Positions 1 through 60,009 are shown, counted from the whole stretch's first letter. The stretch: DNA of 60,009 bases, filler included, from Dimargaris cristalligena (GCA_003614675.1; 3 parts of 3 records of this genome joined end to end with filler, not necessarily neighbours in it), one strand, 5' to 3'. Notes: generated by a model from the letters alone, not told the origin. Translations and numbers: made by a program.

Positions 1-2766
1 CAGCCCCTTTTCCAGCTGGTCAATATAAAGGTGTCGGACGAGTCGCTAGCGCCCCACTGGGGAATGGTACAGACACAGTCGGCATCCTTGAGCCAATTTC
101 GGTAAGCATCAGGTCGTAACTGTAGATTGATCCAATAGGGGTCGTTCGGGCGATTCGAGTTGGATACCACCTCCAGAGTCATCAGGTCCACGGGATTCGC
201 GTATTTCGCATCATTTAATTCTCCGATTTTGGTCGGAGGGCTAATGGGAGCGGGGCGGATGGCCCAGAGCGCCGACGGGTTAGCGCGGTCCCCCAGCGGT
301 AGTAATCGGGTCAGACTATCCGACCATACCAGTTGGAAAAGGGGCTGGCCGACTATCGGTGCGGTGGCGTCGGCTATGGAGTCTACCGCATGGTTCCAAT
401 GGTGGAGGTCCAAATACAGGAATAGAATGCAGCCGCACTGCACAATAAAGCCACTGCCATTGGAGAGCCAGTAAGCGTCGCAGGGGGACACCCGGCTCTC
501 TAGTCCAGTAACGGTTTCGGGGACCAACCCCGTAGCCACCTTAGTCCAATCATTCCCGGCCGTACTGGGGGCGGGGTACATTATGGTCCAAGCCATCCGG
601 GTGGGACTACCGTTACAGACACCAGTATGATTTGCGGTCAACGAGCGGGGGCGAGTCGGGGTAGGGCGGGCCGTCAGGATCAATATCGTGACATTCGGTT
701 CCGGGCCGGTGGATCCGGGGGCCGCATCACCTGGCTGGGATGGAGCCGGCCGTAATTTGACAACCGGCCAGGGACCGGGGCCATCGTACGCCACCCAGGG
801 TGCCCAGCCCGGTTGATCGTGTTGGAGATTGGTGAATACGCTGACTGGAATAGCGGATGGTGTAGCCAGGGATACCGATGAAAGGGACCCATTGGGATGA
901 TCCGGAAGCGGGGGATGGACGAGTGGAGACGCACCGAATCGGGAATGGTCACTCCGGGGGCTCGTTCCCCATAGTTTCGAACTCCCCGATGGGGTGCGAG
1001 CCAAACCGGTGCGGTACGTGCGGGAAGACGCGGGAGCATCGATGGATCCGGCACGGTTCGTTTCCGCCGGACCGGGGTCCGTCAAACTGTACAAGAGGCG
1101 GGGCACCCACAGGTGTTGGCTGATGGACCCGTCCGCGTAGCGCAATAAACAGAATAGAGCGGTGTCGGGGAGATTAGGATGGGGGAAAAAGCGCGGCTGT
1201 TCCACCAAATCATTCCGGGTAATCTGTTCAGCATCATTCGGCCGGGCGGAATACAGGATAAACCGGGGTACGGTACAGCCACCGGCCTGGAAAATATCGA
1301 GGGTGACGGCCCAGAAGAGCAAAGCCCCCCCAGGAAGGAGGGACACAAACAGCTCATCATCCGGCTGGAGGTTAGTGAGTAGCGGCCCGGACCGGGATAA
1401 ATGGCGGTCCATGCCCAGGGGCTGGGTGTCGACCCAATATGCGAAGGGGAACCGGTGTGTGAGCGAGTCTCGGTCGGTTGGAGACACCTGCGTATTTGCT
1501 ACGGAGAGCGAAGGGGGATCGAATGAGCATGCCTGCCAAACATCGGGAAGCGCGGCGGCTAATGGGGGGAGCCATTGGGTGGGGTCGAGGGTGCATACTA
1601 GGACAAAAGGTGCCGCGCGATCATGGTAGTGGGGGCGCCATATCCGAGTACAGCCGTCGATACACACTGTGATTATGGCAGTAGTGGCCGTTGCCGACGG
1701 AGGAGGGTCCGTTGGGGTTCCAGGTATTTTTGAGCGGGTCCGCCAGGCTATATTAGTAACATAGTGGGGATGCGGTAGGTAGTGGAACCCCCAGTGCTGG
1801 TCCAGCGTATGGTGCCAAACCTTAACCCAACGGTCGTAGCGTCCTAAGGTAGCGAAATCACCCTGATGCGGGCCAGGCTCAATCCGTTGGCAAGGTTGGG
1901 CCAGACCTGTCTCCCAAGCCTTACTCCAGCACGCGATCTGCGACAGAGCTTGGGCATGGGCCACCCAGACCGAAACACCATTATGGGTGCCTACAATAAC
2001 CGTATAGTGGTCCGACCACCGCACCCCCGTACCGGCACTATCCGTGGCATACGCTTCGTGGTACTCCCACCGATATGGGTTGGAGATGGAGTGGGGTTGG
2101 GGATTGGGGACCGGTCTGTAGAAAACCAGAGAGTCGCCGGCAACAACCGCCAGCATACCGTGGTGGGCGGACAGGTCAAGCGCTACGATAGTGGGTGGGC
2201 ATGGTTCAAGGTTCGGCCGAAGGGTCTGGACCAACTGGCCTTCGTCGGTGTAGATAGATATAGTGGCTCCGCTGGAAAACAACTATCCCGTTCGCAACAT
2301 AATGGTAAATCGGATTGATATAGTTAGTAGGGTAGAGTTTTGACAATGGGTTAGTACACTAATGGTGGGCTACCGTCTTATTTAGTTAATAATCGATCAG
2401 CCCCTACTCGGGTAAGCACAATTGATAAAGAGGCTCGGCCCGTAAATAGAGCACAGGGCCAAGTGGGGACCGGGGCGTACTTGGTCTGGTCAAGAGGTAT
2501 TGCGTTGGGAATTAGGTTACATCCATGTGTCGACCCCGGCATTCCGAGAATTCGGAGTGTACGACATTTCCCCTCTGCCTATATAGTAACTACTGCTCAT
2601 GCCCCGCACCGAATGTAGCGGAATTCGGGGGATTGTCTCATCCGTGTAGTTGATAAGGACTCTGAGCACTCACCAGATAATTGCGACCCCCATAGCGTGC
2701 CGCCGTACAGGCTTGCGGGTCTACATTGTAACCACCCGTGGTGTGGATGGTTGGCGATGGCCGCAT
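1..2766 (-). CDS. RAV1: RAVE complex subunit Rav1 (rabconnectin-3/DMXL-like WD40 protein), 5' part; exons 2766-2674 and 2282-<1, runs off the window edge
   Basis: Not in the ORF track. Exon 1 MRPSPTIHTTGGYNVDPQACTAARYGGRNYL ends at gtgagt; intron has tactaac branch sites and a tag acceptor; exon 2 starts LFSSGATISIYTDEGQLVQTL and contains FATLGRYDRWVKVW, HYLPHPHYVTNIAWR and TVCIDGCTRIW, which match fungal Rav1 N-terminal motifs as recalled. Exon 2 was spot-checked, not read codon by codon to the edge. Confidence 0.85.
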
Positions 2767-5700
2767 CGGAAGGGTCCTTTATGTGTTCGGCTTAGTTAGG
2801 CGGGAAAGAAGGAGTGGCCGACGAATAGGAAACCAACAGGAAAGGGTATGCAAGGAGGGTGTGGGGAATGGGTGCGTGGAAACTAGACTAGAGCCGCTAA
2901 GGACATCGACCTCGAATGGAGTATGAAAGTGTTGTCAGAAACAAATATATTAAACAATAGTGTCGGTTGGGCTGGGTTGGGCTGGTTTGGTAAGGTCACG
3001 TACTAATGACTCTCTCCATCCAGAGACCTGGGGACTCGCCCTAACTAACTCCCCAGACCTCACAGTAGCCCAAGTCCGCCTAATTCAAGCTGACCACATC
3101 GGCCCATCCCGTTTCTCCACACCGCCGGTGGCTGGCGTACAGCTTGGAGGGATTCGGTTACACTGGCCAACGTAGGTGTTCTAATCAGCGGGGGCGCCAC
3201 AAGAGTCAAGGGTCCACCACCCTAAATGACGTATGACAGCCAGGGTTCCTCTAATAGTCTTGTGGTATTTTGAATTCAGTAAACCAACCAAGAAGCACCC
3301 ACGGCTCAGGGTAACTTCTAGTGATAGGAGCGTGTCTCTAAGCAAGTATCGTATGGCATTATAGATAGAATAGCCCTTTTAAAATAGCGTGGTGTATATA
3401 TTGAGTGATACTCACTGGTATTATTATTATTATTGGCTAATATCGGGCCTTTGTTCAACAATAATAGCTTAAAAAGCAATCCTAATATTGGCACAGCCAA
3501 GGTGCCCGGGCTTCATTCTATTGTTTTTTTTTAATCCTCCACACGATAGCCATTTCTTAATCCCCATTGTACATGGTCGATTCTTTGAATCGCAGCAGTC
3601 GCCACCATCCCTACATGGTTTTATCTTTCGGATAAACTATAGGGCAGAGGATCCCAGTGATCGCGCCGCAGCTCCAATCCAGCCCTGGGGTTTGTATGTA
3701 CCGTACAATTACAATACACTTGCATGAGGGGGTTTCGATCTAAAATTAGATTCTAGTTATCTTATACTAAAAAAATTAATATGTATCTCAGTCAGGCCAG
3801 GTATTGGGATCAAAAGGACTATCAACGCGGCCAGTAATCTGGTGGACAAGCCAGGCAATCAGCTGGACAAATGGGGCATTATGGCATCAAGCTAAGCCAC
3901 ATTACTCATCTTAAAAAATATACAATCATCAGCGCACATGGCCAGGTGCACCTATAACAAAATATAATATTGATGGACGGTACCAAACGGCTGTGAGGCG
4001 ACCGGAATTCAATTGACTTATACGTTCGGCCAATGGCCTGCTCTTCTAGAAGCCAGCCAGGAATTGTGGGCTTAAGTACCTCGGGACCACAGCCAGCTTC
4101 TTTAGAAACGTAGAAGCACCCCCCCTTCACTCAACCACACTGCGAGTGTTCAATGCTGGCTACACTTGTCAGTCGAACAAGATCCTAGATGGCAGTCAGA
4201 TTTCCCTGACTAGGCCGGTAACAATGATACCATCAAACTCCGACCAAGTAGACAATATAAAAATGTGGTGGTAATTCGTTTTTCGAATGAGTACATCGGC
4301 GACTACTTAAATGATTGTTTTACTATGACGGCGGGACAGCCAGGCAGTTAAGCAGACTATTGTTTTCGGATCAGGGTATAGTGCCGATATAAAACGCTAA
4401 AATATGAGTATGTGCAGTTGTGTAATGCGACATTTGTTATGATAAACCCGACCATGCTAAACAATTTGGCAATGTTAACGAGCTAGTAGTGTCGATAGGA
4501 GTGTGGGTTAATCGCGCTGTATAGTGAATAAGGCAATCGATAAAACGGCCACTCCAGTCTAAAAAAAGTATTGCCCGGCTTTATACCCACACACCTGCTA
4601 TCTAAAACCGAATATAGTCGGGTTGCAATTTATTCATATGGCAGTAAAAACATGCCATGGTGATAGCTGATAATGCCCTCCCACTTTATGGACTAAACGA
4701 GCAATCTTAAGATTTTAGGCCCAATTGCTCAAAGCTGGGTGTAATATCTTCTTTACGGTATTGTGTTGTTGAAAACCGTCCTTACTATTTCATACACCAC
4801 TATCTGTCACCCAATTGGCATTGTCATCATTACCCCGTTTCCCAGGAAGTTAGCAAAACAAAGGCCAAAAAAGGAGTGATATTCTAATGAAAATACTCAA
4901 ATTTACCAATGTATAGCTGCGGCCTAGCAGCAGCCATATAATCCCGAAGAATAATGGCAACTGTGTTATAGTACAAATATGTATCTAGGATACTAGCGTG
5001 TTATTCATTTCATGAAAACATAATACAACTGCTGGACCATTCGCCATTCAGACGTACTATTATCCTCAATTACCGTGGGCGCTAAAATCCTAAAAATCCT
5101 AATAGTAACTTAATTTGTATTATCTATCGCCATAGCACTTGGTCGGTTATATGCAATCCCTGGTACATTGGTGCCTATAATACATCACTAAAGGTCAGGA
5201 GGCCTTGCCTTTCCAATTAAGGGGGCATAACATCTGGCACTGGCCATATTATGACCATACTGCGACTATTTGATCAGCAGTTAAGCTAGTCAGGTGGCGC
5301 TTAATTGAATCCACCGGCAGTATATTGCACTACGTGAGAGGGATTCATCTCCACCAACAGGCCATGCGGCGTTTTCCGCTGCAGGGTCTACCTGTCGTGG
5401 CTGATGTAGCCATTGTTTCAAAATGAGCTAGACATTATGAGGTGCTATTTTGCCTAATCACAAATAACTAATTTTGCAAAAAAAGTTTCCGACCAAGAAA
5501 GCTCGGCCATAGCTCAATTCTGGGGTCAAATGCCATAAGCAGCAGCTTAAACTACGGTGCTAACTCATTGTGCCTAATTATAGCCCGGTGCCTGGTTTTA
5601 ATACCGAATAACTTATTGTTGACATCCGTGCTGCAATCTGAATTGTCAACAAATGGCATGGGCTGGTATGGCTACCATTCCTTGTCCCATTCCTAATACA

Positions 5701-7247
5701 CATTACCAATCATTACATAATCTCCCCGATAGGTTAATGGAATAGAGCTGCGATTGTAGTTCACTTTGATGGGGTATAGGGCCATTCTAGTAAACACTTG
5801 GTCGGTAAATATATCAACATGGTATTGTATAAATAGTGGACCGATCACCAGCCCCAATAACCATACATAATTAACATAGCTCGGATGTTCAAACAATTTA
5901 ACCATCCCCAACTCCGCATTTTCCTGTTGACCATCACTCGCCTTTTCCTCCTCACCTCCCCCATTTTTTATCTCCCCTCCTTCCTTTCCAATGGCTATCT
6001 CAAGATCCTTTTCCCGGCACCCAGCGACCCGTCCAACAGTATACAATTCGTATCCAGCAGTAATGCAGAACCAAAACCCATATATTCATCCTCAACAGGG
6101 TGTTACCAGGGGACCCTCTCTCATCCTTGGAAGGGACTACCCAACAATCAAGCCGGATACACCCCTTTCTGAGGCAGATAAGGGTAGACCGATTGTATCA
6201 ACCACTGAATGATCCAAACCAAGGTGGCTCCTGGCAATGAACAAGTTAAATGTAAATTTTTACATTTGCATTTACATAATAAATTCGTGTATAAAGCGGT
6301 TATTCGATGCGAAAATACCTCATATTTACACTAGAGTCTTAGTCAGATGAATTACTGATAAGTAAATAGTCACATATGTTTCGAGCCTAGCCTAGGATAA
6401 ATAGAAATATTAAGGCAGTTGGACTGAGCTCTTCCATATTTAAGATAATGTTATAGTGGTTACGTGAAGAGTGTAGTGACTTTTGATATGGCTCTTTGTT
6501 TAGATTGTATTCGTTAAATTTCTGAGGGGGTTAAACTGGTTATAATGCCGTCTATTCCACTAGGTTGAATAGTATTATCCACTCTGGGTAGTATTTACGG
6601 CGTTTCCTAGGCTGGCTTTCACTTAAATCAATATATTCAATCAGGTGCCAGTAACTGCAGGTGCTCCACGCACCAGCCTACTGGTAATTTATTTTTTCAA
6701 TATAATTATATGATAGCTATATTATAATACTATTGTAGTTATCATAAAATCTATTGTGCTTTCGCAATCTACCTTGCCAGTGGCCATGTGCTTACGCATT
6801 CTTGACGTATGGTAGCCAGTTTTGTATAGGCACATCTATAACCATATGGTATTATTTATTTTTGGTTTCGAATTATTGTTTATTTGGTTAACAATATATT
6901 TCAAGCATTTCCAATCATGAAGACCTGTTTATTTTAAGTTATTGCATATAAATATTTCATTAGATCGCAAAGTGGAAATCACTCGTTCAGCCCGCTCATC
7001 GCCCGGTTCGTCCGTTATAATATCACCCACTTTATCGACCTTCAAAATCCCGAATCTCGGTCCGAGTTAGTATTTTGCAAACATACCGGACTGTCGAAAC
7101 CGATTAATACCAAAATCCTGCCAAATATATCCACTGAGGGTTGATCCCAGTAAACATAGTCAAGTTCAGCGATCAAGTGTCCAAGAGCATATATTGTCAT
7201 ATCATGGCAATAACCCGATCAAACAATGAGGAACTCGGAGCGGCCGA

Positions 7248-10200
7248 TTAGGTATGTCCCCGGATCTGGCCCCAGTGTTTTTTGGTCATGGGGGTTAGTT
7301 CGTTCAATTGGGGCGATGTCACGGCGGGGGGCGACCGAACCCTGGAGGATGTCGCAGGGTTTAGTCCGCCCTGGGAGGCCCATGATGTCACCCGTTGTGA
7401 ACCCAGGGAACGAAGGGAGGGTACGGCTACTGGTCCCTGGGAATTCCGCCGGACAAGGGGTCGTAGAGACTCAGGGGGACTTTTCGCCGAGGATCGAGCC
7501 TGGTCCGATGATGCCTGGTACCCAGTTATAGGCACAACTGGGTCATTCTGGCTGAATGAGAGGGCGTCATTGACTTTGAACATGAGTTGCTCAACTGGGT
7601 CTCGCTCTGGTTGGGCAGCGGTAGCAGCTGTGGGGCGATAGTAAACTGACTGACGTCGGTAAATCGTTTGGGTCGTCGGGCCTAGTCCGTATGGGTGTTG
7701 GGACATCCCTCTCATTTCTGCTGGCCTGGGCGGTCTGGTGGAAACTAGTGGTGGGGGCTGCGCTGCCGCCATTGGATAAGGAACAGCATTGTTGGGTAGG
7801 TATCCTGGGTGATGCGTGATGTACTCCGTCTCCTCGTAGGCCTCCATAATATAATTTCTGCTCCGCGTATCTCTGCTATCGGGACCGAGGTTAGACGATT
7901 GCGCAGTGCCCATTGAAGGATTCCGTCGCTGTAAGGGATCGGAGTGAGAGCCATTGGAGGGTGCGTAGGGCTGATATTCGGGCGATGTGGTTAAATAGAG
8001 GTTCCGTTCCGGTAGCACGGCGGATTCTTGTTCATCTAATCGGAAGTACTTGCGGGTGACACTACGAGTAGGAGTCGTAGTAGCCGGGCCGGATTCAGGG
8101 ACTGGGATAGCCGAGCCTTCAGCCGAATTGGTCACCCTTAGTCGATCCGCTGGTATCGAAGTGCCAGTGGAATAAGGAGGTCGATAATCGGGTTTCTTAT
8201 CGGGACTGTTAGAATCCATCGGAGATTTTCCACTCAGAAGTGCTAGCTGTTTCTGTAGAAGTTCGATTATTGTCTGCTGTTGTTGAATAATAGTTTGGCA
8301 CTCAGAAGCCGTTAGCGGGGCGCTATTGGTCGATTGGGACGCAGGGACTACCTGGCCATCACATAGTGGGGCTGGGTTAGGTGATGCAATTGGATCCAGG
8401 GAAAATTGTGGAGAGCTGGGTGACGCTTCGGTAGCATCCGGTGAATCAAATTCGATGGACCCGTCCTCTACGGGATCCGCTGGCATCATGGGTGTATTAA
8501 TCGTCAGTTGGGCAAGGTCTGTGCAGTCGGATAAACTAAGATGGTTGGTTAAGGTGCAGTAAGATAGGTTAAATTAGTGAAATACATAAATTTTTACATT
8601 AGAAATTATTGTGTTTTATTACACTAAAGTAATATCGCACAGGACCATACATTAAAGAATTTTAGACCGAATGCGATAAATCCAGGAAGTGGGGTATGAT
8701 GCCTTACTCTAGATTCAGCGAACGGCAGCTTCGGATAAAGGCAGCGTCCACTAGTTCGTGTACTGATTCAGTTTGGTCAAGGAACCAGGAGTCAGTTATC
8801 CGGCGGTTCTTGCGGGGTGTAACATCGGTTGATACCAAAGCCATCATTTGCTGCACGGTCAGGTCGCCGCCCCGAAGCAGGAAAGCAGCGGGTACCGGGT
8901 CAGTCGAGAATAAAAACGTTTGAATGGGCCGATCGGCTTTGGCGAAGGCGACTGGTCCGGGTGGTCGCTGGCCAATAAGCATTACGGCCACCGGGGACTT
9001 CCGTGTATGGCTAGGTTGACTGAGGAGATAATCTAGGCAACGGCGCTGAACCCAGGGGTCGGAGGGCGATGCTGCCCCTAGGAACCAAAGACCAGTCAAC
9101 GATATCGGGGGATGGTCAGATTCATCGTTAGATTGGGAATCGGGGTCAGTATCTTGCGGCTGGCCCTCCGCTTGAAGAGTGGTCTCACTAGTGTCCGAAC
9201 TGAAGGTCCAAAACCCCCAAGCACCGCGGGTCAGCCCGGGGGAATTGTTTGAGAGGTGGTCAGGCACCTGTTCATTCTCGCTCGCTTTAGAGACCGCCCG
9301 GCCCTGGCGATTAAATTGTACCCAATTAGTCACTATACACCTTGGACCAGGGTCCACTCTAAAACCAATGCGGGGTTCCCAGAGACGGTACTGTAGCCGA
9401 AGGTGGGTATTATCGCTGGGATTGGGAAATGCCAAGACCACCCCATGTACTGTGCCTAAGGCCCCGTACGAAGCACCGAGGTATTTTTTATAAACATCCG
9501 CCTTCCAATCCAGGGCGTGTTGAGGAGGTCCAGTGTAGATGTGCAGTGGGAGGACCAAGTCGCCATCCAGCACTAATGTAGGTATCCGATCGGGCACCGA
9601 TGTAAAGTCGTCCCCGAGCGAACCGGGTGATACCAACCGACCAGGATCGAGCCGGTTAATTACAATCGTGGCTGTATCGGCATCAGATCCTGCGAGTCCA
9701 GGATCTACGGTTTCGTCGTCCAAGTAAGCTATACATAAAACATCTGCAGTTGGGGTGGAAATCGGGGGCGATTCATGATATCCGTAGTTCATTCTGGATA
9801 AACAAAACTGAACAATGGCCTTGGCGCACGCGATTCGAAGTGTAGCCTGGTTTATGGTGGGGTAGATTGGGTGTGGGTCGGGAAATACATATTTGCGGGG
9901 ACTGGTATGCGCCGTAGGCGTGGTGGGTGCCGGGGAGGAGTAGGGAGACCTGGTTGATATGGTTACAAAGTTATATATCGTGCATCAGGTAGCGGTGTAA
10001 AGGGTGGTGAGTCATTAGCTGCCCAGCCAGAACGAGTTAGCTACTACAAACTAAATAGGGGGCGGGGTTCCTTAAAGAGTCGTACTTCGTATGGGTTGGA
10101 TTGGACATGCAATGCCAACACATTCCACGTATAGTAAACTTACCCAAGGGGCCTTTGTGTAATTGGGGATTTAGGACCAGGAGGGGAAATAAATACAGGA

Positions 10201-10370
10201 GATTGTAGGTCCAAGGTTGTCGAGGCTAGAGAGTTGGCGGCCTGCGTACTTGCTGTGGGCTGGGCTGTGGAAGTGTACGTGGCTGTCTGGTGGGGCAAAG
10301 GACGAGGGAAAGAATCGGTTCGAGTAGCCGCTGGTGGAGCTCGTGGTAAGTAAACGGTTGGTGGCTCCAT
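7248..10370 (-). CDS. STIL/SAS-5/Ana2-like centriole assembly protein, 918 aa; exons 10370-10144, 9949-8708, 8535-7248
   Basis: Two phase-2 GT-AG introns (GG|gtaagt...aaccag|G; GA|gtaagg...cttag|T) join three ORFs in frame (2757 nt). Motifs resemble animal STIL: INRLDPGR..PTLVLDGDLVLP (DRFDPGR..PTASLPGDFLIP), WGFWTF (YGYLTM), SLTGLWFLG..DPWVQRRCLDYLL (PLVGIWLSG..SPQVWACCLRYIF), FSLDPIASPNP (FSPRPIPSPHP), coiled coil IIQQQQTIIELLQKQLALL, and SPQLNELTPMTKKHW (SPNNMSFATKKYM). Confidence 0.8.
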
Positions 10371-11485
10371 GGGTTAGGAATTCGCCTCGAATGAGAATAA
10401 TTAATATTGTGGAAGATGTGGGATGGTGCAAAAGTTAGAATGGGAATGCTAGAAGTACTCCAAATATAAAAACTAGTATACCCGTTGAACGGGGTGACGC
10501 TGGTCGTAGAAAGGCATGCGGAATATCCTGCATTGCTGGTGGTTAAAGGAAAAGTCCATTTTTTGACTGCTTTAGTTATTATGGTGCTCTGCTTCGAACG
10601 TCAGGTCAGTTGGCCCGTTGGTCAGGGAATAGCCGACCCCTGGCTATTAACTCTCCTATTTAATACCTACTGAGCGGTTTGTTGACATTACCCGCCTTCT
10701 AAACTCACTTATGCTTTAGCCCAGTTGGATTCGGAGTTTGAAATCCACCCCAGATCACGTGATAATATAAACGACACCCGTTAATCTAATTACATTCTAT
10801 CTATTGGTATTTTGGGAACGACTATATAGCCAATCCATGGCATACCTTGACATTTCTACGGGATTTCCTATTAATTAAGTGTCGCCTACGATCTCTCGGT
10901 TAGAATGACCCCCTACGTCAAACCTGGTTTATCCAACTGGATATAGATGCGTATGTTGCTGCATTGTAGGGACTGGTGTGGTTGATGTACGGTTGACCCG
11001 TTTTTCATGACAGAATTATATTATGGCCAATTCCAGCTGAATACTTGAATTCAATTGGTATCGGTTTTTGCTTCAATCTGGGCGGCCGATGGGCTCGGTG
11101 TATGAAACATTGCATTAAACAATATTCCATTGATTGAATGGTGTGGCTCTGGCAGCCCTTTACAGGCCCCCTGTACTACTATTAAACTCTTGTTAACCCA
11201 AACACACATATTGCCATGGCCAATTAAGCGAGGGCATTACCTAATCTTCCCACCATGGGACTTGGCTCTGCTGTTTTCCCGTGTGGTAGAATGAGTGTTG
11301 TTTACATAATGGGCCAAAAGACAGTGTTCAAGGTTTCCAGGAAAAACGAAGCGGCTGGGTCGCTGCGGAGCTGAAACTATCTCTACTGGAATCCTTTACC
11401 CTAGCCTCCACCGAACTTTATTTTATCACATTGTTTATTTTCCTAGTCGCTTTATACCCTTTAAAGTTTACCAGGAACGTCCACC

Positions 11486-14400
11486 ATGCGTATCGAGGAA
11501 ATAACCGTCGACGGCTTCAAGTCCTATGCCTCGCGAACAACCATCGCCGGATGGGACCCGGAGTTCAATGCCATTACAGGTCTTAATGGGTCCGGCAAAT
11601 CAAATGTCCTGGATTCCATTTGTTTTGTTCTTGGCATCAAGAACCTTTCGCAAGTACGTGCCGGGAACCTCCAGGACCTGATCTACAAGCGTGGCCAAGC
11701 GGGTGTCACCAAGGCGTCTGTCACCATCGTATTCAACAATGAGGACCGGAGCAAAAGTCCCCTGGGTTACGAGGGGTGCCCACGTATTTCTGTCACGCGT
11801 CAGGTAGGTTAATTAGTTGCGCTTCGGCAAGTTAGGACTAACACCCGTTGCACCCAACTGGGCTCTGTCGACTTTATTTAACCTTGGCCTATTCCCTGCC
11901 AACTAATTTATGCTCCCATTTCCTCCAATTACCATTCGGCCTTGAATTCCCACTTTAGATTAGTGTAGGCGGGAAAAGCAAATACCTCATCAATTCGCAA
12001 AACCAGCAGGAGCAGACCGTTGCCAACCTATTTCAGTCGGTTCAGCTCAATGTAAATAACCCCCATTTTCTGATCATGCAGGGTAAAATCACCCAAGTGC
12101 TCAACATGAAAGCTCCGGAAATTCTGTCCATGATCGAAGAGGCGGCCGGAACCCGCATGTTCGAGGATCGCAAAGAAAAGGCCTATCGAACCATGGCCAA
12201 GAAGGAAAAGAAAGTCGAGGAAATCACCGCCAATCTGAACGAAGACATTACGCCAAAGCTAGACCGGCTACGGGGTGAAAAGCGGGCCTTTTTGGAATAC
12301 CAGAAGCTCGAGATTGAGGTCGATCGGTTGACTCGCTTAGTGGTGGCTTACGAGTACTGCCAACACCAGGAACACCTTAATCAAACCGGACAGGACCACG
12401 AAGCCCAGGTCGAGCGCCGCCGGTTGCTCAACGAGCGTCTAGACACCCTCAAGAGCGAGATTACTAACCTTCAAGAAGACATTTCCCGCATCCAGGCGAA
12501 CAAGCGTACCAAGATGTCCGGCGGTGGCCGGTTCGCCACTCTGCAAGCCAGTGTCGACCACCTGTCCACCGAATTGGCGCGGGTTCAGACTCAGTGTGAT
12601 CTCAAGGCAGTCACCCGGGCCGAAGAAGGTGCCCAGTTGCAATCGCTGGCCGCGAATCTTTCCGAGACCGAAGCTTCTCTAATCGACAAGCGCCAGCAGA
12701 TTTGCAAAGTAACTGAGCGGTTTGAGGCTGTCAAGTCCGAAAACGACGAGCGGGCCCGCGTGGTTCGACAGACCGAAGAACTGATTCAAACGCTTACTAC
12801 GGGCGTGTCCGCGGAGGAGGGCCACGAAAGCGGCTACATGGAGCAACTCCAAGTCGCCAAACAGAAGGTAGCCCAGGCCGGTACAGCGGAGGAGCAGGCC
12901 AAGCGTAAGCTGACCCATACCCAAAAGCAAATCAAGGAAGTCGAGCCCAAATGTCGGAAGGCCGAAGCTGCAAACCGCTCCCTGATGGCTAACCTTGAAA
13001 GTGAGCGCTCTGCCTTGGCCGCCACCCGCCAGCAACTGGAACAGCTGGCATGGGATCCCCAAGTGGAAACGACCCTACGCCAACGGCAGGCCGAGGAGCA
13101 GCACACCTTGACCGACCTTCGCGAGCAGCACGACCGCGCGTCATCCCAAATGGCGGGACTGAACTTTCAATATGCTAACCCCACCCCTAACTTCGACCGG
13201 TCTCAGGTCAAAGGACTGGTGGCCAATCTGGTCACTTTGGAGCAGGCCAACTACGATAAATCGACTGCGCTGGAAATCTGTGCCGGAGGGCGACTGTATA
13301 ACGTCGTGGTCAGTAGCGAAGTGGTTGGTACTCAGCTCCTGCAGAGGGGTCAATTGCGTCGACGAGTGACCATCATTCCGCTCAACAAGATCCAGGCCTT
13401 CCGGGCTTCGGCCAAGGTAAGTTGGCTAGTCCGAAATCCTCATTTAACCCATTACCGGTCTTGTTCATATTTCTTTTAGAAACACAATGGGTCACTTGGA
13501 TAAAGCATCGTCACAGGCGCCAACGGGATACTAGTTGCCGCTGATAGTATTTCGTATAGTATCTCTAACCTATAATTTTTTATTTATACCTCTCGTACCT
13601 ACTATTGGGATTTCTGTTGTATGGACCATCCCGTGGTTGACTAATCCAGGCCATTGCCACTGCCAAGGAGCTTGCTCCGGACTGTGTCAACCTCGCCCTC
13701 GAAATCGTGGGCTACGACGAAGATGTGGCCCCCGCCATGCAGTACGTATTCGGTAGTACTTTGGTGTGTCGCGATGCTGCCACCGCCGAAAAGGTTACGT
13801 TCCACAAGGACGTCCGCCTGAAGTCGGTGACCCTAGATGGGGATGTATACGACCCCGCTGGTACTCTACAGGGTGGATCCAAACCTAACTCCTCGGGTCT
13901 ACTCATTAAATTACAGACACTCCATGACCTCAAACGACAAATCAAAGCCCACGAAACCACGCTAGCGGATATTAATCGCCAACTTCAGGAAGCTCAATCC
14001 ACCATTCGGCAGTACAAGGAATTCACCACGAAGGCGGATCTCAAGGCACACGAAGTAAACCTTCTCGAAGAGAGTATCGCCAAGACAACCCATGCGCAGG
14101 TAAGATTCGTTGGCTTTTTATTTTATTTTGGCCACGTCTCACCTTAACTCGTCCACGGGGCTGACCGCCTACCACTAATTCTAATACGCGCGTCATTGAT
14201 GATAACTCGTCGATAACATCGTCGAATCCCAGTTCAATAGCGTAACCACGTTAAATGCTGCCATGTTAACTAATCTATCTATCATAATGGTCGACGTGTG
14301 CCCTTGTTTTATCGCTATACCCAGCTCCTCCAACAACTACAATCCCTGCGTCAAGAACTGGAGGACTTGCAGACTACCATCGTGACCTCACAGAATGATA

Positions 14401-16657
14401 GGGGCGATGCCCAGCAGCAATGTCAGTATATTGAAAAAGAGATGAAAGAGTTTAAGCAAGATAAAACTTCGAAGCTCAAGGAAATGAAGGTAAGCCACCC
14501 TCTCCAGTTATGTTGCTCGGCCGTCTAGTCCTCAAATCTCTGGGTGTATGCAGGTTAGCCCCATCGCCCATTTTGTCTCTATGCTTAGACTACTCGTAGT
14601 ATTAACGTAATCTGTTTATTTCCCTTATTATATACCCACCTCCACAGGCTAAACTAGTCAGCGATAAAGCCGAGCTCAACAAAAACACCCAGGGCGTGAA
14701 GAGTATGCAGCGCGATGTGCAAACGCTAACCCTCGAAATTGGTATGTACAATGCCCCGCATATTCAATTGGTTACATATCAAGTCCAGAGTATTTCTACT
14801 GCTTAGTAGGGAAGGAGCATTCCCATACTGATGTATCATAGCATCGGAAGCGATATCTATAATATGCGGTACTAATATTTGCCAATATTTATTGGGCTTA
14901 TTACAATAATTATGTAGAACAACTCGAAACTGAACGAGACCAGCTCACAGTCCAAATTGAAGTTGCCACTGTATCAAACAATCAAGTAACCACCGACGAA
15001 AAGGCGCTGAAAGAGACTATGGCACAGCTAAAGGTATGTCGGCATTTACTTTGCACCCCAATAGGACTTACAAGGCATCAAAGCCTACAGCCCGGTCGCT
15101 CTTGGTCGTCTCGATAACATTGATAGGGGTTCTTATGGTTTTCTCTGTGTTGCCCACTATGGGAATTTGATCGACCCATTTTTGTATTTTTAGACTTCAT
15201 TAGAGACCGCCCAGGAGGAATTCGACCAAGAAAACGAGGCGCTTCGCTCATTTGACGAGGAAACCCGTGAGCTCAACCAGCTGGTAAAGACCAAGACCAG
15301 TCAACAGACAGAGATTCGGCTCGAAGTTCAGAATCTTACTCACGATTTGGAGCGTTTCGATCGGGACCGTGCCCAGGCCGCCAAGCTCATCCACCGACTA
15401 GAGGAGGAACATGACTGGATTGTGGATTCCCGAACCCAATTCGGCCAAGCTGGCACACCCTTTGATTTCCTGAATCAAGACCCCCGGGAAGCCAAGAAAC
15501 AGCTGGGGCGCTTAAACGAGCAATACAACAAATTGCGCCGGACAACCAATACATCGGTGATGGCGAGTATTGAAAATGTGGAAAAACGCGAGGCTGGTCT
15601 AAAGCAGATGCTCGCCACCGTTTTGAAGGATAAACGCAAGATCGAGGAGACTATCGAGTCGCTGGTAGACTATAAGCGCGAGCATCTGGAGCGTACCTGG
15701 CAAGCGGTCAATAAGTAAGTTACACTCGATGGAGTATCGTTAGCACCACCCCCTTCCCTTACATTGCCGACCCGGCCCAATTGGGTTTGGCGGATTTGAA
15801 AATACTCTACGACCCTTTATCTCTGGTCCTATGATGGCCGTATCAAGGACCTCGCCCGCCATCAGTTCGTCGGACTGAACGCAGCCATATTTGCGCATGC
15901 AACTGACTGTATCCTACCATCACTACATCTTTACCTTGCAAAATCCATAGAGACTTCGGTGCCATTTTCGGTGAACTGCTAGCCGGGTGTTCAGCTCGTC
16001 TTGAACCGCCGGAGGGCAAGACTCTTATTGATGGTCTTGAAATCAAGGTGTGCCTTGGAGGCGTATGGAAGCAAAGTTTAACTGAACTCAGTGGCGGCCA
16101 AAGGTAAGTATGCCAGTTGTTACTATATTCTATACTTTACGACCTATCTATTATTGACCCCGTATTCTCTGGCACAACCTAAAGGCCGTTTGTTTATATC
16201 CCCATTTTCCATGAATTGGCCAGCGCTAACCCCTTCCTTTTAAACTTAATATCCCGCCTTTGCCCAACCCCAATATGTTCCTCGGTTAACCAGGTCTCTG
16301 GTTGCCTTATCGCTGATTTTGTCCCTGCTTCAGTTCAAGCCCGCCCCCATGTACATTTTGGACGAAATTGACTCGGCCCTGGATCTAAGTCATACCCAAA
16401 ACATTGGTCAACTTTTCCGTACTCGCTTCAAGGGTGCCCAGTTTATCGTGGTTTCGCTGAAGGAAGGGATGTTTAACAATGCCAATGTCTTGTTCCGGGC
16501 TAAATTCCGGGACGGTATTTCGACTGTTGAACGCATCGCCCAACGGGCCCGCAAAACCGCTCCTCCTAGCACGGCACGAAGCCGGGCCTCTTCGACCGCC
16601 ATGGGTGCTCAAACGAATGACGAAACACCCACCCAGCGTATCCGAAGAGTTCGGTAG
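11486..16657 (+). CDS. SMC2: Condensin SMC subunit Smc2/Cut14; exons 11486-11803, 11959-13416, 13650-14099, 14325-14489, 14648-14741, 14918-15033, 15194-15714, 15951-16103, 16294-16657
   Basis: Walker [23 protein letters not shown], hinge ([29 protein letters not shown]), signature LSGGQRSL, Walker [12 protein letters not shown]; all introns GT-AG and phase-consistent. Confidence 0.97.
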
Positions 16658-19355
16658 ACATTCAATCTTATCTTTCTTTCGCGGTTATCTATATTGCTAG
16701 ATCCATGGGTAGTGGCTGTGACCACCCATTTGGCGTACTGATAATAACTATATCTATTTATAACTCCATACCCAATATTACTTTGCACCTGGGTATATAT
16801 AGATAAGGACAGGTGTATTTACCCTGGGGGATGGTAACTATTTAGCCGCTTGAAATAACACACTTAGCAGTTTCCGATCAGTATAGTATTGTTCTACATA
16901 ACTCATTATCATATCAATATATAAACGTATAATATACCATGTTTATTAGTACACCTGTCTACGGGCGTGGGTCGCGCCTGGCAACAGTACTTGTGGTGTT
17001 GATAACCTGATCCCATTATACTGTTCTCTCTAGACTCTATTGTGCGAAGGTTGAATTGGGCTATTTTTAAGTTATCGGGTATGTTGCTACTCATGGTTAA
17101 CACGGTGCCACTCTAGCCATTCCTGAACATCTTCACCAGTCAGTTGCATCCGAAATGAAGGGTAAAATGGTGTATTGTGTTGATGGCACAGGGTACTGGT
17201 GGGCCAGCGGAAAGCTCAATTATTAAGTTTCTCCGCCTTAAACCCCAGCAATTTTTTTAACAGCAGTGTGGACAAAAAGGTTCGCACAGGCGCGCCTGTT
17301 ATCTTTTTGTGAACTGACCCCTTATATAATTATGTGTGAATAAACTGTAATATTCCAAAATTTGAATCCCAAGTTCACAACGAGGCTATATTGGGTACTT
17401 AGTACCTCAGTTCTCCAAATTGGGAGACCTTTTCTCCTGTAACCCCATCCCAATACAAAATTCTAAAAAGGAGCAATGGTCCGCTAATCCATCTTCATGC
17501 ATTGTTGAGCTCAAGTAGACATTGGCCAAATAAGACTGGAATAGAAGCCTGATTCCAATCGTAACTGAAATACACGGGTAGCCTTATATCAATCGACCTT
17601 TTCCGGGTGTTTTGAGGGACAGGCGAGGTTTTGCCCTAAGTTTAAGATTGGTCCAAGATGGCGATTATTCTGCCTGTTTAGCGCTGTGGCATTTTTGTCG
17701 CAGTGAGCAAAGGGAGATGCCAGTAATGTACATCAGCCGACCTGTTATTGTTTTTATTGATTCTGTCATTAAATAGGAAATATCCCGATAATATCTGGTT
17801 CTCCAGGAGTTTAGCTGCCACTTGCAATGGTAGGAAAGGTCGATGTAGTGGTTAAGACTACCATTATACAGTGGTCTGGTCCAAATGATATAAGTGTCTG
17901 TGAATCTGCGATACTGGTAATCCGTGTTATTCAAGTCGCTGGGCGAGATTGGCTATGCAGAAACTGGGTAGATTTACCCAACTCTACCCAGCATGCGCGC
18001 AACATTGAGTCTCCGCGAGACCACATTCCTCCTACCAAATAGGCCGCAAGCAGTTATTAACCTCACCAGCCTACTGGTAAGCCCAGAGTAAAAATAAAAT
18101 TTAACACATGCCAGTCCGAAATACCTCTATTTAGAATCCACTTTCGGAGCCAAAGTCATCATGGCCCTACTTGGCCTTCAAATAACAAAACATACCTATT
18201 AAGACAGCTGCTGCGGTTTTATTAGTTAGTATGCCCACTGTACATGCTCTAGTACAGTATTGCACTAGCAGACTACCATGACAGATATAGCAGGGGATAG
18301 ACCAGCACTATCGACGGGCTCACTTCCTTTTTTGCACTTGGTAAATCTCTAGCCACTCGTTGGCTCGATAAAGTCCCACTTAGAAAATTGCCTCGGCATG
18401 CCTAGCCACCCATCCCTGCGATTTAGCCTACACTTCGAAACTCGCACACCTCCATAAGCTAAGCTGGGTTCCCTTTATCATTCAACAGGATGTTTATCAT
18501 CTATTGTATAAGTAAACTCTTGGCATATCATGCCAAAACCACATTATAATATTACAGTGTCAAGTAGCGTCCCAATGTGAAACGTGTATATTAGTCCTCT
18601 TCTGGTTTATATATCCATCGGTGTATTCACAAGCGGATTATATACTTCGGTTGAATGAACGGTACAATTGCCGCTTCTCTTTTTAAACTAATAGTGAGCA
18701 ATGCAGCGAACAACTCGGCACATTTTTTTGATCAGACCAACGGAAATATAGTAGAGGCTTTTGTGGCGCCCCAGCCGAGATTTTGTGCACCGAGTAGCCC
18801 CGACCATAGCAGCTGCACGGCACTTCCTCCTGTAGGTATAGATTAATGTTAAACAGAGGGTAGTGCAATATTAAACGCGAGGTGACACCAAAGGCCACCA
18901 GCCGGCGGCATTCATACAGTATCAAGCCACCCTGTGCTCGCCGGCTTCAAAGTTGAGCCAGCTCGACCCCCACCCTATTTCCTATATACCTTTTACTTTT
19001 CCGCCCAGCAGATTGGGTTTCGCCATTCTTTGTGCCACCCTATTTTCCTGCCGTACTCACCTATGCCAATTGGGACCCCCCTGTTCACTTTTAACGACCC
19101 GCGTCCGATCAAAATCAGAAAAGGGCCTCAGCTGCGATATTGCATTTATCATTCAAGTCCAAGCTCTCCCAGGTTTAAATACTGCCCCCCAGCCGTCCTT
19201 TTGATAATTACAATATCTACATTGCTCTCTCCCATTCGACTTCCCTTCACCCGAAGCTCGCTTTTCCCTTTTAATCCCGTAAGTTTTAGGTCACTGACTT
19301 TGTTCAGCAGACCTCGTATTCCTGATTATACCTACCCACCTATCCCTTAGTTACT

Positions 19356-19926
19356 ATGAGAGTGTCTGTTCTCTTTGGCCTATATCCTATGGCCCTATTG
19401 GGGCCAATACTTTCTGCCATGTCCATCAATCCGATGGATATGTTTTCCGCGGAGCTTCAACAACTCTTGGTCAGCCATGTAGCCTCACATGACAAGCTAA
19501 CCGCCACGAACGTGAACCAACAGTGGCGGGGTATTTTTTTGCAAGAAACAAACGCCCGCAATGCCAAGGTAAATATACATTTTACGGCTGATACATATTA
19601 GCCTTCAGTCTAGCCTTCCATGTCACTAGTTCTTTTAATATTCGTCCAGCTATAGAACTATATACTTGAACTTGCGACGATGCTTGATCTGCCACCGTGC
19701 TCATATAACCGACAAATGGGTTTGGCCATCTCTAACTATATATTGTTTTATTGCCCCGACTTGATATTAATACTATGAAATATGCTCTGATACCTAGGCC
19801 ATGGATAAGTTTATGCTCAATCCCGCCAGCTACCTGCCCGAGGGATCCAGCCCCGCGGTCCTGGATAGCAAACTACAGGACTTCTCCCCTCTTAAGAACA
19901 AGATAAACTGGTATTGCACTCAATAG
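19356..19926 (+). CDS. Small putative secreted protein with an F-box-like motif; exons 19356-19568 and 19798-19926 (113 aa; 3' end uncertain at the contig edge)
   Basis: Hydrophobic N-terminus MRVSVLFGLYPMALLGPILSA, then PMDMFSAELQQLLVSHVASHDKLTATNVNQQWRGIF; AAG|gtaaat...cctag|GCC phase-0 intron. Confidence 0.55.
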
Positions 19927-19944
19927 GGGAGGTCCCGCAATTGG

Positions 19945-20044
19945 NNNNNNNNNNNNNNNNNNNNNNNNNNNNNNNNNNNNNNNNNNNNTTAATTAATTAA
20001 NNNNNNNNNNNNNNNNNNNNNNNNNNNNNNNNNNNNNNNNNNNN
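19945..20044. other. Artificial contig linker (N44-TTAATTAATTAA-N44)
   Basis: N runs flanking a six-frame stop spacer; identical to the linker at 39983-40082. Confidence 0.99.
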
Positions 20045-20099
20045 CTAGCGCGTCTGACTGTTAATCAGGAGGTTGGTGGTTCAAGCCCACCCAGGAGCG
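20045..20099 (+). tRNA. tRNA-Asn(GTT), 5'-truncated by the contig start
   Basis: Anticodon arm TCTGA-CT GTT AA-TCAGG, T-arm GGTGG-TTCAAGC-CCACC, 3' acceptor strand CAGGAGC-G, T-rich terminator downstream. Confidence 0.9.
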
Positions 20100-21053
20100 T
20101 TTCTTTTGGCTGGAATCCAATAATTATTTTATTGAAATGATTAGTGATATATTTATGCCTTCACAAATATAGGGGATATTGGCCTGATTTAAACTGAAAT
20201 TCCCCTCAGTGTTGTATGATTAATGGTCTTTCGAAAGCAGGCAAGTCATCTGTTCAATTATTCCATTATTGAAACAATGCGATGGCATAGTATGTCTACG
20301 CATCTAATTTGGGGTTGGGGTAAAGTAAAAGCATAGGGATGCAACAGGCCATGGATGCAATAGGTAGAGAAAGGGACTCGTTGAATAGATGTGACCGTAT
20401 TAAAAAAAGTGGCGTAGCTATAGAGAAGATTAGATAAAAGTGCTTCTAATCAACCAGCCACATTAACGGTTAAGGTAACGTAGAGTAAACCATTAGCGTA
20501 AAGCTTGATGTAATTGGATAGACAGTGTTTCTCGATTGCGCTTGATGCCCCAAACGGCTCTTTAGATCCCCCATCTTGTGGTTCGATCTTTTGTTAGTAA
20601 TTGACATGTTGGTGAGTATAGTTGGCATTTGTATTATGTGCACCCAAGTTCCATGAAAGAGTAAGGGGTCAATTCATCCCGGTAATTGTACATGTGCTGT
20701 ATCCTTCTTAGCCAGCCGCATCCCGCGGTCTAGAACTTTACCTTCAGCTACATTAATCAATAAGGTAATGAATGGCATCGCATTACCTCTCACACACAAT
20801 ACTGGTTAGAGATACTACTGGCCCTTGTCCATTTAAACTAATTTATTAAAGTGAATATTCCCGTTACCATTGGCTAGAGCTTGTGTTATTTCTTTTCACG
20901 CCCCAACAACCAGAAGTTTGGGAATAATTATCCAACGAAACGAGTGGGCAGACGGGACCACAGGCAAGGGTGTGGAAGTGGAAGAGGAGGGTAGAGTAGG
21001 GTAGATAGGTAGGGTGGGTGTGGTAGTAAACAGGAATTGGCTGAACACTCCAT

Positions 21054-22081
21054 TTACATGTCGTCCAGAGCCTTGATGGTGGCTTCGAATTCGGCCTTGG
21101 TGGCCAAGTATTTCTGGTTGAGTTCTTCATATCGGGCATCACTTTCATCGCGCTCGGATTCCATCTTCTGAACGGTACGCTCGAGGTGCTCGGCCTTGAC
21201 ATCCACGGTACGGAGCTGTTCGCGGGTTTCTTTGAGTTCCAATTCACGGGTTTCAAGGGTCTCTTCCAGAACCTGGACCTTGCGCACCAGTTCATCGTGG
21301 GCCGAGCGGGTCAGCTCGTCCTCGTCGGCAGCTACCTTGGCCTCCCGGAGCTTAAGTTCGGCGGTGTCGAGCTGTTCCTCGAGCAGGGCGACCTTGTTCT
21401 GGAAGGACACGATTTCCTGGTCCCGGTCCATTTGGGATTCGGTCAACACCTTGACGCTGGCCTCGGCAGTGTCGGCGCGGAGGGTGGCGGCCTCGCACTC
21501 TTCACGGAGGGATTGGATTTTCTAGATGGAGTATAGAGCGCAGAGGAGAGAAAATTAAGCAATTAATTAAACGATCGGGTGGGGTGACCCGTGTCAATAC
21601 CCAAACGATGGCATTAGAGGGCTAGAGGATGCTGTGACCCATATGCCAAGGCCGGCTATTTAGGCTGTGTAGAATGGGTGGGGAGTGCACACGATGGGTA
21701 AGATGTTCAATAACTCCAATGAAGGGCATGCCAAGTCTGCTTGGCCGCTGGTGAGGCATAACAGCGGCCAGATGGCCAACGGGATAGGGAGAGCTAGGCG
21801 GACAAGGGAGAGGTTCAGACCAACGAGTACGCAGTGGCTGCATTAGGCCAAAGCCAATGGTCCTCCGCAGACTCATGGACCACTTGACTCTGCTCCATTG
21901 TGGACCGATACGGCGCAGTAACCACGCTAGACTGGATGATGGAGTGCGTGGCTAGAAGCCCAGGAAATATACCCTTTCCCCCGCCGTTCCTTCCAGCTTT
22001 CGCTGATAAGGAAAAGGGCCGGCCTAAGTAACAAGCTTAACTAGACTAGGGGGTTGCGCTTACCTTGCTGAGCTTTTCCAT
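21054..22081 (-). CDS. TPM1: Tropomyosin (Cdc8/Tpm type, 161 aa); exons 22081-22064 and 21521-21054
   Basis: MEKLSK|KIQSLREECEAATLRADTAEASVK...EIVSFQNKVALLEEQLD...DVKAEHLERTVQKMESE...ALDDM; continuous heptads; 161 aa is the short fungal tropomyosin length. Confidence 0.93.
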
Positions 22082-23857
22082 AGTGAATAAGGGGAAAGGG
22101 ATGGAGAGGTGGTTCGAGGAAACGGGGTTTGAAACGGACCAAGAGTTGGCGAGGTAGTTGGAAGGAAAGTCTATAGAAGAGTCAAATGAAGCAGGAAATA
22201 AAGGAATGGGGGGATAAGGAGCCAAAGAACGACGGATCCTTTGCAAGGAGCGGACAGCTTGGGCCTTAAGTGCTTCGGGACTCGGGGTTGTGCCGTTGGT
22301 AGAAGAAGCACAGCCACTCTCGCCGACCTACCTTGGTCAGATGAGGCGAGGGAAGAAGGAACTTGCCACCATTCATTCAGCCAAATGGGACACAAATACC
22401 CCGCTTTAAAATTTATTACCTCCCACGCCGTACCTATTAGTGGTGTGGGAGTAGTGCGTTGGGCATAGAAAAATATACAATGAATGAGTTGGCTAGCCAC
22501 CATTGTTGTTTTACTAAGGGGGAATGCACTGGCCACTGGCGTGACCTCCTAATGTGGGGAGGGGACCTTGGCTGAGTCATACGACCGCTCACTCGGTCCG
22601 AAATACGCACCAACTAAGCGGATGCTGCGTGGAGGGAGGGGGGCCGAGAAAATCGGATGTAGCCTCAGACACCCCCCCCCACCGGCTCGCCACTCTACCA
22701 GTACCCATTGGCCACCCATTTTCACCAAGTCTTGAATAAACTCCGTCCTGGTTTAAGGGTAGAGGCCAGTTAGCTGAGCAGTCCCTCTAAAATATTAAGC
22801 CATCTCAGCGGTGCCCTCCACGACCTTGGCTACTGTCCCTCCATGCTTTTAACAGGGAGCACCAGTACAATTCGTGGTACCATGTTTGTCCTAGCACGAC
22901 ACCAAATCTGGCGCCATAAATATTTATCGGGAGGGACACTGTGCCCCCCTCCCACTCGTACCTCCCCCTAATAAACACACTACCCTTATAGAGAGGAAAG
23001 CCCTGCTTTGATTAATTTGGCCAGGTATCTTGCCCATTGTCCCGGTTCCATCGCGGATTTCATTAAATCATTCGCTAGAGCTCCCTAGGATGTTGGCCAA
23101 TTCGCCCTGTGTAGGTGGCATAGTATGATGGCTGATGGGTGGGTTTGTACTCGACCGGCCGCGCTACCAATGGTATGTTATTCCAGTGCTTTTGGTTCCC
23201 AGCCCTACTGAGGACGGTCGTAGTCTTCCTTAAAGGTGAGGTATACAAATCAGACATTCCACCTTTTCCAATCATTAATCACCCTCACCTCTTCACCTTA
23301 TCCGATATTCGCGATCCTCACCACTCGCTTACTCAGACAAATTAATCACATAAATAGCTGTATGCAAATGCCTTGCTACAGAGGGCTGTTATTGTCCAGG
23401 TGTAGTGGCACCATGGCCTCTCTCAGCAGCCTGTTACCTGCTCTTTAGTCTAAACCCCAAGGACATGCACATTTGTTTCACGTCACCGGATGGGATTAAA
23501 TAGGGCCAACGGGCGCTTTGGAGGTACTTTCAAAAGACCGCTACGGACAATGCCATTGAATTATATAGGGCATCCCAGCCCCATGGCTGGCTTACCACAA
23601 GCGTATTCTAGCCCACACCTACCAGAACATGCAGTGTATCCATTTAATTATGGTCACAGCATCAATATGCAGAAAGCCTGTCCCTTTATGCAAGCAAAAA
23701 AAAAGGTCTGAAAGACGGGGTCGCTTTACTATATGATTCCGTAGGTAGGGGGACTACGCCCAGGCTCCAACCGATAAATCGATATGACTAATTAGACAAT
23801 TGGGTACTGTGTCAAAAAGTTTGAAACCACCCCCCAAAACGGAATCACGTGTGTTCA

Positions 23858-37156: not shown

Positions 37157-39982
37157 GGGGAGAGATGGGGGGAGATAAACGTCATGGCAATTATTGGTAT
37201 ATGCACGCGCATACACAGAGAGGGAGATAGAGAGGCCCACAGTGGCACATGTGATGGACTTTTTTGCCCTTCCATTCGTCGTTCACTCACCACCAACCAA
37301 ACTCAGGTCACAGCGATGATAGGGTAGAGTAAGGGTGTATAGCATATAATCAAAAAGAGAGTGAATCGGACGAATGATATTCACGGATGCCACCCCCCAT
37401 TAGGCTCTGGGGGCCTGCTTATAAACGCAAACCCATAAGGCGGTCTCCGGGTTTTCCCGCATTGGGGGGCGCCAACCTGTATTTTTATGGTGGGAGGGCA
37501 TTTTTTATTAAATGAGCGCGCAGTATTCGCGGGAGTCTTTTAAAGCGCTCTACATCAATGAGCCCCCGGAAAGGGAGCCGAATGTAAACATAATAGTGGT
37601 ATGTATATCACTAGAACGTACATTGGGCTGCCGGTGGGGAGGAATATGACGGAGGAAGAGCCTTTGCACACTAACCCTAAATCCGACCCCCGCCGCTTTT
37701 CCCCGAAGGCCATCATCCAAAGCAGCGGTCGATAAATGGAATCCATCGCCCCTTCTGGGATAATCACCCTCGCTTCTCCTCTCCATTACATTATTTAGCT
37801 TGTATTCGCGGTATTAGGCTGTAATGTGGTGGTGGTAGGTAGTACCTAGTGTTCTCTACAACCGAACTCGGCCGACGGGTTGGGGGGAATGCAATAAATA
37901 AATGGGGAGGAGACCTCGCATGTGTACCGTGACTCCTCTCTTCTCTTTTCTTTTCTTCTCTTCCGCTAAGTGAAGCAGTCTGTCTGTTTTCAAGCGATGC
38001 GGTTACATCGAGCTCATAGATAAGATAGCACCAAGTGAGGAGGGGGGTGATGCTTGGTGGCGAGAAATGCCCCGCTGGGGTTGATTAACCACTATTTCCC
38101 CTCTTTGGTTGGCGACGACATCATGTGCCCCCCCCTTATCCCTTGATAGTGCTGAATGGGCGTGGCTCGTTAGCAGAGTCCTATGACCAACCAGCCAACC
38201 CAATTAACGGCCAAGCGGATTGTTGGTATATATAATGTGCCCCTGTCCAACCACCATCTGGGAATAAGAGTGTCCGACAGGGAAAAAGACCAGGGGAATA
38301 GAAGAGGATGGGGGCGACGCACCAAAAAGCAGTCTCTTTCTCTCTTGTTCACTTGCCTCTGTTCAACTGGAAACCGCCACCAATATACAATGCAGCATGA
38401 GGTAAGCCAGCGGTGCATGGAAAGGTCCAATAAAACCGGTGTAGTGGAGGAAGGGGGGAAGGGTAGATGGACCCTACCACGAATATCACTACTATACTGA
38501 TAATGGATGGAGCTTCGCCACCCAGCGCCGCAGGATGGCACACCTACTCTATCACACCCAGCGGTTCCCCCTGGTTCCGACCGCTGGATTCTGAGTCATT
38601 TACAACGAAGTGTCCCGCCTTTTTAGGCCCCGAGCAAACACGAAGAAAGAGGGAATACGCGAGAACCCACTGGGGCACTGGCTCACCTGTTATACTACCA
38701 CTCGGAAATCAAGCATCAAGTCAACTGCTATGCATTAATCATAATTAACCAAACCCCCCAATGTCCTCCGTTCTCATTTATCGACATTACGTATACCTAG
38801 GCGCTGGTGTATGTGCCAGGGCATCTCTAGCTGCCATGTCCGCACCACGATATTTCGGTTTATGCATATTGTTGTGACATGGCAATGCACAAAAATAGGA
38901 TATATAACTTACTAATAAGTTTTTAAAGACAACCTCGGGGAGTACTTTAGTATTATTATTATTATTAGTATTACTAGCAGTATAGTCCAGCCAAGGCCAG
39001 ATTCCCAAGGATGGTTTTATTCGCCAAGTCGCGGCGCAATGTCCCAAATAAGCAGTAGGCAATAAAAGGGTAATCTTATATACAAGATTGATTCGCTGGG
39101 GCCTAAACCGGGAAACCAGGGAGTTGAAACATACGCAGCAGTTATTTTGATTTTAATATAATAGAGGTTGATATAGTAGAATAGATTAGGTCGCCACTGT
39201 CAAGGCGATGCATTGTTATTATATTATATTTAATATGTGTTTTCCCAATATCCTCTAGATGAAAAATAGACTCCCACGGCCACCACCGTTCTGGGTCTTA
39301 TCATAATCGATCAAGCCCATCGCGCGACCCTTCTTCACCGCTGGAACATGGCTTGGGAATTGGCGGTGTAGGCCATTATTGGCGGGTAAATAGTGGTCTT
39401 TCTCAGTGAAGACAGCGGCGATCTGTTCTATCCCCTCCTCCGGTGATCCCCCCTACCACTTCTGCTGTTGGATTTAGTCACCTTTACTGTTGTAGTCCTC
39501 CTGGTTCACCCAGTCATCGCACACACACACACACACCACACTAAAAAACAAAAGCTGCTAAATAGACACACTGACCCCAACTCCACTTCCACTAACCATT
39601 GGGAGCAGATGGCCAGTAAGTTAGGAAAGGAAAGTAGAGTAAACCAATAAATCCAAAGGGAGACGGGGGATATCGGGATGTACAGCGGACTCTGTTCTAC
39701 CCACTGTGCCAATGCGGAGTAAGCCGGGTGGACCAGGAGTGTAACCGTTGGCAGCTTATCAGCCTTCCATCATCTCAGCAGATTACCGTGTTCCAAAAAA
39801 GGCAAGTAGTACCTCGGCTTATCTCCCGCCATCAAAAATAATCCCCAAATGGGCGGCTTGCAATTGTAAAATCCCCGCCTAATCAGGCGACGATTTCAGA
39901 TTAGTTAGGCTGGCGGAGGTAACATATGGGTGAAGTTCAGCTTGGCTGTATAAGGTTTTAACCGATATGTGTATGGGAAAAT

Positions 39983-40082
39983 NNNNNNNNNNNNNNNNNN
40001 NNNNNNNNNNNNNNNNNNNNNNNNNNTTAATTAATTAANNNNNNNNNNNNNNNNNNNNNNNNNNNNNNNNNNNNNNNNNNNN
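39983..40082. other. Artificial contig linker (N44-TTAATTAATTAA-N44)
   Basis: Same structure as the linker at 19945-20044. Confidence 0.99.
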
Positions 40083-40146
40083 ACGTTTATTACTGTTTAA
40101 ACTTTCCTTTTCACTATTCTCCTGCTATTGCACAACAGTTATATAA

Positions 40147-40249
40147 GTCAATATGGCCGAGTGGTTAAGGCGTCAGACTCGAACCTCATTCCAATGAGCG
40201 TGAAATCTGATGGGGTTCCCCCGCGCAGGTTCAAATCCTGCTGTTGACG
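40147..40249 (+). tRNA. tRNA-Ser(CGA) with a 21-nt intron (40184-40204)
   Basis: GTCAATA/TGTTGAC acceptor stem with G73, TGGCCGAGTGGTTAAGGC D-arm, TCAGA-CT CGA A[intron]A-TCTGA, long variable arm, GCAGG-TTCAAAT-CCTGC T-arm, T10 terminator. Confidence 0.93.
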
Positions 40250-41544
40250 AACTATTTTTTTTTTGCAAATATTTACCTTTGACCTTTAGTATATTTTATG
40301 ACCAGGACTACGTTCATTTTTTGAGAATCTATTCATAAATATTTACATTGTTTTACTAGGTGGGGGTGATAGAAGTTGGCATGCCGTGTCATTTTTCATC
40401 TGATCTCGTCAATTATTGGCACCTCAACTGTATAGTTGGTGTTTATTGAGTTTGCGTTATTCATTGCCTGATGAATATATCTGTTAAAAAGGATTTACTC
40501 AGCAACCTATATTTTGGATGAAGGCAGGCGATAAATACGACAGTAATTTGCATTGCTTGATATAGTGAGTATATAGCTTTTGCTATTGTTTCCTTATTAT
40601 TTTTGGTCAGTAGTGTACACAATCCATGTGGTCATTTACATCCATTGCTTTACTCCTTAAGCACCACTCTATATCAAACATCACAGGTCGTTCCTTACAT
40701 GCCACACGGCCAAATTACCAGCCTGGCTTTCATCATTGTTCCTTTACTCCTAAATACCCACACACACTAATTTGAGCGGTGTCTACCCATTTCACAGGGA
40801 GAATAGGTGCGGTTGACATGTGGATTAAAGTAGTAGGGATATGTCACGCTGAACCTAGTTGCCGGGAATCATGGTGTATTTTTTCCGAGAATGGTGAGGG
40901 GCCTCTCCAGTGACCATGGTCCGCAGTCAGATGACCCAACGCTTGGTTTCCCAGACAGACCTTTGCAGCTATCTCCAACCATCAAAATATTACAGAAGTG
41001 GGGAGGTCACATTGCTTCGGTTTAGGCAATAATAAAAGGTGGGAGGAGGAATCATCGCTTGCCACTCAATCTGCTGGCGGACTGTGGAAAGGGGGGGAGG
41101 GCCTCCTCATTTACTTACCGCGGGCCTGTAGCGGGAGGGTATTGTAGAGTGGAGGGCGGGAAATGTTACCCTCCGTAATGTTGACTAGGGCACACATGGG
41201 GCTGGTTGATTATCAGTTGATGGGATACATAGGCAAGGGTTGGAGGGTTGGTGTATGCGCAGGCCCAACCACCAGTTATATTTATTCCTGTCCAGGGCCC
41301 TTCTTCTGCACAGTATGTCTTCCAGCTTTTTGGTTACACACCTCCCCTCTATTCCGACTTTTGTAAATTCGTCATTTCTGGTCGCTTGTTAAGCCCATAG
41401 CCTCGTCTCTGGCGTTCTATTCCTGCCTTGTATTCTGTCCACTCCAACTTCATTTCTATACTGCCCTGTTCACTGAACCGTATACTCCCTCCCCTGCTTC
41501 TCCAGTCACCTCTTCCTCCCCGCCCGAGTCATCCATATTCAGCT

Positions 41545-42728
41545 ATGGTGAAAGAGTACCTAGCCCACGCCGAGGCCAATTACCCGGTGTATTTGGCCAC
41601 CGAATGGGGTCCCCATCTGCCCGTGGCCATCGCCATGACCCTACACGCCCTGCGGGTTAGTTACGAGGTCCGCAAGATGCTTAACATCAACGGCCGTTTG
41701 CCTATGCTGCATGAGGTCTTTGTCCTGCTAACCCTGTCGTTTGGCGGTGGTATCATTTCTGGTAAGTCGAAGTACCTCTTTATATCTATTATCCAGACGG
41801 CGTTGTACATAGGGGTCTGCTACTGCCTCGGCTGCCAGTGGCGACTGCACTATTCACTTACCTTGTTAGAGATGGCATCGAAATCCCCAATGCGAGTCTT
41901 TTCCTGTATCGGCTCAATCTATGGCGGAACTCACTGGGGCGAATACCCCGCTTTGTTCGTGGGGCACATGTCCAGCGACTCATTAATCCCAAATTTAACC
42001 AATTCTATTGTCCCATCCCGATATACCAACCCTACTTAATCGATGTAGCCTCGCTTCTCGGCAATCCCCAACCCTGGTTGGTGAATAACGGCATGATCCC
42101 CACCTACGGCCTGGTGTACCTGGCGGTTGGGTTCTTCCCCGGGGATTTCGTATTCCAGCTCCTGCGCCTTCTCTCCCCGGCTTCCGATATCTTCCTGGCT
42201 GCCGTGGACGGTGCCATCCGGGGCTACGGTGTTACAGTGGCCGGGGTGGAAATGGTGCGAAACATGGACGGCCCCATCAGCCAGTCCCTCACGGCTATGC
42301 TGGTCATCGGCACGGTGCTAGGCTGCGGCGGTGGGATCATCGAAGACGTCATCCAAATGTCCAAGCGCAGTTGGGCTCTTCGTACGCCCACTTTCTTCCA
42401 GCGCCCTAACGTCGATATGGGCATTACGTTCACCACTGTGGTGTTCTACATCTTCAGCACTCGTCTCTGGCGCTTCGATGACCAACACCCGGGGCTGATT
42501 GGGGCCGCCTGGTTGGATGCTATCATCGAATGGATGATTCCCGAATTGGCCCCCGAAACGGCCCGCGTTCTATGCGGCCTGTTTTGTGCCGGCGCTCTTT
42601 CGTACAAGGCCCTGGGCGATCATCGCCAGTACCAAGGCTGGTTGAAAAAATCCGCTCTCACCCCGACTCCGACTGTCGCCGCTGCCCCGGAGCTTAACGA
42701 GAAGGAGGATACTAAGAAGGACCAGTAG
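41545..42728 (+). CDS. TRIC/TMEM38-like trimeric intracellular cation channel family protein (298 aa); exons 41545-41761 and 42049-42728
   Basis: SFGGGIISASLLGNPQPWLVNN, YLAVGFFPGD, IRGYGVTVAGV, IGTVLGCGGGII: two Gly-rich repeats in a multi-TM protein. Confidence 0.7.
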
Positions 42729-43703
42729 GCCTCCGTAGTGCTCTCACCTAAGTCTCTACTAATTTCCCCTTTAGAGTATAAAGGTGAGGGGATGGGGGTG
42801 TGGCCTTAATTTGGCTTGTCAACCCCTTGCCGATTTAATTTTTTTAGCATTATATATACGTATATATTCTGTATAGTTTAAAGTCCAGACCTGTCTATTC
42901 AACTGAGTACCTCCTGGTTCGACTTTCATTGCTTTACCTGTTTAGTGCCCGTCAATTTGCTCTATTTCATAAATTCCATATAATTAATTACCTACCCGAC
43001 TGGGTTGAGGGATCAATTTTACCGACTATTTTAAATATTTTATGATAAGAGGGTACCTAGTTGTGCAGGGTGAAGCTGTGTAAAATAACCAAAGGAGGTA
43101 TACTTAGTTAGGGCTAAGTTAGTGTACCCCTCCTTCACAGCTAATTTAGTGACTCAATTCTAGAAGTGCACTGTAGTTTAGATATTCCATAATCTGAAAT
43201 ACTGGGTCATTGTTGGTTTGGTACAAGTTACATTGGCTGGCCAGTGTCGAGTTTCAATCATGTGATCCAAAGCCATCCTATTCCCCGGACCATAATTTAA
43301 TCGCTGTTGTTTCTATGGTCATTACTGGCCTGGATTACAGGCATAAGGGGGGGGGTATAGTGAACGTGTCGTATCGTTTAGCAAAGTATACGGAAGGCGT
43401 AATAAAGCAATCACCCTGGTCGAGTCAGATTCGAGTCCATGGAAGAAATAGGGGCTTGTCAAATAGGGCTAGTTCCAACGATTCTTAAGTTTTCCTCCTG
43501 CCTTTAATAGACATATTCCAATTTGCAAGCACCTTCGATTTACCCCCCCCCCCAACCTACTTTAGGAGCAGGTCCATGCCAGTCAAGAGTCCGGCTGTTT
43601 TGACGTTCAATGTGCTATTTCCTTGATTGAACAGCACCGCCCCGGTCGAATCCACCAACCTATCCACATTTCTTTATTTTTCCCTCCACGCATTGAGTCC
43701 GCC

Positions 43704-45793
43704 ATGCTGGCCCTCTGGTTGAGACAAACGATTTCCTTACGGGCACCGGTACCGACTGTTCGGGTTAATCGCTGGTTAACGAAGCCGCTCGATATATCCA
43801 CCCGGCACTTTATCACTCCGGCTAATTTAGGTAAGTAAAACACCCTTATCGATTTTTAAACCGTAATCATAACCAAATACATTACCATTGCCAAAAAGCC
43901 CCACCAGGCTGATACAAATGCTACCTTTTCTTGGGATTACTGCATTTTCCAGAACCCTAATACGTGGCGACTTAAGAGCAATCAAAAGTCACTGGGTTTC
44001 CCACCATCATAGCTATTTCCATATTCATGGCTAATGGAATCTAATTACTGAAACTATTTTATCCATTCTACTCCACAGCCCGATCCGCCTATTTCCATAC
44101 CACTAGTTTAAACCGAAAAGACGATAGTCATGGTTCTTTGGACCCACCACCGCCGTCTGGCGAAGAGGGTTTATTGATTGAAGATTTTTTCGGTGACCAT
44201 ATTGACCTTCACCAGTTGGGCCTGAATACCGCCGATCCATTGAAAGATAATGCGCCGTCTCTATTATCATCAGACCCCACCTTGTCACACACTATGGACC
44301 CAAGCCGGCCCGGCCCCCCTGAGGAGCCGACACCTATGGAAACTCCCGCTGGCAGCACTACCTCCCAGTCCCTCTCCTGGATCCACTTGAGCATGGAACG
44401 GTTGAAAGAACGAAACGATAGTCAGGGAATTTTGCTCAAGTGCCAGGAAGTTGTCGACCGGGGACTGAGACCCACGGAGGAGACCTACCGCCACTTACTC
44501 CATGCCTACCGAGTCGACCGCCAGTTCAACGCGGCCTACGCCGCGCTGAAACAGATGATCAAGCACAAAATTTCCCGAACCGTGGGTCCGTTCCACCAGG
44601 TGATGGGGATTGCCGTCTATACCCGGTACTCGTACGGCTGCCAACTGGTCTACGATCTCATGAGCCGCCAGGGCATTAAAACCACCTCCTTGACTTATCA
44701 GTACCTGATTAGCAGTTACTGCCTCGATAACCAGATTGAACTGGCCCTGCGGCTGTATACGGTGCTGCGTGGGAACCATTTGGAGCCTACCGACGCCACT
44801 ACCCACCAAATCATTGGTGCCCTGTGCGATAATAATGCCACGGGCGAGGCGTTCCAATTACTTTTGGATTGCGAGCAGCGGAGCGGGTCCCTCAAGGCCA
44901 GCACCTACATTCGGCTGTTCCGCTCCGCGGCGGAGCATAACCATATCGAACCCTCGTTCCACTGCTGGCGCAAATTCGTGGACGTTTTCCGCATTCAGCC
45001 CACCCAGGGCGATTGTCTATTGGCCCTACGGGTCGCGGCCCTCAAAGCGCGCCCCGACCTTGCCTCGGACGTTCTGCGGGTCATGAACATCTACGAATAC
45101 CAATGCCAAGAACCGCATCTCGACAGCCTATTCATCGCTTTCGTGCGGGTAAGCGACTGGCGCAGCGCCCTGAACGTACTGCTGCTCATGTGGGAGGCCC
45201 GGTTCCTCGCGGACCATTCCTTATTCGAACCGATGCTGCACCGGCTCATTCGCCAGCCTAAACAGATGGACAATGTCCTGGCGGTCCTGACGGAATTCCA
45301 ACTCGAGAACAAACCCGTTTTCGTGGGTGTGCTTAACGTCCTGCTCAACGCCAAAACCCGATTGGGGAACGTGCGCGACACCCTCCCGTTCCTCCGGGAA
45401 TTCCAAACCCGGTTCCACGTGGCCCCTACCCGCGAGTCGTATCATGTGTTGTTGGAGGGTTGCGTGGTTGCGGGGGATAATGTGCTGGCGGACCAACTGT
45501 TCCACGAAATGCAGCAGCAGGACTCGGTGGATCTTAAGCCGAATCGGGGCACGTATAAGAAAATGATCATATTGCATACGCACCGGCCCAATTACGATGA
45601 GGCGTTCGTCTTACTCGAGGAAATGAAGGCCGCTAATATCATCCCGCCCACGTCAGCGTACATCGCCATTATCCGGGCGTGTATTCGGTCCAGCGACTCC
45701 CGGGCGAAGGTGGCGCTGAAGGAAATGGAAATGTTCGGGTACCCCTTGTCGTTTGAGCTCCGCGAGGCAGTAAGCAAGTTTGTGGCCATTTAA
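43704..45793 (+). CDS. Mitochondrial pentatricopeptide-repeat (PPR) protein (613 aa); exons 43704-43830 and 44079-45793
   Basis: Arg-rich presequence MLALWLRQTISLRAPVPTVRVNRW; about 35-aa repeats such as TYQYLISSYCLDNQIELALRLYTVLRGNHLEPT and SYHVLLEGCVVAGDNVLADQLFHEMQQ. Confidence 0.88.
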
Positions 45794-45818
45794 TTTGGCC
45801 TACATATATCGTTATACG

Positions 45819-45844
45819 CACACACACACACACACACACACACA
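45819..45844. repeat. (CA)13 microsatellite between the convergent PPR and CTF18 genes
   Basis: Read directly from the sequence. Confidence 0.95.
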
Positions 45845-46045
45845 TACATATATATATTAATGTAGGTGGTTCTCAGAGTCAGGGCTAAAAAGAGTTTATT
45901 ACAAATAAATATAGGAATCATCAAAAAGGCGTGTAGAATCGGGAGGAGAGGATTTATGTTAAAATGGCCGTGGATGACTGAAACAAATGTAACGAAATCT
46001 TTGAGGATTTCGCTAGTGGTTCCACTATTAACGTTTGGCGCGGGA

Positions 46046-49000
46046 TTAAAGTAAAAATTCGCTTATCTTGACGGGTTTCCGAACCGCATTCGAAAACCCT
46101 TCATTAAATTGGTACCAGATACGCGAACCCGTGGGATTGTTGGCGGTGACCGGCTCCGAATATCCCCCCCGGGCGGGCGACTTGTCCGTAGCCCGGGTGG
46201 GGGATGCCGACGGGCTCACCGAACTGGGCACCTGCGGTTGAATGGGGCGACCAAAGAAATCCCGCAACAATGGGGCAGCGACCTTCGTGGGCGGGGTAGA
46301 CGACATCTGCGTCGGTGTATTATCTTGGGGGGCCGAAGGGGGTGGCATAGTGGAGCGTCGGGCGGCCTGGCTAGTATACGTTTCCAGAATGGCCGCCGCA
46401 GCCACTGCCGTAGCTGAAGGTCGGTTGGTTGATGGAGCGGACACCGCCGTCAAGGCTTCCTCCGCATCCCGTAGGGCCAGTTCACGCCGCCGTATAATTT
46501 CCTTTTCGACTTCCTGGGCGATCATTTGCTGCGTAGCGTATTTAGTGGGCAGCAGACTGGTGGTACGTTTGGCCGTCAGTGTACCGCCACCGTTATTTGT
46601 CCCTGAACCATCTTTGGTGCCCGGCTTTTCCCACTGGCGGGTCAGTAGGGTCGCCGAAGTCGGCAGTACGACCAGGTTCAATTTATCGGCCACCAAAGTC
46701 AGTTCCAGGGGCGGTTCGATGCGGTATTGGAATTGGCCGTCTTCGGACCGTTCCTGCACGTAGGTTAGGCCACTGTGGGCCATGACGGCCACGAGCCGAT
46801 CGAACTCGGCCCGTTCGTCGGGTTTCAGCAACTGGACATTACTGCCCGTGATGGGGGTGGCAATAATCCGGGTTAGGGACGATATAAGTTCGAGGGCCAG
46901 TTTAGGGACGGTCCAATGCCGCCGAACGGACAGACTTCGCATACCGGTTAAGGTGCCCAGCAGAATTTGTTCGCAGGCGCGCTGTTGGGTGCGCATTTCG
47001 TAGTCCACGCGGGGGTAACTCCATTCGTGGTTCTGGGCAAACGGATTCGCCATGGCCGAATGGGCGAACATGAGGGAGTAGGGCATGTACCCCAGCAAAG
47101 CATCTTTCCCCTGGGAGGATCCGCCGGTACTGTACAGTTTGGCGTTGAGTAAGTCGTAATAGGCGAACCAGTCCCCAGTCTGCACAATTTTTTGGAAGTA
47201 GGAGTCGTGGAACCGTAATCGGAGGTAGTTTTCGAAGCAGCCTTGGATAAGTTTGTCGTATTCGCCGCTGGCCACCAAGTCCGCGTACAGATTTTCCAGA
47301 TACTCCCGCCGGTAGGCCGTACCCCGGATTTTCAGATTGGTGGACGCTGGAGCGGCGGGGCCGTTTGAAGGGGTGGTGGTAAGGCTCGGTTGATTAAGCG
47401 CGGCGGCCGTTAGGCCCGAAAGGGGCTGGGCGGAGGGTGGGGTGAAAATACGTTCCCACAGCTGAAACAGGGACTGCTCGGTATCTTTAACACCGACGGG
47501 GGTGCGTTTAATCATGTCCCAAGTGATGTGGGCCATCGAGGAACGCGCGGCATGGGAGGTACACATTTGTTGGTGGAGAAACTGGAGGGTATGGAGGCAA
47601 TTACGCAAGTCGCATTCGGAACGACTGCTCAGGGCCACCAGAGTCGACAGGTCCGCCCGGAGGCCCTCCGATAGGCATAGCGTCTGGAGGCGCTGGGCTA
47701 CCACGGCGGGGGCCGGTCGTCGGATATGGTAAACCTGGGCTACCGTTCGCAATTGGCGCAGGGCCGGGGCGTAGATGTTATTACAGACGCAAATGATGGG
47801 TCGCATCAGTGGAGCCGGTCCCTTGCGCCGCCGCGCCGGTCGATTGGCCGCGCCACCTCCCTTGGACTTATCGGGTATATCCAAGTCCGTGAAGGAACGC
47901 ATTTTAGAATGGGATGTCGACGCTTCGGCCTGGGCCATGGCCACCAGCAGCCCGATGAAATCCCGGGGATTGGCACTGGTATTGCCACCTGGTCCACCGG
48001 GACCCGCCCCCGTGACGGCCACACCGTCGATTTCATCAATAATCAGGGCCGTGGGTTTTCCCGACGCCCGAACCGAGTGGGACTGCGCGATGGAAGTCAA
48101 TTTGTGGTACACCTGCGTGCCGGATCGGTCGTCGCTGGCGTTGATTTCCACCGTAGCATAGCCCGCTTGCTGGGCAATAATGTGGGCCAAGGTGGTTTTA
48201 CCTAACCCCGGGGGACCCGCCAGCAGCATAATCTTGCGGAAGGGCCGGCGGTAGGGGTCATCGTTTTTGCGCCCATCGTAACCACCCCCACGCTGATTAC
48301 CTAGGTCATTATTATTGTTAGTATTATTATCAGCACCGGAGCCCCGGTTGGAAGAAAACCGGTCTTTATCCCCCGTATTAAAGCCGGGCCCAGTGCGGGA
48401 GGAGCGATTGTGGAGTTTGGTGTGGTTTTGGTAGGATGGGTTTTTGCGGCCAAAGACACAGTAGTCCCATTGTTTGAGCCATAGAAGGGTTTCACGATTA
48501 ATCTTTTCATCGCTGATTAGATCAGTGAAATAACGCGGTTTGTATTTGTCCACCCAAAGGGTTCGCATTGCGGTGTTACCTTCGCCGCTAGATATACGTG
48601 AATATATATATATATAGTATATACAATAAGGTTAAGAAGGAATGAATATCCGAAAATGGGAAAATGAGCTGATGGGCGATATCAGTACCCTCCATAATAT
48701 ATAAGGCATGGTCTTACATTTTCATAGACTGGGCCATGGGTTCCAACTGCGCCGTAGGGTCTGTGCGCCGAAGGGTATTTTCCACTCGATCCTGTTCAAT
48801 TTCGTCCAGAATCCGGTAAATCGACGATCCTAGGGTGGTCCGACTAGTCCGAATGATTTGTTCCAACCGGTCCTGTGCCGCTACCTGGTGTCGGATCGGT
48901 TTACGCCATTCGGACCCACGCTTCCGGGGGAAATAAAGACGGCAGCCATTGGAGGTGCTCGCCATAACAAATGAGCCCGACGCTGGCGGTACTCGATAGT

Positions 49001-49757
49001 CGTGCTGGGAGAACGTCTCTTGGTCACTTGGTGGTGGCGGGGCCGAGTAGTCATCCGTAGGCCGGATGCTTACCTCCTCATCGGAATATAACTCACTGTC
49101 CACCAAATAGGTACTCCTAGAGGTCTTGGATGGGGCTGTGTGGAGGGAGTGACCCGGTCGGCGGGACGTAGATGCCAAATTATTAGCCATGGAAGGCTGT
49201 AGTCCCGGATCCGCGCCCAAACCCAAATCACTACTCATCATATCGTCGTCGTAGTCATCCAGGAAATCTAGCATGGACCGATTGAACAGCGACGTTGGTT
49301 TGGGTTGGGACAAAAGCGAGGATGTAGGCTCTTCGTAGTTACTACGGGAGGTTCCAAATAGCCCCGAGTTGCGTATACCGGGGGAAGCCGATAATAAGCC
49401 GAAATTATCCGTGGGTTTGCTGGCAAACAGTGATGAAGTGGTGGTGGGTCGGGAGGGGGTGATAGCATCCTGCATGAGCTTGGTTTTTTTAAATGGGCCA
49501 CTCTCAGTATGCGTTCCTTCGGTTGCCACGGCCCTGTCGTCAGCTAGGGAGTCCAGGTGCAATAGGGATACTATATCGTCGCTCGCCAATAATGACGCGT
49601 CGGTACTAAGAGGTCGTTTACTCGGCGGTCGGGTGGGCGGGCGGACAATCGAAGAAGCACCCTGGGTAGAGTGGAATTCGCTTAACTGGGAGAACGGAAA
49701 GTCCAGCTCGGTAGAGCCCGCTTCGCCGTCTGAGGGAGGGCTATCGTCGTTCAACAT
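46046..49757 (-). CDS. CTF18: Ctf18 RFC-like clamp loader subunit (1193 aa); exons 49757-48718 and 48587-46046
   Basis: LWVDKYKP, WLKQWDYCVF, GPPGLGKTTLAH, EINASDDRS, IIDEIDG, RPIICVCN, C-terminal FNEGFSNAVRKPV; AT|gtaaga...tctag|C intron joins the 347-aa ORF in frame. Confidence 0.96.
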
Positions 49758-52700
49758 GGCGTGAATGGGGGAGAGGGGTCACTTTAAATAGATGGAAAAT
49801 GTTGCGTGTGTGTGTGTGTATGTGTGTGTGCTCGATATACAAAGGAGGGTGAAAGAGGTTCAGCAATGCAATGAACAGATTAGCATTGGGAATAGAAGGA
49901 ATGTCGGTATAATTATGCAGTGGGTGCCATTGGTCCAAGGATCATATTCCGTGTTTTGGCTCTTTCCCTGCAACGAATGTGTACGTTTAATGGCTTGTTT
50001 ACAGTACCTATAGAGTCGTTATTTGTCAATAATCCTAAATGGCACCCAATGGACTCCCCCTACTACAAGCTAGGTAGCTACTTCTATCCATGCGAATATA
50101 TGTATTAAAAATCCACGTGACCAATTAAGCATCCTTAGCCCTTTGGGGGTAATGTTTCAAGGGAGGTGGGGTTGTTTACCGCAAAATGGGCCAAGTTGGC
50201 CAAGACTGGGGTCAAATTGAATCGAAGTAGGGGCTAGGCCCTTACATGTAAAATACAAGTCCAGAAAACGGCTACGAGCGAGCGAGTGACGGTGCTATTA
50301 TCGAGCAAAATACCCTTCGAATAGATTTCCGGTCGTCGCTGTCCGTTGTAGAGGGAGAATATCCCGGATAACAAAGGTGTAGCTAATAGCGGCACAACTC
50401 AGTAAGAGCCGGCCTAACCATGGGCCACATATTCACCGGTTAACCGAGAATATAATCGTACACTGCGCGTATCTCCCCTGGATTTCTCCGCCGGCCTCGT
50501 ACAGCAGCGCCATTACTAGTAAAAATATTCATGTGGATGGGGCGGGTGGGTCGAATAATCAATGTACTGAATGCAATTATCCCACCAAGCGCTAAAAGCA
50601 CGACCATGCCTTTCATTTTTGGATCGTTCATTTGGAGCCAATGATGCCTTTTTCGGCATTTATAAAAAGCGGCCGAAAGCCTTCGTATTTCTGATTGGCC
50701 TGGAGCGGTATTATATGCGGGCCAAAGATGGGCATATTGATTGGGAGGTATGGGGGAGGTAAATTACCTATATAGGTCATACATGGTGAAAGCGAAATTA
50801 CTCGGCAATCAGTTTACCTGATGAACTGGCAAGATTACTCCATGACTCTCTCTCATCACAAGTAATAATTGATATGTTTTTATATTTAGCCAATGATCAG
50901 TCTCACGGCGAAAAAAGATAATCAGGGATTAGGTGGGCGAATGCCAAATATCAAAGGTCAAATCTCCCAATATACCGAGTTACTATGGGTGGCAATCGTT
51001 GATGTTGCGATATACAGCGGCGGTGTTTATGGCCTATTAGATTAGCCAGGGTACAAGGATGGGAGTGGGTTGAATATAGTTGAGTGGTGTTCCAATTGGG
51101 ATGTACAGGATGCTTAAAGGTGAATACCAGGAAGATATGAAGCCCCAGCTTCTAGAACGGGATAGGGGTTGTGTCGTTGTTACTTTTCATGAAGGGTAAT
51201 GGCGGTGGTTAGGTGTCTAATATTCTCTACGTAATATGAAGCCATTGTGACGTTGGGGGTCAATTCGTACCTTCCCTTATACGTCTTGGTGCGCATTTCA
51301 TCTCGGACATATGATCGGGGTCGTTTATTCAGATTACAGCACGCCATTAATCTAACGACATTACCTGATCGAATCCCTATCGATCTCACCTATAATCACC
51401 CGGTCAGCTTACCCGACCTAAACAGGACTTTACCCGTGCGGTGTTCTACCGCCGTAATACACTTATCCCTCCCCGCATGAGCTTCATAGTCTACCAGGTC
51501 AAGGATGCATATCCGACCAGTTTAGTTATAATTCAACATAAAAGACCCCCAGCCCCTTAAAAAGGATATATGGTAAACGGCTATGAATCCTAGATTGGCC
51601 CTTTACTTCACGACCCATGCTCATGTGGGGGGAGGAGGAGGGACACGCTTCCTACATGAGGCGGATCCCCCGATGTTAAGGTCCTATGACGTGGGGCTTG
51701 GGACGAGCTATGTAGGTCCAGTGGCGGGTTAGCATTCGAACAAAGCCGTTGCCAAACACATTTAATACTGCCCAGCCTCAATAGCCGACCCACCTATCTT
51801 ATGTCATCCCCCCACTCCTTCCTTGCCAAGCGATGCATAGTCTCCATCCCGTAGTCTCATAGATATACGCTTGTTTTCGTCTGGCCACGTCAGGACTGTT
51901 CCCCCGGAGAATAGTTCCAGGGAAGGTGGGGGTGTGTGCACAACACCGCCGGATACAGGATACTCCACAGCGGCGGTTTTTTTTAAAAAAGCTGTAGTCA
52001 ATGGGGATGAAATCGGTGACAGTATTCCAATTAGCCTGTTTAGCTCATTGTGGCCAGACGGGGACACATGGGGATCGTCATCTACCTTCCTCACGGCATA
52101 TCTGCATTGAGGGAAATCAAAGGGGCAGTATTACTGTTAGGGAGGGAGCCGACTGTGGACAGTGTATCCAGGGGTGGGGAAATGAGTAACCAGATGGAGA
52201 AACTGTAGTGAACGCGATAGGGATCAGGGAGAGGCACATAATGAATCAATGTAAAGTGAAGGATTGGCTTCTTTCCATGGTGAGGAATTATGAATCGAAA
52301 TAAAAACGATAGAATTAGTCAAATTAGCGGTAGAGGGCCATGTGCGGCACCTGGAAGGGAGTGATTGTCCATGCGATGGAAATGAGAGCGGTTCTTTAAC
52401 CCAAACCGGACAGTGCTTCGCTTCTGCCGATTCCCCCCCATTCACATATACTGGTGTATATTCAAAACAACCCCATTTAGAAAAAGGGTTAAATCGTCGA
52501 TAATGATAAATGGGGCAGATTCCGCATGGCTTTCACTCCAAACCTTCTGACGTGCGCCCCTTGTGGCCAAGTATCAGTTTAGATATTCACAAATGGGAAT
52601 TGTTATTGTCCATCCACCATGTGGTCGCTTTATTAGTAACTATTAAGCCCCGTCTTACATGGCTTATTCCAAATATACCCCAGGTTCAGTCATATATATA

Positions 52701-52834
52701 CCAACCACTGTCCTACCTCGCCTTGCAATTTATTAACTACTCGCATTCTCGCTACTCACTTCCTCTATTATCTATTACTTGACTAGAACTATTCTATTCC
52801 TTTCAATCTTATTTCCTTTATCATAAATTCTACA

Positions 52835-54367
52835 ATGACCATGAATTTTACTGTTTCTCCCCTCCCGAATACCTCCCACATGGCCCAGTATCACCGACCT
52901 TCCCTACGTCGAACCGCCACCGATATCGGTTTTGGCGCCGACCCCGCATCCGGCCAAGGCCAGCTGGAATGTCCCAAATTAGAGGATCGGTCAGACCGGC
53001 CCACGTTTCGGTCACGGCTATCCAACCGCGCGTCTCACCCCGGTTACCAAGGGTCACCCCAGTCACGTAATTCAAAGCTCTTGCCTCCATCGTCCCCTTT
53101 CCGACCCCGGGTGATTAGCTATTATAAGGGCCAGCCTCGGGCCTCCTGTATGGTACGTACATACTGATTTAAGCAATCCGATTGCTTTATTTTTGCTTTA
53201 GTGGTAGTTGAGTTGAAGCCCCGGAGTCGGTGAGCATCAAGGACTTCTTATAATAACGATGAAGGGGGGGAAGGTAGATGTCGATCATTTCCGGCAAGAT
53301 TGATAGTATGCAAATATACGCACCTGTCCCCCCTAAAATCAGTCCTTTCCATTAGTTTGATTTCTCAGGCTCTACTGGTGTATCTTCTTAATGCATCTCC
53401 AGGAGGTTCGGTGTCCATCTTAATTAGCGAAATTAATCCCTTCGGCCTTTCTTGACGCCCCGTCTTTGACCGGCCTTGCCTAACACCCATCACTTATATA
53501 CAATTTTTACTATCCTCTATTATATCCAACAGGCCCCGCGAACAGTAGCCGAACAGCTCCTTAATCAGTCCGAGTCTGTGGTCATGCCAGGCATCCTGTC
53601 TGACTTGGACCGACCGAGATTGGCGACCCTCACTCCCCAAATCGACAGTAAGCCCGAAATAACCGTGATTCGGCCAGTCAATCTTGCTGATATTTTGGAT
53701 TTTGACGAGCCTCGGCCATCTGTCACCCCCAACGACCGCTCGGTGAGCCTAGCCGAATATGTCTCTCTGCTGTGGTACGGGGATGGACTTCCCCGGCGCC
53801 ACTGGAAAGTAAGTACTACACCCACTTCCATCCCGATAGCCGGGTGGCCGAAATACTTAATGTTCTGTTAGTACGGGGTATTTTGCTTTTGGCTTTACCT
53901 TTACGGTTTGTTACACTGGTTGGGCCATAGTCGGTCGAAATGTCAGAGATTTCCTCAAATTAATAATCCATCGGGGATTATTTCTTGGATTATTTTTTAT
54001 TTTCCACCAGAATGACCAAGAGACCAATCAGTGCGACTACCACGCCTGCGGTCGCCGATTCCATATGCTCTCCCGTCGCCACCACTGTCGTCTGTAAGTA
54101 TCACCCCTAGTTAAAGAAAAACTCACACTATATTTAGATGTTCGGTTCGGTTCATTGTAATTTACGTAGCTAATTACGATTTCACCCTCCTCATATTCAC
54201 TATATTTTATTGCCATGTCTAGATGCGGCTATATTTTTTGCGGCAGCTGTTCTGCCCATACTGTGTTTCTACTTTACGACCTATCTTTTAGTCCAACTCA
54301 CGGTACCCCTACACGCGCGTGTAAGTGTTGCTATAAACGCTATGTTGACGAAACTCACAGGCCTTAG
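52835..54367 (+). CDS. FYVE zinc-finger protein (273 aa); exons 52835-53152, 53533-53808, 54011-54093, 54223-54367
   Basis: Spliced HWKNDQETNQCDYHACGRRFHMLSRRHHCRLCGYIFCGSCS...RACKCCY carries the WxxD, RRHHCR and RxC PI3P-binding signatures. Confidence 0.88.
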
Positions 54368-56026
54368 GATGGATGCAGCCTTGAGTGTCTTTCAGGTTTC
54401 GCTAGGTCAGTAGGTTCATCCTTTTAGAATTGACCCCCGCCCCTAAAAGTTAAGACAGCCAGCTATCAACGCCATGTTATTTAACACGATTGGCAACCGC
54501 CTCAAAGTCGTTTGTTATGACCATTGTATTTTTTTCTAGTTATCCTTATAGACCGATTGTGGGCCATTCCTGTCCACTTTTCATTACCATGTCTTGAACT
54601 TTGTCAGACGATTTTTGGTGTCTGCTCTGATATAATGTATTTATGTATATCTTCCCACTGGTGGGTTATTTATTAAGTTTCAAGTAAATTCCTGAAATAA
54701 AGGTGGTTTCGATAAACCCATATACCCTGAACCTATTGTGTGGCATTTTTAAGGGTAGTATATATCGATACTATATCCATTGGAATTAAGAATACATAGT
54801 TTTGACAGGTGGAGTTGATGTTTTAGATAATTTAAATTGTAAATGAATTGCTGGTATTGTGGGTGGTAGTATGTGGGTATTTATAGGCTTCTGTAGCCCA
54901 ATGGGGTCGGTGTGGGTGGGCGTCCTTCAGTGCTTAATTAGACCGCCCAGTTCACGCCAATCATAAGCTCGAATGGTTAGTTAACTTAATTACTGTCGGT
55001 TGGTGAATCCCTTTATTCGCAATCATATTTTGAAGTGTTCAAACTGATGACGGGATATTAGATTCGTCAGGTATTCATCGGTACCCCGAGAAATAGGCGT
55101 ATTCATGACACTAATCTTACTCTATAAACGAAGATAAATCGGGGTTTAAACTGGCGAGAAGGTTCCAAGGCGAATTACGTAACAGATATGTTTTACTCAG
55201 TGTACACATAATACACTAATGACTAAGCGGAACTGGGTTGGCCGGGGTGCGGTTTAACAGTGGCCTCTTGTCCCTAGCACCGTATATCACAGCAACGACT
55301 ACTATAAGGGTGGCCGGTGTCTGTGGGGTGTCGTGAAGCCTGATGCTCGGGTGGTCAGAAAACTGTACGTGAATGGTAGGTTAGATACGCATACCCAGTT
55401 TCGGGAAATGTGCCCAGGAATAAATGAGGTGCTATTGTCGAAGGAGGGAATATTAAAGGTGCATATCAGGTACTATCATCTACTATGGTATACTTGTTGG
55501 AGTGAATATAGTACTTGAATTCAAGCTACACTGGTGAAGAGTAGTGGCGAATATTCCTATAGCGAGTGGATCCTGTTCATCGAATATCCAAAGGATTAGA
55601 TTTGATGATACTACCAGCCTCAACTAGAGTCCGGTTAATAGCCTAAGGGGTGCTTTCACGAAGCTATTGGTGCTACAGAATATCATATCATAGTGGCTAC
55701 TTTTAATCGCCGCGTAACACTTTGGCACTACCGTAGGCCTCTCTGACACATTATTGTTGTTCATATGGGTAAACGGCTGCGGCAGTTGTTAAACACCTTC
55801 AAAGTCATACAGTTTGCCAGGCCGTTGGTCTGAAACCTACTCCTCGTTCTTGTCTTTGCTGTTTTCTACGCCCTCGGGTTTTTGAAACGCATTCCGAACT
55901 TGCTTATACCTAACCTCCGAGAGTTTCATTTCCTACCCATTGTTTTCTTCTCCCTTAACGGTGTTATTTCCCGCGCATTTAGGCCGTCAGCTTACATTCT
56001 CTTTGTTTCACCCAACCGTTACGACA

Positions 56027-57790
56027 ATGCAAACTATGCAGTTTGGCTCCCGATTCCCTGGGCGTATGTGGGTCTTTTCCCCTACCTCGGGTCTTTACCC
56101 CCGTTCACTGACTCGAACCGCCCATTATGCAATGGGGCTCGGGCGTGCCGGGGTAGCTCGGTCCAGTTTGACCCCATCCTCGTCTCCCTCACTAAGTGCC
56201 TCTATCGCCATGCCCAAGCGCCCCATTTCGTTTCAAATTATCACCCCTCCGTCACCACGTCGGTTCACTAATAAACCCTTGCGCCCTTCTAAACAACTGG
56301 TGCGCTACATGGCCGCCGGTGGGGTGGTTATGGGTGTTTATTACGTGGCCCACCTTGAAGAAGCCCCCATCAGTGGTCGGCGGCGATTCATGGCGGTCTC
56401 TAATGAAGATGTCGAGAATATGGCTAAACATTCGTATCAGGAAATTATGCGCGAATTCGGCCACCAAATGTTGCCGGCCAGCCATCGGGTAAGTTCGAAT
56501 GCCGTATAAAAAAAAGGAAAGCTGTCTTGGGCAGCCAATGGGTATCGTGAGACCTCTATTTTCTCATTAATTTATTGGAAGAGAAGATCAATATTCTCGG
56601 ATTTACTTTGCTTTTGGAGGAATCTAGACCTTATCGGAGTGAAGGCCAGTCATATTAATCCGGTATCCCCTTATTACTATGCGTATATATCGGTCGATAT
56701 ATTTAACGTTGCCATGATCGGCTATAATGCAAAATGCCCCTGTAGTACACCGCATTTGTTCGGCGAGTGGCTACTCGAATTATAAAAGGTTAGTAATACC
56801 GATAACTGTACAACTGTCGCTTTTCTGAGGATACTAACTAGTATGAACATACGTCCACAAGCGAGCGAAAGCATAGCACTGTTCATTTTAATTTCTTAAT
56901 GAAAAGTCCGGGTTTTTATTTATTCCAACCCCGCTGTACTAATCTATTGATACAATACCCCGCCATTGGGTCTGTCCGCTTTGTACGCTGTTTTATATCA
57001 TCCCCACCCAACCAGCGGGCGGTATGGAGAACTTAGACTGGGAATTCCATGTAATCGAGTCTCCCGAGGCCAATGCCTTCGTTATCCCTGGCGGTAAAGT
57101 ATTTGTGTTTACGGGCCTCCTCCCCATCGTAAAGAACGAGGACGGCCTGGCCACCGTACTGGGCCACGAAATTGCCCATCAACTGCTGGGCCACCACGCC
57201 GAACGCATGTCGTACGGCCAATTTCTATCCATAATCCAGATGATAGTGAGTATCTTTTTTGACCCCACCTTTTCGGGCTTCAACCGCATGTTTTTGGAAC
57301 TGGGCATTTTGTTACCCAACAGTCGGAAATGTGAAACCGAGGCGGACCATGTCGGCCTTCAGTTGATGGCCCAGGCATGCTTTGATCCCCAGGCGGCCAT
57401 TGGGGTGTGGGAGCGAATGGCGAAATTGAACAAATTTAAAGGTAGTTTCGAGTATTTGCAAACGCACCCGAGCAGTGAGGGTCGCATCGAAAAGATGCGC
57501 AAATGGATGCCAGAAGCCGAACAGAAACGGGCCGATTCCGACTGTCAGCAAGGTAGGTCTTCTTCCTCTATGATTGTAGGGCACCAAAAGATAACAGCCT
57601 ATCCTTCAACCATTCCCGCTTTTTGAATGTCACATCAGTTACATTTTACAGGACCCCTTCAAGTTTAGATATCCGCCCAATCACCTTTACTCACCATATT
57701 CCGAATTATACTCCTATTTTGATACGATTTTAACCAACAGAGGCCTTCTACCTTACCCAAATGTTCCCTAACTATAGTGTCCGTTGGTGA
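56027..57790 (+). CDS. OMA1: Mitochondrial M48 metalloendopeptidase Oma1; exons 56027-56488, 56746-56788, 57016-57552, 57741-57790 (last exon inferred)
   Basis: HLEEAPISGRRRF, NAFVIPGGKVFVFTGLL, LGHEIAH zinc motif, SRKCETEAD, YLQTHPS. Confidence 0.93.
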
Positions 57791-57966
57791 GCTCTTTTGG
57801 ACATCAGTGTCATTGGATCAATTGCTGAAATACGGCATACTTGGATTAGAAGACATCGGCTTTTAACTATATAAGCAGCACCCTAGAAATCTGTGAATTG
57901 TGAATAAACGATAATAAACTAGCACTGATTAATGTACAGAAGTAGAACCTGCTAGACCCAAGTGGT

Positions 57967-58932
57967 CTAGTTAGGCTCCTCGGAATCAAAATAGGCCTCC
58001 TCGACTTCATCATCGCAGGCCCGAATATCGTCGTACAGTTCATTGTCGTCAACGACGGAGTAGTCGAAGTCCCGGTCGAGGCCAGCCAGGAATCTCCGTT
58101 CGGAAATCTGAATCAAATCGAGTTCGAGTTCCTTTAAATCAGCGGCAGACAGCTGGGGTGATGGTGGGGTCGATGTTGTTGACGCTGACATTGGTGAAAG
58201 ACCGACTGTTCTATTGTCCGTAATTTCGGTCCTCGGCGGTGGATACTGAGTGTTAGGTGAATTGTAAGGGGATAATGGAGATGCTTGCTTGATTGATAGT
58301 TCCGGACCAGCTGAAGCGGGAGGAGGGCTAACCTCTGGTGGGGGTTGGATGCGGGGGGCTGTTGGCTGGGATAAATTGCTAGGAGAATTTCTAGACATGA
58401 GTCGTGAAAATGCTGCTAACATTTCGGGACCAGTTTCGTCACCGTCTTCGCTGTCGGAATCGTTTTCTTCCCAGGAATCCCTATCCCATTCCCTGGTCTG
58501 CCTAGGAAATTGTTGGGGCCAAGAGGTCAAGTCGGACGAAGCGGGGGGCTGATTAGTTGCCATATCGAAGGGGGGGCTATTTTCCTCATGGTTGGTAGAG
58601 GAATCCGCAACGCCCTTTTTTTGCGGTTGCCCCTTTACCCTTGGTACCGATCCTTGCCTGTTCTGTTTGGGCAGTTTTTGGTCATCGAGGACAGCCTGGT
58701 AGGCAATCTGCCAGTCAATATCGGCATACATACGCTCGACTAAACCCAGGTTGTCCGGAAATGGCTGGCTACCCTCATCGGGTTCGAATTGGCCTAGGTG
58801 GTGATGGTATAGTACGGGATCCCGTTGACGGAGGGCGGCTTTATCAAAATAACCCTCAGGATGAAGCACAGTGCGCAAATAGTATAGGCGCCGTTTGTAG
58901 GCGATTGAGGAAGGCGGTGCTGGTACTCCCAT
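57967..58932 (-). CDS. CCDC97-like (DUF2052) protein
   Basis: KRRLYYL...GYFDKAALRQRDPVLYHHHLGQF and C-terminal RFLAGLDRDFDYSVVDDNELYDD...EEAYFDSEEP. Confidence 0.85.
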   Translation of the reverse strand: MGVPAPPSSIAYKRRLYYLRTVLHPEGYFDKAALRQRDPVLYHHHLGQFEPDEGSQPFPDNLGLVERMYADIDWQIAYQAVLDDQKLPKQNRQGSVPRVKGQPQKKGVADSSTNHEENSPPFDMATNQPPASSDLTSWPQQFPRQTREWDRDSWEENDSDSEDGDETGPEMLAAFSRLMSRNSPSNLSQPTAPRIQPPPEVSPPPASAGPELSIKQASPLSPYNSPNTQYPPPRTEITDNRTVGLSPMSASTTSTPPSPQLSAADLKELELDLIQISERRFLAGLDRDFDYSVVDDNELYDDIRACDDEVEEAYFDSEEPN

Positions 58933-60009
58933 GTAATAATAACAATTTAGGGAAACGTCAATGGTTAAATGTAAAAAAGGTCATAGACTGTTAGCATTAA
59001 AAACAAGTATGAGGAAAGAAAAGACCCACGTTTATTGATTGACTATTGATTCACTATATATGTCCCATAATGGGTTTACTATTGGTTAGTCCTCTAACAT
59101 AGAGGGTAGGTGGGTGGATTTCATTACAGCCTAATAGTGGAGGGTGTATATATTTGTTGGTTTGGGCTTAATCAATGGTTTGTTTATCACCCACCAAAAA
59201 TCCCAAATTGACATCATTCAGATCATAATCCGGTTTTTAAGCTATATCATTTTTTGTCAATTTATTAAAAGGGAAAAGCACTGATACTGCACTGGAATAT
59301 AGAATAGAACTTAGTTATCTACCATTTTTCTAAAAAACCACAACTCCAAATTACTAATGTATCTAAAAAAAAACTACATTCTCAGTACCTACTTTTTTAG
59401 GCCTTTTATTATGCTGTCTCTTAAAAAATCATAGCCTTCAGTGGTACCTATACTCAGGCCCAGGTCACTGGGACATCCTTAGGACTGGTCTTATAGGAAT
59501 ACCCAATCTTCAAGTATCCAGTGGCCCCATAATACCTCCAGTAACCAGGCTATTAAGTTTATTAGAATAAATGTTACCCAGGTTAACCACTCTTAGTTCA
59601 TCAAGAGTCCCGAGGATAGGCTTCTAACAGTAGACAGGGCTTAGGCTCAGCCAAGTGGGTCCTAGCATTAGGATGGGGTAAGGTGCTAACTAATAAAGGC
59701 TACTAAATACAGGTATACACAAGGGATGTGCAGGAGGCATACTTACTAGTTAATACAAGGGGGGTGAGTGTATATACAGTTTCTTAGGATAAACAAGGAG
59801 GTAAGAATAAGCTAAGGAATTAAACTAGTCCCAGTGGGGCCTAGTTATATATATACAAGGGGCAACTCCAGAGGGAGGTCCCCAGGGAAGGATACTACTA
59901 AGACTAAGTGTGGTGAACTTACCACATTTTTTACCTACTTTTATTTTTAATCCATTTTTCACACTTATCGGAAGTACGCCCCTGACAAGTGAATGAGCCC
60001 CTGCCCCTG

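Follow-up and report, generated by a model that had tools for sequence, protein, structure and literature searches.

A stretch of 60,009 nucleotides of fungal DNA (the window) carries on its minus strand, between positions 10370 and 7248, a three-exon gene encoding a protein of 918 residues, which is probably a new, diverged member of the STIL family in an unexpected lineage. STIL is the animal protein that initiates centriole assembly. The gene matters because fungi without flagella were believed to have lost the centriole-assembly machinery.

Gene structure, host and relatives

The gene model comprises the following exons and introns.

10144..10370, minus strand: exon 1, codons 1-75 and a further 2 nt; start ATG 10370-10368; Pro/Ser/Thr-rich and probably disordered
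9950..10143, minus strand: intron 1, 194 nt, GTAAGT..CAG
8708..9949, minus strand: exon 2, aa 76-490 (in part); contains the entire N-terminal domain
8536..8707, minus strand: intron 2, 172 nt, GTAAGG..TAG
7248..8535, minus strand: exon 3, from within codon 490 to aa 918; TAA stop at 7250-7248; largely low-complexity, with five conserved blocks

The minus-strand join of 10370-10144, 9949-8708 and 8535-7248 gives 2757 nt, that is 918 codons and a single terminal stop, and in the spliced translation exon 1 runs in clean frame into exon 2. Both introns contain stops in all three frames, 2-5 per frame. Comparison of the spliced protein by BLASTP with its relative from Dispira parvispora (P0002) gave a single HSP over aa 2-549 (E 5e-24), crossing both junctions, and comparison with that from Dimargaris verticillata (P0003) gave a single HSP over aa 187-915 (E 2e-45), crossing junction 2. 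The original prediction, that three ORFs are joined into one 918-aa protein through two canonical introns, is therefore borne out by the clean GT..AG join and by HSPs across both junctions, and the junctions that it named, 10144/9949 and 8708/8535, are the exact last and first exon bases. Judged from the sequence, the splicing of the three exons is more than chance.

Protein matches and lineage identify the host as Dimargaris cristalligena, or an isolate nearly identical to it, a non-flagellated kickxellomycete (Kickxellomycotina, Dimargaritales), in keeping with the non-flagellated, zoopagomycete-type host that had been anticipated. The closest protein (P0001) is D. cristalligena H4R33_003010, of 780 aa, with 99% identity in one search and 100% in the best local alignment of another. 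The NCBI model of P0001 has an exon 2/3 junction identical to ours, leaves out exon 1 and has another 5' end. Over 3701 bases compared between the two isolates there are zero indels, and divergence in the CDS (14/2757) is about equal to that in introns and flanks (6/944). The CDS changes are 5 synonymous and 9 non-synonymous, with a crude dN/dS of ~0.6; exon 1 accounts for 4 synonymous and 3 non-synonymous changes, and exons 2 and 3 together for 1 and 6. These counts give no sign of strong recent constraint, the numbers being far too small to decide.

The different 5' end of P0001 and a dN/dS between isolates that is not clearly below 1 would fit a reading in which the three ORFs do not form one functional gene, being either separately transcribed or parts of a decaying pseudogene. 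We find this scarcely credible given the canonical introns, the frame that stays open through 918 codons, the lack of indels between isolates, the colinear annotated proteins of two other species that span both junctions, and the blocks kept across genera. Being intact and matched by orthologues in two further Dimargaritales, the gene is taken to be a working one and not debris.

A phmmer search of 1,835,955,588 representatives returned 2 proteins at E<=0.001, both from Dimargaritales. Word-indexed profile searches returned none among longer proteins, 3 among near-length proteins (all Dimargaritales) and 1 with a trimmed three-species profile; since no more than 8000 candidates were scored in each, they argue only weakly for absence. 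No Coemansia homologue was found by phmmer on the representatives or by these profile searches. The N-domains of the two Dimargaris species are only 31% identical.

The gene shares its promoter region with SMC2. The intergenic space to SMC2 contains no MluI cell-cycle box (ACGCGT), of which the window holds 3, against 7.7 expected.

The N-terminal domain and its likeness to STIL

Four parts can be distinguished in the protein: an N-terminus that is disordered and contains the conserved PRAPP, a domain of STIL_N type, a short central coiled coil and a low-complexity C-terminal half. The second of these carries the significant sequence evidence.

8710..9897, minus strand: STIL_N-like domain, ~aa 94-489, from Pfam, PDB phmmer and three-species profile matches
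9544..9669, minus strand: best-conserved STIL_N core, aa 170-211, TIVINRLDPGR ... IPTLVLDGDLVLPL
9025..9093, minus strand: second colinear STIL_N block, aa 362-384, GLWFLGAASPSDPWVQRRCLDYL, aligning to 5oi9 residues 253-285

Among 24,736 Pfam models, STIL_N (PF15253) was the best of the 2 families that matched exon 2 at E<=10, with an E-value of 1.5e-4. The profile check proposed at the outset thus named STIL_N as the top family, with a score under the curated cut-off: exon 2 of the window reached 21.2 bits and P0001 18.8 bits, against a gathering score of 27. Only the two D. cristalligena sequences match; P0002 and P0003 alone gave no STIL_N match in Pfam, so that two of the four sequences tested lack one. 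A phmmer search of 177,635 PDB sequences placed 5oi9_A first of 3 (E 0.011), over two colinear stretches. 5OI9 is the N-terminal domain of Trichoplax adhaerens STIL, residues 1-348 (PMC5928214 Table 1), whose fold consists of two MPN-like subdomains and resembles the ATG7 NTD (PMC5928214). When a three-species profile was used in place of the single sequence, 5oi9_A was recovered at E 1.1e-5 in one search, and with a second three-species profile it was the sole PDB match at E<=10 (E 1.4e-5, 27.5 bits, again over two colinear stretches). Taken individually, the stretches match 5OI9 weakly (i-Evalues 0.045 and 3.8).

The core at aa 170-211 aligns to 5oi9 residues 83-124, IINIDRFDPGR ... VPTAVIPGDVIIPL, and all three Dimargaritales sequences share G, W, G, V, R, C and L in the second block. 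P0002 and P0003 are colinear across this domain. The Pfam and PDB matches depend largely on one and the same motif. The STIL N-domain that had been placed at 9850-8900 is supported by the Pfam, phmmer and profile results, which widen it to ~9897-8710. As a side observation, in Trichoplax STIL the CEP85-interface residues L47 and R50 fall within the aligned first helix. AlphaFold2 gave a mean pLDDT of 30.0 for exon 2 of the window (3-row alignment) and 32.5 for Dispira P0002 (4 rows), with no residue at 70.

A feature search of a language-model atlas of 7.7 million clusters with P0001 ranked STIL clusters 1-3, with scores of 0.92, 0.92 and 0.91. P0001 has 198, 197 and 196 of 256 features in common with these clusters, at least 170 being typical of true family members, and 7 of the 10 best family-assigned matches lie in the family or clan of the top match. 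The recognition value was low, 1052 versus 2300 typical of known families, and between 4 and 10 of every 100 shuffled proteins attain 0.9. When exon 2 was searched by itself, the atlas produced no usable match.

Some of these results would also be compatible with a protein specific to Dimargaritales that is unrelated to STIL and resembles it by chance: the Pfam score under the gathering score, the two sequences without a STIL_N match, the two Dimargaritales proteins as sole significant matches among the representatives, the low AlphaFold2 means, and the low atlas recognition value with its background from shuffled proteins. We consider a chance likeness quite improbable, as three methods (Pfam, PDB and atlas) agree on one family, the two matched stretches are colinear, the count of common atlas features is that of true members, and the E-value against the PDB improves ~1000-fold when orthologues are added, as true homology predicts. 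The STIL family is itself poorly conserved: its fly and zebrafish members are 13% identical (PMC3776556). We conclude that the N-domain is significantly similar in sequence to a bona fide STIL NTD, through a link that is real but thin.

Motifs, coiled coil and C-terminal half

Outside the N-domain, the following elements were found.

10332..10346, minus strand: PRAPP, a partial PRxxPxP-type motif, aa 9-13, found by regular expression; identical in Dispira P0002
8229..8303, minus strand: short central coiled coil, aa 568-592, ECQTIIQQQQTIIELLQKQLALLSG
8037..8066, minus strand: conserved block RSVTRKYFRL, aa 647-656; RSITRKYVRV in D. verticillata
7812..7850, minus strand: conserved acidic block IMEAYEETEYITH, aa 719-731
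7551..7601, minus strand: conserved block DPVEQLMFKVNDALSFS, aa 802-818; DPMQALLSRVNDVLSVS in D. verticillata
7272..7307, minus strand: conserved C-terminal block LNELTPMTKKHW, aa 900-911; LHDLTPMTKKYL in D. verticillata

The short coiled coil that had been predicted at 8303-8230 is present at aa 568-592 and is kept in D. verticillata (QVLIAQQRTIIDLLQQQLDIFS). In human STIL, the coiled-coil residues that contact the PLK4 PB3 domain or were mutated at that interface are L733, L736, Q737, Q739, I740, L743 and L744 (PMC4530586). When these positions were threaded manually onto I580, L583, Q584, Q586, L587, L590 and S591, six of the seven matched, and the same pattern was found in D. verticillata. 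Four copies of the coiled coil scored 0.51 in ESMFold2, against 0.22 for the best control, with at least 82% of contacts agreeing between runs and a partner pLDDT of at least 61. In calibration, which was done on two copies and not on four, this mark is reached by 21 of 30 solved one-chain pairs and by none of 23 single chains; among eukaryotic proteins it is reached by 17 of 29 pairs, but by only 1 of the 7 among them without an older solved relative, and by none of 30 single chains. The coiled coils of Ana2 and STIL have already been solved, and the score may therefore reflect structures memorised by the model. Self-association of the coiled coil is thus a prediction only. Neither the coiled-coil piece nor its D. 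verticillata counterpart had a match in Pfam, and a PDB search with the piece returned chance matches only (HopQ and Vipp1, E 1.5-2.6).

The CPAP-binding consensus of the family is PRxxPxP (PMC3776556). A CR2-like motif of this kind had been proposed at 8405-8373; this candidate, FSLDPIASPNP (8373..8405, minus strand), was rejected, since it contains no arginine, fits only P...P.P and is not conserved in the aligned stretch of D. verticillata P0003. The strict PRxxPxP is absent from the whole 918-aa protein by regular expression, which found PR..P twice (aa 9 and 22) and P...P.P likewise twice (aa 78 and 538), and the protein contains no KEN box by the same method. At the N-terminus, EPPTVYLPRAPP is identical at 9 of 12 positions to EPATTYHPRAPP in Dispira P0002, and the PRAPP within it fits three of the four fixed positions of the consensus; a link of PRAPP with CPAP binding is something that we can only infer. 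In C. elegans SAS-5, too, no unambiguous PRxxPxP was found (PMC3776556), and the absence of the motif here therefore does not exclude family membership.

The C-terminal half contains five conserved blocks, the last 20 residues included, amid sequence that is otherwise poorly alignable. Within it, MEAYEETEYITH is identical at 12 of 12 positions in D. verticillata, and LTPMTKK is likewise retained between the two Dimargaris species. Set against N-domains that are 31% identical, exon-3 blocks such as these appear to reflect long-term constraint. The block at aa 802-818 may be the start of a candidate STAN-like region, and the C-terminal block at aa 900-911 lies within the putative STAN-like tail of the original prediction (7320-7251). 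Neither Dimargaris protein shows, in its C-terminal region, the spacing of the five conserved human STAN phospho-sites S1103, S1108, S1111, S1116 and T1119. Pfam returned 0 families for all six queries (coiled coil, CR2 region, exon-3 middle, exon-3 tail, P0003 and the D. verticillata coiled coil), and whole exon 3 was also without a match in a Pfam copy that may lack CC_STIL (PF25775) and PRM_STIL (PF26399). The PDB yielded nothing meaningful for exon 3 or for an exon-3 profile.

These results bear on whether a protein with a homologous STIL_N domain still acts where STIL does. It could have been repurposed away from the centriole or spindle pole body (SPB), its C-terminal likenesses being convergent or generic: all significant sequence evidence is confined to the N-domain, exon 3 is without Pfam or PDB matches, the strict PRxxPxP, KEN box and STAN phospho-site spacing were not found, Q-rich coiled coils of the LLQxQL type are common, and the canonical partners are undetected in the related Coemansia reversa (PMC6070874). 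We regard such a repurposing as unlikely, in view of the arrangement of its elements, which follows that of STIL (N-domain, a short coiled coil ~80 residues further on, conserved C-terminal block), the fit of the coiled coil to six of seven STIL-CC positions in two species, and the atlas match, which appears for the whole protein but not for the isolated N-domain. The dependence of that match on the whole protein suggests that the C-terminal half adds STIL-like features. Our preferred reading, which we hold with somewhat better than even confidence, is that the 918-aa protein is a fast-evolving STIL/Ana2 member, including the role at the SPB that we propose for it by analogy.

A STIL-like protein in a fungus without flagella

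Animal STIL (human, and Trichoplax in 5OI9) and the Dimargaris protein share the blocks INRxDPGR ... IPTxVxDGD ... GLWxxG...C..YL, colinear with 5OI9, and a long disordered S/T/P-rich body with conserved sequence near the C-terminus; the short central coiled coil has the hxxLQxQ[IL]xxL pattern of the PLK4-PB3 contact residues of human STIL. The protein differs from STIL in its length (918 aa versus ~1000-1330 aa in the atlas STIL clusters), in lacking a PRxxPxP between N-domain and coiled coil, a KEN box and the STAN phospho-site spacing, and in its host, since Dimargaris has no flagella and a related genus has no canonical centriole. Drosophila Ana2, which is not known to have the large STIL_N domain, is similar in having a coiled coil (that of Ana2 oligomerises, whereas oligomerisation is predicted here) and a conserved C-terminal region. 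The central coiled coil of Ana2 (CCCD) is described as a tetramer (PMC4471874). Ana2 carries its Pro/Arg motif at the extreme N-terminus (P11-R12; PMC3776556), as compared with PRAPP at aa 9-13 here, and has the full PRxxPxP, whereas only PRxxP is found in our protein. By description, the protein may also be set beside C. elegans SAS-5, as an extremely diverged family member.

Kinase docking, partners, localisation and a role at the SPB or in a centriole remnant we infer from these analogies. If the protein works as STIL and Ana2 do, its coiled coil would self-associate and offer the helix on which a polo-family kinase docks. Next, the N-domain and the C-terminal blocks would bring structural partners to the SPB once per cell cycle, and the outcome would be the seeding of a centriole-derived remnant, such as the nine-microtubule cylinder of C. 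reversa, or the duplication of the SPB itself. SAS-6, PLK4 and CPAP/SAS-4 are not among the other genes of the window. A protein kinase at 34065-35795 was considered as a PLK or Mps1 and rejected, its best matches being AMPK, MARK and SIK kinases.

According to a review, the SPB of C. reversa contains a centriole-like cylinder of nine microtubules and of unknown composition (PMC6070874). Coemansia reversa belongs to the same subphylum, Kickxellomycotina, and is likewise non-flagellated, and its nine-microtubule ring is a structure that a retained STIL could serve. The cylinder is a matter of morphology in another order, and the Dimargaris SPB is not known to have been described. In a survey of the C. 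reversa genome, orthologues of SAS-6, CPAP and CEP135 were not detected (PMC6070874), and the canonical partners may therefore be missing. It is a rather doubtful proposition that Dimargaritales, and perhaps all Kickxellomycotina, keep a working STIL-centred module that builds or duplicates a centriole-derived remnant inside the SPB.

We found no earlier report of STIL in Zoopagomycota or Mucoromycota in the literature, where the figures or supplements of surveys could hold calls for Kickxellomycotina. Literature naming STIL together with Coemansia reported non-detection only, and that naming Dimargaris together with centriole consisted of taxonomy reviews only. A survey that included STIL/Ana2/SAS-5 identified centriole biogenesis proteins in no fungi except chytrids (PMC6559791); the same study tested whether animal centriole proteins expressed in fission yeast are recruited to the SPB. 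A preprint surveyed 213 non-dikaryotic fungi (10.1101/2025.01.03.631223). The gene shows that relatives as diverged as this one are missed by standard orthology searches.

How the centriole was replaced by the SPB in fungi is an open question, for which the cylinder of C. reversa is the morphological intermediate usually cited. An intact, conserved STIL-like gene in a second kickxellomycete order provides a protein that can be localised and used as bait, and so makes the idea of a remnant centriole testable. If its partners are absent, the protein would be a centriole assembly factor that has outlived the loss of the centriole, which would be interesting by itself. If a STIL-centred module does exist in these fungi, it would offer the first molecular handle on the transition from centriole to SPB, and STIL would date back to the last common ancestor that animals share with terrestrial fungi.

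Structure of the spliced gene and its host

The original prediction had proposed that three apparently unrelated ORFs form one gene. On the minus strand, stop-free frames at 10373-10140, 9984-8704 and 8573-7248 indeed join into a single frame, and the junctions that it named (10144/9949 and 8708/8535) are exact. The spliced coding sequence of 2757 nt comprises 918 codons and a terminal TAA; both GT..AG introns carry 2-5 stops per frame, in all frames.

Parts of the STIL-like gene
10370-10144 (-), exon 1, part of the spliced frame
intron 1 (-), 194 nt, GTAAGT..CAG
9949-8708 (-), exon 2, part of the spliced frame
intron 2 (-), 172 nt, GTAAGG..TAG
8535-7248 (-), exon 3, with the terminal TAA

In BLASTP, a partial protein of Dispira parvispora (P0002, 581 aa) and a protein of Dimargaris verticillata (P0003, 789 aa) each align with the spliced protein in a single HSP (aa 2-549 and aa 187-915, respectively), so colinear homology crosses both exon junctions. 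The NCBI model from another isolate (P0001, 780 aa; source name Dimargaris cristalligena) is 99-100% identical to the window protein and has the same exon 2/3 junction. None of the three entries, each named 'hypothetical protein', has a precomputed Pfam domain. The P0001 model begins with an ATG further upstream (peptide MPFYDQRHPVQP), and its splicing leaves out exon 1 together with the first 73 codons of exon 2 (10371-10520 and 9730-9948 (-) are concerned), so that the STIL_N-like domain lacks its first helix. Judged by alignment, the ATG at 10370, the originally predicted 5' end, is the better start, since the beginning of the window protein, EPPTVYLPRAPP, shares 9 of 12 positions with the Dispira N-terminus, and the exon 2 stretch omitted by P0001 aligns to Dispira as well as to helix 1 of the STIL domain of known structure.

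The host lineage is Fungi; Kickxellomycota; Kickxellomycotina; Dimargaritales, an order among the terrestrial fungi without flagella. The Dimargaritales are haustorial mycoparasites bearing merosporangia (PMC6899921). In a contig from sequencing run X5, another isolate, 20 of 3701 positions differ from the window and there are no indels; run X1 is identical to the window and may itself be its source.

Differences between X5 and the window
whole CDS, 14 differences (5 synonymous, 9 non-synonymous)
10144-10370, exon 1, 4 synonymous, 3 non-synonymous
exons 2 and 3, 1 synonymous, 6 non-synonymous
introns and flanks, 6 differences in 944

The crude dN/dS comes to near 0.6 on about 701 synonymous and about 2053 non-synonymous sites in the CDS, and five of the nine replacements are also present in P0001; the counts neither demonstrate purifying selection nor, being so few, rule it out. 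Function is instead suggested by the intact frame, the lack of indels and motif blocks that other species and genera share. Exon 1 holds 7 of the 20 differences (7 in 227 nt, against 2 in 1242 nt for exon 2) and looks like a disordered N-terminus that evolves fast.

Probable kinship of the N-domain with STIL

The sequence evidence for kinship with STIL lies in exon 2 alone. STIL_N is the top of two Pfam families found with this exon at E<=10 (E 1.5e-4; 21.2 bits, under the curated cut-off of 27 bits), with exon 2 aa 88-140 matching model positions 57-100. Against 177,635 distinct PDB sequences, phmmer places 5oi9_A first of three (E 0.011), through two colinear stretches (query 91-137 to chain 83-124, query 281-313 to chain 253-285). 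The 5OI9 structure is Trichoplax adhaerens STIL 1-348 (PMC5928214, Table 1), and the same paper describes the STIL NTD as two MPN-like subdomains, likened to the ATG7 N-domain. The E-values of single stretches against 5OI9 are weak; with profiles of the three Dimargaritales sequences the match improves to E 1.1e-5, and a trimmed three-species profile returns 5OI9 (E 1.4e-5) as its sole PDB match at E<=10. True homology would be expected to give such a gain, of about three orders of magnitude, once orthologues are included.

A different type of approach, in which language-model features are compared with those of 7.7 million atlas clusters, yielded nothing usable for exon 2 alone. For P0001, STIL clusters occupy ranks 1-3 (scores 0.92, 0.92 and 0.91; 198, 197 and 196 of 256 features shared) and carry STIL_N, CC_STIL and PRM_STIL. 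The recognition value is low (1052); among the ten best matches that bear a family, the tool itself counts 7 in agreement. P0002 and P0003 had no STIL_N match when searched alone in Pfam, and the AlphaFold2 models reach a pLDDT of only 30.0 and 32.5. The homology of the gene rests on modest statistics. The predicted STIL N-domain is supported by the 5OI9 and atlas matches and falls short at the Pfam cut-off; we consider it very probably a true STIL_N homologue.

Coiled coil and motifs of the C-terminal half

The C-terminal half is Pro/Ser/Thr-rich and alignable between the two Dimargaris species in blocks only.

Blocks conserved in the D. verticillata alignment
aa 568-592, coiled coil
aa 647-656, RSVTRKYFRL
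aa 719-731, IMEAYEETEYITH, of which MEAYEETEYITH is 12/12 identical in D. verticillata
aa 802-818, DPVEQLMFKVNDALSFS
aa 900-911, LNELTPMTKKHW

The short coiled coil of the original prediction is present and conserved in D. verticillata. Human STIL-CC contacts PLK4 PB3 through L733, L736, I740, L743 and L744, and its Q737 and Q739 are mutated in the M3 variant (PMC4530586). Manual threading of these positions gives I580, L583, Q584, Q586, L587, L590 and S591, six of seven matching, and the D. verticillata coiled coil reads alike (IDLLQQQLDIF). Folded as four copies in ESMFold2, aa 556-602 scored 0.51 against 0.22 for the best control (contact agreement at least 82%, pLDDT at least 61), on a mark calibrated on two copies, not four. 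Of the solved homo-pairs 21 of 30 passed that mark, against 0 of 23 single chains; for eukaryotes 17 of 29 passed, but just 1 of the 7 that lack an older solved relative. With Ana2 and STIL coiled coils already solved, the pass may stem from the model's memory. The modelling supports, but does not show, self-association of aa 556-602.

The CPAP-binding consensus is PRxxPxP (PMC3776556), and its strict form has no match across the 918-aa protein. FSLDPIASPNP, originally proposed as the CR2-like motif, has no arginine, is not conserved, and was rejected. PRAPP (aa 9-13), a partial motif of this type identical in Dispira, appears from its sequence to be a better partial CR2 candidate, and sits correspondingly to the fly Ana2 motif at P11-R12 (PMC3776556). 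A protein with 12% proline should contain about one PRxxP by chance, and PRAPP therefore carries weight only through its conservation. The window protein has no KEN box.

Exon 3 has no match in Pfam or PDB. The spacing of the five conserved phospho-sites of human STAN (S1103, S1108, S1111, S1116 and T1119; PMC4477857) is absent from the C-terminal region of both Dimargaris proteins. Blocks 802-818 and 900-911 enclose about 110 residues, near the length of STAN (about 90 aa), which is only a resemblance.

Neighbouring genes, probable family membership and putative role

Other features of the window
3-2282 (-), open frame of 760 aa that extends past the window start, 59% G+C stretch, no Pfam family at E<=0.001
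11465-14147 (+), SMC2 (condensin)
25809-25880 (+), tRNA by Rfam, tRNA-Pro(AGG) per ARAGORN
34065-35795 (-), protein kinase, 576-aa frame, catalytic domain at the C-terminal end
40147-40249 (+), tRNA by Rfam, not called by ARAGORN
41766-42728, TRIC-channel-like frame, weak
44045-45793, PPR-repeat protein
46046-48631, AAA ATPase
56943-57626, M48 peptidase
57967-58980, CCDC97-like protein

SMC2 and the STIL-like gene are transcribed divergently, with about 1.1 kb between starts; SMC hinge domains are present, and the match of the ORF 11959-13479 to SMC2 chains has E 5e-96. This head-to-head pairing with a mitotic gene might reflect shared cell-cycle regulation; the spacer holds no ACGCGT box. The kinase, whose best PDB matches are AMPK, MARK, SIK and MELK (E about 1e-33), is neither polo-like nor Mps1. 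The tRNA at 40147-40249 is probably intron-bearing, as it spans 103 nt for a 71-position model. The last five genes listed include no component known from centrioles or flagella.

The STIL-like gene fits best in the STIL/Ana2/SAS-5 family, as a very diverged member. It has the N-domain similarity and the coiled-coil pattern of the family, without reaching the STIL_N cut-off and without PRxxPxP, which SAS-5 likewise lacks (PMC3776556). The original observation holds for the gene structure and in part for the motifs, and the interpretation put on it is partly supported.

Taking the PLK4-STIL-SAS-6 module (PMC5095913) as a model, we infer the entire mechanism by analogy. The coiled coil would oligomerise and dock a polo-family kinase, phosphorylated C-terminal blocks would recruit a structural partner, and the N-domain would bind a further scaffold, in the way that CEP85 is bound by its animal counterpart; the site of action would probably be the spindle pole body (SPB).

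Centriole biogenesis proteins including STIL are described as not identified in fungi except chytrids (PMC6559791). Literature searches of running text found nothing pairing STIL with Zoopagomycota or Mucoromycota, and only two non-detection reports for STIL with Coemansia; a 213-genome OrthoFinder survey (10.1101/2025.01.03.631223) may hold a presence call in its figures or supplement. For Coemansia reversa, a review gives SAS-6, CPAP and CEP135 orthologues as undetected, and as possibly lost or evolved too fast for detection (PMC6070874); the STIL-like gene exemplifies the latter case. On its sequence, the gene is best filed as a new STIL-family relative in an unexpected lineage. Its functional role is putative. 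Specialists would find the gene surprising, and it opens a direct experimental route into the centriole-to-SPB question.
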